DNA of 64,000 nucleotides from a bacterium (lineage in GTDB: Bacteria; UBA8248), in contig CBDCRP010000003.1 in the NCBI GenBank assembly GCA_965221165.1, forward strand, positions 1,792,001 through 1,856,000. Direction: 5' to 3'. Positions within the stretch are counted from its first letter, which is position 1. The number at the start of each line of letters is the position of its first letter. A model generated the notes under the pieces. That model worked only from the letters and a program-made list of their open reading frames with translations, searched no databases and had not been told where the DNA came from. The position numbers were made by a program, and so were the translations under genes. Below are positions 1 to 64,000 of the stretch, piece by piece.

Positions 1-459
1 AGTTATCCCGTGTATTTTCTCTTCATCATCGCAGTCGGTCCACTGGTGGGCGTTTTTCTTTGGTTTGTTCTCCACCGAACTAATTTCGGGAAACTCATCC
101 GCGCCGCCTCCACGGACAGCGAGATGCTCGACGCCCTGGGGGTCAACGTGAACCGGGTATTCACCGGCGTGTTCGCCCTGGGCGCCTGGCTCGCGAGCCT
201 GGGCGGGATTCTGGCCGCGCCCATGAGGAGCGTCGAGCCCGGCATGGGGGTGGAGATCATCATCGAATCGTTCATCGTCGTCATCATCGGGGGGATGGGG
301 AGTTATCTGGGCGCGTTCGTGGGCGCCGTGCTCATCGGGATGCTCAAGGCGTTCGGCATCGAAATTCTCGAGAATTTTTCGATGGTTTTCATCTACGCCC
401 TCGTGCTGCCGATTCTAATCTTAAGACCCCGTGGTCTGTTCGGCGAGACGACAATCTAG
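1..459 (+). CDS. livH: Branched-chain amino acid ABC transporter permease (LivH-like), 5'-truncated by window edge
   Basis: RTNFGKLIRAAS...LGVNVNRV...IIGGMGS motifs; reading frame open from position 1; first of four Liv-type genes. Confidence 0.85.
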   Translation, partial: SYPVYFLFIIAVGPLVGVFLWFVLHRTNFGKLIRAASTDSEMLDALGVNVNRVFTGVFALGAWLASLGGILAAPMRSVEPGMGVEIIIESFIVVIIGGMGSYLGAFVGAVLIGMLKAFGIEILENFSMVFIYALVLPILILRPRGLFGETTI

Positions 460-481
460 GAACGGGAGCCTGGAAAGACGC

Positions 482-1510
482 ATGGAAAGTTCATCGAGCA
501 GAAAAATTTTCTTGAGCCGACTCACGGAGCGCATCCCCAAACGCTTCGGCGTCGCGGTTTTGCTCGGATTGGCCGTTCTCGCGCCCTTCCTGGTTCAGAA
601 CGATTATTATATTCAGCTTTGCACGGAAATTCTCATCGCGAGCCTGCTCGCCATCAGCCTGAATTTTCTCATCGGCTTCACCGGCCTCGTCTCCCTGGGA
701 CATGCGGTGTACCTGGGCGTCGGCGCCTATGCCTTCGCCCTTTTGACGAAGAACGTGTATCCCTCCATGTGGGCCGGATTGATAACGGCGGGCGCCTCCT
801 GCGCACTTCTCGCATGGTTCATGGGCATTTTCTGCGTACGTCTGGCGGGGTTGTATTTCGCCATGTTGACGCTCGCGTTCTCTCAAGTGGTCTACACCGT
901 CGCCTACTATTGGCGCGACGTTACGGGCGGGGATGACGGGATGCTCGGCATCCCCAAGCCCGAGATAGGGATTCCGGGCGTGTTCAGCATTTCTCTGGAA
1001 TCGTTTACGAACTTTTATTATTTCGTGCTGCTCATCGTGGCGGCGTTCATCTTCCTCGCGTGGAAAATCGCCAATTCCCCTTTTGGGAGGGTGCTTCAAG
1101 CCATCCGGGAAAATCCCGAGCGCGTGGAATTCATCGGCCTGCCCGTGCACAGGTACAAATTGTTCGCATTCATCATCGCCGGGACTCTCGGCGGTTTCGC
1201 GGGTGGGCTTTATTCGACTTTTCAGGGCTATATTTCACCCGATTTGCTCTACTGGACCCAATCGGGCGAAATTGTTCTGATGACGATCCTGGGCGGCATG
1301 TATTCTTTCCTGGGGCCCGCCTTCGGCGCGGGGCTGCTCCTGTTCATCCGGGATACGGTTTTGAATTTCATGGAGTACTGGAGGATCGTCGTCGGAGGCA
1401 TTCTGGTGCTCCTGGTCTTGTTCCTCCCCGGCGGAATCCTGGGATTTTTCGAGGGTTGGACCTCCAGATTATCGATAGGTGGAAACGATGGCGACGACGC
1501 CCGTTCTTGA
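482..1510 (+). CDS. livM: Branched-chain amino acid ABC transporter permease (LivM-like)
   Basis: SLNFLIGFTGLVSLGHA, GLYFAMLTLAF, TGGDDG, SPFGRVLQAIREN motifs; ATG at 482 chosen as start. Confidence 0.88.
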   Translation: MESSSSRKIFLSRLTERIPKRFGVAVLLGLAVLAPFLVQNDYYIQLCTEILIASLLAISLNFLIGFTGLVSLGHAVYLGVGAYAFALLTKNVYPSMWAGLITAGASCALLAWFMGIFCVRLAGLYFAMLTLAFSQVVYTVAYYWRDVTGGDDGMLGIPKPEIGIPGVFSISLESFTNFYYFVLLIVAAFIFLAWKIANSPFGRVLQAIRENPERVEFIGLPVHRYKLFAFIIAGTLGGFAGGLYSTFQGYISPDLLYWTQSGEIVLMTILGGMYSFLGPAFGAGLLLFIRDTVLNFMEYWRIVVGGILVLLVLFLPGGILGFFEGWTSRLSIGGNDGDDARS

Positions 1511-2240
1511 GACTCAGGATCTCACCAAGGCGTTCGGCTCACTGGTGGCGGTGAACGAGGTAAACTTTCAGGTCCCGCAGGGAGAGCTGTGCGCCGTCAT
1601 CGGGCCCAACGGGGCAGGGAAGACCACCTTGTTCAATCTGATTTCGGGGAGGCTCGAGCCGACCTCGGGCGGCGTTTTCTTCGAGGGGGAGGACATTACC
1701 GGCTTTCCGCCGCACGCGGTGGTGAAAAAAGGGGTGGGCCGCTCTTTTCAGATCACGAACATATTCCCCAGGCTCTCGGTTCTGGACAACGTGCGCATCG
1801 CCGTTTTGGCGAGACGGGGAAAGACGCTGGATATGTTCTCCCCCATCGAGAAGCACACCGAAGAACAGGAAGAGGCGCTTGAAATCCTCGGCGAGGTGGA
1901 ACTCGGCCACAAGGCGCATCACCCGACCACGGAACTCGGCCACGGGGAGAGAAGAAACCTGGAACTCGGCATCACGCTGGCGCTCGAGCCCCGGTTGATT
2001 CTGCTCGATGAGCCGACGGCCGGGATGTCGATCGAGGAGACGTCGAGCACCATCGATCTCGTAAAGAAGATATCCGCCGACAAAACGGTCATCTTCACGG
2101 AACACGACATGAGCGTGGTTTTCTCGATTGCCGACCGCATATCCGTCCTGCACCAGGGGAGCATCATCGCCGAGGGAACGCCGGATGAGATTCGCAGGGA
2201 CGACCTCGTTCGCCTCGCCTATCTGGGGGAAGAGGTGTGA
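1488..2240 (+). CDS. livG: ABC transporter ATP-binding protein (LivG-like)
   Basis: Walker A GPNGAGKTT, LLDEPTAGM, EHDM, C-terminal AYLG. Confidence 0.9.
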   Translation: MATTPVLETQDLTKAFGSLVAVNEVNFQVPQGELCAVIGPNGAGKTTLFNLISGRLEPTSGGVFFEGEDITGFPPHAVVKKGVGRSFQITNIFPRLSVLDNVRIAVLARRGKTLDMFSPIEKHTEEQEEALEILGEVELGHKAHHPTTELGHGERRNLELGITLALEPRLILLDEPTAGMSIEETSSTIDLVKKISADKTVIFTEHDMSVVFSIADRISVLHQGSIIAEGTPDEIRRDDLVRLAYLGEEV

Positions 2241-2938
2241 TTCTCATCGTCGAGAAAATAAATACGTTCTATGGGCACAGCCATATTTTGTTCGACGTGG
2301 ATTTGTCCATCGCCGAAGGGGAGGTGGTGAGCCTTCTCGGTAGGAACGGCGCGGGCAAGACGACAACGCTGCGCTCCATCATGGGGTTGACGCCCCCTCG
2401 GGCGGGGAGCGTGCGCTGGCTGGGCGAGGAGGTGCAACGCTTGAAGCCGCATGTGATTGCCAGAAAGGGCGTGGGTTTCGTGCCCGAGGACAGGAGAATC
2501 TTCTCCCGTCTGAGCGTGGAGGAAAATCTCGAGATAGGCGCATTCAAGCTGGATCGGGCAAGCCTCTGGACACTTGAGCGCATATATGGTCTTTTCCCTC
2601 AGCTCGAGCAATTGAAGGCGCACAAGGGAAACGAACTCAGTGGAGGTGAACAGCAGATGCTGGCCATCGCCCGCGCTTTGATGGGGGCTCCGAAACTCGT
2701 TTTGCTCGATGAACCCTCGGAAGGTCTGGCGCCGGTCATCGTGAAAGACGTGGGCGAGATGATCGGCACGCTCAAGGACGAGGGAATCGCCGTTCTCTTG
2801 GTGGAGCAAAATGCGCGTTTCGCCTGTCGGCTCTCCGATCGCGTCTACATCATCGATAACGGCAGGGTGCGTTTCGGTGGTACGGTGGCGCAGCTCGAAG
2901 CGGACGAGGAACTCAAATCGCGTTATCTGGCCGTTTGA
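2237..2938 (+). CDS. livF: ABC transporter ATP-binding protein (LivF-like)
   Basis: GRNGAGKTT, LSGGEQQM, LLDEPSEGLAP, LVEQN; GTGA overlap with upstream stop. Confidence 0.9.
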   Translation: MILIVEKINTFYGHSHILFDVDLSIAEGEVVSLLGRNGAGKTTTLRSIMGLTPPRAGSVRWLGEEVQRLKPHVIARKGVGFVPEDRRIFSRLSVEENLEIGAFKLDRASLWTLERIYGLFPQLEQLKAHKGNELSGGEQQMLAIARALMGAPKLVLLDEPSEGLAPVIVKDVGEMIGTLKDEGIAVLLVEQNARFACRLSDRVYIIDNGRVRFGGTVAQLEADEELKSRYLAV

Positions 2939-2977
2939 TTTTTTGTTTTCCCGGCAGGGAAACGAGGAGGGTTTTGG

Positions 2978-3985
2978 ATGAACTCCCGTGTCGAATTCGG
3001 TTTGATCATGGCCCTGACCATCCGCGGGCTCGCCGTCGGAAACTTCGAGGACATGAAATCCGTGGCCCAGGAGGCGGAGAGGCTGGGCTTTGATTCGGTA
3101 TGGCTTTGCGATCACTTCCTGACGCTCGACCCGAGTTCGTATGCCAAAGACGCCGGTTTCGATGCGGCGGGGGACTCAGAAGGCGTCGGTTCCGGCTCCA
3201 TCCCCTTGCTCGAAACCTGGACGGCGCTCAGCGCCCTCTCGCAGGTGACGAAAAAACTCCGCTTGGGAACCAGCGTTCTCAGCAATTCTTACCGCATCCC
3301 CTCTGTGCTCGCGAAGATGGGCGCGACGCTGGATCACATCAGCGGCGGACGGCTCGATTTGGGTCTCGGCGCGGGCTGGATGCAGGAGGAATACGAGGCT
3401 TACGGCATACCTTTCCCGAGGGCTTCTGTTCGCATCGCCCAGATGGAAGAGGCGGTTCAGTTGATCCGCAAGATCTGGACGGAGCCCCACCCCACGTTCG
3501 AGGGCGAGCATTACACGATAAAGGGCGCGGTGTGCGACCCCCCGCCGGTTCAAAAACCCTCGCCTCCGATATGGATTGGCGGGGAGGGGAAGAAAGTCCT
3601 TCGCGCGGCGGCCAGATACGCCGATGGCTTCAACGTGCGCTGGTGGCCTCCCGAGCACTATCTCGAACGCAAGGAGGAGATTGACGCCAACTGCGAGGAG
3701 GCTGGGCGCGACCCCCAGGCGTTCAGGCGCTCCTTGATGTGCCTTCTTCTGCCGAGCCATGACCGCGCGCGAATCGAGGCCGAAAAAAAGCGATTTGCCG
3801 CCATTCCTGAGACTGGTATAATTTCGGGCACACCCAAGGAATGCGTGGAACGGATGATGGAATACGTCGACGCGGGCGTCAGGCATTTTCTGTATACGAT
3901 CCCCGACGTAGCCGAAATGGATATGCTTCGTCTCGCGGGAGAGGAGATTCTTCCCGAGGTCAGGAATCTGGCGAACGGGAGTTGA
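2978..3985 (+). CDS. LLM-class (luciferase-like) flavin/F420-dependent oxidoreductase
   Basis: AERLGFDSVWLCDH, LAKMGATLDHISGGRLDLGLGAGW, PPIWIGGEG motifs. Confidence 0.88.
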   Translation: MNSRVEFGLIMALTIRGLAVGNFEDMKSVAQEAERLGFDSVWLCDHFLTLDPSSYAKDAGFDAAGDSEGVGSGSIPLLETWTALSALSQVTKKLRLGTSVLSNSYRIPSVLAKMGATLDHISGGRLDLGLGAGWMQEEYEAYGIPFPRASVRIAQMEEAVQLIRKIWTEPHPTFEGEHYTIKGAVCDPPPVQKPSPPIWIGGEGKKVLRAAARYADGFNVRWWPPEHYLERKEEIDANCEEAGRDPQAFRRSLMCLLLPSHDRARIEAEKKRFAAIPETGIISGTPKECVERMMEYVDAGVRHFLYTIPDVAEMDMLRLAGEEILPEVRNLANGS

Positions 3986-4016
3986 AGCCGTTTATATCTA
4001 GCAGGGAGATTTTCAA

Positions 4017-4706
4017 ATGAATGAAAACCGAGAACTCGCCGATTACTTGAAGCCCACCGAATTCATCGATTCGGACAATCCCGATATCGTCTCCAAAGCC
4101 GAAGAACTCACGGACGGCTGCGCGGACGAGAAGGAAAAACTCGGAAATATCTATTACTTCGTCCGCGATTTTCCCTACGATATTCTAGACTCGTTCCGCT
4201 ACCTCGCCGAGGGGAAACGCCAGGCGAGCGACGTGCTCAATAACGGCAAGGCGTTCTGCATGGGCAAGGCCAGCATGTTCGCCGCTCTGTGCCGTGCGTC
4301 GGGCATTCCCTCGCGCATCGGTTTCCAGCAGCTTCATTGCCCCGATAAACCTTTCATGAACGAGGAGGTCGCCAAGATTTGGGGCGACCGCAAGCTGCCG
4401 TGGCACTCGCTGGGAGAGGCGTATCTGGACGGCAGGTGGCTCAAGCTCGACGCCACGATCGACAAGGAATTCGCCTCGCGGAAAGGGCGGGTATATTCCC
4501 AGGAGTTCGACGGCGTACACGACATTCCCTCCGTGGAAGGCCCTCTCATCAAGGACCTCCCCAGCCACACGGACTACCCGAAAGACGTTGCCGACTGGTA
4601 TGAGCAGGTCGCCAAGGACGTCGTCGCAACTGTGGAGGAAGATGTGGTCCATAAAGACGTTTTGAGCGATCAGGAATGGTCCGGCCCCGAGGCCGAGAAA
4701 TTATAG
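4017..4706 (+). CDS. Transglutaminase-like (papain-fold) protein
   Basis: YLKPTEFIDSD N-terminus; Cys-His-Asp triad in FCMGKA, WHSLGEAY, WLKLDAT. Confidence 0.82.
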   Translation: MNENRELADYLKPTEFIDSDNPDIVSKAEELTDGCADEKEKLGNIYYFVRDFPYDILDSFRYLAEGKRQASDVLNNGKAFCMGKASMFAALCRASGIPSRIGFQQLHCPDKPFMNEEVAKIWGDRKLPWHSLGEAYLDGRWLKLDATIDKEFASRKGRVYSQEFDGVHDIPSVEGPLIKDLPSHTDYPKDVADWYEQVAKDVVATVEEDVVHKDVLSDQEWSGPEAEKL

Positions 4707-4762
4707 AGCGGGGCACCCCCAGAATGGAGAATGGTCGAAAAAATGTCCAATGAAAGGAGCTT

Positions 4763-6274
4763 TTGATGTCGGGTAATGTCGTGAAGGTGACCGAGTTCCC
4801 CCTCACCCAGGAAGTGGAGCAGCAATATATCGACGGCGTCTGGATCAAAGGCGAGCGCGGCGAGCCGATAGACGTGCTCAATCCCTCGAACAACGAGACG
4901 ATTTTTCAGTTGTTCCCGGCATCTGACGCGCAGGTCGATGAGGCCGTCGCCTCCTGCTGGCGGGCGTTTCACGATGCGTCCTGGAAGAAGATGCCCGCCC
5001 TCGAGCGCGGAAAATTGATTACGAAACTCGCAGGCCTGATGCGCGAGCACGCGGAAACCCTCGCGAGATTAGAGGCGACCAACACGGGCATCCCCATCCG
5101 GGAGAGCCGTCTGGAATCTGCCTCTTCCGCGCGCCATTTCGAGTATTTCGCCGGGTGGGCCGGCAAAGTGGAGGGCAGCGCGCAGCCCCTTATGAACGAT
5201 CGCCTCATGTATTCGACGAGGGAGCCTTTGGGCGTCGTGGCCATCATCGTTCCCTGGAACACCCCGCTCAAGCTCATGTCCCGGGGGCTGGCCGCCGCTC
5301 TGACCTGCGGCAACACGGTGGTGGTCAAGCCCTCCGCCGTCGCCCTGGCCTCGGTGCTCTATTTCGGGAAACTGGTCGAAGAGGCCGGGTTCCCGCCGGG
5401 GGTGATCAACATCGTCGCGGGTTCGGGGTGCTCGACGGGCGCCAAGATCGTGGGCCATCCCGATATCAGAAAAATCGTCTTCACGGGCGGTACGGAGGGC
5501 GGCCTGGAAGTCCTCGGGCTCGCGGCAAAGAACGTGACCCCGGTGTTGGCCGAACTGGGAGGCAAGGGCCCCATCATCGTTTGCGAAGACGCTGATTTGG
5601 ACGAGGCGGCGGATGGCGTGATGAGCCAGGTGTTCGCCCGCCAGGGCGAGGTCTGTTTCGCAGGCACCCGCCTGTTCCTCCCGCCTTCCATCCACGATGC
5701 GTTCGTCGAGAAGATTATCGAGCGGGTCGAAGGGATAGGTGTGGGCGACGCCATGGATGAAGCGACCGATATGGGGCCGCTCATTTCCCGCGATCATCTC
5801 GCAGATGTGGCTGGTTACGTCGAATCGGCAGTAGAGGACGGGGCGCGCGTCGCCTGTGGGGGCGGTCGCGCGGCGCCGGAAGGAGGGCCGGACGGCAATT
5901 TCATGCAGCCCACGGTGCTCACGGGCGTGAACCAGGGAATGAAGGTGGCGTGCGAGGAGGTTTTCGGCCCCGTTCTAACGGTTCATGAGTATGATTCTCT
6001 CGACGATGCGGTCAGGGACGCCAACGCCACGGACTTCGGGTTGGCGAGCTACGTCTGGACGAGCGACCTGCGCCGAGCGCATCGCCTCGCTCAGGAGCTT
6101 GATTGTGGAAACGTGTTCATCAACACCTACCGCTACGGCTCGGAGATACCCTTCGGCGGCGTGAAGAAAAGCGGCATCGGCAGGGAGCATGGCGAGGAGG
6201 CGCTGCGCGAATACACCCAGGTGAAAAGCGTCTGTATCGGGCTTTCAAGATGGCATTCCTGGAATCGTGATTAA
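4763..6274 (+). CDS. NAD(P)-dependent aldehyde dehydrogenase
   Basis: PWNTP, FTGGT, ELGGKGP (catalytic Glu), GEVCFAG (catalytic Cys), EEVFGP, PFGGVKKSG. Confidence 0.93.
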   Translation: MMSGNVVKVTEFPLTQEVEQQYIDGVWIKGERGEPIDVLNPSNNETIFQLFPASDAQVDEAVASCWRAFHDASWKKMPALERGKLITKLAGLMREHAETLARLEATNTGIPIRESRLESASSARHFEYFAGWAGKVEGSAQPLMNDRLMYSTREPLGVVAIIVPWNTPLKLMSRGLAAALTCGNTVVVKPSAVALASVLYFGKLVEEAGFPPGVINIVAGSGCSTGAKIVGHPDIRKIVFTGGTEGGLEVLGLAAKNVTPVLAELGGKGPIIVCEDADLDEAADGVMSQVFARQGEVCFAGTRLFLPPSIHDAFVEKIIERVEGIGVGDAMDEATDMGPLISRDHLADVAGYVESAVEDGARVACGGGRAAPEGGPDGNFMQPTVLTGVNQGMKVACEEVFGPVLTVHEYDSLDDAVRDANATDFGLASYVWTSDLRRAHRLAQELDCGNVFINTYRYGSEIPFGGVKKSGIGREHGEEALREYTQVKSVCIGLSRWHSWNRD

Positions 6275-6339
6275 GATGATCCCATGAAATTCAAGAAATT
6301 TTTCAACGCATTTCTAGCGCATTTCAAGGAGGTAACATC

Positions 6340-7299
6340 ATGAAGAAGTTCTGGCTGGTTTTCGCACTCGCCTTCGTCGTTGCGGGGGTGTCGGCTGCAC
6401 CCGCCTCGGCCGCCTATCCGACGAAGCCGGTGGAAATGACCATCACCTTCAAGGCCGGCGGCGCCGCGGATATTTCGGGCCGCACCGTGGCGAAAGCGGC
6501 CGAAAAAGTGTTCGGCCAGCCCATCGTCGCCGTTAACCGACCGGGAGCGGGCGGAACAATCGGCTTCGCCTACGTCAAGACCGCCCCTCCCAGCGGATAC
6601 AAGATCGGCTGGCTTTCCGCTTCTATTCTCACCGGCACGAACATGGGACGCCTGCCCTATGACTACCGCGCCTGGGATTACGTTTCCCGCGTGGTGTTCG
6701 AGGCGACCGCCATCGTCGTGCGGGGCGATTCCCCCTACAAGTCGCTTCCCGAACTCGTGAAGGCGGCCAAATCGAAGACGCTCAAGATCGGAAGCGCGGG
6801 TTCAGGCAGCTTTACGAGGCTCACGGCTTCGGCGTTGGCGAAAAAAGCAGGCTTCAAGTTCCGTCACGTCCCCCTGGGCAAACGCCGCGTGCCCAGCCTC
6901 CTCGGCGGCGAGGTCGATGCGATTTCCGTCCATCCGCCCGAGGTCCTTGCCCTTCACAAGGCGGGCAAAGTCCGCATGCTGGCCGTTTCTTTCCCGAAGC
7001 GCCATCCGGCCTATCCCAAGGTTCCCCTGTTCAGCGAACATGGGTGGGATGTCGGTTTCTATCAGTTCCGGGGTCTGCATGTTCCCAAGGGAACGCCCGC
7101 CGAAGCGGTTCAAAAGATCCACAAGGCCTTCGCGGCGGCTGCGAAGGATCCGAAAGTCCTGGCCACCGCCGAGAAAAGAGGTTTCATGGTCTCCTACATG
7201 GGCCCGGATAAATTCCCGGCCTTCGTGGCCGAGCAAAACGCCTTGATCAAGGATATCGTCGTTTCGTTGGGTCTGGATAAGAAGAAAAAGAAGAAATAA
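6340..7299 (+). CDS. tctC: Tripartite tricarboxylate transporter substrate-binding protein
   Basis: Signal peptide, YPTKPV...AGGAAD, NRPGAGGTIG (Bug/TctC family); upstream of tctB/tctA. Confidence 0.88.
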   Translation: MKKFWLVFALAFVVAGVSAAPASAAYPTKPVEMTITFKAGGAADISGRTVAKAAEKVFGQPIVAVNRPGAGGTIGFAYVKTAPPSGYKIGWLSASILTGTNMGRLPYDYRAWDYVSRVVFEATAIVVRGDSPYKSLPELVKAAKSKTLKIGSAGSGSFTRLTASALAKKAGFKFRHVPLGKRRVPSLLGGEVDAISVHPPEVLALHKAGKVRMLAVSFPKRHPAYPKVPLFSEHGWDVGFYQFRGLHVPKGTPAEAVQKIHKAFAAAAKDPKVLATAEKRGFMVSYMGPDKFPAFVAEQNALIKDIVVSLGLDKKKKKK

Positions 7300-7348
7300 A
7301 CTTCTGAATCCGTGCTGAGGACGAAAAGCCACAAGGGATCGGGTTTTC

Positions 7349-7834
7349 ATGACGGAGGAGAGTAAAAAAATCAGGCTGCGCGTCGGACGCCTCGTCGTTC
7401 CGGGCCTTCTGGTGGTTTTTTGCATTTGGTATGGTTCGATTATTCTGGAGTTGCCCCAGGGGCCAGGGGAAGAAGGTCCCCTGGGGCCTTCTTTTGTCCC
7501 ATGGCTGTGGGTATCGTTCCTTGTCGTTCTGACACTGGTTGATATCGGGACGGATTACCTCGGCGCGCCTCGTGAGCAAGCTCGTGTCGTCATCGAGAGA
7601 AAGAGCATTCTCGACGCCTTGATCCTCTGCCTCTTGCTGGCGGGCTTCGCACTCCTGATGCAGTATGTCGGTTTTTCCGCCTCGGTCGTGGTGTTTCTGG
7701 CCGTCTCCATCTGGTGGAGCGGAATCCGCGCCCTGAAAATCATACTCCCCTACGCCGTCATCTTCGCCCTGGTGGTGAACTACGTCTTTCACCGCGTTCT
7801 CCAGGTGCCCTTGCCCCAGGACTGGCTCTTCTAA
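7349..7834 (+). CDS. tctB: Tripartite tricarboxylate transporter small permease
   Basis: About four TM segments, LGPSFVP, C-terminal F..VLQVPLP. Confidence 0.82.
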   Translation: MTEESKKIRLRVGRLVVPGLLVVFCIWYGSIILELPQGPGEEGPLGPSFVPWLWVSFLVVLTLVDIGTDYLGAPREQARVVIERKSILDALILCLLLAGFALLMQYVGFSASVVVFLAVSIWWSGIRALKIILPYAVIFALVVNYVFHRVLQVPLPQDWLF

Positions 7835-7836
7835 AG

Positions 7837-9327
7837 ATGGATCTCCTGGTGGACGGCCTCGTCCAGGCCCTGGCGTGGAAGCCTTTTTTATTCGCCGTTC
7901 TGGGAAGTTTTTTAGGAATAGTATTCGCGGCCATTCCCGGCCTCACGGTGAGCATGGGCATCATTCTCCTGCTGCCTTTCACCTTTCACATGGCGAGCGT
8001 GACGTCCATGAGCCTTCTGGTGGGCGTTTTCGTCGGCGGGATGACCGGAGGAAGCATCTCGGCCATTCTGCTCAACATTCCCGGCAATCCCGCCGCCATC
8101 GTCACGAGTCTGGACGGACACCCCCTCGCCCGGAAGGGCCGGGCCGGGGTCGCGCTGGGCGTGGCTTTTTTCTCCAGTTTTTTCGGCGGATTGTTCAGCC
8201 TCGTCTGCCTGGTGACCATCGCGCCCCAGTTGGCGGATTTCGCCCTGAACTTCGGCGCGCCGGAACTGGCGTCGCTGGTCTTGCTGGGTCTTTGCCTCAT
8301 CTGTGGATTCGCACAAACCTCGATGAGCAAGGCCCTTATCTCGGGCGTGCTGGGTTTGAGTTTTTCCACCGTCGGCATGGACCCCATCGATTCCATACCG
8401 CGCTTCACGTTTTCCGTCGTACAGATTCAGCAGGGGGTTTCTTTTCTGCCGGTGATGATCGGGCTTTTCGCGGTGCCCGAGATCATCTCAGGCATGCGCG
8501 GCTCCGTCGTCTCTTTACCGGATTTCTCCACGCGCCTGCGCGACTTGCTGCCCTCGCCGGGAATATTCGTGGGTCTCTGGAAGACGCTCGCGCAATCCTC
8601 CCTCATCGGGACCACCATCGGATTGTTGCCGGGTACGGGAAGCGCCGTCGCCGCCGTGCTGAGCTACAACACGGCGCAGCGCCGCTCGCCTGAACCCGAA
8701 TCGTTCGGGGAGGGAAAGCTGGAGGGCGTATCCGCGCCCGAGGCCGCCAACAGCGCCATGACCGGCGGTGCGATGATCCCGATGCTCACGCTGGGAATCC
8801 CCGGTGACCCCGTAACCGCCGTGATGCTCGGCGCGCTCACCATCCAGGGGCTCGCGCCTGGGCCTCTCCTGTTCGAGAGCCACGGCGGTTTCGTGTTTTC
8901 CATATTCGGGTCTTTTTTCATCGCCTTGTTCCTGACCATCATCATCGCGCTGCTGGGCATACGCCTGTTCGTCCAGGTGTTGCGCGTGCCCACGGGGCTG
9001 CTTTTCCCGAGCATCGCGGTGTTCTGCGTCATCGGGGCGTTCGCGCTTCAGAACAGCTTTTTCGACGTATTCCTGATGATTGGTTTTGGGTTGCTCGGCT
9101 TTTTCATGCAGAAGTTCCACTATCCGATAATGCCCTTGCTGCTGGCGATCATCCTGGGCCCCGTGTTTGAGAAAAACGCCAGAATGTCGCTCATCCTCTC
9201 GGACGGCGACCCAGGGATTTTCTTCCGCAAGCCGATAAGCCTGGTGTTTCTTGTCTTGGCTTTGGTCTATCTTATCAGCGTTTTTCTGAAAAGAACTTCT
9301 CTTTTGAAGAAGCAGGGTTCCGCCTGA
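7837..9327 (+). CDS. tctA: Tripartite tricarboxylate transporter large permease
   Basis: AIPGL, GGSISAILLNIPG, APEAANSA, LTLGIPGD motifs; ATG at 7837. Confidence 0.92.
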   Translation: MDLLVDGLVQALAWKPFLFAVLGSFLGIVFAAIPGLTVSMGIILLLPFTFHMASVTSMSLLVGVFVGGMTGGSISAILLNIPGNPAAIVTSLDGHPLARKGRAGVALGVAFFSSFFGGLFSLVCLVTIAPQLADFALNFGAPELASLVLLGLCLICGFAQTSMSKALISGVLGLSFSTVGMDPIDSIPRFTFSVVQIQQGVSFLPVMIGLFAVPEIISGMRGSVVSLPDFSTRLRDLLPSPGIFVGLWKTLAQSSLIGTTIGLLPGTGSAVAAVLSYNTAQRRSPEPESFGEGKLEGVSAPEAANSAMTGGAMIPMLTLGIPGDPVTAVMLGALTIQGLAPGPLLFESHGGFVFSIFGSFFIALFLTIIIALLGIRLFVQVLRVPTGLLFPSIAVFCVIGAFALQNSFFDVFLMIGFGLLGFFMQKFHYPIMPLLLAIILGPVFEKNARMSLILSDGDPGIFFRKPISLVFLVLALVYLISVFLKRTSLLKKQGSA

Positions 9328-9368
9328 TCCGCCATTCCATTTCGCCGTACAGAGGGAGGCGCCGAACC

Positions 9369-10553
9369 ATGAAGCGAAGCACCGAGAGAATACTCACGAC
9401 CCACACGGGGAGCCTGCCGCGTCCCCGGGAGGTAGTGGATTTGTTGCTGGCCCAGGAGGAGGGTGGCGCGGACTCCGCCGCTCTCGATGCCGCCGTGGCG
9501 CGCGCGATAGAAGACGTCGTAGAGAAACAGGCGGCGGCGGGAGTCGACGTCATCAACGACGGCGAGCAGGGCCGGCCCGATTACACCTCCCACGTCAAGC
9601 ACAGACTGACGGGCTACGAGGGGCCGAGTTCGCCTCCGCTCGGCACGGGCGAAGAGGGTTTCCCCGAACTGTCCGAGATACTCTCTCAGTTCGCCTCGCC
9701 CCTTCAGAACCGTCCGGCCTGCTCCGGCCCCGTGGCGTGGAAGGACTGGCCCGCCGCCCAGGTGGACATCGAGCGCGTAAAGAGCGCCCTCGGCCGCGCC
9801 GATACGGAAGAGGCGTTCATGACCTCCCCTTCGCCGGGGCAGATTTCACGCTATTTGAGGAACCTCCACTATCCGAGCGAGGAGGAATACATATTCGCGC
9901 TCGCAGACGTGATGCGCCGAGAATACGAGGCGATTGTGGACGCGGGCCTGCTCTTACAACTCGACTGTCCCGACCTCGCGCTGAGCCGCCACACCGTGTT
10001 TCGGGATTTGAGCCTCGCGGATTTCCGCAAGGAAATCGAGATGCACGTCGAAGCCCTGAACCATTCGGTGCGGAACATCGCGCCCGAGCGCATGCGCATG
10101 CACATCTGCTGGGGCAGCACGCTGGGGCCGCACCATGAGGACGTTCCGCTCAAGGACATCATCGACGTCGTGCTCAAAGGACGCCCCTGCGCCGTCTCGT
10201 TCCCCGGCGCGAACCCCCGCCACGGCCATGAGTGGAAGGTGTGGCGCGAGGTCGATTTGCCCGAGGGCAAGAGCATCATCCCCGGCGTGATCGATTCGAC
10301 GTCCAACTTCGTGGAGCATCCCGAACTGGTGGCGGAGCGCATCGTGAACTACGCCGAGGCGGTGGGCCGCGAAAACGTGATCGCCGGGGTCGATTGCGGT
10401 TTCGGCACCTTTGCAGGCCGCGTCCAGGTGGATCGCCGCATCGTGTGGATGAAGATGGCCGCCCTCGCCGAAGGCGCGGCTCTGGCGTCTGGAACGCTCT
10501 GGCAAGGCGGTTCCTGGAGCCGGCCTCTTATCCCGCCACGGAGAGGCGGATGA
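9369..10553 (+). CDS. Cobalamin-independent methionine synthase II family protein (MetE C-terminal-domain-like)
   Basis: ILTTHTGSLPRP, NDGE, LQLDCPDL, HICWG, PGVIDS, DCGFG. Confidence 0.85.
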   Translation: MKRSTERILTTHTGSLPRPREVVDLLLAQEEGGADSAALDAAVARAIEDVVEKQAAAGVDVINDGEQGRPDYTSHVKHRLTGYEGPSSPPLGTGEEGFPELSEILSQFASPLQNRPACSGPVAWKDWPAAQVDIERVKSALGRADTEEAFMTSPSPGQISRYLRNLHYPSEEEYIFALADVMRREYEAIVDAGLLLQLDCPDLALSRHTVFRDLSLADFRKEIEMHVEALNHSVRNIAPERMRMHICWGSTLGPHHEDVPLKDIIDVVLKGRPCAVSFPGANPRHGHEWKVWREVDLPEGKSIIPGVIDSTSNFVEHPELVAERIVNYAEAVGRENVIAGVDCGFGTFAGRVQVDRRIVWMKMAALAEGAALASGTLWQGGSWSRPLIPPRRGG

Positions 10554-11913
10554 GTTTTTCCGCCTTCTCCTCCGCATCCAGAGCGCGGCAGGTTTCGATA
10601 ATTTCCCTGAAGCGCGGCTCCGGTATCGGGAGACCGGGGGCGATGCCCCAGAGGCGGTTCGCGAGTTCATCGAAGCTGAAGATGAACTCCCGCCCGGTGG
10701 CCTGTTTGGTGAAGACCCCCCGCTCTTTCGTGTAGATGCTCACCTTGGGAGCGAAAAGCCCCATCTCGCGTGAGGGAATGATTCTCACGCGCTCCATCAT
10801 ATCGAGCACCTCGGGCGGGTCGTCCTCGCCGGGTGGTTTGTTCAGCAGCGGATAGCCGCGCTTCACGACGCCGAACGCCGCGTAGTAATGCGTGCCGCCC
10901 GGACGCGCCGCGCCGTCCTCGCGCCGGTTCGCGAAGGCGGGGCTCGGGTATTGCGTCTCCAGCCAGTTCACCACCGTTTCCACGCGCTCGACCTCCTCAG
11001 GGCGGATGTCGTTCTCCTCGCAGAGGCTGGCCGTCACGTCGATGTGCGCGAGGTTGTAGCCCGAGGTGGAATAGATGCGGAAAAGCGTTTCGAGGAACAG
11101 CCACTCCTCCCCGAGACCTGCGGTGATTTTACCTAAGCTCGTTCTCGTATCGCCCGTGAAACTGTACGCGAGGCGGCCCTCGTTGTTTCCCGTATAAGCG
11201 TGGTAGAAACCGGCTTCACCCTCGAGCACCGTCTCTCCGCCGACGTGGCCCCGCTCGGCAAGCGCCGCCGCGAGGAGGGCATTGCGCACCGCGCCGCCTT
11301 CTCTGAGCGCCTGTCCACCGCTGCGCGGACCTTCAAGGTTTCCGCTCGCGAGGCTCACGCAAAGCGCGACCGCGCTGTTCATCTGCTCCTCGTTCAAGCG
11401 CATGATTTTCCCCGCGGCGACGGCGGCCCCGAAAATCCCGAAAACGGGATCCGCATGAAAACCGCGCGACATCACCGTGGGGATGAAGTCGGATGCCAGA
11501 CGCTCCATGACCTCATAGCCCGCGGCGACGCCCGTGAGGAAATCTTCGCCTGAGGCGCCCTCCGCTTCCGCAGAGGCCAAGGCGGCAGGAACGATGCCGG
11601 TTCCCGGGTGGGTGAGCATGCGGAACGTGTCCCACTTGCCGCCCGCCAGGGCCATTTCCGAGTTCGCGAACGCGGCGCCCCCTTTCGTCGCCCTGGCCCC
11701 GCTCACCATGATGGTCGCGCCGCCGTGAACGCCCGCTTCCTCCTCGGCGATGAGGGCGACGGCTCTTCGCCCGTCTTCGGTTTGTGAGCCCAAAAGAGCG
11801 GAGCCGATGGCTTGTAAGGTAACGCCCTTGGCGCGGTCGACGACTTCGGGCGGCAGATCCTCGAAGCGAAGCCCCGCCGCCCACCTCGCTAGCCGGCGGC
11901 TTAAGGACGCCAT
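10528..11913 (-). CDS. MmgE/PrpD family protein
   Basis: [12 protein letters not shown]-terminus, [28 protein letters not shown]; 26-bp convergent overlap with the upstream gene. Confidence 0.85.
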
Positions 11914-12145
11914 TTTGATGGCCTCCCCGGGGGTGGGGGGTGCGTCTCAGGGCTGGGGGATCGCCTGGTTCGTAGGAGCTTGATGATGCGAGCGATGGTC
12001 ATGAAAAGGCCAATCCTCGAAACATGGGTGAAACAAAACAGAAACGACAATTTAACCGAACTGCAAGATTCCCGTAAAGAAACCCCTCTATATTCCTATC
12101 CTGTCAACGGAGATTTTCAGTGTTCATTTTGTTTTCTGGCCGCAC

Positions 12146-12262
12146 GTGGTGGTAGAAACCGCGCTGGCGCTTTCACTGAAAGACGCGCACTCCTGGGGGC
12201 CGGGGCACGAAATCCGCGCCATGACGCACCAAAGGCTTCACACGCGCTTGTTCGTTTCTTGA
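12146..12262 (+). pseudogene. ureF: C-terminal remnant of urease accessory protein UreF
   Basis: Manual translation gives [38 protein letters not shown]; the H...RLFxS* tail is typical of UreF; no start codon; lies directly before ureG. Confidence 0.72.
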
Positions 12263-12273
12263 TGATGAGGACG

Positions 12274-12890
12274 ATGATGGATAAGGCGCCCGTAAAGATA
12301 GGCGTAGGCGGGCCGGTCGGCTCCGGGAAAACCGCCCTGGTGGACAGGCTCTGCAAGAGGATGCGCGATAAATACGCCATCGCCGTGGTGACGAACGACA
12401 TCTACACGAAAGAGGACGCGGAGTTCCTCACCAGAAGCGGCGCGCTCTCGCCGGAAAGAATATCGGGCGTGGAGACGGGCGGGTGTCCGCATACGGCGAT
12501 TCGTGAGGACATATCCCTGAACCGCGAGGCATGGAGGTCCTCGCCCGCGATTTCCATCCCCTGGACATCATTTTCGTGGAAAGCGGGGGCGACAACTTGG
12601 CCGCCACCTTCAGCCCCGAACTGGTGGATGCGTCTATCTACGTCATCGACGTGTCGGCGGGGGATAAGATTCCCCGGAAGGGCGGCCCCGGCATCACGCG
12701 CTCCGAACTTTTGCTGATCAACAAAATCGACCTGGCTCCCCTCGTGGGCGCGAATCTCGAAGTCATGGACCGAGACGCGAGGAAGATGCGCGGCGAGCGC
12801 CCGTATTTGTTCACCAACCTTAAGGCCGAACAGGGCCTGGATGAGGTGATCAACTGGATCGAACGCGAACTCCTCTTCGTGGAGGCCTGA
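12274..12890 (+). pseudogene. ureG: Urease accessory GTPase UreG with a 1-nt frameshift near 12530 (pseudogene or assembly indel)
   Basis: [27 protein letters not shown] in one frame; [21 protein letters not shown] in the next; junction GAG GC|ATG GAG lacks one base. Confidence 0.88.
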
Positions 12891-13747
12891 TGCTCCTCGC
12901 GAGCGCCGACGCGCCATCCCGCGTAGGCCGCCACGGCGTCGCCCTCGCGCGCTTTGCCCGTGCGGGGAGCCGGACGTATCTTGCGGATTCATTCTTCCGG
13001 GTGCCCTTACAGTTGATCCGCCCCCTCTATCCAGAAGGGGAGCAACCCGCCCACATGACGCTCATAAACCCCACGGGCGGGCACGTGGGAGGCGACGTGC
13101 TCGAACTCGAAATCGCGCTCGATGAGGGCGCGCGCGTTTTGTGGACGACGCAGGGGGCCACCAAGGTCTACAAGAGCCTCGGCGAGCCTGTAGTATCGAC
13201 GACCAAAATCGAGATGGGCGGTGAGAGCGGTCTCGAACTCTTGCCCGACCCGGTCATCCCTTTCAAAGATTCCATCTACGCGCAGGAGACGAAAATCTCA
13301 ATGGCCGAGGGCGCGAAACTTCTCTACGGGGAATCGCTCTATCACGGCCGGGTCGCCTCGGGCGAGCATTTCGATTATTCATCCTTGAAATTAAAGCTGC
13401 ATATCGACTACGGAGGCGTTCCCCTTTTGCGTGACGTGATGGAAGTGAACCCCAAGGAATCGGACCCCGAGCGACTCGGCCTGTTCGAGCCTTATCCCTA
13501 CCTGGGTTCTTTTTACGTCGCGGGCGGCGCGGATGCGGAACTGAATCTCATCGCAGAGCAAGTCGATTCCCTGCTGACGCGGGGAGTGGGGTTGGCGGGC
13601 GGTTGCAGCCTGCTGGCCGGCCCCGGTGCGCTGGTCCGCTGGCTGGCGGAATCACCCGAAGTTTTAAGAAAAACGCATTTCGAAATCTGGAAGGTCGCGA
13701 GAAAAGCGCTTTTCGGGCAGGAAGCGACACCGCTCAGGAAGTTTTAA
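12890..13747 (+). CDS. ureD: Urease accessory protein UreD/UreH
   Basis: PLQLIRPLY, NPTGGHVGGD, TTQGATKVYKS, LPDPVIPF, GRVASGE.F, LRKF end; TGATG coupling to ureG. Confidence 0.88.
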   Translation: MLLASADAPSRVGRHGVALARFARAGSRTYLADSFFRVPLQLIRPLYPEGEQPAHMTLINPTGGHVGGDVLELEIALDEGARVLWTTQGATKVYKSLGEPVVSTTKIEMGGESGLELLPDPVIPFKDSIYAQETKISMAEGAKLLYGESLYHGRVASGEHFDYSSLKLKLHIDYGGVPLLRDVMEVNPKESDPERLGLFEPYPYLGSFYVAGGADAELNLIAEQVDSLLTRGVGLAGGCSLLAGPGALVRWLAESPEVLRKTHFEIWKVARKALFGQEATPLRKF

Positions 13748-13830
13748 GAAAAGCGTGGATATGGGGTCCCTCATTTTCGTGAGAGCTGCTCCCTCTTGAG
13801 GGTTTGTGATTCTGAGTGCTTTGTTTTTCC

Positions 13831-13942
13831 GTAGGGGCGGACCTGCGTGTCCGCCCTTTTTTATGATGTATTGCGTTGTTCATATAGATAGGGTTCGTGA
13901 TCTTTCTGTTTGTTGCGGGTGGACACGCAGGTCCGCTCCTAC
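13831..13942. repeat. Inverted REP doublet (REPIN-like)
   Basis: GTAGGGGCGGACCTGCGTGTCCGCCC (13831-13856) and an inverted copy (13917-13942) 24/26 identical; GTAG head followed by a palindrome. Confidence 0.78.
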
Positions 13943-13960
13943 GAAGCCTCGTCATTCCCC

Positions 13961-14090
13961 ACAGGGGCAACCCATACTCGGGGCTGCCCCACCATTGGCG
14001 AACCGCCCCTACAAAAAGGGCGGGTCGCATATATGCGACCCCTACAAAAGCGTTCCACCGCTGGGACAGGCACTGGGGGCCTGTCCCTAC
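13961..14090. repeat. Cluster of further GTAG-type REP-like palindromes
   Basis: Unit 13963-14013 resembles 14841-14890; reverse-strand GTAGGGGTCGCATATATGCGACCC (14022-14045) and GTAGGGACAGGCCCCCAGTGCCTGTCCC (14063-14090). Confidence 0.65.
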
Positions 14091-14113
14091 GCATACGGCG
14101 ATAGCGTTTTCGC

Positions 14114-14165
14114 TCGTCATTCCGGCGCATGCCGGTGGCAACCGGGAGGTTGACCAGAGCCGATG
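14114..14165 (+). repeat. 52-bp exact direct repeat, copy 1
   Basis: TCGTCATTCCGGCGCATGCCGGTGGCAACCGGGAGGTTGACCAGAGCCGATG, identical to 14657-14708. Confidence 0.92.
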
Positions 14166-14200
14166 GGGGTGGATACATTCCGGTATTTCGTTCCGTCTTT

Positions 14201-14305
14201 GATCGGGCGGGGCGCTACGCCGTTCGCCTGAGCGCCAATATGCGCGTCACATTCGGATGGGACGACGACGGCGCAGTGGACGTGGACATAGAGGACTATC
14301 ACTGA
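14201..14305 (+). pseudogene. higB: C-terminal remnant of HigB-type (RelE superfamily) toxin
   Basis: DRAGRYAVRLSANMRVTFGWDDDGAVDVDIEDYH*; DYH* end typical of HigB; stop overlaps higA start (TGATG); N-terminus absent. Confidence 0.75.
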
Positions 14306-14610
14306 TGATCGAGAGACACCCTTCCATCGACCCGGCGCATCCGGGGGAAATCCTGCGCGAGGACGTCCTGCCCGCCCTCGGGGTGAGCAAGACGGCGGTG
14401 GCCGCGGCCCTCGGCATTTCCCGGCAGACGCTCTACGACATCCTGAACGAGAAGCAGCCGGTTACCGACGAGATGGCGGTTCGCTTCGGCAAGCTCTTCG
14501 GCAACGGCCCGGGTTTTTGGGTCAACCTCCAGCGCAACTACGATCTGGCGCGCGCGGAACGTTCGGTGGATGTCAGCGGAATACCGACGCTCGAAGCGAG
14601 GGGCACCTAG
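14305..14610 (+). CDS. higA: HigA-family addiction module antitoxin (Xre HTH)
   Basis: HPGEILREDVL, LGISRQTLYDILNEK, MAVRFGKLFG...FWVNLQ..YDL. Confidence 0.9.
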   Translation: MIERHPSIDPAHPGEILREDVLPALGVSKTAVAAALGISRQTLYDILNEKQPVTDEMAVRFGKLFGNGPGFWVNLQRNYDLARAERSVDVSGIPTLEARGT

Positions 14611-14656
14611 CAGGGACAGGTCGCGACATGTCCCTAAAACCCTGAACCGAAGATGT

Positions 14657-14708
14657 TCGTCATTCCGGCGCATGCCGGTGGCAACCGGGAGGTTGACCAG
14701 AGCCGATG
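14657..14708 (+). repeat. 52-bp exact direct repeat, copy 2
   Basis: Identical to 14114-14165; a related inverted GGATTCCGGCATACGCCGGAATGACG lies at ~14780-14805. Confidence 0.92.
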
Positions 14709-14925
14709 CGGTTACCAACATAGTAGGACGACCAGTGAAAACGATAGGCCAAAGAGTCAAAAACAAGAACAAAGTCGCTGGATTCCGGCATACGCCGGAA
14801 TGACGGTGGCCTATCTCGGTCGATGAGATAGAGAGTCTGTAGGGGCAACCCTCCTCTGGGTTACCCCACAATTCACGAACCGCCACTACAGACGCGTCGT
14901 TCAAACTCTTTGTCTGCGCCTGCTC

Positions 14926-17238
14926 CTATAGCGGGCCGAAATCGGGCGGCGGGATGCGGCGCTTGGAAGCCGCCTCATACGTCGAGGCGATCCGGAGCAG
15001 GGCGTCCTCTTTGCCGGGTTCGGCGCGGAACACGAGAGAAAACGGCAGGCCCGGTTCTGGGATGATGGTGGCCTGATCGTTGGGAACGGAGATGAACCGG
15101 ACGCCGTCCTCGCTCAGTTCGAAAACGGGGTCATAGGTCGTGCGCACGTAGCCCGCCGGCACGAGCACTTCGGTTAGCCCGGCGTTCGGCCCGCTTTGCG
15201 ATTCGGGCCGCGAGTTCAGCACGAGGCCGGGCTGGACCGCTCCTCCGATGATGGCCGGCGGAAACGGCGTGTGCAAGCGCACGAGGGCGTCCAGCTTGTT
15301 TTCCAGAATCACCATCATGTCCACGCGGCGCAAAAGCTCGCGCAGCATGATGCGCTCGTTCACCCCCTGCCTGCCGCCGTGGGGATTGCGCGGGTCTGCG
15401 ACTTCCTCCCAATTCCTGAAGGCGGCGCGATGGTCGTCGCCCCAGAATTTAGAGCGCGCGTTCAGTTCGGGAAAGCCGGTGATGGTCTCGCTGAATCCGC
15501 GCGCCTCCCAGTCCTCGGACCGGCGCGAGAGGTACTGGTGGATGTGGTAGCGAAACGTCATGGCGAGTTCCTGCTGCTGCACGGTGGCGAGGTCCAAGTT
15601 TTCAGGCTGCTCGATTCTGCCCTCGCCCATGTCGAGCATGTAGTCGATGGGCTGCATGTCGCCCGAGCCGAAGACGACGCCCGGCGCGAACTCGGTGGGG
15701 ACGATGGCCTCGGCGAACTCCCTGAAGAGCGGCGCGCCCTCGGGCGTGAGCCGGAACATGATGTCGGGCATGAAGACGGGGATGAGCCTGGCGAGCGCGC
15801 GGCGGAAATCCGTCTTCATCGTCTCGATCCCGGGGTCGCCCGCCCAGAGCGGGTCGGTGGATTCGAGGAGTTTCGCACCGAGTTTCTGGCCGAGTACCTC
15901 CTTCATCTCTCTCGCCGCCGCGTTGACGATGGGCTCTTCCGACTTAGAACCCCTCGGATAGACCATGGACTCGCGGATGACCCCGATGCGCACGCCCTCG
16001 AGCGCGCCCGCCTCCCCGCTCGTTCTCACGTGCGCCGCGTAGGGCGTATCCAGAACGGAGGAGCGCGGCACCGTCGTGAACGGATCGCGCGGGTCGTAGT
16101 AGCCGTTCACCGGGTCTTTCAAGGCGTCGAGAACTTTTGCGCAATCGCCCAGGCATTTCGTGATGATGCCGCTCCTGTCGCAGTAGATGTCCGCCCCGAT
16201 GGCCCCGCCGTCGAAGCCGAGCATCGCCTTGTGCGGCAGAATGAGCGCTACGGCGTTGTGGTTCGACGGCCCCCGGCAGGAGGCTCTCGTCTCCTCGCCC
16301 AGGCTCGCCATCACCATGTTGGTGCTCACCGAGAGGGCGGACCCGGAACTCGAACCCAAAGACGCCGCCCGCGTGGTGTCGTAGGGGTTCGAGGGGTTTC
16401 CGCCCCACGTGCTGCGCTGGTAGCCCAGGACGGAGGGCAGCACCTTCTCGGGTGCGTGCCGCCCGCCCGGGTCGCCCGCGCGTCCGTTGTATTCGGTGCT
16501 GACGGCCTTGGCGAAGATGATGGCGCCCTTGTTCCTGAGCTGCTCGACGAGGATGTGGTCGCGCGCGGGAAAATCGATGTCGTAGCCGGCGTCGCCCCCG
16601 CCCGTCGAGCGCATGTCCTTGGTGTCGAAGGGGTCCTTGAAGGAGAACGCCACGCCGTGCATCGGCATTTTTTCGAGGTCGGGGTTCGCGCCGTATTCGG
16701 CGTCCAGTTCCGCCGCGCGCTCGAGCGCGTCGGGATAGTGGCGAAAGACCTCGCACATGGGCGGCGCGCCCGGCGGCAGCGGGCCTTCTGCGGGATGCCT
16801 GTCGAAATCGCCCCGGCAGGTGACGGAGCGTTCGCCGCGAATGTTCAGGGTGGCGAGGGCGTTCACCTGGCCCGCGTTCGGGATGCCGACGATCATCCCG
16901 TATTGCTGCTGGACGGCCGGGTCGGACGCGGTGGCCTCCATGCGCCCGAACTCGAGCGGCGGCCCCTTGTATTTATCCAGTTCGGGCAGTACGTCCGCGG
17001 CCTTCACGGTCTCTGTCGGGAAGCGAAGCGGGGAGCCTCCCCGCATCGCGCCCGTAGCTTCGGGAACGGGCGCGCCGTCTTCGGTGACGAGCATGCTGGC
17101 GACGCCGTTATACGCGCGCACGCGCTCCAGGTAGCGCTCCACGACTTCTACGCAGGTCGTGCGCCCGGCGCGAATCGCCGCGTGTAAATCCTCCATGCTC
17201 GCTTCTTCCAAGCGAAACGCCCCGGTCCTATCCTCCAT
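14926..17238 (-). CDS. Large amidase-signature family protein (770 aa)
   Basis: FSFKDPFD (Lys), LRNKGAIIFAK, NPYD..R..LGSSSGS, GEETRASCRGP. Confidence 0.85.
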   Translation of the reverse strand: MEDRTGAFRLEEASMEDLHAAIRAGRTTCVEVVERYLERVRAYNGVASMLVTEDGAPVPEATGAMRGGSPLRFPTETVKAADVLPELDKYKGPPLEFGRMEATASDPAVQQQYGMIVGIPNAGQVNALATLNIRGERSVTCRGDFDRHPAEGPLPPGAPPMCEVFRHYPDALERAAELDAEYGANPDLEKMPMHGVAFSFKDPFDTKDMRSTGGGDAGYDIDFPARDHILVEQLRNKGAIIFAKAVSTEYNGRAGDPGGRHAPEKVLPSVLGYQRSTWGGNPSNPYDTTRAASLGSSSGSALSVSTNMVMASLGEETRASCRGPSNHNAVALILPHKAMLGFDGGAIGADIYCDRSGIITKCLGDCAKVLDALKDPVNGYYDPRDPFTTVPRSSVLDTPYAAHVRTSGEAGALEGVRIGVIRESMVYPRGSKSEEPIVNAAAREMKEVLGQKLGAKLLESTDPLWAGDPGIETMKTDFRRALARLIPVFMPDIMFRLTPEGAPLFREFAEAIVPTEFAPGVVFGSGDMQPIDYMLDMGEGRIEQPENLDLATVQQQELAMTFRYHIHQYLSRRSEDWEARGFSETITGFPELNARSKFWGDDHRAAFRNWEEVADPRNPHGGRQGVNERIMLRELLRRVDMMVILENKLDALVRLHTPFPPAIIGGAVQPGLVLNSRPESQSGPNAGLTEVLVPAGYVRTTYDPVFELSEDGVRFISVPNDQATIIPEPGLPFSLVFRAEPGKEDALLRIASTYEAASKRRIPPPDFGPL

Positions 17239-17590
17239 GACGCATCCTTTCGTATCCTCTCGTGTCGGCTCGCCCCCGCCCGGCGGAGGGAGCGGTTATT
17301 CGGTTTCAAATGATTCGGGAATACTATGGGCGACGCCCGATTTTCGCAACGGCGTTTTGGGAAAATGAGGGAGGGGTGGATACGGGAATCGCTCCAGCGT
17401 CGCGCCGGTTCGCTCTCGCGCTTATGCCCCTTGCGCCGATTTCGCCTGGCCGCCCGGGGCATAAGTCGATGGACTGGTTCGCTCGCGTGCAGTTGCCCGC
17501 AATTGCCGCTCGAAGACATTGGGATGTTCTCTTACTATCCCCAAGCGGATTTCAGCGCGAACCCGCCGCCCCCCAATTCCGAATTACTGA

Positions 17591-17613
17591 AAAATACGAT
17601 AAAATACGATAAA
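17591..17613. promoter_or_regulatory. Tandem AAAATACGAT repeat in an AT-rich divergent promoter region
   Basis: AAAATACGAT twice with a 10-bp period, between the divergent amidase and BVMO genes. Confidence 0.35.
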
Positions 17614-17693
17614 TTTATGATGTTTTTCGATAAATAAATGAAAACGAATGATGCTCTAAGTGTCTGAATAATAACTGTATAAGGGGTTTTGGG

Positions 17694-19358
17694 TTGAATA
17701 ATAAGGTAAAGACGGATCTGGACGCCCTCATCGTCGGCGCGGGCGTCGCCGGGCTTTTCATGCTCTACCGGCTGCGCTCGCGGGGCTTTACGGCGCGTGT
17801 ATACGAGGCGGGCGGCGACGTGGGCGGCACCTGGTACTGGAACCGCTACCCGGGCGCGCGATGCGACACGGAGAGCGTTCAGTATTCCTATCAATTCTCG
17901 GAAGAACTCCAGCAGGAATGGGAGTGGGCGGAGCGCTACGCGAGCCAGCCCGAAATTCTGCGCTATATCAACCATGTGGCCGAACGCTTTGATTTAAGAA
18001 GGGACGTTGTCTTCAACACGCGAATCGCCTCCGCCGTTTTCGACGAGGAAGCAAGCCATTGGGTCTTCAAGACCGATAGCGGCGAGCGGGTATCGGCGGC
18101 GTTTTGCGTGATGGCCACCGGGTGTCTCTCCTCTCCCAATTTTCCCGCCTTCGAGGGTCTCGACTCCTTCGACGGCCCCGTTTTTCACACCGGTCTCTGG
18201 CCGCATGAAAAGGTGGATTTCTCGGGCAAACGCGTGGGCGTAATCGGCACGGGTTCATCCGCCATGCAGTCCATTCCCGTCATCGCGCGCGAGGCGGACG
18301 AAGTGTATGTCTTCCAAAGAACGGCGCACTACGCCGTGCCCGCGCACAACGGCCCCATCAGCGAGGAGCGGGTGCGCGATGTGAAGGCGAATTACCCGCA
18401 AATCAGGGCGAGAGCCAAGCGATCGGCCACGGGTTTCGATCAGACTTTCAATGACAAAGCGGTTTTGGAGGTTGATGAGGGAGAACGCGAGCGCGAATAT
18501 GAGAAACACTGGGCGCACGGGGGTTTGCTCTTCCTCTCCGCCTTCACGGATTTGCGCTACAGCGAGGAGGCGAACCAGACGGCGGGCGAATTCGTCCGGA
18601 ACAAGATTCGCTCGGTCGTGAAGGATCCGAAAACAGCGGAACTGCTTTGCCCCACCACGGTCATCGGATGCAAGCGTCTTTGCGTGGTCACGGAGTATTA
18701 CGAGGCCTACAACCGCCCGAACGTGCACCTGATCGACGTGAGCGAATCGCCCATCGAGAGGATAACGACAAAAGGGGTGATGACGGCGGGGCGGGTGTAC
18801 GAAATCGACATGCTCGTCCTGGCCACGGGGTTCGACGCCATGACGGGCACCCTGCTCAGAATCGACATCAGGGGCCGCGGCGGGCGGACCTTGCAGGACA
18901 AATGGAAGGAGGGCCCCCGCACATATCTCGGCCTCATGACGGCGGGATTCCCGAACATGTTCACCATCACGGGCCCCGGAAGCCCGTCGGTTCTGACGAA
19001 CATGCAGACTTCCATCGACCATCACGTCGAGTGGATAGGCGCGTGCCTCGTGTATTTGCGTGAAAAGGGAATGAAATCCATCGAAGCGTCGGTGGAGGCG
19101 GAAGACGCCTGGGTGGCGCACAACAACGAGGAGACCGCCAAGACGATTCGTTACCAGTGCACCTCCTGGTATCTGGGGGCGAACATACCGGGCAAGCCGC
19201 GGGTGTTCATGCCCTACATCGCCGGGTTCGACGTGTATTCGAACAAATGCGCGCAAATCGTGGCGGCGGGATACGCGGGGTTTCACTTGATTCGTAACGA
19301 GGAAGCCGTTCCTTGCGGTTCAGGACTGGCTTCACCCAAAAGGAGGGAGGCCGGGTGA
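17694..19358 (+). CDS. Type I Baeyer-Villiger monooxygenase (CHMO/PAMO-like)
   Basis: GAGVAG, GGTWYWNRYPGARCD, BVMO fingerprint FDGPVFHTGLWP, GTGSS, ATGFD. Confidence 0.93.
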   Translation: MNNKVKTDLDALIVGAGVAGLFMLYRLRSRGFTARVYEAGGDVGGTWYWNRYPGARCDTESVQYSYQFSEELQQEWEWAERYASQPEILRYINHVAERFDLRRDVVFNTRIASAVFDEEASHWVFKTDSGERVSAAFCVMATGCLSSPNFPAFEGLDSFDGPVFHTGLWPHEKVDFSGKRVGVIGTGSSAMQSIPVIAREADEVYVFQRTAHYAVPAHNGPISEERVRDVKANYPQIRARAKRSATGFDQTFNDKAVLEVDEGEREREYEKHWAHGGLLFLSAFTDLRYSEEANQTAGEFVRNKIRSVVKDPKTAELLCPTTVIGCKRLCVVTEYYEAYNRPNVHLIDVSESPIERITTKGVMTAGRVYEIDMLVLATGFDAMTGTLLRIDIRGRGGRTLQDKWKEGPRTYLGLMTAGFPNMFTITGPGSPSVLTNMQTSIDHHVEWIGACLVYLREKGMKSIEASVEAEDAWVAHNNEETAKTIRYQCTSWYLGANIPGKPRVFMPYIAGFDVYSNKCAQIVAAGYAGFHLIRNEEAVPCGSGLASPKRREAG

Positions 19359-20257
19359 AGCTCAAAGGCATCATGGGAGCGCCCACGACGGCGTTCAGGC
19401 CCGATGGCGGCGTTGATTACGACACCTTCGAGAGGCAAATCAATTTTCTCATCGAACAGGGTTTTCCCTTCATCGCGCATCCCATGCACATCGGGGAGTC
19501 CTTGAACTTAAGCGAGCACGAGCGCAAGGAACTGGCGAAACGCCTGGTGGAAGTGGCGGCAGGCCGCGTTCCCGTATTCGTGAACGTGACCGCTTCGGGA
19601 CCGGACAATTCCATCGATTTGGCGAGGCACTCCGAGGCGATAGGCGCAACGGGAATTGTCGTGCTCTCGCCCTATCACTGGGCGCCCGAGGAAGAGGCCC
19701 ATCTGGATTATTTCCTGACGATGGGAAGATGCATGGATATCGCGATGATCGCCTACAACAACCCCAGTCTTCAGGTCACCATCACCCACGACATGCTCGA
19801 AGAAATGCTCGAAAAGCTCCCGAACCTCCATGCGCTTAAAGACGCCAGTTTCGACATGAACTACTTTACGGGAGCGTGCCGCATAGCGTCCGCCGCGAGA
19901 GCGGATTTTTCCGTGTTCACCGGCATCGAGTGGCTTCTCACGTCGATTCCCGTCGGCGGGTCGGGGTCGTTCTCTAATTGTGGTGAGGTCGCCCCCCGCC
20001 TGGTTCTCTCCCTGTTCGATGCCTGCATCTCGGGAGATCATGAAAGCGCGCGCGCCCTCCAATATAAAATGGGCGTGCTCTTGAAATTGCTGCAGACGAA
20101 CTACCCGGCGACCGTAAAATACGCGATGGAGTTCATGGGCCGGCCCGTCGGCGAGACGCGAAAACCCATTCTGCCCCTCGATGATGACGCCAAGGCGCAT
20201 ACGCGAAAGACGCTCGAATCGCTCGGGATTTTCGAGAACGAGCCGCGCGGCTGGTAG
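19355..20257 (+). CDS. Dihydrodipicolinate synthase/N-acetylneuraminate lyase family protein
   Basis: LKGIMGAPTTAF, GES..LS..ER, AYNNP, ALKDAS (Schiff-base Lys); GTG start at 19355. Confidence 0.85.
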   Translation: MKLKGIMGAPTTAFRPDGGVDYDTFERQINFLIEQGFPFIAHPMHIGESLNLSEHERKELAKRLVEVAAGRVPVFVNVTASGPDNSIDLARHSEAIGATGIVVLSPYHWAPEEEAHLDYFLTMGRCMDIAMIAYNNPSLQVTITHDMLEEMLEKLPNLHALKDASFDMNYFTGACRIASAARADFSVFTGIEWLLTSIPVGGSGSFSNCGEVAPRLVLSLFDACISGDHESARALQYKMGVLLKLLQTNYPATVKYAMEFMGRPVGETRKPILPLDDDAKAHTRKTLESLGIFENEPRGW

Positions 20258-20374
20258 CTTCAACGATATCATTGTTTTAACATCATCCAGGCTTTATCTT
20301 GCTTTATTGCTCGTTGTTTTCTTGGGCAGTGAACCCATGATGATTTTTTTGTTTCTTCCCGGAGGAGCCATATT

Positions 20375-22162
20375 TTGACACGTATGAATGGCGGCCAGAT
20401 CATCGTCGATTACCTCATTCAGGAAGAGGTTCCCTATGTCTTCGGCCTGTGCGGCCACGGGAACATCAGTTTTCTGGATGCGCTCCATGAGCGCGCCGAT
20501 GAGATCAAGACCCTCTCCGTGCGCCATGAGTCGCTGTGCGGCTTCATGGCCGACGCCTATTACCGGGTGGCGGGCAGGCCGGTGGCGACGTTTACCTCCT
20601 GCGGGCCGGGCTCGGCGAACATGCCGATTTCTCTGGCCAACGCCTTTTTCGATTCGGTTCCGTTTCTGGCCGTGACGGGAAACATACCCACGAATCAGTT
20701 CAACCGGGGTGCGTTTCAGGAGACCTACCGCCACTACCAGGCGGATTTCCCCTCCACGGTGCAGGCCTACTGCAAGCGGGTGTATCAGCCCACGCGGGCG
20801 GAGATGGTGCCGCAGTTCACCCGCCAGGCGTGGAAGACGATGATGACGGGAAGGCGCGGCCCCGTCGTGCTCGACGTTCCTTTCGACATTTTCAAGGAGG
20901 AAACCGAGGTCGAGATGCCCCAAGCCTCTGAGTGGAACGCGAACATCTCCTGTCGCTGCGGAGCGGACCCCGAAGGGGTGAAAAAGGCGGTGGCGATGCT
21001 CTCCACCGCCGAGCGGCCCGTGATTCTGGTGGGCCAGGGCGTGAAATACGCCGGCGCTGCGGCGAAGATGGTGGCGCTCGCCGAGAGGCTCAAGATTCCC
21101 GTGGCGTGCTCGGCGAGCGGGATAGGCGCCATCGACGCAAAGCACCCCCTGGCTTTGGGACTCATCGCGAGAAACGGAACCTATCCGGCGAATCACGCAG
21201 CACGGCAGGCCGACGTTCTGCTCGCGCTCGGCGTGCGTTTTGACGATCGCACCTCGAGCAGCTGGCTGCCCGGCTATTCGTTCAACATTCCGCCGACGAA
21301 GCTGATTCACGTGGATATCGATCCCGAGGAAATTGCGCGCAACTACCCGGTGGCCTTAGGTCTCATGGCGGATGTCGATGTCTTTCTCGATCAGGTGAAA
21401 GAAGCGCTCGGTACTGAGGAGAAAATAGAAGTTCCCGAGGCCCGGGAAGGGTGGCTCCGGAAGATCGACGGCTGGCGAAACGAATGGGAGGAGTTCACGG
21501 CTCCCGGCTACCGCGAGGACACAGAACCCATGCACCCCCAGCGAGCGGCTTATGAAATCGACAAGGCCTTGCCCGATGACGCCATCCTCATCAGCGACGT
21601 CGGCGTCCACCACAACTGGCTGCTTCAGTGTTGCCGCCCCAAGGGCCCGCAATCGCTCATCGGCTCGATGGGCTTCGGCGCGATGGGTTTTGGAGTCGCG
21701 GGCGTGCTCGGGGCCAAGCTGGCCGCGCCGGACAGGCCCTGCGTTGCGGTGTGCGGAGACGGCGCTTTCGCCATGCATTTGAGCGCCATCACCACGGGGG
21801 TGGAATACAACATCCCCGCCGTCTGGGTCGTCTGGAACAACTACGCATTCGCCTCCATCCGGGGGCTTCAGCGCGGCTATCTGGATGGCCGGGAGCTGGC
21901 CACCGACTTTCAGAAGCACGCCTCCGCCACGCCGTATAACCCCGATTTCGCCGCCATGGCCGAATCGGCGGGCATCACGGGCGTGCGGGTGAACAAGGCG
22001 GCCGATCTGAGCGAGGCCGTGGACGAGGCGGTGAAGGCCGAGCGTCCCTACGTGATCGACGCGAACATCCAGGGAGAGCAAAATCCAAGCGGCGCGGGGG
22101 TCTGGGAATTACCCGGCCTGGGACACGGAGAGCCTGCGATTGGCGAGCGGACCGTTCTTTAG
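20375..22162 (+). CDS. Thiamine-diphosphate-dependent enzyme (acetolactate synthase-like)
   Basis: VRHE, CGPG..N, GPVVLDVP, GAMGFG, GDGAF...WNN ThDP motif. Confidence 0.88.
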   Translation: MTRMNGGQIIVDYLIQEEVPYVFGLCGHGNISFLDALHERADEIKTLSVRHESLCGFMADAYYRVAGRPVATFTSCGPGSANMPISLANAFFDSVPFLAVTGNIPTNQFNRGAFQETYRHYQADFPSTVQAYCKRVYQPTRAEMVPQFTRQAWKTMMTGRRGPVVLDVPFDIFKEETEVEMPQASEWNANISCRCGADPEGVKKAVAMLSTAERPVILVGQGVKYAGAAAKMVALAERLKIPVACSASGIGAIDAKHPLALGLIARNGTYPANHAARQADVLLALGVRFDDRTSSSWLPGYSFNIPPTKLIHVDIDPEEIARNYPVALGLMADVDVFLDQVKEALGTEEKIEVPEAREGWLRKIDGWRNEWEEFTAPGYREDTEPMHPQRAAYEIDKALPDDAILISDVGVHHNWLLQCCRPKGPQSLIGSMGFGAMGFGVAGVLGAKLAAPDRPCVAVCGDGAFAMHLSAITTGVEYNIPAVWVVWNNYAFASIRGLQRGYLDGRELATDFQKHASATPYNPDFAAMAESAGITGVRVNKAADLSEAVDEAVKAERPYVIDANIQGEQNPSGAGVWELPGLGHGEPAIGERTVL

Positions 22163-22221
22163 GGTGGAGATGCGGATGAGGCGCGATGGGGGCGGGCGAG
22201 CCTCGCGGGAGGAGACGATAG

Positions 22222-22842
22222 ATGAGCGATGAGGCGAGGCTGCGCGCGGCGGCGGACAAACTCGAGATGATGGATGTGTGCATGTTCTCTCACGTCTGCC
22301 GGGATGCGGGCGACTGGGAGGGTCTGCTGGATTGTTTTCACCCGGATGCGGACATCACCACCTCGTGGTTCATGGGCAACGCGCATGCGTTCATCACGGA
22401 ATCGAGGGATATGATGCACGGCCATCACGAAGACGACACCCAGAAACACATCGCGGGCAACACGCGCGTCCGGGTGAATGGTGAGCGCGGGGTTTGTGAG
22501 TATTACCTCACGCTCCACCAGAGGCGGACGATGGACGGCTATGATTTCGACTTCACGACGTGGAGCAGCGTGGTGGATTTGTTCGAGCGCAGGGATGCGC
22601 GGTGGCGCGTCATCAAGCGCACGATGATTTACGAGAAAGACCGCATGGACCCCCACAAGCCGGGCGAGGCGCCGGCTTCTTATTTCGAGGCGATGGACCT
22701 GACGCCTTACCCCAAGGCGCTTCGCTATCACTGCTGGCGCAACGAGAAATTCAGCGGCAGCCCGCCGTCCGAGAATCTCGTGATGGAAGGAACCGAGAAG
22801 GCGAGGGCGATCAGGGAAGAAGCGCGCCGCTGGGTTCCCTGA
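22222..22842 (+). CDS. SnoaL/NTF2-like family protein
   Basis: RDAGDW..L..CFHPDA.I..SWF.G, DLFERRD..W...R..IYEKDRMDP. Confidence 0.75.
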   Translation: MSDEARLRAAADKLEMMDVCMFSHVCRDAGDWEGLLDCFHPDADITTSWFMGNAHAFITESRDMMHGHHEDDTQKHIAGNTRVRVNGERGVCEYYLTLHQRRTMDGYDFDFTTWSSVVDLFERRDARWRVIKRTMIYEKDRMDPHKPGEAPASYFEAMDLTPYPKALRYHCWRNEKFSGSPPSENLVMEGTEKARAIREEARRWVP

Positions 22843-22855
22843 TCCGCCGGGAAAC

Positions 22856-24010
22856 CTACAGCAACTCCAGATAAATCCGCTTCATGTCCTCCGCGTCGGC
22901 GGGCACGGGGTTCGTCGCCACCGTGGTGCTGGCGGCCGCCTCGTGCGCCATGCGCTCCAGGTATTCTTCCTTTGCGCCGATGGCCGCGAGCGATTCGGGT
23001 ATCCCGATATCGTCCGCAAGGGCGCGGACTCGGTCGACCGCCAGTTCCGCATCCTGCGCCTCGTCAGCTTTCCCATCGGGGTTCGCCAGAAGGGGCGCCA
23101 GCCGGGCGTATGTTTCCCGCATGGCGGGGAGATTGAAGCGCATCACGGGGGCCAGGAGTATTCCGTTGGTGGTGCCGTGGTGGCCGCCGAAGAAATTGAA
23201 GACCGGGTGCGTGAGGCCGTGCACGATCCCGAGTCCGGTGTTGGTGAACGAAGCGCCCGCAAGACATGCCGCAAGCGCCAGGGGGTCGGCGGCGTCCGGG
23301 TCTGCGGGGTCGGCGACGAAGCGCCGCGCGTTCTGGCCGATCAGGCCGATGGCCTGAAAACAGAGCGCCTCCGACCAGGGGGTCGCGCGCGGGGAGCCGA
23401 GCGATTCCACCGCGTGGGTCAAGGCGTCCATCAGCGCGCCTGCGGCGAAGAACTTGGGCAGCGTCGCGAGGAGGGAGGAATCCACGACCGCCACGTCCGC
23501 GTAGAGCGCGTCGCTGTGAATGCTCGATTTGGTTCCGCGCTCGATATCCGTGATGATGGAGGCGCGCGTCACCTCGCTGCCCGTGCCCGCCGTGGTCGGA
23601 ACGGTGATGAAGGACGGGATGGATTTCTCCACCTTGTCCGCGCCGTAGTAATCGCTTATCTTCCCGCCGTTTGCGAGCAGCGCCCCCATCGCCTTGGCGG
23701 TGTCGATGGCGCTTCCCCCGCCGACGGCGATTATCCCGCCGCAATCGTTTTCCTCATAAAACGCCTGGGCGCGCGTGATGCTCGGGTCCGACGGATTGGG
23801 TTCCACATCCTCATACAGGCGGTATTCGACGCCTGACGCATCCAGGCCCTCCGTGACGGAGTCGAGCACGCCGGCCCCAGAAAGCCCGGGGTCAGCGAGC
23901 AGCATAGGGCGCGTCATGTTTAGATTCTTCGCTTCGACGCCGATGGAGGCGGCCTCGCCCCTGCCGAAGCGCACACGCGGCACGGCGGACATGCGGAAAG
24001 GATCGATCAT
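22856..24010 (-). CDS. Iron-containing alcohol dehydrogenase
   Basis: VEPNP, GGGSAID, PTTAGTGSE, DALTHAVE, HGLTH, HHG. Confidence 0.9.
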   Translation of the reverse strand: MIDPFRMSAVPRVRFGRGEAASIGVEAKNLNMTRPMLLADPGLSGAGVLDSVTEGLDASGVEYRLYEDVEPNPSDPSITRAQAFYEENDCGGIIAVGGGSAIDTAKAMGALLANGGKISDYYGADKVEKSIPSFITVPTTAGTGSEVTRASIITDIERGTKSSIHSDALYADVAVVDSSLLATLPKFFAAGALMDALTHAVESLGSPRATPWSEALCFQAIGLIGQNARRFVADPADPDAADPLALAACLAGASFTNTGLGIVHGLTHPVFNFFGGHHGTTNGILLAPVMRFNLPAMRETYARLAPLLANPDGKADEAQDAELAVDRVRALADDIGIPESLAAIGAKEEYLERMAHEAAASTTVATNPVPADAEDMKRIYLELL

Positions 24011-24056
24011 GGTTGATTTCTCCTTCTGGAAATTTTATTCAGTTCGGCTCTGCCGG

Positions 24057-24437
24057 TCATTCTCCATCCGCACCGGTCGTGAGCGCTTCTCGCGGCGGCC
24101 AGTCTTCGGATCGGTTCTTGAAAGAAAGATAGACGAGGACGTCTCGCCCCGGATTTTTGAGTTCATGCTCCGCGCCCAAAGGGATATGGACCACCTCGCC
24201 AGCGCCCAGGGTCTTCTCCTCCCCCCCGACTCGGAACCAGCCGACGCCTTCCAGTAGGTGGATGATTTGCTCGCATCCGTGGCTGTGCGGGCGGGTCGCT
24301 TTTCCGGGCGGCTGTTCCTGGCGCGTCAGGGTGGTGAATGCGCCCAGGATCATGCTGCCCTCAGAATCCGTGGTGGAGACGATGTTGCGTTTTTTCATGT
24401 CGTCCCAACTGTAAAAGGGCATGGGGCGCATCCTCAT
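24057..24437 (-). CDS. Cupin domain protein
   Basis: PHSHGCEQ...G.G...HIP.GAEH cupin motifs. Confidence 0.8.
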   Translation of the reverse strand: MRMRPMPFYSWDDMKKRNIVSTTDSEGSMILGAFTTLTRQEQPPGKATRPHSHGCEQIIHLLEGVGWFRVGGEEKTLGAGEVVHIPLGAEHELKNPGRDVLVYLSFKNRSEDWPPREALTTGADGE

Positions 24438-24451
24438 GGGAGTGGTTGGCC

Positions 24452-25486
24452 TTATTCCGACTCGGCGATTTTCGCCTGGAGAAGCTCGTAGTTCGCGCGG
24501 CCCATCTCTATATCGCCATCGTCTATCATCTGCGCGATCTCGGCCACCGCGTCGTTACAAGGGGTGGGGATGCCGAGTTCTCTCGCCCTGCGCGATACGA
24601 GGCCGTTGATGTATTCCATCTCGCTCTTTCGGCCCTTGATGTGGTCCTGAATCGGGGCGGTGCGCGAACGGGGCCCCACGTGTTCGAGGAGCGTCTTCAT
24701 GGCCGTGACCAGCACCTGATCGTCCGAACCCGTGAAATCATCCGACGAGAGGCCGAACACCGGCTCCACCCCGTAGCCCAGGGCTTCGCCCACTTCCATC
24801 GCCTCCCTTCCGAGTTTGACCGAAAGGTCGATGACTCCGGGCAGTTTTTTCGTCTCGGCGTTATTGAGCCCCAGCAGGCCGAAGGGGCCCATCGTCATGC
24901 AGTTGGCGATGAGCTTCGTCCACTTGGTGCCCTCGATGTTGGAGCTGACTTCGGTGACGCCGACCTTGGCGAAGATGTCGCGAACCTCCTCCGCGCGCGG
25001 GGTGACCGAGCCGTCCAGTTCCCCAACGGCGAACCAGGTGCCCTTGCGGGGGGTGTTCCGCTGGATGAAGCCGGGCGTGAATATCTCCGCCGAGAGTTCC
25101 ACGCAGCAGCCCACCACGCGCTCGCGCCCGATGATGGATGCGATCATCTCGTTGTTCATACTGTTCTGCGCTCCGACGAATATGCCGTCGCTTTTGAGAT
25201 AGGGCTTGATGAGTTCGCACATCCACCGGGTGTCGAAGGATTTGACGATGAGCAGGACGATATCGAATTCCATTTTGAGCGAGGCCAGCTCGCAAAGATG
25301 GTGCGCGCGCACGGGTGTTTTGAGGTCCAGGTCCGGCATCTGGACGTGCAGTCCGTCTTTTCGCATCGCCTCCACGTGCTCGGGCCATTGGTCGATGACG
25401 GTGACGTCCAGGCCTGCGTCGGTCAGATCTGCGGATACGCTGCCGCCGATGGCGCCTGCGCCCAGTACGGCGATCTTCTTGTTCAT
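24452..25486 (-). CDS. Ketopantoate reductase (PanE/ApbA) family protein
   Basis: GAGAIG, VKSFDT, QNS, KWTKL..N, QD..KGR.SE..YING. Confidence 0.82.
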   Translation of the reverse strand: MNKKIAVLGAGAIGGSVSADLTDAGLDVTVIDQWPEHVEAMRKDGLHVQMPDLDLKTPVRAHHLCELASLKMEFDIVLLIVKSFDTRWMCELIKPYLKSDGIFVGAQNSMNNEMIASIIGRERVVGCCVELSAEIFTPGFIQRNTPRKGTWFAVGELDGSVTPRAEEVRDIFAKVGVTEVSSNIEGTKWTKLIANCMTMGPFGLLGLNNAETKKLPGVIDLSVKLGREAMEVGEALGYGVEPVFGLSSDDFTGSDDQVLVTAMKTLLEHVGPRSRTAPIQDHIKGRKSEMEYINGLVSRRARELGIPTPCNDAVAEIAQMIDDGDIEMGRANYELLQAKIAESE

Positions 25487-25557
25487 GTTACACCTTGCCT
25501 TTCGGGGCTTGCGCCCCCAAGAGAATGAGAATCACGACGCGATTATGCGTTTTCTGA

Positions 25558-26733
25558 TTAAAAATACTTCATTGTGCGGATACGCTGCGCCTGGTTGGTG
25601 CCGGCCGAGTGGAGGAAGCTGATGACGTCGCGCAGGTATTTCTCCATCGGCGCGTCCGTCATGTAGCCCGTTCCGCCCCAGACCTCGAGAGCGCGCGTGG
25701 CGATGCGGAAGCCTGCTTCCGAAGTGTAAGCCTTGGCCATGTAGCCCAGCTTGGGGTCGTAGTTATCGCGCATCGCCCGCCAGGCGGCGTAGTGGAGCAA
25801 CCGGCGCGAAGCCTCGTACTCGACGAAGCAATCCGCCAGCATGAAGCCCACGCCCTGGTGCTCGATGATGGGTTTTCCGCCCTGGATTCTCGTTTTGGCG
25901 AATTCGAGCGCGTCCTCATAGGCGGCGCGGGCCGGCCCTAAGTTCGTGGCGGCGGATTCGATGACCGAACCTCGTGAAAATGGACCCGAACGGGCCGCCA
26001 CGCCCCCGCCGACCGGCGTGACGCGGTAGTCGTCCGAAACGCGGCAATTCTCGAATATGAGTTCCGCGTTTTGCGAGAGCTGCTGGCCCATCTTCTCGTG
26101 GATCTTGCCGATGGAAAACCCCGCCATTTCCGGCGTCACCATGAAGTAGGTGACGCCTTGGGAGACGCCGACGGTGGGATCGGTGCGGCATACGAGCACA
26201 TAGAGCTTGGCGATGCCCCCGTTGCTGATGTAGTGCTTCTTGCCGTTGATAATCCAGTCTTCTCCGTCTCGCACCGCGCTCGTGCGGACACCGAGTCCGG
26301 GGCCTTCTTCGGGGATGAAGTTTTCAGAACCCACTTCGGGCTCCGTCATCCCGACGGCGAGGTGAAAGCGGTGATCCTCCAGAAACGCGGGCAGAAATTT
26401 TTCGCGCTGTTCCTCGTTCCAGACGATGTCGAGAAAATGGATCACTTTCCAGGTCTGGTCGAAGGTGACGGCCACGCCCAAATCCCCCCAGCCGATCTCC
26501 TCCCCCACGATGCAAAGCGTCAGTATGTCTGCCCCGCCGCCGCCTATCTCCTCGGGGATGGAGAGCGTCCGTAAGCCGAGCCTGCTCCCGGTCTCGAGAA
26601 TATCCCAGGGGAATCTCTCGCCCGGGTCCGTGATGCGCTCACGCTCGCGCACGTGTGGCCTTAGTTCGTTTTTGGCGTAATCGTGCGCCAGTTTTTGGAG
26701 TTTTAATTGCTCTTCGGTGAGAGTGAAATCCAT
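25558..26733 (-). CDS. Acyl-CoA dehydrogenase family protein
   Basis: MTEPEVGS, INGKKHYISNG, KMG, RIQGGKPI, EVWGGTGY, EKYLRD. Confidence 0.88.
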   Translation of the reverse strand: MDFTLTEEQLKLQKLAHDYAKNELRPHVRERERITDPGERFPWDILETGSRLGLRTLSIPEEIGGGGADILTLCIVGEEIGWGDLGVAVTFDQTWKVIHFLDIVWNEEQREKFLPAFLEDHRFHLAVGMTEPEVGSENFIPEEGPGLGVRTSAVRDGEDWIINGKKHYISNGGIAKLYVLVCRTDPTVGVSQGVTYFMVTPEMAGFSIGKIHEKMGQQLSQNAELIFENCRVSDDYRVTPVGGGVAARSGPFSRGSVIESAATNLGPARAAYEDALEFAKTRIQGGKPIIEHQGVGFMLADCFVEYEASRRLLHYAAWRAMRDNYDPKLGYMAKAYTSEAGFRIATRALEVWGGTGYMTDAPMEKYLRDVISFLHSAGTNQAQRIRTMKYF

Positions 26734-26764
26734 CGCTTGCCTTTAAGTGTAGTTGAAAATGCGT

Positions 26765-27799
26765 CTAGTCCATCACGATTGCCGCGCGGCCCGTAATCGC
26801 GCCGGCTTCCAGGCGTTCGTGCACTTTCTCGGCTTCTTCGAGCCGGTAGGTTTCCGTGACCAGAGGCCAGACTTCTCCGCGCGCGCAAAGCTCGAGTGAT
26901 TCGATAATCTCCTGCTTGGTGAACGAGCGGCTGCCCATGACTTCGAGCTCTCCGTTCAGGAGGCTCCCGGCGGAGAGTCGGAACGGCCGGGGCGTGAAGC
27001 CGCCCAGCGTCACCAGGCGGCCCCCCTTGTCGAGGGCTTCGGCCGCGGCTTCGAGCGTGGTGTCCTGGGAGACGAAATCGACGACCACGTCCACGCCTAC
27101 GCCGCCCGTGAGTTCGAGCAGCGCCTCCGTCACGTTTTCCTTCGAGGCGTCGACGGTGGCTTCCGCCCCGAGTTCTTTGCACTGGGCCAGTTTTTGCTCG
27201 GAAACGTCCACGGCGATGACGCGCGCGTTCGCCCAGCGGGCGAGCATGACCATGTGGATCCCCACGCCGCCGCCCGCCCCGATGACGGCGACGGTCTCCA
27301 TCGGCTCAATCCTTGCGCGGCGCACCACCTTGTAGGGGGTGGCGATGGCGTCGCAGATGACGGCCGCCTCGGCGGGATGCGCCTTGTAGTCCAGCCCCTC
27401 CGGCAGGTGGACGTAGTTCTGCGCGGGGAGGTTGATGTATTCGGCATAACCGCCGTCGCGGTGCCTGCCGACGAAGCCGGCCATGTTGTCGCACAGTGGC
27501 TCCCTGTTCACCCGGCACCAGCGGCAATGCCCGCACGTGAGATAGCAGTGGAAGGTGACGACGTCTCCCGCCTTCACGTTCGATACCCCGGCGCCCGCCT
27601 CGACGATCTCGCCCACCACCTCGTGGCCGATTATCATGGGGTAGTCGATGTCCACGCGGCCCGCGCGCGCGTGGTGGATCGTGAGGCCCGAGCCGCAGGA
27701 GATGACGCGCGCCACGGCCTCGCCCTCTCCGGGCGCGGGGTCGGGCACGTCTTCAAAAGAAAAGGGCGCTCCTTTTTCTCTCAACACCATGGCCTTCAT
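26765..27799 (-). CDS. Zinc-binding alcohol dehydrogenase (MDR) family
   Basis: GHEVVG, CGHCRWC...C structural-Zn cluster, GAGGGVG; start MKAMV at 27799. Confidence 0.87.
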   Translation of the reverse strand: MKAMVLREKGAPFSFEDVPDPAPGEGEAVARVISCGSGLTIHHARAGRVDIDYPMIIGHEVVGEIVEAGAGVSNVKAGDVVTFHCYLTCGHCRWCRVNREPLCDNMAGFVGRHRDGGYAEYINLPAQNYVHLPEGLDYKAHPAEAAVICDAIATPYKVVRRARIEPMETVAVIGAGGGVGIHMVMLARWANARVIAVDVSEQKLAQCKELGAEATVDASKENVTEALLELTGGVGVDVVVDFVSQDTTLEAAAEALDKGGRLVTLGGFTPRPFRLSAGSLLNGELEVMGSRSFTKQEIIESLELCARGEVWPLVTETYRLEEAEKVHERLEAGAITGRAAIVMD

Positions 27800-28006
27800 G
27801 CGAACCTCCTCTCGGGAGAACCTCCGCGCGTGATGCAAAGACGCGAATATGTGTGGTTGGTGGCGAACAATATATCGGTATTGTCCGGAAATGACTATAG
27901 CGAAGGAGCGGGAATGATGGGGGTGGGAATCGACGAAAACCCATTATATTTTACGAGTCGTTTGCCGTCTGGCCGGACGTACTTCACGGGAGTGGTGCTC
28001 CCTCGT

Positions 28007-28933
28007 TCAATCCTCTTCCAGGGCGGCCAAGGATTTCGCGGCCCAGTCGCAGCCCACCTGGCTCGCCCACAGGCCCATGAGCCGCTTGGTGACGGGGCCG
28101 GGCGCGCCGTGCGCCATCGGGGTTCCGTCGATCGAGGAGACCGGGAGGATGCAGATGCTGTTCCCGGTGTGAAAGGCCTCGTCTGCGATCAGCAGATCGT
28201 AGCGCGTGAGGTTGGTCTCGCGAACCGGGATGCCGAGTTCTTTCGCCATGTCGATAACGTGCGTGCGCGTGACGCCGACCAGGCAGTTGTGATCCGTAGG
28301 CGTGAGCAGTTCACCGTCTCTCACGAAAAAGCAGTTATAGCTCGAACCCTCGGCCACGAAGCCGTTGATGTCGAGCATGATGGGCCAGGCGCCCGCCTCC
28401 TGGGCCTGGAACTCGGCCTGCACGTGGTTCATCTTGTTGCCCACCTTGGCGCGCGGTTCGATGCACTCAGGGGGAATGCGGCGCACGCCGGTGACGACCG
28501 AGGGCACCCCCTCCCTGTAGCCGTGGGCGTAGCGCGCATAGTCCATCGGCAGGGTGAAGATGACCACCGTATGCGCCCCGTGCGTGTGGGAGGCGGCGGA
28601 GCTGACGCCGCCCCCTCGCGTCACCCAGTGGTTGATGCGGAATTCCTCTCCTTCGGCGTATACGCCGCGGTTTCTCTCGATGAGCTCCATGGTGAGGGCT
28701 TCCATCTCGTCCGCGCTCATGCCGGGGTCGAGCCGCGCATAGCGGCAGGAAAGATAGAGCCTGTCGATATGGCCCCTCAGATGCCAGGGCTGGCCGCCAA
28801 AGGTGCGCGATGCGTCGTACACGCTGTCGCCGTAGAGGAAGCCCCGATCCAGGATGGACACGTTCGCTTCTGCTTCCGGCACGAACCGGCCCTTGACGTA
28901 GGCGATTCTCTCACTCAATTTCGCATCCTCCAT
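28007..28933 (-). CDS. Class IV PLP aminotransferase (IlvE/D-amino acid aminotransferase-like)
   Basis: DRGFLYGDSVYD, HIDRL..S, AK (PLP Lys), EG.SYN.F, L.GVTR, ADEAF.TG. Confidence 0.88.
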   Translation of the reverse strand: MEDAKLSERIAYVKGRFVPEAEANVSILDRGFLYGDSVYDASRTFGGQPWHLRGHIDRLYLSCRYARLDPGMSADEMEALTMELIERNRGVYAEGEEFRINHWVTRGGGVSSAASHTHGAHTVVIFTLPMDYARYAHGYREGVPSVVTGVRRIPPECIEPRAKVGNKMNHVQAEFQAQEAGAWPIMLDINGFVAEGSSYNCFFVRDGELLTPTDHNCLVGVTRTHVIDMAKELGIPVRETNLTRYDLLIADEAFHTGNSICILPVSSIDGTPMAHGAPGPVTKRLMGLWASQVGCDWAAKSLAALEED

Positions 28934-28966
28934 CGATTTGCATCATTGCGTCATTCATGATTTGTC

Positions 28967-30121
28967 TCAGAGCAGGTCCATGGCGGTGGAGCGCGCGGCG
29001 TGGCCCATGCCGAACCCGTGGGAAAAAGCCACGAGGTCGCGCACCAGTCTTTCCATGGGCGCTTCGGTCATATAGCCTGCGCCTCCCCATACCTCCATGG
29101 AACGCCGCGCGACGCGCTCGCACGATTCGGTGGCGAAGGCTTTTGCCAGAAAACTCCGCCAGGGGTCCGCGTCTTCATTTTTGTCCGCCGCCCAGGCCGC
29201 CGCCTGGAGGCTTCTTCTGGCGGCGTCTAGCTCCATGAGGTTATCACAAAGCATGAAGCCCACCGTCTGGTGTTCGATGATGGGTTTTCCTCCCTGCACG
29301 CGCTCACGGGCATGGTCGAGCGCGTGTTCGTGGGATTTTCTCGACGTTCCGACCGCCGCCGCCGCCGGGAGGATGCGGGTGGCGTGCGTGGCGTTTCGCC
29401 ATTCCTGGTCTGGACAATCGAGCGGATGATCGAGTTTCACATTTTCGAAGCGCAGGTTGACGTCCTGACAGGAGCGCATGCCCATCGAATCATGGTAGTG
29501 GGCGACCGCGATTCCTCCCTCCTTCTTGTTTTCCATCAGAAAAATCCGCCGCTCGCTCTCGTTTGTGGGGTTTGATTCCAGCAGATAAAGCCGGGCCGCG
29601 GCGCCATTGAGCACATGCCGCGCCAGGCCCTTAAGACGCCGGCCGTTCCCATCTCGCCTGATAGATGCGCCCTGGCGCGCACCGGACGGATAAGGGTTTT
29701 TATCTTCGGGTGTGGACGTTTCGCCGATTTTCACATGGGCCAGATGACATGCGTATGAGCCCGTGAAATTTTCTGTGAAGGCTTCTAAGTCCGCCTCGCC
29801 GCACAGGCGGGATATGGCGTTTGCGAGCGCCCAATCCTGTGCGTAGATGACGCCTACTCCCAAATCCCCCCAGCCGATCTCCTCCGCCACGAAGCACAGG
29901 CTCAGCAGATCGGCGCCGCCCCCGCCGTGGCTTTCAGGTACGGGGAGGGTGCACAGGCCCAGTGCGTCGCCTTTGTCCAGAATTTCTCCGGGAAAGCGGT
30001 TTTCCGGGTTTTTTTCCTGATCGAGCGCGTCGGTGTGCTGGGCGATTTCCTGACGTGCGAAATCGCGCGCCAGCCGCTGAAGCGCGAGAGAGGCCTCTCC
30101 GGGAGCGAAATCCATGCGCAC
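28967..30121 (-). CDS. Divergent acyl-CoA dehydrogenase family protein
   Basis: EEIGWGDLGV, RVQGGKPIIEHQ, EVWGGAGYMTEAPMERLVRD; middle domain degenerate (no TEP motif). Confidence 0.78.
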   Translation of the reverse strand: MRMDFAPGEASLALQRLARDFARQEIAQHTDALDQEKNPENRFPGEILDKGDALGLCTLPVPESHGGGGADLLSLCFVAEEIGWGDLGVGVIYAQDWALANAISRLCGEADLEAFTENFTGSYACHLAHVKIGETSTPEDKNPYPSGARQGASIRRDGNGRRLKGLARHVLNGAAARLYLLESNPTNESERRIFLMENKKEGGIAVAHYHDSMGMRSCQDVNLRFENVKLDHPLDCPDQEWRNATHATRILPAAAAVGTSRKSHEHALDHARERVQGGKPIIEHQTVGFMLCDNLMELDAARRSLQAAAWAADKNEDADPWRSFLAKAFATESCERVARRSMEVWGGAGYMTEAPMERLVRDLVAFSHGFGMGHAARSTAMDLL

Positions 30122-30154
30122 AAACCCTTATAGAATACGAGGACCGGCTCGGAT

Positions 30155-31123
30155 TTAGTCGATGAGACCCACGCTCTTGAGATCCGATGCCAATTCCGCT
30201 TTTTCGTCCATGTTCAAGGGAATCATCGGCACGCGCGACGGGCCGCCGTGCATGCCCATCAGGTCCATCCAGTCCTTGAGGGCGGCGATGGGGAATGCTC
30301 CCCGCGCCCAGGGCGTCCAAAGCCATTTTTCGGCCACGCGGCGTATCGGGTTCATGGAATCACGCGCGGTCCAGGCTTCCTCGAGGTTCCCCTCATCGAT
30401 CAGGTCGGTGTATTTCTGCATGCCCAGATTGCCGGTGCGCTGTAAGAGAAACGGGTCGGGGCCGCTCATGTAGGTCTGCTGCTTGTGGTAGGCGCGGTTG
30501 AAGAACCACTGGGTCTCCATCGGGTCGCTCACGACGATGTCATCCCCCACGGCTTCGCGCACCTCGTCGCAGTGATATTTCGGCTGCGCGTTCTTGATGC
30601 AGCAGAGGTTCTCGTTGTCCTCGACGATTGCCTTGACCAGGGGCGCCGAGAGGGAATAGCCGGCCGCCGGCGTGTTGAACAAGGACACGCCGACCTCGAC
30701 GTTGCTGCAAAATTCCTTGAAAAACGCGCGGACGCGCTCGGGGATTCCCTGCGCGCCGAGGTAGGGATTCGCCAGAATCGCATAGGTGGCGCCCGCTTCT
30801 ATCGCCGCGTTGGTCAGCTCAATCGCCTCTTTGGCCGAGGTATGGCCGGTGTGCGCGATGATGGGCACGTCTCCCGCCTCGTCGCAGGCGATTTCCTGGC
30901 CTCTCAGGCGCTCTTCTTTCGTCAGGCACCAGAATTCACCGATCATCCCGCCGATGAAAAAGCCCTTGATGTCGAGATTGTCGATGTAGTGGCGGATGTC
31001 GGCGCGAAAACCCGCCTCGTCGATGTTGTCGTTTTCATCGAAGGGATAGGGGATGGCGGCCCAGATTCCCTTCATGTTCTCCTTGCAGTACGCGCGCGCG
31101 TCCGATTTCTTGTAAGAGGGCAT
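30155..31123 (-). CDS. DapA-family aldolase/lyase
   Basis: GIWAAIPYPF, GEFWCLT.EER, CIKN (Lys), SDP. Confidence 0.8.
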   Translation of the reverse strand: MPSYKKSDARAYCKENMKGIWAAIPYPFDENDNIDEAGFRADIRHYIDNLDIKGFFIGGMIGEFWCLTKEERLRGQEIACDEAGDVPIIAHTGHTSAKEAIELTNAAIEAGATYAILANPYLGAQGIPERVRAFFKEFCSNVEVGVSLFNTPAAGYSLSAPLVKAIVEDNENLCCIKNAQPKYHCDEVREAVGDDIVVSDPMETQWFFNRAYHKQQTYMSGPDPFLLQRTGNLGMQKYTDLIDEGNLEEAWTARDSMNPIRRVAEKWLWTPWARGAFPIAALKDWMDLMGMHGGPSRVPMIPLNMDEKAELASDLKSVGLID

Positions 31124-31171
31124 TACAGTCTCCTTTTCGGGTATGTGCCGAGAAACCTCGTCAGCTTCAGT

Positions 31172-32440
31172 TTACCATTCATCCTCACCGACGGGGGCGA
31201 GAAGCGGCGCGGCCTTGAGCTTCACCGCCTCGTTCGTGCCGAAGCCGTGCAGATAGCTCAGCACGTCGCGCCAGCATTTCTCGGGCGTCGGCCTGTCGTC
31301 GTGAAAGGTGGCGCCCGTCTTCCCCCAGATCTCCATCGCCATGCGGCAGACCTTGATGCCCGCCTCCGAGGCGAACACCTTGGACATGAGGCGGCGTTTC
31401 GAATCATCCGTCGGCTTTTCCGCATGCCATGCCGCAGAATACAGGTACGTCCGCGCCGCCTCAATCAGCATATACATTTCCGTGAGCGCCATCTGCGCCC
31501 ATTGCTCATCCGCCGCACCAGTTTCCTGCGCCGCCCGGCGCGCGAGATCGTACGCGAGGCGAGAGGGACCCATCACCGGAATGAGCGCGCCGCTCACCAT
31601 GCGCTTCAGGATGGAGAGACCGCCGTTCCACTCGCCGAAGAGATTATGCGCGGGCACGCGGCAGTTTCTGAGCACGAGTTCTCCGTTTTGCAGGAGGCGC
31701 CTGCCGAGCTTCGAGTGCGCCTCTCCGATTTCAAACCCTTGCGTGTCACGCGGCACGAGGAAGCAGGTGAGTCCCTCGCTCATCTTCTTCTCGGGCGCCG
31801 TGCGCGCGAAGATGAAGTAATATTTCGCCAGGCCGCCGTTCGAGATGTAGTGCTTCGTGCCGTTCAGGATGTAGAAATCACCCTCTCGTTTCGCCGTCAT
31901 ACGCGGGCCGGCGCCCGGTTCGTCGTGCATGAGGAAGGTGTCGGTTCCGCTTTGGGGTTCCGTGGTGGCGAGGGCGAGCAGGGCCCTCGGGTCGTTCATG
32001 AAGTCTTCGAGGTATAAATCGCGCTGCGTCTGCGTGGTTTCGATCGTGAGCAGTTGGGCGAATTTATAGGTCTGATCCATCGAGACGGCGACGCCCAGAT
32101 CGCCGTAGGCGAGTTCTTCGGCCACCATGGCCTGGACCAGATGCCGCGCGCCGAAGCCGCCGAATTTCTCGGGCACGGTGAGCGTTCTGAGTCCCGCGGC
32201 GTCGAGTTTATCGGCGATATGCCAGGGATACGCCTCGCCGGGCGCGTGGTTCCTGTCCCTCGCCGCGGCGATGGGGAGGATGTCCTCACGCGCTATCCGG
32301 CGCGCGCGGCGCACCATCTCGGATTCTTCGGGGGTCAGGTCCGGCATCATGGCGTTCGGGCGCATCCTTCTGGAAACGAGGTGGGACAACGATGATTCGT
32401 CCGATTCCATAGCACTACTTGAGACGTTATGTTCTGTCAA
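31172..32440 (-). CDS. Acyl-CoA dehydrogenase family protein
   Basis: EELAYGDLGV, TTEPQSG, LNGTKHYISNG, KLG.R, EKCWRD; start position uncertain. Confidence 0.85.
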   Translation of the reverse strand: MTEHNVSSSAMESDESSLSHLVSRRMRPNAMMPDLTPEESEMVRRARRIAREDILPIAAARDRNHAPGEAYPWHIADKLDAAGLRTLTVPEKFGGFGARHLVQAMVAEELAYGDLGVAVSMDQTYKFAQLLTIETTQTQRDLYLEDFMNDPRALLALATTEPQSGTDTFLMHDEPGAGPRMTAKREGDFYILNGTKHYISNGGLAKYYFIFARTAPEKKMSEGLTCFLVPRDTQGFEIGEAHSKLGRRLLQNGELVLRNCRVPAHNLFGEWNGGLSILKRMVSGALIPVMGPSRLAYDLARRAAQETGAADEQWAQMALTEMYMLIEAARTYLYSAAWHAEKPTDDSKRRLMSKVFASEAGIKVCRMAMEIWGKTGATFHDDRPTPEKCWRDVLSYLHGFGTNEAVKLKAAPLLAPVGEDEW

Positions 32441-32519
32441 TCATATTGGGGTATACCGTGGGAGTAGAAACCCCGAATCCAGGAGGTTTTGGGGACTTAG
32501 GCGAGCGGAGCGTGCGCGC

Positions 32520-33486
32520 ATGAAAATCGTGATTCCAGACGACTACGGGGGAGAGTTCAGGGGCTCGCCCCAACTCGCGCGCCTCGATAAGCTTGGCGAG
32601 GTGGCCCATTTCACCGAGCGGCCACGAGATGACGAGGAGATGGCGGCGCGCATCTTGGATGCGGAAATCATCTTGACCGTGCGCTATCAGACGGACTTCA
32701 AAAACACAGGCCTGCTCGACGCCGCGCGTGAACTGCGCTTCATCTCTATATGGGGCACGCGCCCCCGTGCGGTGGACATGAAGCGCGCGCGTGCGCGGGG
32801 GATTTGCGTTTCCGTGACGCCCGGAGCGGGTAGTCCCTCGGTGGCCGAGCACACGATGATGATGGTCTTAGCCCTGGCGAAGCGGCTCCCGTTTCAGGGA
32901 CCCGCCATGCGGGCGGGGGAGTGGGAGCGCGTGCAGGGCGTGGAGCTTCTGGGCAAGAGTCTATCCGTCATCGGTTTCGGGCACATCGGGAGCAAGGTCG
33001 TCCCCATGGCGCGGGGTTTCGGCATGGACGCCCTCGCCTGGTCGAAGAACATAACGGCGGAACGCGCAGCCGAAGCCGGAGCGCGCGGCATCGCTCGATG
33101 AGTGCATGCGCGCCGATTTCGTGACGATACAGCTTCACGTGACGCCGGAAACCAGGGGCATCATCTCGCGGGAGCGAATTGCGCAGATGAAGCCCGCGGC
33201 GTTTTTGATCAACACCTCGCGCGCGGCCCTGGTGGATATGGACGCTCTTCTCGAAGCCTTGCGCGAGCGGCGCATCGGGGGGGCGGGGCTGGACGTGTTC
33301 GAGCCGGATGAGCCTTTGCCGGGCGATTCTCCGTTTCGCTCGCTTGCGCTTGATAACGTGATCCTCACACCCCACGTCGCCGCGCACACTGAAGGTGCGG
33401 TGGAGAGAGAGGCGCGCATGTCCGTGGACAACGTGGAGGCCTACGTTCGGGGAGAGCCTGAGAACCTGGTGTTCGAGGACGCTTAG
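32520..33486 (+). pseudogene. D-2-hydroxyacid dehydrogenase family, frameshift near 33090 (pseudogene or assembly indel)
   Basis: MKIVIPDDY...GFGHIG in one frame; SLDECMRADFV...INTSRA...GLDVF...TPHVA in the next. Confidence 0.85.
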
Positions 33487-33594
33487 TTTTTCATGCGGGA
33501 GGCGCTTTCAGTCATGCGCGGAAATTAAAATGACTTATAGTAATCGTGAGGAAAACCTAAGTTTTCATACCTTTGTCAAAGAGAGGGAAAAGAG

Positions 33595-34314
33595 ATGTCG
33601 TATCGAATCGAGATGACGGAAGTAGAAGGCAGCGAAATGGAGATTTTTCTGTATGAACCTGAAGGATCGGGACCGCATCCGGGGCTCGTGCTTTGCCAGC
33701 ACATACCGGGCCATCAGGGAATCGAGGGCGATCCCTTTACGGTGAAAACGGCGGAACGCTTCCGGGCGAACGGCTACGCCGTGTCCGTTCCGTTTCTCTA
33801 CCACTGGTGGTCCAAGAGTGACGACATGCAGATAAAGCGCGATGAGTTCAACGACGCGCAGACGGCGCTCGACCTAAAAGCGGGCTTCGACGCCCTGGCG
33901 GCTCTTGATAGCGTGGATGCGGGCCGAATCGGCGTCGTCGGGCATTGCTGGGGCGGGCGCGTGAGCTGGCTGGGCGCGTGCACGGATTCTCGCTATCAGG
34001 CGTGCGCGGTCTTCTACGGCGGCGGCGTGAAGGAGGTGCGCGGCGCGGGCAACCCGCCCGCCATCGAACTGAGCGGGAACATCGCGTGTCCCGTCATCGG
34101 GGTTTTCGGCAATGAGGATCAGAATCCCTCGCCCCAAGACGTGGACGATTACGAGGCGGCGCTCAAAAACGCGGGCGCGGAATACGTGCTCCACCGCTAC
34201 GACGGCGCGGGCCACGCCTTTCAGTGGGAGGACAACCCCGAGCGCTTCCGCGCGGAGCAGAGCGAGGACTCATGGGTGAAGACGCTGGCGTTTTTTGATG
34301 CGAAGCTGAAGTGA
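33595..34314 (+). CDS. Dienelactone hydrolase family protein
   Basis: Nucleophile elbow GHCWGG, FYGG, G.ED, YDGAGHAF. Confidence 0.88.
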   Translation: MSYRIEMTEVEGSEMEIFLYEPEGSGPHPGLVLCQHIPGHQGIEGDPFTVKTAERFRANGYAVSVPFLYHWWSKSDDMQIKRDEFNDAQTALDLKAGFDALAALDSVDAGRIGVVGHCWGGRVSWLGACTDSRYQACAVFYGGGVKEVRGAGNPPAIELSGNIACPVIGVFGNEDQNPSPQDVDDYEAALKNAGAEYVLHRYDGAGHAFQWEDNPERFRAEQSEDSWVKTLAFFDAKLK

Positions 34315-34397
34315 GGGGGGAGCCTGAATGGAGGCGCGTGTGGTTGATATAGGGCATCCGGGTTCGTTAAAAAACCCCACAAAACGCTCTTAGCCCC

Positions 34398-34499
34398 CTA
34401 AAAATCAGATTCCAGTATCCACACGCCGGCGCCGAGGCGTTCGCTGATGTAGGTTCTGCCGTCCGCCGCCATGTAGAGGTCGTCCACCTGGACTTGCAA
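34398..34499 (-). pseudogene. Short C-terminal gene remnant, LVIVD-repeat/beta-propeller-like
   Basis: Manual translation LQVQVDDLYMAADGRTYISERLGAGVWILESDF*; resembles C-termini of LVIVD-repeat proteins; no start. Confidence 0.45.
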
Positions 34500-34667
34500 G
34501 AGTTCGCAGTCTCTTCCCCACAGGGGGCGGATCGATGAGATGCCGGATTATACCCGCGCCAGGGAGGAATCGACCAGCCTCGCCTAATCGGCGGACTTAC
34601 CCCTCGGGCGATGCCGCAGGTGCTGCGTGATATTTATTTTCACGGGGTTTTTATGTAGTCTTTCTCC

Positions 34668-34946
34668 ATGCCGAAATTATCCTTGAACCGCTTGATCCAC
34701 GACATCCAGCCCCTCGAAAAACGCGAGGCGTTCCTGCGCGACCCGCTCGAATTCGCTGAAGGGTATGACGTCACCGACGCGGAACTGGCGGCGGTTCGCG
34801 ATTCCGACGTGCGCGCGCTGTGGTCGTTCGGCGCGAATCCCTATCTGCTGCGGGTGCTGCAAATGCGCTCAAGCATATCGGATGCCGATTTCCGGGCGGC
34901 GCTGGCGGGCCTCTCCTATCCGCGACCCGATGAAGGGGAAATATAG
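34668..34946 (+). CDS. LigA-like small subunit of extradiol ring-cleavage dioxygenase
   Basis: LNRL, F..DP..F...Y.VT..E..AV...DV.AL...GANPYLL; immediately precedes a LigB-like gene. Confidence 0.72.
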   Translation: MPKLSLNRLIHDIQPLEKREAFLRDPLEFAEGYDVTDAELAAVRDSDVRALWSFGANPYLLRVLQMRSSISDADFRAALAGLSYPRPDEGEI

Positions 34947-34947
34947 G

Positions 34948-35775
34948 ATGGCGGAGATAGTCGGGGCGTTCGCGGCGAGCCACACGCCTCTTTTCTTGCT
35001 GAGGTATGACATGCCCGCCGAGGACGTGAAAGAAGAGGTCTTCTCCGGCTACCGCAGGATGGCCCGCGAAATCGTCGAAAGGGGCGCCGAGGCGCTGGTT
35101 CTTCTGGGAAACGACCATCTGCATGCCTTTTCTCTCGACAGATACCCCGCCCTGGCGGTCGGCGCAGGCCCTCGCTTCGGTCCGGTGGAGACGGAGCCTT
35201 TTCTGCCGCGCGATGTATATGAGGGCGCCGAGGCGCTGGCTTCTCATCTGGTGCGCGGATTGCTGGCGAGTGGTTTCGACCCCTTGCTGTGCCGCGAACT
35301 GACGCTTGATCATTCCTTCGTCTCGCCCCTGGCCCTGATGGGCGATATGGGTCTTCCCATCGTTCCGGTTCTTCAAAATACCGTGGCCCCGCCCCTGCCG
35401 CCCGCCGCGCGGTCGTACGATCTCGGCGTATCGCTCAGACGATTGTTGGAGAGCTATGCGGGTCTCGAGCGCGTGGCCGTCGTGGCGACGGGCGCGCCCT
35501 CACACTGGATAGGAACCCCTGAGCAGGGCGAGGTCGACGAGGCGTGGGACCGCGAGGTGATCGACATGCTGCGCCGCGCGGACGCGAAGGGTCTTTCCGC
35601 GTGGCCGCAAGCGAGGATCGATAAGGGCGGAAACGGCGGAAACGAGATCAGGACGTGGATATCCGCCGCGGCCTTGAGCGGAGACACGGAGGCCAATCTG
35701 TGGATATACCGGATAGAACCCCTGTGGTTTCTGGGGGTGACGATTATCGAGTGGCCCATCGGGCCTGCTCTGTGA
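34948..35775 (+). CDS. LigB-like (class III) extradiol dioxygenase catalytic subunit
   Basis: AASHTP, NDHLH, LDHS, SHW, NEIRTW metal/catalytic residues. Confidence 0.85.
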   Translation: MAEIVGAFAASHTPLFLLRYDMPAEDVKEEVFSGYRRMAREIVERGAEALVLLGNDHLHAFSLDRYPALAVGAGPRFGPVETEPFLPRDVYEGAEALASHLVRGLLASGFDPLLCRELTLDHSFVSPLALMGDMGLPIVPVLQNTVAPPLPPAARSYDLGVSLRRLLESYAGLERVAVVATGAPSHWIGTPEQGEVDEAWDREVIDMLRRADAKGLSAWPQARIDKGGNGGNEIRTWISAAALSGDTEANLWIYRIEPLWFLGVTIIEWPIGPAL

Positions 35776-35797
35776 GCGAACGAGGGAGGATGAGGGT

Positions 35798-36787
35798 ATG
35801 CCGAAAGCGATTCTGTTCGACGAGCTGGGTGGTGCGGACGTGCTCCGCGTGGCAGAAGTTCCTGACCTTGAGCCTGGGGAGGGCGAAGTGCGCATCGTCG
35901 TGGAAACGCTCGGGATCAACCGGGCGGAGATTATGTTTCGAGAGGGACGCTACCACGACAAGCCCGTGTTCCCCTCCCGCATCGGTTACGAGGCTTGCGG
36001 GGCGATAGACGCCGTGGGTCCGGGCGTGGAGGGTCTGGCGGTCGGGGACCGCGTGAGCACGATTCCTTGTTTCTCGATGGTGGAGCACGGGGTGTGCGGC
36101 GAGCAGGCGGTCGTGCCTGCGTTCGCCGCCGCCCGCTACCCGGACAACCTGACGCCCGTGAAGGCCGCGGCCATCTGGATGCCGTATTTCACCGCGTACG
36201 GGGCGCTCGTCGAGTTCGGGCGGGTGAAGGAGGGGGATACCGCCCTGCTCACGGCGGCGAGCAGCAGCGTCGGCATCGCGGCGATCCAGATTGCGAAATC
36301 AAAAGGCGCGCGGGTCATCGCCACGACGCGCGGGGCTGGCAAGAAGGATTTTCTTCTGAACATAGGCGCGGATCACGTCGTCGTGACGGATGAGGAGGAT
36401 TTGGCGGAGTCGGTGATGGATATCACGGGAGGCGTGGGCGCGAACGTCATCTTCGACCCCGTCGTCGGGTCGTCTTTGCCCAAACTCGCCGACGCGGCCG
36501 CCTACCAGGGCGCGATTTTCCTGTATGGCCGCCTCTCGCCCGAGGATGCGGTCATACCCCTGTACCCGGCTATCAGGAAAGGGCTGACATTCAGATGCTA
36601 TACGATTATGGAGATAACGAAGTTCCCGGAAAAAAGAGAGAAAGGGAAGAAATTCATCTATGACGGCCTGGAATCGGGCGCTCTCAAGCCCATCATCGCC
36701 AAGACGTTCCCGCTCGATGACATGGTGGGGGCGCACAAGTACATGGAATCGAACGCGCAGATGGGCAAAATCGTCGTCGAGGTGTAA
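35798..36787 (+). CDS. NADPH:quinone oxidoreductase-like MDR family protein
   Basis: GINRAE..FREG.Y, GYEACG, TAASSSVG, HKYMESN..MGKIV. Confidence 0.88.
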   Translation: MPKAILFDELGGADVLRVAEVPDLEPGEGEVRIVVETLGINRAEIMFREGRYHDKPVFPSRIGYEACGAIDAVGPGVEGLAVGDRVSTIPCFSMVEHGVCGEQAVVPAFAAARYPDNLTPVKAAAIWMPYFTAYGALVEFGRVKEGDTALLTAASSSVGIAAIQIAKSKGARVIATTRGAGKKDFLLNIGADHVVVTDEEDLAESVMDITGGVGANVIFDPVVGSSLPKLADAAAYQGAIFLYGRLSPEDAVIPLYPAIRKGLTFRCYTIMEITKFPEKREKGKKFIYDGLESGALKPIIAKTFPLDDMVGAHKYMESNAQMGKIVVEV

Positions 36788-36804
36788 GGCGCGATGCGCC
36801 GGAA

Positions 36805-38454
36805 CTACCCGAACGGGCGGGCGTGGGAGTAGGACAACTCCTCGTTCGTGATGAATTCCAGCAGAGCGGGCGTTCCCTCTTCGGTTTTTCGCCTCGCTTC
36901 CAGGAACGCCGCGCCTACTTCCGCCGGATCCTCCACGCGCTTCGCCCAGCCGCCCAGCGCTCTGGCGATGTCGGCGTATTCGCCGCCCACGTCGCGCGTG
37001 CCGTATTTCTCGTGGGAAATCGCCATGTGGTTGGTCTCCACCGCCATGGTGGAGTTTTTGAGCACCACGGTGCAGATGGGCAGGTTCTCGCGCACGGCGG
37101 TCTCGAAATCGAGCCCCGTCATGCCGAACGCCGCATCGCCCATGAAGTTCACGCAGAACTTATCGGGCGAGGCCAGCTTTGCGCCCATGGCGAGGCCGAG
37201 TCCCGTGCCGAGCTGGTGGGATTTCCCCCAGCCGAGATATGACCTCGGTACATCGGAGAGATACAAGGGCAAGACCTCGTATCGCGGATTGCCCGAATCA
37301 TGGGTGACGATGGCCTCTGCGGGCGGCACGTTCTGCATCAACTCCCAAATCACGCGGTAGGGGTTGATGGGTTTTTCATCAGATGTGAGTTTGGGCGCCC
37401 ATTCATCGAGCCAGGCCTTTCGCGTCTGCGCTACTTGTTCCCTGACTCCCTCGCCTCTTTTGACGCCCTTCACCCGCTCGGCGCAGCAGTCTATGAACTG
37501 GCGCAGCACGAGCTTCGCATCTCCGAGCACGGGATGATCGGCGGCGTAATTCTTGTTGATGTCGACCGGGTCGTTCGTCGCGTGGATGATGATCTTGCCG
37601 CCGGGTACGCGCGTGGCGAGGCCGTGGTCGGTGAGGCTCGTGCCGACGGCGAACACGAGGTCCGCGTCTTTCAGGAAATGATAGGCTGGGCCGCTCATGA
37701 CGCTCGATCCGACGCCGAGAGCCAGGGGATGGTTCCTCTCCGAGATCGCGCTTTTGCCCTCCATGGTGGTCATCACGGGAATCTGGAGGAGTTCCGCCAG
37801 TTCTTTTAACTCATCGGTCGCCTCGGCGTAGAGCACGCCAGCGCCCGCGAGGATCACCGGGCGCTCGGCGTTCAGCAGCGCATCGGCGGCGCTATCCACG
37901 TCCTTTGGGTCTCCCTGGGCGCGCGTTCGCTTCACGGGCGTGTAGCCGCCGAGCATATCCTCAGAGACTTCCACCCCGGCCACGTCTTCGGGCAACTCTA
38001 CGAGCACGGGGCCGGGACGCCCGTTCCTGAGCGCGTGAAAGGCGCGGCGCATGGCGTCCGCGGTGCGCTCGGGCACGTTGATCTGCTCCGCTGATTTCGT
38101 TACCGAGGCGTAGGAGTCGACGGAACTGAACATGGGGAACACGCGGTCGCGCCCCCTGGCGTGGCCGAGGGGGAGGAGCAGCATGGGCGTGGAATCGGAA
38201 TAAGCGGTGGAGATGCCCGGAAAGGCGTTTTCCGCCCCCGGCCCGTACTGCATGGTGAACACCGAAGGCGTGGCGCCGTTGGTGACGCGGGCGAAGCCAT
38301 CGGCGATGCCCACGCCCACACGCTCCTGGCGGCAGACGATGGGCCGGATACCGATAGCGGCGGCCGCTTCGATCTGGACGGTGGTGGGATAGCAGTTCAG
38401 GTGTTCCGCCCCTTCGCGTTTCAGGATTTCAGCGATGACGTCGACGACGCGCAT
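36805..38454 (-). CDS. Thiamine-diphosphate-requiring protein
   Basis: CRQERVG, QYGPGAEN, PGPVLVELP, GDAAFGMTG...N. Confidence 0.87.
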   Translation of the reverse strand: MRVVDVIAEILKREGAEHLNCYPTTVQIEAAAAIGIRPIVCRQERVGVGIADGFARVTNGATPSVFTMQYGPGAENAFPGISTAYSDSTPMLLLPLGHARGRDRVFPMFSSVDSYASVTKSAEQINVPERTADAMRRAFHALRNGRPGPVLVELPEDVAGVEVSEDMLGGYTPVKRTRAQGDPKDVDSAADALLNAERPVILAGAGVLYAEATDELKELAELLQIPVMTTMEGKSAISERNHPLALGVGSSVMSGPAYHFLKDADLVFAVGTSLTDHGLATRVPGGKIIIHATNDPVDINKNYAADHPVLGDAKLVLRQFIDCCAERVKGVKRGEGVREQVAQTRKAWLDEWAPKLTSDEKPINPYRVIWELMQNVPPAEAIVTHDSGNPRYEVLPLYLSDVPRSYLGWGKSHQLGTGLGLAMGAKLASPDKFCVNFMGDAAFGMTGLDFETAVRENLPICTVVLKNSTMAVETNHMAISHEKYGTRDVGGEYADIARALGGWAKRVEDPAEVGAAFLEARRKTEEGTPALLEFITNEELSYSHARPFG

Positions 38455-38650
38455 GTGCGTTCTCCTATCGGTTCGGTGAATGTGTTTCGTCCGGTGTCAA
38501 GAGTTTCTCACAAGTTTCGGGATAAAGAAATTTGCGCGCACAGGAGCGCGCATTCCGGCGGTTTTGGGTACAATGGCGATCTTCGACCCGCGATGATTTC
38601 ACGGAGCGACAGCGCCGCTCCCGCATCTATCAGAAAAAGGAAGCTCGGCC

Positions 38651-39418
38651 ATGGCGAATCGAGAGGCAACCACGTATGAAGTGAAAAATCACGTCGCATA
38701 CCTGACCCTGAACCGCCCGGAGAAGAAAAACGCCATCAACTACGCCATGCGCAAGGAGGTGCAGGATGCGTACGTGGACATCAAGCACAACCCGGATATC
38801 TGGGTGGCCATCATCACGGCGGCGGGCGATGTTTTCTGCTCGGGCAAGGACATTGTGGAGAAGACGCCGGAAAACGACGGGCAGGTGATGTCGAACGATG
38901 AACTCTATCTCTACCTGCGCTATCTCTATAAGCCTGTCATCTGCGCCATCAACGGGCCCTGCCTGGCCCAGGGAGCGGGCTTTGCGCTGAACTCGGACAT
39001 CCTGATTTTTTCGGAGCGCGGGTCCATGGGCTGGCCGCAGGTGCTCCGGGGAATCTCCTCGGTGAGCGGCCCCGCCATGTGCGCGCACGCGATTCCCTGG
39101 ACAAAGGCGATGAGCTACCTGATGCGCGGCAAGTTCATCCCCGCCGATGAGTGCCTTCGCCTGGGCGTAGCCACCGAGGTGGTGCCGCACGAAGAGCTTC
39201 TCCCCACGGCGGAGCGCTACGCCACCGAAATCCTGGAAGCTGCGCCTAAGGCGGTTTGCGCCATCAAGGAGGCGGCGCGCCGGGGCGAGGACCTGGCCTA
39301 TCAGGACAGGGTCTACATGTCGCGCGACGTGGCGGACCGCATCCTGCACACGGAGGATTCGAAAGAGGGAATCCTCGCATTCAGGGAGAAGAGAAAACCC
39401 GAATGGCGGGGCAGATAG
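38651..39418 (+). CDS. Enoyl-CoA hydratase/isomerase (crotonase) family
   Basis: LNRPEKKNA, FCSGKD, KPVICAING, DSKEG..AF.EKR.P.W.GR. Confidence 0.88.
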   Translation: MANREATTYEVKNHVAYLTLNRPEKKNAINYAMRKEVQDAYVDIKHNPDIWVAIITAAGDVFCSGKDIVEKTPENDGQVMSNDELYLYLRYLYKPVICAINGPCLAQGAGFALNSDILIFSERGSMGWPQVLRGISSVSGPAMCAHAIPWTKAMSYLMRGKFIPADECLRLGVATEVVPHEELLPTAERYATEILEAAPKAVCAIKEAARRGEDLAYQDRVYMSRDVADRILHTEDSKEGILAFREKRKPEWRGR

Positions 39419-39474
39419 GCTGTAACTTTCCGTATTTTCCTGGGCACAGACAAGAACGATTGAAATGGAGATGA

Positions 39475-40488
39475 ATGCGGATGAGCGATAAACCCGTGGT
39501 CTGGGTGGGAACCCCCTTCATACTGAATTTCGATGATCCGATGGAGATTTTTCAGCCCCTGGTGGATGAGGGGCTGGAGGTTCGCCTGGACGAGTGCCGG
39601 GGCTACATGCCCGAGGAAGACGTCATCGCCAGCCTGCCCGACGTCACCGCCGTCATCGCAGGGGCGGAGCCTTATACTCCTAAGGTGATGGACAACGCGC
39701 CTCTCGTGAGGATTATCGCGCGCGCGGGCGTGGGCGTGAACAACGTCGACATTCCGGCGGCCACCGAGCGGGGCATACTCGTCGCGAACGCGGCGGGGCA
39801 GAATTCCCAGTCCGTGGCGGAGCACCTCTTCGGCCTGATGCTCTGCGCCGTTCGGCGCATCGGCTGGCTGGACGTGAACATCCGAAAGGGCCTCTGGCGG
39901 GAGATTCAACCACCCATGCGCCCTCTGAACGGCATGACGATGGGGATTCTGGGGTTCGGCGACATCGGTAAGCAGGTGGCGAAAAGAGCCGTCGCCTTCG
40001 ACATGAAGGTGATCGCCCACGACATCGTGCAAGACGAGGAAACGGCTGCCGAACTCGGCGTGCGTTTCGTGGGTCTCGAAGAACTGGCGAGAGAATCGGA
40101 CTACCTGACCTGCCACGTGCCCTTGACGCCCGAGACGACACACATCATAGGCCGCGAGATTTTACGCCTCATGAAGCCCGACGCCTACGTCTTCAACACC
40201 TCGCGGGGCCTTGTTTTCGATATCGACGCGGTGGCGGACGCTCTGCAAGAGGGCGTCATCCGGGGCGCAGGCATCGACGTGTTCCCCGAGGAGCCGCCCG
40301 ATTATGCGCATCCCATCTTCGCGCTCGAAAACGCCGTGCTCGCCCCCCATCTAGGCGGCCGGGGCGAGGATGCGATTCGCAACACTCTGCGCCACGCGAC
40401 CAAGTGCGTTCTCGCGTACTTTCAGGGCGAGAAACCGCCCACGCTCGTGAACCCCGAAGCCTATGAGGTACGGGAGCGGGGGAGGTGA
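39475..40488 (+). CDS. Phosphoglycerate/D-2-hydroxyacid dehydrogenase family
   Basis: RAGVG.NNVD, SVAEH, GFGDIG, NTSRG, DVF..EP, PHLG. Confidence 0.88.
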   Translation: MRMSDKPVVWVGTPFILNFDDPMEIFQPLVDEGLEVRLDECRGYMPEEDVIASLPDVTAVIAGAEPYTPKVMDNAPLVRIIARAGVGVNNVDIPAATERGILVANAAGQNSQSVAEHLFGLMLCAVRRIGWLDVNIRKGLWREIQPPMRPLNGMTMGILGFGDIGKQVAKRAVAFDMKVIAHDIVQDEETAAELGVRFVGLEELARESDYLTCHVPLTPETTHIIGREILRLMKPDAYVFNTSRGLVFDIDAVADALQEGVIRGAGIDVFPEEPPDYAHPIFALENAVLAPHLGGRGEDAIRNTLRHATKCVLAYFQGEKPPTLVNPEAYEVRERGR

Positions 40489-40557
40489 CCTCTCCTACAA
40501 AACCCCGGCGCGTTACTGTGTAGGTCGTTCCCGACCGAAGAGAGAGGGAACGCATAT

Positions 40558-40764
40558 GGGGTTGTTGAAAAAGCCTGATGAACGAGAGTTTGACGCGACC
40601 GATGAAAGAGCAAGAACCACTCCCCCCTTGAGGGTCAGCCTCGACTGAGGAAGGAGAGGCTGCGCTTCCCGAGGGGAAAGCCCGACGCAGAAGCCGAGCG
40701 TTTTGAGCGAAGGCTGATGCGGTGGGGGATCTATTCCGAGCGAGGAGGGGTTGTTGAAAAACCC
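40558..40764. repeat. Two direct copies of GGGGTTGTTGAAAAAnCC (IS/MITE end-like)
   Basis: Copies at 40558-40575 and 40747-40764; resemble GGCTGTTGAAAAA-type transposon termini; no transposase present. Confidence 0.45.
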
Positions 40765-41273
40765 GGTCCTGGGAGCGAGCGCAAATGCAGTTCCTCCTTT
40801 ATCAGTCGGATTTAACCTCCCATTTGCCGTAATGATGATCGTGCGGAATGGGTGAAAATATCGAAAAAAAGGTGAAAAATAGAGAAAATATCTGAAAATA
40901 TAAATATTTAATAAATAAGGCGTTATGTTTATTTTCCCCCTGGAAACGACCCTGGCGGGGGGAGCCGTTCCCCGAGGTGGTCCAATCCCGACCGGGGAGG
41001 GAGGCCGCCTTTCCAGAGATAGGCCGGTGAACAATCGGACGGCGTTTGGGATGGGGCGGAGTCCTCGCCCGGAAAAGCAACGTCTCCTTATTCCTCGGCT
41101 TTCGCCCACCGGTCGCCTTCGTTCCACGCCCGACTCGGCTCGGAAAAAGCATCGACGGGCGGATTGCGTGAAAGAAGAGAGCCGACCCCACGCCCAAAAG
41201 ACGGGAACTTGGGCGTAGCCCGATCCGCCGCGCTTGGTCATGGTGAAAAGGTTATACAGGGTCGATCGGACGC

Positions 41274-41749
41274 TCATGCTGGAATGAGGCACTTGGACGA
41301 GAAGAATATGGAGTCGGTCTTTTTCGCCGTCCGCTTAGCAGTGAGACGTTTCTCTAGTTGCGACCATCCCTTCGGCAATGGGAACGAATCCGTCGCGCAG
41401 GCATAGGCGACTTTGAATCGCTCCCCGTTTTCTACCGCCCACTCATAAGAATCCTCGGCGGCGTTCTTTGTTTCTCCGGGATAGCTGACGGTGTGGTCTT
41501 CGCCTTGTATGGTGGGTCCAGAAAAACCGCGATGTCGAACTTGCCCTCGACGGATTTCGTGTTGCTCAAGATCCTGGGCGTCACCCCTTGCTCCCACCCC
41601 CGATTCAGGACGCAGACCCTGGCGAGCCTTTGCGCCAGGGCGTGAAAATAATCAACTAACCGCTCGCCCCACCCGATCTCGAATTTACCCATCTCTCCCC
41701 GTTGCGCATTGACACCTCTTCCACTGGCTCTGCTGCAGACGTGCGGCAT
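41274..41749 (-). pseudogene. Phage-type DNA adenine methyltransferase remnant (frameshifted, N-truncated)
   Basis: LAQRLARVCVLNRGW...VFLDPPY (motif IV) in one frame; EWAVENG..F....PKGW...IFFSSKCL in the other. Confidence 0.68.
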
Positions 41750-41811
41750 ATAATCGGGGAAATGCCGCCGAGACCCCTTCGCCTCCGGCCAACAGAGAGG
41801 CCGAGGGCTTG

Positions 41812-42149
41812 ATGAGGGTGTATGAAAAGATTGCCGATACGGACCCCGAACTCGGGGCGGTGATATGCCCCCTGGTAAGCAAAGTGCTGCGGAGGGAAAA
41901 CGGTGCCAAGTCTCAATAAGCTATTCCATCAAGACGAACTCAACCGGATCGCCACGCGCCATCGCGGATGGGATGAGGCGGTTCTCGACGCAATACGGAA
42001 TCGAGGTCACCGGAGCGCAACGCGACATTTTCGGGGTGGTGGCGGTGGCGGTCGAGGAAGGCGTCAGATCCGAGATCGGGATAATCGAGAACCTCCCCCA
42101 GGTGGACGTCTCCCAAATAGAAGCGAGCCAGGCGGTCACGATTTCGTGA
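41812..42149 (+). pseudogene. Possible phage portal protein remnants
   Basis: MRVYEKIADTDPELGAVI and SYSIKTN...RAIADG segments recall DUF935/Mu gp29-like portals; broken frames; recognised from memory only. Confidence 0.35.
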
Positions 42150-42649
42150 GTACAACGTGCTGAAATTTTTCAGCTCGGCCACTGCATCCTTCACGCGAAA
42201 TGCGGGAGCAATGCGTTTGCGAATACACTGATTGCCAGAGCCGCGAGGATGACGATGACGGATTTCTGCAGTCTGATTTCGTGCGGGACGACTCGTTCGC
42301 GAATGATTGCCTCCTTGGAGCGAGATGCGGTTTTTGGAACCGTAGAGGTGGTCGGACTGGATTCGGGGCCACGGTGCATCCGGATTTCCATGAAGCGGAT
42401 AACGGCACCATGCCTGGAACTCGGCGGAGTCGGCGACCCGAACGTCCCTGTCGGTAAATGCATTGAAGCGCGGGCCTTCACGGCGCTGGCATCTAAGGCA
42501 AGCGGCATCCCGTCGCCATGGTCGAGGCGGGAAGCCCAGAAAGTCGAATTCCGAGTGAAGCCGCCCCGGTTCGCAGATTTTCCCGGGGGTGCCCAGCTTG
42601 TTCCGCTCCCCGATGGGAGCGTCGGTTCCCGCTCGCCGGCGGGGACGCG

Positions 42650-43972
42650 TCAGCGCACGATGGTTCCGGCGACATCCGGCTTGCGTACCTCTAGGCGATT
42701 CTTCATGCAGATGTCATGGGCGGCGTGGATGAACACGTGGGTGCCCTTGGTGAGATCTTTGATCGACGCGTGCTCCCCCTCTTTCGGGTAGTAGCCTGTG
42801 CCGCCGCCGCGGGCGCGGCCCTGGGGGCCGTAGCAGATCGCCGGAATTCCGGCGCGGGTAAGGGGTGCGGTGTCGGCGTACCAGCCGTCCCAGGTGATCT
42901 CGGGGCGCTCGCCCCAGATGGCGTCGTGCGACGCGGAGATGCTGCGCACGACATATTCCTCGGGCGATATCTCTGCCGCGAACGCCGTCTGCACGACCTG
43001 CAGCTCGATCTCGATGGCGGGGTCCTGCTCCCGCAGTTGGCGAACCACCTGATCCAGCTCAGCGATGATGTCGCCGTGCAGCTGGCCCGGCAGGATCCCG
43101 ACTTCCAGATAGAGCCGGCAGAAGCAGGGCAGCTTGCTCGCGCGGAACGGATGTCCGCCTTCGATGGCGATGATGTTGACGTTTCCTGCCGGCTCTCCTT
43201 GATAGCGGGTCCTGCCCAGGTAGTCCTCGCCCCAGCGCTTGAGGGCGGGGATGGCGGTCAGCATCTTCTCGATGGCGTCTTCGCCGGGCTTGATCTGCAC
43301 CGTGGTGCCGCCGCGGCTGTAGGTGGCGCCCGGATTGCCCCGGGTCATGAGCTCGAAGAACACGTATCCACCCGAGGCGACCGAGATCCGGTTTGAGGTC
43401 GGCTCGGGTATGACCACCATGTCGGCGGTGATGCCGTTGTTGACCATGAAGCGGGCGCCGATTCCACAGCCACGGTAGCGGGCGCCCTGATAACGCCCGA
43501 CCGGCATGTGGCAGGTCTCGCCGACGACGCCGGCGATCATCAGGCTGCCGCGCAGCTTCGCCTTCGACCTGGCCAGGGCCTCCACGGCGAGGATGGCCGA
43601 TGCGTGGCCGCTCTTCATGTTGTAGGTGCCCACGCCGTAGACCCATTCGTCCTCGCGCCAGGATTTCGGCTGATACCCCGGCCCGAGATCGCGTATGCCC
43701 TCCTCGTCGCCGCCGTAGGTCGTGTCCAGGTGGCCGCAGTACAACAGGGTCGGTCCGTCGCCCGTGCCCTCGATCCGGCCGAACACGTTATAGCGGTCCG
43801 GCTCGACCTCCTGTATCGAGGTTTGCAGGCCCGCCGCCCGGAAGCGATCGGCGAGGTATCCGGCGAGCGCCTTCTCGCCGCCCGTGGGGCTCGGGATGTC
43901 GACCATCTCCATGGTCAACTGGGCGATAGCTTCCTCGTCGACGAATGCCAGGGCATCTTCGACCATGCTCAT
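42650..43972 (-). CDS. M20 family metallohydrolase (ArgE/DapE-like)
   Basis: DIPSPTG.E, GHLDT, G.G..NMKSG, VGE, IPEP, YGP, EH. Confidence 0.87.
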   Translation of the reverse strand: MSMVEDALAFVDEEAIAQLTMEMVDIPSPTGGEKALAGYLADRFRAAGLQTSIQEVEPDRYNVFGRIEGTGDGPTLLYCGHLDTTYGGDEEGIRDLGPGYQPKSWREDEWVYGVGTYNMKSGHASAILAVEALARSKAKLRGSLMIAGVVGETCHMPVGRYQGARYRGCGIGARFMVNNGITADMVVIPEPTSNRISVASGGYVFFELMTRGNPGATYSRGGTTVQIKPGEDAIEKMLTAIPALKRWGEDYLGRTRYQGEPAGNVNIIAIEGGHPFRASKLPCFCRLYLEVGILPGQLHGDIIAELDQVVRQLREQDPAIEIELQVVQTAFAAEISPEEYVVRSISASHDAIWGERPEITWDGWYADTAPLTRAGIPAICYGPQGRARGGGTGYYPKEGEHASIKDLTKGTHVFIHAAHDICMKNRLEVRKPDVAGTIVR

Positions 43973-44047
43973 CGTTCGTTCCTCCTCGGTGCGCGCGATC
44001 CGCGGCTAAGGGGCGCCTCGGCCTCTCGTGGCGGGCGGCCCCGGTGA

Positions 44048-44314
44048 CTACATGCCAAGATACATTTGTCGGATGTTCGGGTCAAGCAGAAGCTCCGCCG
44101 AGTCTCCCTCGCGACGATTCCGACCCATGTCCGGCACGTATCCCCGGTCGGAATTTTCCAGGGCCTTGGCCGAGTTCTGCTCCACGACCAGGATCGATAC
44201 ACCGTCGCGGTGAATCCGCTCGATGCTCTCGAAGATGGCTTCCATCACCGTGGGCGCCAGCCCGATCGTCGGCTCGTCGAGCAGGATGAGGGTCGGTCTG
44301 GTGACCATGTCCAT
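44048..44314 (-). pseudogene. C-terminal fragment of LivF-like ABC ATPase
   Basis: LLDEPTIGLAP, LVVEQN, RQMYLG; lacks Walker A and the signature motif. Confidence 0.8.
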
Positions 44315-44431
44315 CCCTCAGCCCCGAATACGAACGGGCCGGGGAAACATCGCGCCGCCCTTTTCCCTCTCCCGGCGGGGGTCTTGCCGTTGGACCCAAA
44401 TGGAAGGGGACAACGGGCCGAATGAAAAACC

Positions 44432-45262
44432 TTACTCCTGCGTGCTCTCGTGCCAGCGGAGAAAGTGGTTGCGGACCGCGCCCAGGCCGTAGATGGCGCA
44501 AAAACCAATCACCCCGATGAGCGCCATGCCCATGAAAGCGTCCGCGGTCAAGTTGTCTTCCCGCGCCAGCATGATCATGAACCCGATTCCCTCCTGCGCC
44601 CCCGCCAACTCGGCCGCGATGAGCCCGCGGAAAGCATAGCCGAGTCCGATCCACAGCCCGGTCATAATGTGGGGCAAGGTGGCGGGCAGCGTGACCCGCC
44701 AGAAAAGCTGCCCCCGGCTCGCGCCCAGGGAGCGCGCCGCGCGGATGATGGCGGGCTCGGTCATCTTGACGCCGTCAAAGGTGCAGATGATGGCGGGAAA
44801 CAACGCTCCATAGGTGATGATGAAAATCTTGGAACCCTCCCCCATCCGGAACATCAAGATGGCGAGGGGAATCCACGCAACCTCGGGTATTTGCCGAAAT
44901 ATGTCCACGAGCGGTTCGAGCGCCTCGCCGATGATTCGGACCTGACCCATGAGCAAACCGATCAAGATGCCCATGACGGAGCCCAAAAAGAACCCCTCGG
45001 TGATGCGAACCACCGAGGCAATGATGTGGTGAAGAAGCTCACCCCCTTCAGCACGCCTGATTCCGGACTGGATGGCCATCCAGGGAGACGGCAGGATGAG
45101 CGAGTCCACCAATTCGAGGGTGACGGTGAGTTGCCAAAGGACGACAAACCCCGTCACCGAGATGGTGGATATTCCAAAGCGACCTGACAAAGATTGCGTT
45201 TGCAACGTCTCTCCTAGTAGAACGCGCCTTCCCGGCTCGTGGAATGCCAGCGGAGAAACCAC
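44432..45262 (-). CDS. SsuC/TauC-type ABC transporter permease
   Basis: LPSP, IPEVAWIPL, AARSLGAS EAA loop, LIAAEL. Confidence 0.88.
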   Translation of the reverse strand: MVSPLAFHEPGRRVLLGETLQTQSLSGRFGISTISVTGFVVLWQLTVTLELVDSLILPSPWMAIQSGIRRAEGGELLHHIIASVVRITEGFFLGSVMGILIGLLMGQVRIIGEALEPLVDIFRQIPEVAWIPLAILMFRMGEGSKIFIITYGALFPAIICTFDGVKMTEPAIIRAARSLGASRGQLFWRVTLPATLPHIMTGLWIGLGYAFRGLIAAELAGAQEGIGFMIMLAREDNLTADAFMGMALIGVIGFCAIYGLGAVRNHFLRWHESTQE

Positions 45263-45984
45263 CTCTCCGCGATTTCCACGAGGCGCGTGATGCTAAATCC
45301 CAAGGTGCCGATTACGGCCATACCCAAGATGACCAAATCCCCGCGGAAATAATTCCGGGCGTCCTGAATCAGAAATCCCAGGCCCGATGTAGAACCCACC
45401 AACTCCGCCGCAACCAACAAGGCGAAGGAGACCTGAACGCCCAGCCGAAAACCGGTGAAGATGTAAGGGAGGGCTCCGGGAAGGACCACGCGGAAGAAAA
45501 TGTCCCGGCGGTTGGCCCCCAGGCTGCGCGCGGCGCGCACCAGAACGGGATCCAGCGAGCGGACCCCCATGAAGGTATTGGTGACAACGGCGAGGAACAC
45601 TCCCATGGATATGATGAATACTTTGGAGGCGTCATCGATACCGAACCAGATAAGGGCCACCGGAATCCAGGCCAGGCCGGGAACGGGCCGGATGATTTCG
45701 ACCAATGGCCCCACCGCCGCGTGGAAGAACCGGAATTGGCCCATCAGGATTCCGATGATTACGCCGGTAAAAGAACCAACGACGAAACCCTTGAACATTC
45801 GCCAAAGGCTGACGGCAATGTGCTCTCGCAACTCACCCGCTTGAAAAAGATCAACCGCTCCCTCCCAAACTTCCCTAGGAGGTGGCAAGAAGAGCGGATT
45901 GACCAATTTGTAATTCGTGACCACGAACCAGAGGATAATCAATCCCCCGATAGAGATGGCGCGCGTCACCATTTTTCTGTTCAT
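45214..45984 (-). CDS. SsuC/TauC-type ABC transporter permease
   Basis: LPPP, PVPGLAWIP, AARSLGA, LVAAELVG..SGLG. Confidence 0.9.
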   Translation of the reverse strand: MNRKMVTRAISIGGLIILWFVVTNYKLVNPLFLPPPREVWEGAVDLFQAGELREHIAVSLWRMFKGFVVGSFTGVIIGILMGQFRFFHAAVGPLVEIIRPVPGLAWIPVALIWFGIDDASKVFIISMGVFLAVVTNTFMGVRSLDPVLVRAARSLGANRRDIFFRVVLPGALPYIFTGFRLGVQVSFALLVAAELVGSTSGLGFLIQDARNYFRGDLVILGMAVIGTLGFSITRLVEIAERWFLRWHSTSREGAFY

Positions 45985-46793
45985 GCACCCTCTCCCAAAG
46001 CCGCGGAATCCGAATCCTGCACTTCCAACGACTTCTCCACCTCGACCCGAATGAGGTCGTCCATCATCCGATACAGTTCGTTGAATTCGGGAGAAGTCCT
46101 CTCCCGGGGACGGGGAAGGTCAACGCCGAGAAGAGCCTTCACCTGGCCCGGGCGGGCCGTCATGACCACCACCCGGTCGGCCAGAACGATGGCCTCGTCG
46201 ATGGCGTGGGTCACGAAGAGGACGGTTTTCTTCGTTTCACCGAGAAGCTTCAGGAGCTCTTCCTGCATCACCCGACGCGTCTGGGCGTCCAATGCTCCAA
46301 AAGGCTCGTCCATCAACAGCACTTCGGGATCGTTCGCCAGCGCCCGGGCGATCCCGACGCGCTGCTTCATTCCGCCCGAAAGCTCGAAGGGAAATTTGTC
46401 CTCAAATCCCGTAAGGTGGATGCGCTGGATGAGCTCCCGTGCGCGGGCGTGCCGGTCGGCTTTTTCCATCCCCTTCAGGACAGGACCGAATTCGATATTT
46501 TGGAGCACCGTCCGCCATGGGAAAAGTGCGAATTCCTGGAAGACGAAACCCCGGTCGGGTCCCGGCTCGATGACCGGACGTCCATCGACGCGAACCTCCC
46601 CCCCCGAGGGGGGGAGGAATCCCGCGACGATGTTCAGGAGGGTGGATTTTCCGCATCCGCTGGGACCGAGGATGCAGATGACTTCGCCTTTTTGGACCTC
46701 GAGGTTTATTTCATCCAGTGCCCGCACCGTTGATTTGGTGCGCCGGTCGACGAATTCTTTCGAGACTCGATTTACTTGCAGATTAACCGTCAT
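45981..46793 (-). CDS. SsuB/TauB/NrtD-type ABC ATP-binding protein
   Basis: GPSGCGKST, LSGGMKQR, LMDEPFGALD, FVTH. Confidence 0.92.
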   Translation of the reverse strand: MTVNLQVNRVSKEFVDRRTKSTVRALDEINLEVQKGEVICILGPSGCGKSTLLNIVAGFLPPSGGEVRVDGRPVIEPGPDRGFVFQEFALFPWRTVLQNIEFGPVLKGMEKADRHARARELIQRIHLTGFEDKFPFELSGGMKQRVGIARALANDPEVLLMDEPFGALDAQTRRVMQEELLKLLGETKKTVLFVTHAIDEAIVLADRVVVMTARPGQVKALLGVDLPRPRERTSPEFNELYRMMDDLIRVEVEKSLEVQDSDSAALGEGA

Positions 46794-46845
46794 ATCGGAA
46801 ATTCACAATACAGACACCCCAAACCGGTAAAGTGAAACTGTCCTG

Positions 46846-47892
46846 CTAAAGCTTGCAGGCCCCTTCGGTCTTCGCCAGATCCTTCGCGACCGACTTCAGG
46901 AGATCCGTATAGACGAATTCTTTCATGTTCGGCGTTCTTTTGAGCTTCCTGCCGACCCTTTTCATATTATCGGCCACCGCCTGCTCGGCGTTCACCATTT
47001 CATCCGTAATTTCAAGCCTGTAGAAAGTGTTGTCAAGAATGGGTTTCATCGCGGGAGCGGACATCTTATATGCCTTGCCCAGGATATTGAGAAACTCTGC
47101 GCGATTTCCCGAATCGTTCATGAACCGGTAGGACTTCAACATCGCGCGCATATACGCCCTCATGGCGTCCTGCTTGTTTTTCAGGGCCTCTTTCCGCGCG
47201 CTGATGAGGGTGAAGGAAAGATGGATGTTGGCGGGCTTCGCCATTCCGCTAAACTTGTTGAGCAACTGGGAATGCGCAAAATGCGTCGGCCGGACCTGTT
47301 CCGCTGTCGTCAGATGCGGATACCAAACCACCCCGCCGTCCACGTCCTTGTTCTTGAAGGCGGCGATGAGATCGTTCGGTGTCAGATTCACCACCCGGAT
47401 CTTTTTGGCGTCCAAGCTGTATTTTGCAAGAAAATTAATCCACAGAATGTGGGCCGCAGATGCAAACCGCAACCCGATCTTTTTCCCGTAGAAGTCGGTA
47501 GGTTTCGTCATGCCCAAGTCCTTGCCGACAAAAATCTCGAGGTAATCCTTGTCCTGCCCGTTCTGGGCGATGATGCAGGCGGGCACGTTGGCGGCAGCCA
47601 GCGAGACAAATGGCAAATCCCCCGAGTGGCCCAGCTCGACTCCGCCCGCCGCGAGCGCCTCAACCATGGCCGCGCCGGAGGAGAATATCTTGTGTTCAAT
47701 CACAAGGTCCTCTTGCGCGAAGTAGCCCTTCGTCTTGGCGACGTGGATGGGCGCCCCGATGTTGCCACCGCCCGATCCCACGACTAGTTTGTACTTGGCC
47801 GCTTCCGAGACGCCGGCGCCCGAGCCAAAGGCCCAGACCGCCACAACCGCAACGAGCATTAAAAAATTGAATCGTTTCCACGCGCACTTCAT
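46846..47892 (-). CDS. SsuA/TauA/NrtA-type ABC substrate-binding protein
   Basis: Signal peptide, AKTKGYF, FSSGA...EALAAG, GDLP, GKKIG, W.PH; start MKCAW at 47892 inferred. Confidence 0.82.
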   Translation of the reverse strand: MKCAWKRFNFLMLVAVVAVWAFGSGAGVSEAAKYKLVVGSGGGNIGAPIHVAKTKGYFAQEDLVIEHKIFSSGAAMVEALAAGGVELGHSGDLPFVSLAAANVPACIIAQNGQDKDYLEIFVGKDLGMTKPTDFYGKKIGLRFASAAHILWINFLAKYSLDAKKIRVVNLTPNDLIAAFKNKDVDGGVVWYPHLTTAEQVRPTHFAHSQLLNKFSGMAKPANIHLSFTLISARKEALKNKQDAMRAYMRAMLKSYRFMNDSGNRAEFLNILGKAYKMSAPAMKPILDNTFYRLEITDEMVNAEQAVADNMKRVGRKLKRTPNMKEFVYTDLLKSVAKDLAKTEGACKL

Positions 47893-48249
47893 ATCGCAAG
47901 CCCTCCTTTTGACTACGTTTTGGTGAGCAAAAACCCTCAAGTATGCACTCACCCCCGCCAACCCGGAGACGGGCTCAACGCGGACGCGCAACTCCGTTCT
48001 CCAGATCCTCAAATATGCTTTTAGCCAATAATCGAATGAAGAGAAATATTACTTAATTTGTCAATGAAGTGCAAGATTGGAAAATTCGTTGGGGCCGGGG
48101 CGGTTTTCCCCTCCCGCAGAACGGGGCAAAAACGGTAAGGCCAAAAGAAAATTTCATGAGGTATTCTTATGCCCGCATGGAGAAACAAGCGGGATCGGGG
48201 AGACGGAACATGTACGGCCGAAATGGACCACCAAAATAAATTCTTTTTT

Positions 48250-48515
48250 TTACAACTCCAAAACGATCCGCCCGACGGGGTCCTCCTGCCGGAGTTTGTC
48301 CAAGGCCCCGTTCGCCTCTTCCATCGCGTAGCGGTCAGAGATGATGGGTTTGACGCGCCCGTCGCTCACAAGCGATGCCACATCCTCGACGTCCTTCACC
48401 GTATGGTTATGGGACGCGATGATCTGGATCCACTTGGAGACGAGCGTGAAGGGTTCCAGCGGAAAGGTCTGCCCGGGCTGGTATCCCAATATGATGAGGC
48501 GGCCCCGGGCCGGAG
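48250..48515 (-). pseudogene. C-terminal fragment of zinc-binding dehydrogenase
   Basis: RGRLIILGY...GRVKPII...Y.MEEAN.AL..L....VGRIVL*; upstream sequence unrelated. Confidence 0.7.
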
Positions 48516-49149
48516 GAGTTCCAGGCATTGCTGAAGAACGATGGGCATTCGGATCCGGCGACTGGGTGGTCGAGTATGCGAGCACAAAGCGGAGAGTATT
48601 GGCCACTGGAGCATCCGAAGGTGTGCTTCTCGTGCCGGTCGGGACGCTGCTGAAAGGAACCGAGCTTCCCGGTTGACTGTAACTGATGATGTACCCGTCT
48701 GCGGGGTCACACCTCCCCACCCAAGTGGCGTGGAAGTTTGTCTCTGTCATTTCCGCTCGCGCTTGATATCTTGCGGTGCTTTATGGTTGGCCCATGGCCT
48801 GCTTAGTCTGAAACGACGGACGGACGACAGCAAGCGTAGCACCTTCGCACCGAAGTAAATGAACGGGCGTTTGGCACGAATCCCAAGGCGCCTGGACCAT
48901 TAGGAGCATCTGTTCACGATGTTCGCACCATGATGGGAGGCAGGCACCATGCGAGCATCCATAGTCCTTTGTTCAGGTGGAATTTTATCATACGCCGAGC
49001 CTCGATTCCACCACGGTGACCAGGCACCGCCACAAGCATGTCGGAAGCAGGTTATCTTCAAGGTCTGCGCGTTGTAAGGCCATGAAGGTGGCAAAGGATT
49101 CAGCATTGCTTCACAACCGCCGCTTATTCCGACGAAGGCCGCCCGTTGG

Positions 49150-49567
49150 GCAGCCGTTGGCGGGCGGGGTGAGCATGGGAATTGCCGCTGCGCTGGTCAC
49201 GCTCTGGGTCACGTTCGCACCCTGTTTCCTGTGGATATTCGCCGGCGCGCCCTACATCGAGCAACTCCCGTCCCAGCCTCGGCTGAAGGGCGCCCTGGAG
49301 TCGATTACGGCGGCGGTGGTGGGCGTCATTCTCAACCTGTCCATCTGGTTCGGTCTGCACGTCCTGTTCGCCGAACTGCCGTCCCGGCAAATCGGTCCGG
49401 TCAAGCTCCTGCTGCCGGTTTGGCATTCCCTGGACTGGCGGGTTCTGCTCGTCGGCGCCGTGAGCGCGATCATGCTCCTCTGGCGACACCAGTCTCTCAT
49501 GAGAACCCTGGGCGTTGCGGCGCTGATGGGTATTGGATTCGCTGCGATGGGTCACTTTGCCGGATAA
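49150..49567 (+). pseudogene. chrA: C-terminal fragment of chromate efflux transporter ChrA
   Basis: LVTLWVTFAPCFLWIFAGAPYIE, ALESITAAVVGVILNL..WF.LHVLF; N-terminal two thirds missing. Confidence 0.8.
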
Positions 49568-49732
49568 CGGAACATACGGGCGCTCGGGCTGATCAGCCGT
49601 CTGCCGTTACCGATTTACGCGCATGGCGACCTTCGAATTCATCGTAGACTACTACAATCCGAAATTCTAGTACCCTGCCTTGGATTGTCTTGGTTCCAAC
49701 GACTTCGAACGGACTGCGCCAGAGCATGGCCG

Positions 49733-49853
49733 CAAGTAGGCCGCTACAGGCCGGACTTTGGAGGATGACTGCACAACGATTCGACAGGGACGCGCCGGGA
49801 TCCGCGGGAGTTTTAATTAGCTCGCTTTCGTTTTGATTACATGCCGCGGAAGG
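49733..49853 (+). repeat. 121-bp diverged direct repeat, copy 1
   Basis: Ungapped hand alignment to 50152-50272 gives about 89/121 identical, including CGTTTTGATTACATGCCGC exact. Confidence 0.8.
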
Positions 49854-50151
49854 CAGCGGCGCGGTGCAATCTCTGGGAGAACCGACTGTGGAGCGTATCC
49901 GGGCCTGGCGAGCGCAGGCGCCTCCCTGGTCGAGATGCAGGCCGCGGCGCGCTGGCGTTCGCCGGTCATGCCGGGGCGCTACGCACTAGGACAACTGGTG
50001 AAATAGGGAGCCGTGGCGAGGCTTCGGTACGGCATGTTAGAACGGTCGGAACGAGCCTGATCGACACTTCATCAATCAGGGTTTCGGAACCCCGGTAGAA
50101 CTTGATGAAAACGTCAAAAACGGAGAGTTGCGGGGCATCGGAACGTAACCA

Positions 50152-50272
50152 CAAGTAAGCTGTCGTGACTCGGATTTTAGAGGATTGCTACAAAATGGTC
50201 CGACAGGAACTCGCCAGGATGCACGGGAGTTGTAATGTATCCGCTTGCGTTTTGATTACATGCCGCTGAAGG
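50152..50272 (+). repeat. 121-bp diverged direct repeat, copy 2
   Basis: Matches copy 1; lies ~100 bp beyond the tRNA-Ser 3' end. Confidence 0.8.
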
Positions 50273-50370
50273 TGGATTCCTGATGAGATTGGTAAAAATG
50301 GATATTTGAAACGATACCAATAGGGTAAGGGGATTTTATGGCCGATGAAAACGGCTCGATATATCTAAAA

Positions 50371-50462
50371 TGGCGGAGAGGGAGGGATTCGAACCCCCGG
50401 TGCAGTTGCCTGCACAACAGATTTCGAGTCTGCCGCCTTAAACCGGACTCGGCCACCTCTCC
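50371..50462 (-). tRNA. tRNA-Ser (anticodon CGA)
   Basis: Minus strand GGAGAGG...GCAGA-CTCGAAA-TCTGT, long variable arm, GGTTCGAATCC T-loop, encoded CCA. Confidence 0.95.
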
Positions 50463-50477
50463 AGATAGGTTATCTCT

Positions 50478-50993
50478 TCAGCGCGCGGCCTGCCTCGCCT
50501 CGCGGGCGATGCGGCGGCGCTCCTCGAAAAAGGCGCGCAACATCGCGGCGCTCTCCTCGGCCATGACGCCTGAGGTTATCGGCACGCGGTGGTTCACGCG
50601 CGGGTCCGAGGGAATATCGAACAAAGAACCACAGGCCCCGCCCTTGGGGTCTTTGGCCCCGAACACGAGCCTCGCGATCCTCGAATTGACGATGGCGCCC
50701 GCGCACATGGGACACGGCTCGAGGGTGACGTACAGGGTCGCACCGTCGAGCCGCCATATCCCGTCGGTCTCGGCCGCTTCTCTCAGCGCCAGGACTTCGG
50801 CGTGCGCCGTGGGGTCGCAGGCGGCTTCGCGTCTGTTGAACCCCCGGCCCAGCACCCGCCCTTCGCGCACCACCAGCGCGCCCACGGGCACGTCGCCCGC
50901 CTCTTCGGCCTGCTCGGCCAGCGCCAGCGCTTCTTTCATCCAGCGCTCGTCTTCGCTCATCTGCTCTATCGAATACACTTTCATCTCCCCCAT
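50478..50993 (-). CDS. tadA: tRNA-specific adenosine deaminase
   Basis: DVPVGA, DPTAHAE, LYVTLEPCPMCAGAI, GAKDPKGGA, NH. Confidence 0.93.
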   Translation of the reverse strand: MGEMKVYSIEQMSEDERWMKEALALAEQAEEAGDVPVGALVVREGRVLGRGFNRREAACDPTAHAEVLALREAAETDGIWRLDGATLYVTLEPCPMCAGAIVNSRIARLVFGAKDPKGGACGSLFDIPSDPRVNHRVPITSGVMAEESAAMLRAFFEERRRIAREARQAAR

Positions 50994-51202
50994 CCAATCT
51001 GCTACGCGGCCCTTAAAAGACCACGAATCGAAACCGCTGGCAAGCGGGGAAGCGCCTCACGCGCATGATGTCGGTGAATACAACACTTGTCGGCCGTAGC
51101 ATCACCCACTGGCGAGGACGCGCGGCTCTTGCCCGATGCGGAAAAACCTGAGAGTCTTTGGGTTCTTACCCATCACTCACACTTTTTTTGAAGGATGCCC
51201 CT

Positions 51203-51958
51203 ATGCTTTGGGAAGAATTGAGTTGGCCGCAGCACAAGGAAATGGCCCAAAACGGGGCCGTGGTCGTCATCCCCTTCGCCTCGATGGAGCAGCACGGGCC
51301 GCACAACCCCGTCGTGGTGGATACGCTGCTTTGTGAGAACGTCTGCAAAAAGGCGGTGGACGGCCTCGATAACGTGCTCCTGACCCGCACCATGTGGACG
51401 GGCACGTCGCATCATCACTTCGAGTATCCGGGAACCATCTCGCTCAGGCTCGAAACCTACGTCGCACTCATCAAGGACATCATCCGCTCCGTGGCCCATC
51501 ACGGCTACAAGAAGATATTCGTCGTGAACGGCCACGGCGGCAACGTGCAGCCCTTGCAAGCCACGTTGAACGACATCGGCTACGACATCGAGCTCACCAT
51601 CTGGATGATCACCTACTTTCATCTGGGAAACGAAATCGCAGGCGAGATCAGAAAAAGCGAGGTCGGCGGTATGGCTCACAGCGGTGAGTTCGAAACCGCC
51701 ATGATGCTGCACTTACGCCCCGACCTGGTGAACATGGACGAGGCGGTGGATCAAACCAACGCGAACACGCACCCCCTGGCGACGAAGGACATGCACCACC
51801 GGGGAACCCTCTTCCGCCCCGTGGACTTCAACAGGCACCGCGCGCCCTCCGGCGTAGCGGGCACGCCCACGGCGGCCACGGCGGAAAACGGAGCACAATA
51901 CTTCGAAGCCGTATCCACCCGCCTGCGCGGGCTGATTGAAGATTTGGCTGCGCTCTAG
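51203..51958 (+). CDS. Creatininase/creatinine amidohydrolase family
   Basis: SMEQHGPH.P..VD, HH..YPGT, NGHGGN, HSGEFET. Confidence 0.9.
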   Translation: MLWEELSWPQHKEMAQNGAVVVIPFASMEQHGPHNPVVVDTLLCENVCKKAVDGLDNVLLTRTMWTGTSHHHFEYPGTISLRLETYVALIKDIIRSVAHHGYKKIFVVNGHGGNVQPLQATLNDIGYDIELTIWMITYFHLGNEIAGEIRKSEVGGMAHSGEFETAMMLHLRPDLVNMDEAVDQTNANTHPLATKDMHHRGTLFRPVDFNRHRAPSGVAGTPTAATAENGAQYFEAVSTRLRGLIEDLAAL

Positions 51959-51960
51959 GC

Positions 51961-52842
51961 ATGGTCCGCATCGCTGGCGAATCTTCCCGCACAGCCAGAT
52001 ACCTGAACCTCAGTCCTCCCGGGGCGGATGAGGCGATCGTCTTGTGCTATGAGGCATCAGGAGACGGCACGCCGCTCCTCTTCATCCCGGGCCTGGGCGA
52101 TACGGCTTGGGTGTGGCGCAAGGTCATCCCCACGCTGACGAGCATGCACCGCGTTATCGCCATGGAACCGAGGGGGCATGGGCGCTCCTCGAGCCCGAGG
52201 GGAAAATACACGCTCGCCGAGATGGCGGGCGACATCGGGGATATCGCCGAACGCCTGGGACTGAACCGGCCCGTCCTCATCGGGCACGGCCTTGGCGCGA
52301 GGGCCGCACTTTTGCTCGCCATCGAGCAACCCCGGCTGCCAGGCGCGCTCATCCTCATCGCGACGGGGGCTGCGCCCGCCGCCAAGAACGTGCGCAGAAG
52401 CGTCGCCGAGCGCATCCATCTGGCCGAGGCGGGAGACATGCAAGAGGCCTACAGAAATAAGAAAAGCGAGGGCAGAGAACCCAGAGGCATGAATCCCAAA
52501 GAGCGCGCGGAGCGTCACCGCCTGTTTTTACGAAACGACGCTTCGGGATACGCATCGGCGGGGTACGCCGAGCTTCTCGCACCCGACCTGACGGAGCGCC
52601 TGGGCGAAATATCCTGCCCCGTGCTCGCGCTCACGGGCGAGAACGACCCCGAATACCACGAGGACGCTCAAACCCTATCCATGAAGATTCCCCGTTGCGA
52701 GTCCGTTTCGATAGAAGGAGCGGGACGCTACGCGCAACTGGACAGGCCCGAGGCGGTGCGCGCCCTCATCCACGATTTTTTCAGGAAACACTATCTTTCA
52801 GTCGCCAAATCGACGGAGGAAATCCATGAGCCGATTGATTGA
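51961..52842 (+). CDS. Alpha/beta-fold hydrolase-like protein
   Basis: RGHGRS, GHGLGA elbow (Ser replaced by Gly), GEND, GAGR (His replaced by Arg). Confidence 0.78.
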   Translation: MVRIAGESSRTARYLNLSPPGADEAIVLCYEASGDGTPLLFIPGLGDTAWVWRKVIPTLTSMHRVIAMEPRGHGRSSSPRGKYTLAEMAGDIGDIAERLGLNRPVLIGHGLGARAALLLAIEQPRLPGALILIATGAAPAAKNVRRSVAERIHLAEAGDMQEAYRNKKSEGREPRGMNPKERAERHRLFLRNDASGYASAGYAELLAPDLTERLGEISCPVLALTGENDPEYHEDAQTLSMKIPRCESVSIEGAGRYAQLDRPEAVRALIHDFFRKHYLSVAKSTEEIHEPID

Positions 52843-53506
52843 CCTCACAGCCCCTCTCGGACACCCCGATCTTTGCGAGGTGCCGACGTTTCCCCCGGTG
52901 GAATACTGGCAGTTCCACGAACATCCCACCCACGGTCGCCAGAACAGCGCGGTCAGGATGGCGATTCACCAGGGAACGCATCTCGACGCGCCCAACCATT
53001 TCTATCCCGACGGTGTCACCATCGACGAAATGCCGCTCGAGACTTTCTGCGGCCGCGCCGTGAAGATCGACTTGAGGGGAACGGCGCGCGAGGCGAACCC
53101 CATCACCCGGGAGATGATCGAATCTAGCCCCGGCTTCAAGCCCGAGCGCCTCGATGGCGCCATCGCCGTCACGTGGACGGGCTGGTCGAAGGAAAAATTT
53201 TTCACGCCCGATTACTTCGGCCCCAACCCCTACCTCGACAAGGAGGCGTGCCACTTTCTGTGTGATTGCGGCATGAAGGCCCTTTGTATGGATCACGCCA
53301 TCGACCCGGGTATGCAGCCCGACTCCGTGGTGCACCACGAGGATTCCCCCGGTCACCGCGCGGTGCTGGGCCGGGGCGTTCCGCTCATAGAGCACGTCAT
53401 CAACCTGGATACGTTCGAGGAGACCGAATTCGAAATGTTCGCATTTCCGATGAAACTCTACAGAATCGAGGGTGCGCCTGCGCGCGTGGTGGCGCGGCTA
53501 GATTGA
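52826..53506 (+). CDS. Cyclase/kynurenine formamidase family metal hydrolase
   Basis: IDLT, HQGTHLDAP.H, H..VL..G..LIE, GAPARVVA. Confidence 0.88.
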   Translation: MSRLIDLTAPLGHPDLCEVPTFPPVEYWQFHEHPTHGRQNSAVRMAIHQGTHLDAPNHFYPDGVTIDEMPLETFCGRAVKIDLRGTAREANPITREMIESSPGFKPERLDGAIAVTWTGWSKEKFFTPDYFGPNPYLDKEACHFLCDCGMKALCMDHAIDPGMQPDSVVHHEDSPGHRAVLGRGVPLIEHVINLDTFEETEFEMFAFPMKLYRIEGAPARVVARLD

Positions 53507-53524
53507 AAAGAAAGGAGCACAGAC

Positions 53525-53917
53525 TTGCCGTTTTACAGAATATCCGAGATGGAAACGAAATACGTCGACATGGGCAAGGCCCAGACGCAAAGCGTTGCCG
53601 GGGAGTTCATGAAGGCTGGTATGATCACCTATCCCGAAGGCGGCGGGCCGCCGCCTCATTTTCACCCGAACGAGGAGCAGTTTCTTCTGGTGATGGCGGG
53701 GGAGGCGAACGTGATTCTGGGTGAGGAAACCCGCCTCGTTGGTCCCGGCGATTTGGTCCACATCCGCCGCAACGAGCGCCACGGTCTTCGCATCATCAAG
53801 GGGCCGTTTGTCTTCTTCACCGTGAAGAGCCCCCCAGGGGACGGCGATCTATATCAAGACTACAACAAGGCCGAAGACGCCGATGAGGCGCGAATAAAAC
53901 TGGAATCCACCTCATAA
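53525..53917 (+). CDS. Cupin domain protein
   Basis: PHFHPNEEQ, GDLVHI..N.RH; TTG start with GGAG RBS. Confidence 0.85.
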   Translation: MPFYRISEMETKYVDMGKAQTQSVAGEFMKAGMITYPEGGGPPPHFHPNEEQFLLVMAGEANVILGEETRLVGPGDLVHIRRNERHGLRIIKGPFVFFTVKSPPGDGDLYQDYNKAEDADEARIKLESTS

Positions 53918-53948
53918 AAGTATCAACCTGAAGACAAGGAGATTGTGC

Positions 53949-54334
53949 ATGCCCTTTTACAAAATAGAAGACTTCCAAAAGGCTCCTCGGCGGTGGGTCC
54001 CGCCACCAGCCACGCGACAGCGGGCGAGTTGATGAAGGTGGGCTGGGTGATATACCCCCAGGGAGACGGCCCGCCGCCGCACTTTCATCCCAACGAGGAG
54101 CAGTATATCCTGATGCTCGAGGGCAAGATGAACATGATCTGCGGCGAGGAGGTGCGCGAAATCGGCGCAGGCGACTTGGTCCACATCCCCAGAAACACGC
54201 GCCACGGCATCCACATCACCGAAGGGCCGGCGAAGTTCTTCGCCGTCAAAAGCCCGGCGGGCGACGGCACGCTGGATCAGGACTACAACAAGGCGTCGGA
54301 TGCGGACGAGGTGGCGGAGCGTCTCAAGAATTAG
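53949..54334 (+). CDS. Cupin domain protein (paralog of upstream gene); apparent 1-nt deletion near 53972
   Basis: ATG at 53949 reads MPFYKIED like the paralog MPFYRISE; the body (PHFHPNEEQ, DYNKA.DADE) continues in the shifted frame. Confidence 0.78.
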
Positions 54335-54347
54335 CAAACTGAACCAG

Positions 54348-54384
54348 AAAAGCCGGTGGGCCGCCCCACCGGCTTTTTGTTTTT
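54348..54384. terminator. Bidirectional rho-independent terminator
   Basis: AAAAGCCGGTGGG-CCGC-CCCACCGGCTTTT hairpin with T-tracts, between convergent genes. Confidence 0.85.
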
Positions 54385-54909
54385 CTACTGCTGCGCCTGG
54401 GCCGCCATCCGTTTTTTTCTGAACTGAACGGCCTGGATGACATCCTGCCAGACGAGACGACCCAGCGGGCCCGAACTGTAGAGCGAGATGTTCACCTTGC
54501 CGTCGGGTGAGAGCAGAAAGTTGGTGGCGTGAAGAAACGGTCTCGGCTTCTCGCCCGCCTCGGGGGCGTAGAAAGCGCCCGTCATCTCGGATATATAGGC
54601 GGGGTCCACGCTGTGCCCCACCGGAAAGTTCACCTTGCTCGCCTCGATGGACTGCACCGCCTCACTTTCCGGATCGGTGGACGCCGCGACGACCTTGATG
54701 CCTTCGGTTTCGAGCCTTTCTCCCGCCCGGGAGAATCCCGCCATCTGGGCGAGGCAGTAGGGTCACCAATGGCTGCGGTAGAACAGGACAACGCCCCACG
54801 AACCCCGCAAATCATCGGGCAGGGCGATTTTTCCGCCACCCACCTTGGAGATACGCAACCTCGGGAAATCATCCCCGGTATCCAGGAAGAACCGGTTCAC
54901 TTTCGGCAT
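54385..54909 (-). CDS. Peroxiredoxin-like AhpC/TSA (redoxin) protein, predicted selenoprotein (UxxC; TGA at 54763-54765)
   Basis: Continuous frame MPKVNRFFLDTGDDFP...WGVVLFYRSHW-TGA-PYCLAQ...SSGPLGRL; GGAG RBS; TGA sits where the first Cys of CxxC is expected. Confidence 0.86.
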
Positions 54910-55068
54910 GATGCGCTCCACTCTTGTTCAAGAAATAATCGAGTCCGTTTCATGTACTCGGGATGTTACCGCTCCGGCGGAACGATGAAAACCGGCCTGC
55001 TGAATCTGCGCACAAAATAACACTCCCTCAATGTCGGCCATCGAGGGAGTGTTATAAAAGGTTCGCTA

Positions 55069-55569
55069 CTAGTTCTGGGCCGCCATCATCTTCTTATAAA
55101 ACTGAACCAGACCCAGGACGTCCTGCCACACGAGCCGGCCGATGGGCCCGCTGCTGTAGACGGCCACGGCGACCGTTCCATCGGGCTTTAAGACATAGCC
55201 CGTGCTGTGAATGATCTGGCGTTTTTCCTCATAAAAACAACCGGTGAGCTCTGAAATCTGCTTGTTGTCAAGGCTATAGCCCACAGGGAAGTTGATTCCG
55301 CATTCATCCATCGTTCCCTTGGCTTGCTCCTCCGTGTCCACGGAGGCGGCAACAACTTTAACACCCTCTTCCTTGAGCTTCGCAGCCCTATCGAAGGCCG
55401 TAAGTTGCTGCTTGCAATAGGGTCACCAGTGACCTCGATACAGCAGAACCACCCCCCAGTCGCCCGCGAGATCGCCCGGAAGGGAGATTTTACCTCCCCC
55501 TACCTGGTCCACCTCGATGCCCGGGAAGGCATCTCCCGAATCGATCATCTTGTCCGTCATACGTGGCAT
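55069..55569 (-). CDS. Peroxiredoxin-like AhpC/TSA (redoxin) protein, predicted selenoprotein (UxxC; TGA at 55423-55425)
   Basis: Continuous frame MPRMTDKMIDSGDAFP...WGVVLLYRGHW-TGA-PYCKQQ...SSGPIGRL; joins ORF-track pieces 55423-55605 and 55069-55341. Confidence 0.88.
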
Positions 55570-55802
55570 CAACGCGCCCTCCGAAAATGAATGAAGCAAA
55601 AACAAGCCTAAAATAATAAGCCCCGAACGCGATCATTTATACCCGCGCAATAGGGATATTTCAAACCGAATCGAATCTCTCTTACAACATCGCATCGATA
55701 ATTCCTACGATTTCTCCTCCCATGGTCTTGACACCGAGAGGCTTGGTTTTTAGCATAGGCCTACTTTTTCTGAAGGCTCGCAATGAGCGCAGGAGACTCT
55801 CA

Positions 55803-56081
55803 ATGAGCAATGCAATTGCTTGTGAATGCAAGAAAATAAAGCTCGAAGGTGAATACGAAAAAGCGGCCGGCGCCTGCAACCGGGAGATTCATCTATCCGA
55901 TGAGGATGCGGAGCGCTACCTCCCCCGCGATGAATCCCAGCAAAACCAGATCATCTCCAAAGAATGCCAGATTCCACCTCTCACCAGCGTCATCCGGTAT
56001 GGCGAGGGTTATTATGTCCTCAAAAAAGGCCGGGTCATGCGGGAGGGGTTCAGCAGGACGATCCCTGAATATAAGCAGTAA
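55803..56081 (+). CDS. Small hypothetical protein (92 aa, four Cys)
   Basis: AGGAGA RBS before ATG 55803; CEC...C...C pattern; no family recognised. Confidence 0.62.
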   Translation: MSNAIACECKKIKLEGEYEKAAGACNREIHLSDEDAERYLPRDESQQNQIISKECQIPPLTSVIRYGEGYYVLKKGRVMREGFSRTIPEYKQ

Positions 56082-56288
56082 ACGCGCCGGCGGGTTTCGC
56101 CGCCGCGCAAACGCTCAGCAGAACATTCCCGGATGCGAGCCAAGCGCGTCTTCGAATTGGCATGTCCATTTGCGTGAAACGCACACTCCTTCCATCAGCA
56201 CCATCCCTTGGCTCCTGGCTGTTTTTTGATGCTAGAATGAGACTCTTTGAATTTATTCCCGAAACACCCGACGCTGAGGAGATGGACC

Positions 56289-56651
56289 ATGCGCGCCAAG
56301 AGATATAATTGGAATGAAATGCCCGAGGAAGCCGTGACCGATACTTTTTCGAGAAAAATGGTGGTGGGCGAAAAAGAAATGCTTTGCTGGCTCAAACTTA
56401 AACCCGGCTGCCTGGTACCCATGCACAGCCACGAGAACGAGCAGATATCCCACGTCATCAAGGGAAGACTCCGGTTCTTCATCGATGATGAATCCGTGGA
56501 AATAGGCCCCGGGGAAACGCTCCTCATCCCGCCGAACGTGCCCCACGCCGTGGAAGTCGTGGGCGATGAAACGGCGATAGATTACGACATCTTCAGCCCT
56601 ATCCGCGAAGACTGGCTCGATGGGAGCGATAATTACTTAAGAGACGAATAG
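56289..56651 (+). CDS. Cupin domain protein
   Basis: VPMHSHENEQ, IPPNVPH, DIFSPIREDW. Confidence 0.88.
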   Translation: MRAKRYNWNEMPEEAVTDTFSRKMVVGEKEMLCWLKLKPGCLVPMHSHENEQISHVIKGRLRFFIDDESVEIGPGETLLIPPNVPHAVEVVGDETAIDYDIFSPIREDWLDGSDNYLRDE

Positions 56652-56812
56652 CGGAGAATCCCTGCCCGGCATCGCGGGTGCAGAAAAAGCATCCAGAACA
56701 CGGGGGTGTTTCGTTTTGCCCTTCTTTGGATGCGCCTTGGCAGTAGACTTGATGATTCAATCACCAGAGCCACCAGCCACTAACCGTATTCCCTTCTCAT
56801 ATTCAAGATATT

Positions 56813-56975
56813 GTATCCACAATTCAGCCTTACACAACATATAGATTCCCTGTAACCAATTGCTTTTTATGTGGTAGTTCGCTTTTCCCCATCTGAATAA
56901 CCTGTGGGTAAGGTTCTATATTTACCGCTATATATTGTGCAGGAATAAAAAAATCCACTACATTTTGTGGAAAAT
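56813..56975. promoter_or_regulatory. Cluster of DnaA-box-like and NrdR-box-like motifs
   Basis: DnaA-like GTATCCACA, TGTGGGTAA, TGTGGAAAA, TTTTCCCCA, TCTGAATAA; NrdR-like ACACAACATATAGATT (56832), CCGCTATATATTGTGC (56925), CCACTACATTTTGTGG (56955). Confidence 0.6.
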
Positions 56976-56977
56976 TG

Positions 56978-57006
56978 TTGACATATGGAAAAATTCGACC
57001 TACATT
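56978..57006 (+). promoter_or_regulatory. Sigma70-type promoter
   Basis: TTGACA, 17-bp spacer, TACATT. Confidence 0.6.
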
Positions 57007-57277
57007 AAGGGAGAAGAGTAGCATCAAATAGACATATCACCATCCGTTTAAGCAGGCGCATCCGCCCATCGTTTCCGCTTGAAGAGTGATTTGACCGAAT
57101 AAGTTTGTTGAAGCCTCTTCGAATCGTGAACGACAAATGACCTTTCCGGGCATCGCCTGCCCTTTCCTTCCAGAAGATGCCTCTATCCCACCCAGGGGCC
57201 CCCACGGGGCCCCAAAATTATGAAAAGCCAGGGTGCGAGTCCTTACGCCAGACGCTTTTCATAAACCACGCACCACG

Positions 57278-57312
57278 AAAAAAGCCCCCTCGCCGGGAGG
57301 GGGCTTTCCTTT
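57278..57312. terminator. Rho-independent terminator (hflC; potentially bidirectional)
   Basis: AAAGCCCCCT...AGGGGGCTTT hairpin with A-tract on the left and T-rich tail on the right. Confidence 0.8.
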
Positions 57313-57325
57313 TCCGGAACCGGAT

Positions 57326-58246
57326 TTATTCCGTTTTTTTCGCGGCTTTGTCTTTCAAGTCCCTGTTCTTTGATCCTTGCAGGAATCTGAGGAAATCGCT
57401 GCCCGCGGGCAGCAGGAGCGTCGTCTTGTCTTTCAAAGAACTCCGGTACACCTCCAGGCTTTTCAGGAAAGCGTAGAATTCCTCATCCTCCCCGAACGCC
57501 TTGGCGTTGATGTCGATGCTCTTGGCGTCGCCCTCGCCCTTGGTGATTTGCTCTTTCTCATAGGCTTCCGCCAGGAGCACGTCGCGCTCGCGGTTGGTTT
57601 CCGCCCGAATCTTCTGGGCCTGCTCTTTTCCTTCCGAGCGGTACTGGCGGGCGATTCTCTGCCGCTCGGCCTGCATGCGCCCATAAATCGCCTTTAAGTT
57701 CTCCGTGGGCAAATCGGCGCGCTTCAAGCGCACGTCCACTATCTCGATGCCGTATTCGCGCGCTTTCTTGTCGCTCTCCCTGGTGACTTTGGCCATCAAC
57801 TGCGCGCGGTCTTTCGCCACGATGTCGATCAAATCCTTGCGGCCGAGTTCCAGGCGCAATTCACTGTAGATGATGTCGTCGAGCCGGGCTTGCGCCCCGG
57901 TTTCGTTGCGGACCGTGCGCAGAAACTGGAGCGGGTCGATGATGCGCCAGCGCGAGAAGTTATCCACCACGAGGGATTTCTTGTCTTGGGTGATGATCTC
58001 CGTGGGGTTGGAGTCATACTCCAGCAGGCGGCGGTCGAAAAACGTGAGCTGCTCCACGAATGGAATCCGGTAGTTGAGCCCCGCGTCACGCAAAACGCGG
58101 ACGGGCTTACCGAACCGGGTGACGACCACTTGCCTGTCTTCACGAACCGTAAATAAAAATGAATTGAGAGCAAAGACAAAAACAAGGACCAAGACGAACA
58201 ACGCGATTGTCTTTTTGGGCAATTTTATGGCTCCCTCGGCGCTCAT
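57326..58246 (-). CDS. hflC: FtsH protease modulator HflC
   Basis: N-terminal TM, TRFGKP, DKKSLVVDN, DVRLKRADLP, RMQAER, FYAFLKSLE.Y. Confidence 0.93.
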   Translation of the reverse strand: MSAEGAIKLPKKTIALFVLVLVFVFALNSFLFTVREDRQVVVTRFGKPVRVLRDAGLNYRIPFVEQLTFFDRRLLEYDSNPTEIITQDKKSLVVDNFSRWRIIDPLQFLRTVRNETGAQARLDDIIYSELRLELGRKDLIDIVAKDRAQLMAKVTRESDKKAREYGIEIVDVRLKRADLPTENLKAIYGRMQAERQRIARQYRSEGKEQAQKIRAETNRERDVLLAEAYEKEQITKGEGDAKSIDINAKAFGEDEEFYAFLKSLEVYRSSLKDKTTLLLPAGSDFLRFLQGSKNRDLKDKAAKKTE

Positions 58247-59289
58247 CGTTTCGTTATCCCTTCTATTCCACCTCCCCGCAGCGGGAGTATCGGCAGCACG
58301 CCGGATTTACCCTGATCCAGGATCACTTTGTCCACCGTCGGCATCACCTCCTGCATCATTTCGAGATACAGGCGCTCGCGCGTAATGGCCGGCGCTTTTT
58401 TGTATTCCTTGAGCGTGGCGAGGAAGCGGTTCGCATCTCCGCGCGCATGGCGAATCTTGGTCTCGCGGTAGGCTTCCGCTTTTCTGAGGACGGCGGCCAC
58501 CTTGCCGCGCGTCTCCGGTATCACCTGGTTTTGATAGCCTTGCGCCTCATTCACGAGGCGGTTCCTGTCCTCACGGGCGCTGGCCACGTCCTTGAAGGCG
58601 TGAATGACATCCTTGGGCGGCGTCACGTCCTGAAGCTGCACCGCCGCCACGCGCAAACCGGTTTCGTAGCGATCCAGTATCTTTTGCATCTCCACCATCG
58701 TCTCTTGCTGGATCGCGCCCTTTCCGGTGGTGAGCGCCTCGTCGATGGGCTTGCTGCCCACGACTTGCCGGATGGCGGCTTCGGCGGCGTGCACCACCGT
58801 CTCTCTGGGATTGCGAACCTTGAAGAGATACTTGTCCGCCTCCACGATGCGGTACTGCACGATCATGTCGACGTCGACCATGTTTTCATCCCCGGTCAGC
58901 ATTCTCGACTCATGGGGCTTGTCCGAATACCTCGCGGGAGGACCCGGATCAATGGTGCGGAAACCGATTTCCACGCGCTTCACTTCCGTCACCTTCGGCG
59001 TATAGGCGGTCTCCATCGGGTAGGGCATATGATAGTTCAAGCCCGAGGACACCACCCGGTCGATGCGGCCGAACCGAAGAACGATGCCCTGCTCGTCCGG
59101 CCCCACGCTGAAAATACCCGAGGCCAGCCATATCAGAGCCACCACCACGAATATGGCCGCGGAGGGAAGCTTGAAATTCGGCAAACGAAACTGCGGCAGC
59201 TTGATCTGCGGCATGCCGCCGCCTCCACCGCCACCTCCACTACCACCACCTTGTCTTCTCGATTTGAACTCATCCCAATCCATCGGCAT
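58243..59289 (-). CDS. hflK: FtsH protease modulator HflK
   Basis: Gly-rich N-terminus, LRFG, MLTGDEN, V.PP..V..AF.DV..A.ED, TRERLYLE. Confidence 0.93.
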   Translation of the reverse strand: MPMDWDEFKSRRQGGGSGGGGGGGGMPQIKLPQFRLPNFKLPSAAIFVVVALIWLASGIFSVGPDEQGIVLRFGRIDRVVSSGLNYHMPYPMETAYTPKVTEVKRVEIGFRTIDPGPPARYSDKPHESRMLTGDENMVDVDMIVQYRIVEADKYLFKVRNPRETVVHAAEAAIRQVVGSKPIDEALTTGKGAIQQETMVEMQKILDRYETGLRVAAVQLQDVTPPKDVIHAFKDVASAREDRNRLVNEAQGYQNQVIPETRGKVAAVLRKAEAYRETKIRHARGDANRFLATLKEYKKAPAITRERLYLEMMQEVMPTVDKVILDQGKSGVLPILPLRGGGIEGITKR

Positions 59290-59399
59290 GAGTGTTTCTC
59301 CTATGAGCGACGCATCATTACTTTAAGAGGCGACATGGGAAAGAAATTTCGACCACCCAACAACTATCACGTTTACCCTAAGCGGGTTATGGATTGAAG

Positions 59400-60362
59400 T
59401 CAACCAACCCGAATCTGTTTTTGACGCACTTGCCTTTGGTTTTTCATGATTTGACGGCGCGAAGGCGAACCTTCTTGCGCGCCATGTCTTCTCACGGAAC
59501 ACGATCCTGCGCTGACGGCGAAGCGCACCGCATCCTCGAGCGCCGCGCCTTCTGCGAATCTGGCCGCCAACGCTCCGCAAAAAGCATCGCCCGCACCCGT
59601 CGTATCCACCACCTCGATACCGGCGGGAGGCCTGAGCCAGGAGGCTTTGTTTGCATCCAGGAGAAAAGCACCCTTTTCCCCCGCAGTGATGACGACCCGC
59701 GAAGGCCCCAACGCCCGCAAGGCGCGCGCCGCACCCAGGAACTCCTTATCGGTTTCGGGTGTTTTTTCGAGTTCGGTCAGATGCGCCGCTTCCGTTTCGT
59801 TCGGCGCCAGCACATCGGTCAAACGGAGCAATTCCCGGGGCAACTCCCCCGCCGCCGGTGCCGGATTCAGGATGTTGCAAGCCCCGCGCTTTCTCCCTTT
59901 TCGGAATGCTTCCGTAATCGATGAAACCGGAACCTCGAGCTGCGCCAGAACGACATCACCAAAATCCAAAAGCCCCAGCTTTCTTCTGATTCGGCCGGGA
60001 GTCAGGAACGCATTCGCGCCGGGGGCCACGGCGATTTGGTTTTCCCCTCCTCTTTCCACCACTATCAGTGCCGTTCCCGTGCTCGACTTGCAGCGCAAGA
60101 TGCCATCCGATGATATCCCGCTCTCCACCAGGTAATAGCGATAGGCATCGCCGTCTGAGTCACCACCCAGCATGGTGACGAAACGGACCTCTGTACCGGC
60201 GCGCAAGGCAGCCAGGGCTTGATTCGCCCCTTTTCCGCCCCAATACTCCTGCCGATCTTCTCCCAGGACAGTTTCACCGGGGGAGGGAAGTCTATCCACT
60301 CGAACAACGATGTCGATATTCGAGCTTCCCAACACCAAAACGGTGGCTTTTTTATTCTTCAT
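59400..60362 (-). CDS. rbsK: Ribokinase
   Basis: GSSNID, P.PGETV, GGKGANQA, LNPAPA, PNETE, DTTGAGDAF. Confidence 0.9.
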   Translation of the reverse strand: MKNKKATVLVLGSSNIDIVVRVDRLPSPGETVLGEDRQEYWGGKGANQALAALRAGTEVRFVTMLGGDSDGDAYRYYLVESGISSDGILRCKSSTGTALIVVERGGENQIAVAPGANAFLTPGRIRRKLGLLDFGDVVLAQLEVPVSSITEAFRKGRKRGACNILNPAPAAGELPRELLRLTDVLAPNETEAAHLTELEKTPETDKEFLGAARALRALGPSRVVITAGEKGAFLLDANKASWLRPPAGIEVVDTTGAGDAFCGALAARFAEGAALEDAVRFAVSAGSCSVRRHGAQEGSPSRRQIMKNQRQVRQKQIRVG

Positions 60363-61365
60363 CGTCGTCCCATCCACGATATTTGCGCAGATGCGAGATG
60401 AAAAACGCCAAAAAACCCCTTACATCCAGGTCCAGAGCCACTTCGACCGGGTTTTTGACCCGTATTCCCTTGTTTTCCCTCAAATCCACCAACGTCATCC
60501 CCCGAGCAAGGCCCTTGCTCGTGTCCACATCCACGTGACACCGCCTAGTCTCCACCAAATCCGGCTTTATCGCGACGGCGAGAGCCAGGGGATCGTGCAG
60601 GGTGATGTCATCCACACCTCTTCGTTTTTTGGAGAATCGCGCGTATACCTTTATGATATCTCGAAACGCCGCCCGAAACGGGCCTCCTCCTCCAAATTCA
60701 TCGACGCCAAGGAGCGCGCGCCTCGTAACGTCAAGCCCCACCATGGTGATGGGCAGTCCCGATGAGAACACATCGGCCGCCGCCTGGGGGTCGCAATAGA
60801 TGTTGAACTCAGCCGCCGGCGTCACGTTCCCGGGCATCCGGGCGGCTCCTCCCATCACCACAATCCGCCTCACACGCGACAAGACCTTGGGCGCGCACCT
60901 GAGCGCCAGGGCCAGATTCGTCAGTGGCCCCAGGGTGATGATCGTCAAATCCGAACCCTGTTCTGCGGCCTGCTCGATGATCACGTCGCAGGCCGATTTC
61001 GAACTGCCGCCACCCAGGCGGCGCAAGCGTCCTTTTTTCTGGAACATCACACCCAGGCCTTCCGCCCCGTGAATCATGCGCGATTCGCTTCGGTTTAAGC
61101 GGCTTCCATCCAAGGCCAGTGAGGCCCCCCGGTAAACGGGAACTTCCGGGATGGGAGACGGGAGATGATCCCGCAGAAATGCGGTGAGTCTTCTCGCATT
61201 CCGGTAGGCCAAACGTGCGGAAACATTGCCATGCACGGTCGTCACGGTGATGTACTGAAAAAACGAGGATGCGAAACCCATCGCCAAAGCCAGCGCGTCG
61301 TCCACACCTGGGTCGCAATCCACCAAGGCGTATCGAACAACTGATTCCCTGTTATTTTTCACCAT
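60352..61365 (-). CDS. Inosine/uridine-preferring nucleoside hydrolase
   Basis: DCDPGVDD, HG.EGLG, GPLTNLA, MGG, AEFN..CDP, LHDP. Confidence 0.92.
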   Translation of the reverse strand: MVKNNRESVVRYALVDCDPGVDDALALAMGFASSFFQYITVTTVHGNVSARLAYRNARRLTAFLRDHLPSPIPEVPVYRGASLALDGSRLNRSESRMIHGAEGLGVMFQKKGRLRRLGGGSSKSACDVIIEQAAEQGSDLTIITLGPLTNLALALRCAPKVLSRVRRIVVMGGAARMPGNVTPAAEFNIYCDPQAAADVFSSGLPITMVGLDVTRRALLGVDEFGGGGPFRAAFRDIIKVYARFSKKRRGVDDITLHDPLALAVAIKPDLVETRRCHVDVDTSKGLARGMTLVDLRENKGIRVKNPVEVALDLDVRGFLAFFISHLRKYRGWDDDEE

Positions 61366-61786
61366 CGAATCACGCCTCACTCTCGCTTAAGAAAATATAC
61401 ATCATATCGTATGAACACTCAGGTTAATCCATAAAAATTGTTGCCCTTCATCGAATGATATCACCTGTTTCATCCTTCAGCACTTGATTATTGGAGGAAA
61501 ATCCGGGGAGTCGATTCTACAACTATAAATATATCAACAGGTTAATCTAAATATTTCATTTAGTTTTATTATTTTTATTATTGTCCTTTGCCCTACACAA
61601 TCAATTAACTGGTTAAAATTCAACGTCTTAAAGCGTTTCCATATGACCAAGAATTGACAAAGCATGTATTTTCATATACTTATGTCTAGCTTTTAGAATT
61701 TGCGTTCCATAGAATGATCCTAAAATTACATGATGACTCATTAATCTTTCTTATCTCCTCTTCAAGAGGCTTGCCACAACTTAGAA

Positions 61787-63886
61787 ATGGCCAAATCTGC
61801 TTCATCTTCCACATCAAGAAAGCGAATCATCGCCGCTATCGATATCGGGGGCACATTCACCGACATTGCGATTTACAATCCATCGAACGGAAACACCGCC
61901 GTAGGAAAATATCTCACGACGCCGAACGATCCCTCAATCGGCGCGCTTGCGGGTCTGCGGACTTTACTCGATGAAGAGAATTTGCGTTTTCGTGATCTCG
62001 GGCAAGCGATCCACGCAACCACCCTCGCCACCAACGCGATCATCGAGAAGAAAGGAGCGCCAACGGGCCTGCTCGCAACAAAGGGATTCGCCGACATCCT
62101 ATTGATGGGCCGTGAATCCAGATACGACATTTATGACATCGTGCCTGAATTTCCGGAACCTCTGGTATCCGGGCCTTTTCGCCGCGAATTGACCGAGAGA
62201 ATTTCCGCGACCGGCGAAATTCTCCAGCCGCTGAGCACCCAGGAGGTGAGGGTAACGATTCAGGAACTCGTCGAAAAAGGGGCGAAATCCATAGCGGTTT
62301 GCCTCTTGCACTCCTACATCAATCCGGAGCACGAAGATGAAGTCGGCGAAGCGATAGCGCAATCGTTCCCCGAAGTGAGTTTCAGTCTCTCCTCGCAAGT
62401 TTGTCCGGAAATAAGAGAGTACGAGAGAACATCCACCACAGTAGCCAACGCCTACATCCAGCCCATCGTCTCGAAATATCTCGAAGACCTCGAAGTCAAC
62501 CTCGAAAACGTCTCGCTATATATCATGCTCTCGAACGGCGGCATCGCCACGGCAAAGTCCGCCGGACGCAGCCCCATACGTATGTTCGAATCGGGACCCG
62601 CAGCCGGGGCGCTTTCCTCGGCCTACTACGGAAAGCTCGGTGGATTCGAAAATCTGATCGCCTTCGACATGGGCGGCACCACCGCCAAATCCTGCATCAT
62701 TGAGAATGGCGAACCTCACCTGTCCGTTCAATTCGAGATCGCCCGCGTCAAACGCTTCACCAAAGGCAGCGGAATGCCCATCCAGGTACCGTGCATCGAT
62801 CTTATCGAAGTGGGCGCCGGTGGCGGCAGCATTGCGCGAATCGATGACATGGGGCTGCTGAAGGTCGGCCCCGAGAGCCAGGGGGCGTTCCCCGGACCCG
62901 CTTGTTATGGACTGGGCGGCGAGGAGCCCACGGTAACCGATGCCAACCTGCTTCTCGGCTACATCAACCCAGATTATTTCCTTGGCGGGGAGATGCCCGT
63001 TTTTCCAGAAGCGGCTTCCGAAACCATCCGTACCAAAATCGCCGAGCCAATGAAGATTGAAGAAATTGAGGCGGCCTGGGGCATTCACGAGTTGGTGAAC
63101 GAAACAATGGCCGCCGCCGCGCGTATCAAGCTCTCAGAGCGCGGCAAGGACCCACGCAACTTCACCCTCATGGCTACCGGCGGCGCAGGCCCGGTACATG
63201 CCTTCAGACTTGCGCGCAAAGTGGGTTTGAAGCGCATCGTTTGCCCGCCGGGCGCAGGCTTGGCTTCCAGCCTGGGACTCCACACCGTTCCCTTCAAGGT
63301 GGACACCGTAGACAGCCAGGTGGCGCCACTCGAAAGTGTGAACCTTTCCGAACTGAACGACACGCTCACCCGCCGAGAAAAGCGGATCCGCGAGGTACTC
63401 ATCGACGCAGGAGTAAGAGAGCGCGAAATCAGAATCCAGCGCATGGCCGACATCAGCTTCGAGGGTCAGGGCTTCCCGCTCACCATTCCCATCCCGAGCG
63501 GAAAACTGACGCGCAACCACTTTGGGGAAATCAGAGACACCTACCACGAGCACTACGCCTCCGTCCATGGGCGCGCCATCAAGGAAGTCCCCCTTCAGGT
63601 GTTCAGTTGGCGAATCTTCGGCATGGGGCCGGAACCCAACGTGAACTTTAATTTCTCGAATCTGTTCGAAACGGACGTCAAAAACGCCTTGAAGGGCAAC
63701 CGGCGCATCTACATGCCGGAGAACAAGGGTTTTCGAAAAGTGAATATCTTCGACCGCTATCTGTTGAAGCCAGGCCAGAAGTTCAAGGGTCCCGCGCTCA
63801 TAGAAGAGCGGATGACGACGACCGTCATCGGGCCACGCTCGAACTTTCAGGTCGATAAATTCCAGAACCTGATTATCGAACTCTAG
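61787..63886 (+). CDS. Hydantoinase A/5-oxoprolinase family (ATP-binding subunit)
   Basis: DIGGTFTD, ATTLATN, REYER, SGPAAG, DMGGTT, GAGGGS, GPACY, TVTDA. Confidence 0.92.
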   Translation: MAKSASSSTSRKRIIAAIDIGGTFTDIAIYNPSNGNTAVGKYLTTPNDPSIGALAGLRTLLDEENLRFRDLGQAIHATTLATNAIIEKKGAPTGLLATKGFADILLMGRESRYDIYDIVPEFPEPLVSGPFRRELTERISATGEILQPLSTQEVRVTIQELVEKGAKSIAVCLLHSYINPEHEDEVGEAIAQSFPEVSFSLSSQVCPEIREYERTSTTVANAYIQPIVSKYLEDLEVNLENVSLYIMLSNGGIATAKSAGRSPIRMFESGPAAGALSSAYYGKLGGFENLIAFDMGGTTAKSCIIENGEPHLSVQFEIARVKRFTKGSGMPIQVPCIDLIEVGAGGGSIARIDDMGLLKVGPESQGAFPGPACYGLGGEEPTVTDANLLLGYINPDYFLGGEMPVFPEAASETIRTKIAEPMKIEEIEAAWGIHELVNETMAAAARIKLSERGKDPRNFTLMATGGAGPVHAFRLARKVGLKRIVCPPGAGLASSLGLHTVPFKVDTVDSQVAPLESVNLSELNDTLTRREKRIREVLIDAGVREREIRIQRMADISFEGQGFPLTIPIPSGKLTRNHFGEIRDTYHEHYASVHGRAIKEVPLQVFSWRIFGMGPEPNVNFNFSNLFETDVKNALKGNRRIYMPENKGFRKVNIFDRYLLKPGQKFKGPALIEERMTTTVIGPRSNFQVDKFQNLIIEL

Positions 63887-63899
63887 GAGACATTCAAAC

Positions 63900-64000
63900 A
63901 TGGCCCGCAAGGGTATCGATTCGATTACCTTGGAAGTTCTCTGGAACCGGTTCATCGCCATCGCCGAGGAAGCGGCCACCGAGATCGTGCGTACCGCTTT
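63900..64000 (+). CDS. Hydantoinase B/oxoprolinase family, N-terminus (3'-truncated by window edge)
   Basis: MARKGIDSITLEVLWNRFIAIAEEAATEIVRTA with AGGAG RBS; the D.ITLEV.W.R...I.EE...RT motif of HyuB. Confidence 0.8.
   Translation, partial: MARKGIDSITLEVLWNRFIAIAEEAATEIVRTA

Follow-up and report, generated by a model that had tools for sequence, protein, structure and literature searches.

Tandem peroxiredoxin-like genes with UGA at the same codon, probable selenoprotein genes of an uncultured bacterial lineage

Canonical peroxiredoxins (Prx) have a triad of conserved Pro, Thr/Ser and Arg residues around the peroxidatic Cys, and the selenoprotein SelL has a UxxU diselenide motif. For selenocysteine (Sec, U), the SECIS element lies within the coding sequence in bacteria and in the 3'-UTR in eukaryotes. 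SelL is a eukaryotic Prx-like selenoprotein named in PMC2398784. Closest to the genes described here is a family that two reviews call 'Prx-like thiol:disulfide oxidoreductase', characterized by the PF00578 domain, a UxxC or UxxU motif and one or two Sec residues, and credited there to a prediction by Kryukov & Gladyshev in 2004 (PMC9312934, PMC13188914). Counts for this selenoprotein family are given in PMC1794560. A preliminary description of the present locus had spoken of UxxC redoxins as a recognised bacterial selenoprotein class; the family has been in print since 2004 (PMC9312934, PMC13188914). Two UGAs three codons apart must also be decoded by bacteria for UXXU Group 4 [NiFeSe] hydrogenases, an unrelated protein family that, like copy B of the locus described below, forms a U/C mosaic among close relatives; how bacteria decode UXXU is stated as a still open question in the source (PMC13582414).

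Two tandem genes with a Prx-like domain

The window, the 64,000-nucleotide stretch of bacterial DNA analysed here, contains two adjacent paralogs on its minus strand. Copy A (55069..55569, minus strand) runs from an ATG at 55569 to a TAG at 55071..55069, and copy B (54385..54909, minus strand) from an ATG at 54909 to a TAG at 54387..54385. Translation with table 11 yields only fragments of each (60 and 90 aa for copy A, 52 and 119 aa for copy B). When a single TGA is read through, one frame of 166 aa for copy A and one of 174 aa for copy B result; codon 49 is the TGA in each case (55423..55425 in copy A and 54763..54765 in copy B, both minus strand), and apart from it neither window copy contains a further stop or a frameshift. 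The active-site codons are CAC TGG TGA CCC TAT TGC in copy A and CAT TGG TGA CCC TAC TGC in copy B, so that both read H-W-U-P-Y-C if TGA is taken as Sec. Over an alignment of 171 columns the two proteins share 54% identity (E 1e-71), and in the APEAGEKPRP region copy B is longer than copy A by a five-residue insertion. The pair had been described beforehand as adjacent minus-strand paralogs with H-W-stop-P-Y-C at the same codon, an extra APEAGEKPRP stretch in copy B and a YRGHW/YRSHW difference; the coordinates, lengths and motifs agree with ours, and both differences are seen in the alignment.

Both products match the Pfam family AhpC-TSA (PF00578; 68.7 bits, E 5.8e-19 for copy A and 61.6 bits, E 9.1e-17 for copy B, cut-off 26), and Pfam Redoxin matches both as well. 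No NCBIfam equivalog came near its cut-off for either copy: the peroxiredoxin equivalogs scored 17–40 bits against cut-offs of 140–456, the ResA model NF002854 scored 38.1 and 28.4 bits against 170, and the 'SelL-related redox protein' model NF040769 scored 27.4 bits against 120 for copy B, with copy A unlisted. By domain and motif, and through a 44% identical UxxC ortholog from a Geobacteraceae-labelled MAG (L134), copies A and B fit as new members of the Prx-like thiol:disulfide oxidoreductase selenoprotein family, whose type sequence is WP_010940744.1 and which is itself not new. Like the family, they have the AhpC-TSA domain, a UxxC motif that opens with Sec, UxxU relatives, Cys homologs and a function that is not known experimentally. 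What sets the window genes apart is that they form a conserved tandem pair from an uncultured lineage and that copy B is UxxU in some closely related species and UxxC in others. The Prx-like fold and two Sec residues three positions apart are features that copy B orthologs of the UxxU form have in common with SelL, whereas both genes of the window have UxxC.

An AlphaFold2 model of copy A (alignment A1; pLDDT 95, pTM 0.91) places residue 49 directly before a helix at 50–61 and closes with a final helix at 148–165. Foldseek gave TM scores of 0.81–0.83 to Bcp4, AhpC2 and Prx6-type peroxiredoxins and of 0.68–0.70 to ResA, the BCP and Prx6-type peroxiredoxins (PDB 3hjp, 6q5v, 5ovq) being the best structural matches. 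By sequence, on the other hand, the best solved relatives were ResA proteins (E 2.7e-9), whose WCPHC aligned to W-U-P-Y-C. The window proteins have a thioredoxin-like core in common with ResA/TlpA (PDB 3c71, 1st9), and the CxxC of these aligns residue for residue with U-P-Y-C. However, ResA/TlpA proteins are membrane-anchored and extracytoplasmic, while the N-termini of the window proteins, MPRMTDKMIDSGD and MPKVNRFFLDTGD, contain no hydrophobic stretch, and the window proteins also have a longer, Prx-type C-terminal part that includes the final helix.

Both copies were aligned with the three canonical peroxiredoxins of the same genome and with two TlpA-like proteins. In this alignment Cys52 and the peroxidatic Cys of the three canonical genes fall in one invariant column, and Sec49 aligns with the Thr/Ser of PxxxT/SxxC and with the first Cys of WCxxC. 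Where peroxiredoxins have Pro the window proteins have Arg45, and where they have Arg the window proteins have Ser or Ala. Earlier, the TGA had been placed at the catalytic Cys; this stands for the first Cys of CxxC and fails for the peroxidatic position, which is that of Cys52. Because the Pro and the Arg of peroxiredoxins are absent, a CxxC-type oxidoreductase is more likely than a true peroxidase, and judged from the alignment and the model the proteins combine a Prx-type scaffold with a thioredoxin-type U-x-x-C centre, as in the reviews' account of the predicted family (PMC9312934, PMC13188914).

Each product would be a redox protein with the AhpC/TSA fold, cytoplasmic and about 19 kDa in size, whose centre is Sec49-Pro-Tyr-Cys52. 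Sec49, just ahead of the first long helix, would be the attacking residue, as in a thioredoxin-type CxxC, and Cys52 its probable resolving partner, in which case the centre would cycle between a selenol/thiol and a selenenylsulfide form. The proteins would thus act as thiol:disulfide (selenol) oxidoreductases rather than as classical peroxidases.

Selenocysteine machinery and conservation of the in-frame TGA

The preliminary description had predicted that Sec machinery would be encoded elsewhere in the genome. In the genome examined (3.69 Mb, 3 contigs), one tRNA-Sec (75.9 bits on RF01852, cut-off 47; SeC with anticodon tca according to ARAGORN) was found together with selA (564 bits), selB (384 bits) and selD (330 bits), each above its curated cut-off, and the selD frame has one TGA of its own. 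Weaker matches to the tRNA-Sec model in this genome are ordinary tRNA-Leu, tRNA-Ser and tRNA-Arg. As had likewise been anticipated, TGA is not reassigned genome-wide: it is the commonest stop codon and, among stop-to-stop frames of 250 codons or more, ends 1816 of 3950 in the genome and 34 of 72 within the window; the anticodon of tRNA-Trp is cca, and a UCA anticodon (tca) is found on tRNA-Sec alone. Thirteen AhpC-TSA matches were found in the genome, seven of them with an in-frame TGA, namely the two window genes, two UxxC genes with hydrophobic N-termini and three genes with the motif A-I-T-U-P-P-F/Y (TUPP-type). Since more than half of its AhpC/TSA-domain matches carry an in-frame TGA, the organism appears to be heavily invested in selenium-based thiol redox chemistry.

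We put the probability that copies A and B are genuine selenoprotein genes, with UGA translated as Sec, at roughly 90%. Both intact genes would then be read through at UGA by the organism's single tRNA-Sec/SelB system. The alternative that survives best is that UGA is decoded as Cys or another standard residue, either by a SECIS-dependent, Cys-inserting tRNA of the tRNA-ReC/SelC* kind or by near-cognate read-through, which would make the products ordinary CxxC redoxins. The window's genome has a single tRNA-Sec-type gene and the full Sec synthesis pathway, including a selD that itself contains UGA, and we regard decoding as a standard residue as improbable even though copy A is without a demonstrable SECIS (see below) and tRNA-ReC-like tRNAs are enriched in genomes with UXXU hydrogenases according to PMC13582414. 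Across the order, tRNA-Sec is present in 41 of 44 genomes, the three without it being 67%, 88% and 90% complete. Exactly one match was found in 37 of the 44, carriers of UxxU included, which further argues against such decoding; a further, weaker hit above the cut-off is confined to G002 and G033, and G014 and G041 each have two copies of equal score. In this order UxxU goes without a second tRNA-Sec-like gene, unlike the case of the UXXU hydrogenases as presented in PMC13582414.

Insertion of Sec is also the reading to which the conservation of the codon points. Of the 44 genomes of the order, 40 had the tandem pair and its TGA in a six-frame search (E up to 1e-10), as had 47 of 51 in the same search at phylum level (E up to 1e-15). 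Every full-length match contained at least one TGA, and the stop-free rows were partial pieces at contig ends. Thirty order-level loci, the window's own and 29 others, were read in detail: copy A has W-TGA-P-Y-TGC in all 30, and copy B, present in 29 of them, has TGA at codon 49 in every one. The presence of TGA at the same codon of both frames is not due to chance, as it recurs across the genomes of the order. Median dN/dS, calculated by the Nei-Gojobori method for the window's copy against each relative, was 0.074 upstream (codons 2–48) and 0.108 downstream (codons 53–110) of the TGA in copy A, and 0.235 and 0.197 for the same two stretches of copy B. Because the stretch before the TGA is under purifying selection like the rest, both decay and a start downstream of the TGA are excluded. 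Copy B is damaged in two relatives, by a deletion in L031 and by a frameshift in L037, and is therefore dispensable in some lineages.

In more distant homologs the same column alternates between TGA and Cys codons, for which the alignment had been proposed as a check. With one genome scanned per species, 80 loci were kept, three of them without a motif hit. Among 98 gene copies with the family's C-terminal signature, identified with a regular expression, 58 were TGA..TGY, 12 TGA..TGA and 28 TGY..TGY, so that the first motif position is TGA in 70 copies and TGC or TGT in 28. The Cys forms (WCPYC) fall in Actinomycetota and Alphaproteobacteria and were found in records with the titles Mycobacterium, Pseudonocardia, Streptomyces, Modestobacter, Bradyrhizobium and Mesorhizobium as well as in Actinomycetota MAGs. 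MAGs with the TGA form are titled Nitrospinota, Nitrospinaceae, Candidatus Tectomicrobia, Entotheonella, Rokubacteria/Methylomirabilota, Terriglobia, Myxococcaceae, Nitrospirota and Geobacteraceae. Full-length homologs in a large protein collection carry WCPYC, are 44–55% identical and are often named 'peroxiredoxin'.

A very improbable second alternative holds that the TGAs are inactivating nonsense mutations and that both genes are decaying pseudogenes. It would account for the breaking of both frames by table 11 and for relatives' public gene calls that are C-terminal fragments of 91–110 aa, but it is opposed by the occurrence of the same TGA in 30/30 and 29/29 loci across several genera, by dN/dS values of 0.07–0.24 upstream as well as downstream of it, by the lack of other stops or frameshifts in the window copies and by the Cys found at exactly this column in distant homologs. 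The proposal that the codon signifies Sec and not decay is therefore upheld by the invariance of the TGA, the Sec machinery, the Cys homologs and the dN/dS values together. An origin of the TGAs from TGC or TGT through sequencing or assembly error can be dismissed as negligible, as nothing was found in its favour, TGA occurs in more than 40 separately assembled genomes, contigs of run X1 (records 5 and 7), which may be the source sample, carry the window's letters across both TGAs, and neither TGA is touched by any of the 40 differences listed out of 120. In a relative with about 90% similarity, both TGAs are spanned by two contigs of the RNA library X23 (records 16 and 22), at most a weak hint of transcription; X21 and X23, the RNA-library runs, consist of contigs only, and the parts they leave uncovered carry no meaning.

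Hairpins behind the UGAs and the state of codon 52

Nucleotides of the hairpins are counted from the U of UGA. The consensus for the bacterial SECIS, as given in PMC13582414, is a hairpin with G at position 1 or 2 of its loop. In the three TUPP-type genes and selD of this genome a hairpin of 5–7 bp starts 13–15 nt after the U and has G at loop position 1 or 2, which is the arrangement given there for the bacterial SECIS (PMC13582414). Behind the UGA of copy B lie two hairpins. The first, H1 (54737..54753, minus strand; nt 13–29; CUCGCC CAGAU GGCGGG), starts 9 nt past the UGA and is a SECIS candidate at the canonical position, though its loop CAGAU is without the G at position 1 or 2 of the consensus in PMC13582414. 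The second, H2 (54718..54735, minus strand; nt 31–48; UUCUCCC GGGC GGGAGAA), has an apical loop that begins with G and lies 37 nt from the first UGA and 28 nt from the second UGA of the UxxU forms.

Across 23 distinct copy B sequences H1 was 87% paired, with three of its six pairs changed on both sides, and H2 was 98% paired, with a stem identical in 22 of the 23, synonymous positions included. Taken together the two hairpins were 93% paired and had a covariation score of 0.137 as against 0.068 for shuffled alignments (0 of 500 as high), while controls slid along the sequence were 50–71% paired. Synonymous-codon entropy in copy B is 0.12 over codons 56–65 compared with about 0.9 elsewhere. H2 is equally invariant in UxxC and UxxU forms and is absent only from the long-branched L083 copy; it is therefore not needed solely for a second UGA.

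For copy A, the region 55378..55413 (minus strand; nt 13–48) contains three candidate SECIS hairpins, without covariation support. These were drawn by hand at nt 15–29, 30–48 and 26–43, and their pair counts were not above those of shuffled controls; RNAalifold likewise returned no consensus structure for 33 copy A sequences. A hairpin at the canonical position is intact in outgroup orthologs (AAGCAGC AGUUG GCUGCUU in Rokubacteria-labelled loci), where it is 79% paired with some covariation. In the window's copy A three of its six pairs remain, and the alternative hairpins at nt 26–43 and nt 30–48 exist in the window sequence. Single-sequence folds of the 50–60 nt behind each UGA were no better than shuffles (z -0.5 to -1.3), and an Rfam scan of 54300–55700 with E up to 1 found no SECIS family. 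The Rfam hits to mir-4899 and ar35 were at chance level (E 0.26–0.29, far below gathering scores) and were rejected.

The second position of the motif in copy B varies among relatives. Codon 52 is TGC (Cys) in the window (54754..54756, minus strand), and of the 29 copy B loci 14 read W-TGA-P-Y-TGA (UxxU) and 15, the window's among them, W-TGA-P-Y-TGY. A protein tree of 70 rows, from which the short damaged copy B rows (L031, L037) were left out, split with 100% SH-aLRT support into a B clade and an A clade, the latter including the single-copy orthologs from other phyla. The U/C state of codon 52 changed at least six times among the 31 B rows, and the starred branches alone force four of these changes. 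UxxU is found on most of the deeper B branches and the window's copy is nested among UxxU sequences, a pattern that fits repeated recent Sec-to-Cys changes, whose direction we infer because the tree is unrooted within B.

It is possible, though on balance unlikely, that the copy B lineage was ancestrally U-P-Y-U and diselenide-forming, that H1 and H2 form a recoding module with which one SelB system would insert both Sec residues, and that the window gene is a recent revertant, from Sec to Cys at the second position, that has kept the module. If this were true, UXXU decoding could naturally be tested on close species whose only difference is TGA or TGC at codon 52. The value added here is modest: the UxxU/UxxC switches and the invariant second hairpin bear on the recoding of two nearby UGAs.

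Neighbourhood and annotation

Convergent cupin genes, a cyclase and hydrolases lie on one side of the pair, a cupin gene and SPFH/Band-7 genes on the other. Clustering of the ORFs from 51 loci plus the window showed that conservation of these flanking genes is limited to the organism's own family. The same clustering found no partner gene shared with the Rokubacteria- or Methylomirabilota-labelled orthologs or across phyla, and outside that family no neighbour was conserved that would indicate a substrate or a partner. After copy A lies a terminator-like hairpin with a T-run (55011..55055, minus strand), read by eye as an 11-bp stem (AACACTCCCTC/GAGGGAGTGTT) with a 13-nt loop followed by ATTTTGTG; it was not listed by the hairpin scan, which has a loop limit of 8. 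A second terminator-like hairpin (54347..54378), with 14 pairs (8 of them G-C) and a T-run, separates copy B from the convergent cupin gene and would serve both directions.

Public relatives of this uncultured lineage are labelled Nitrospinota or Tectomicrobia, and in our literature search no paper was found that joined Nitrospin* with selenoprotein and peroxiredoxin. The public gene calls of the closest relatives are either C-terminal fragments of the kind mentioned above or full-length proteins with W at the Sec column (P0003, P0005 and P0077), and the latter look like translations of TGA with the Mycoplasma-type table (table 4). Genes of this kind are thus hidden from routine annotation. 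Standard pipelines mis-call both genes, and because both are mis-called in public sets, the redox repertoire of this uncultured lineage is under-described.

In-frame TGA codons elsewhere in the genome

In-frame TGA codons were found in 7 of the 13 AhpC-TSA matches of G000, the genome to which the window belongs. Beyond the window, five more AhpC/TSA-domain frames each contain one in-frame TGA, two of them on the minus strand of contig C2 (479296-479655 and 321464-321877) and three on the plus strand of contig C3 (720591-720956, 400627-401034 and 1430324-1430737). Two of the five have hydrophobic N-termini and are UxxC proteins, with the motifs GHF-U-VIC and FA-U-INC. The other three are paralogs that share A-I-T-U-P-P-F/Y, a motif of deiodinase-like selenoproteins. 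The selD gene of the same genome (locus L019, C2:975065-976027, minus strand) has an in-frame TGA of its own (GG-U-GSK), and a 7-bp hairpin lies 14 nt 3' of it.

The copy A/copy B pair and its surroundings

The pair is surrounded by three small cupin-domain genes, all on the plus strand (53525-53917, 53945-54334 and 56247-56651 of the window); two of them, a tandem pair of paralogs, are oriented convergently to copy B. In all four runs compared with the window, two of them RNA libraries, contig depth at 54753-54790 climbs abruptly to 146-270, a rise of about five- to ten-fold or greater. This peak spans ∼35 nt surrounding the copy B TGA, with loose contig ends passing into unlike sequence at either side, and the nucleotide core around the TGA, itself included, is common to homologs of many other organisms. 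In copy A, a second low in synonymous-codon variation was observed at codons 71-85 (window 55359-55315; entropy 0.33 versus ∼0.9), ∼70-110 nt 3' of the UGA and deeper than the low immediately behind it.

Relatives and database homologs

In three full-length database homologs (P0003, P0005 and P0077) the Sec column is occupied by Trp, apparently a TGA that the gene caller rendered as Trp; another homolog, P0010, has Ser at this column (P-W-S-P-Y-C). Damaged copy B orthologs were found in two genomes of one genus, at loci L031 (128 aa through an internal deletion) and L037 (frameshift ∼117 codons in), each adjoining an intact copy A. UxxU copies, with a TGA at both positions of the motif, were also found at loci L085, L090 and L106, marine small-genome relatives among them; in these copies H2, the second hairpin behind the copy B UGA (54735..54718), is identical in sequence. 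In L106, from a Nitrospinota-labelled MAG, the UxxU gene is apparently single-copy.
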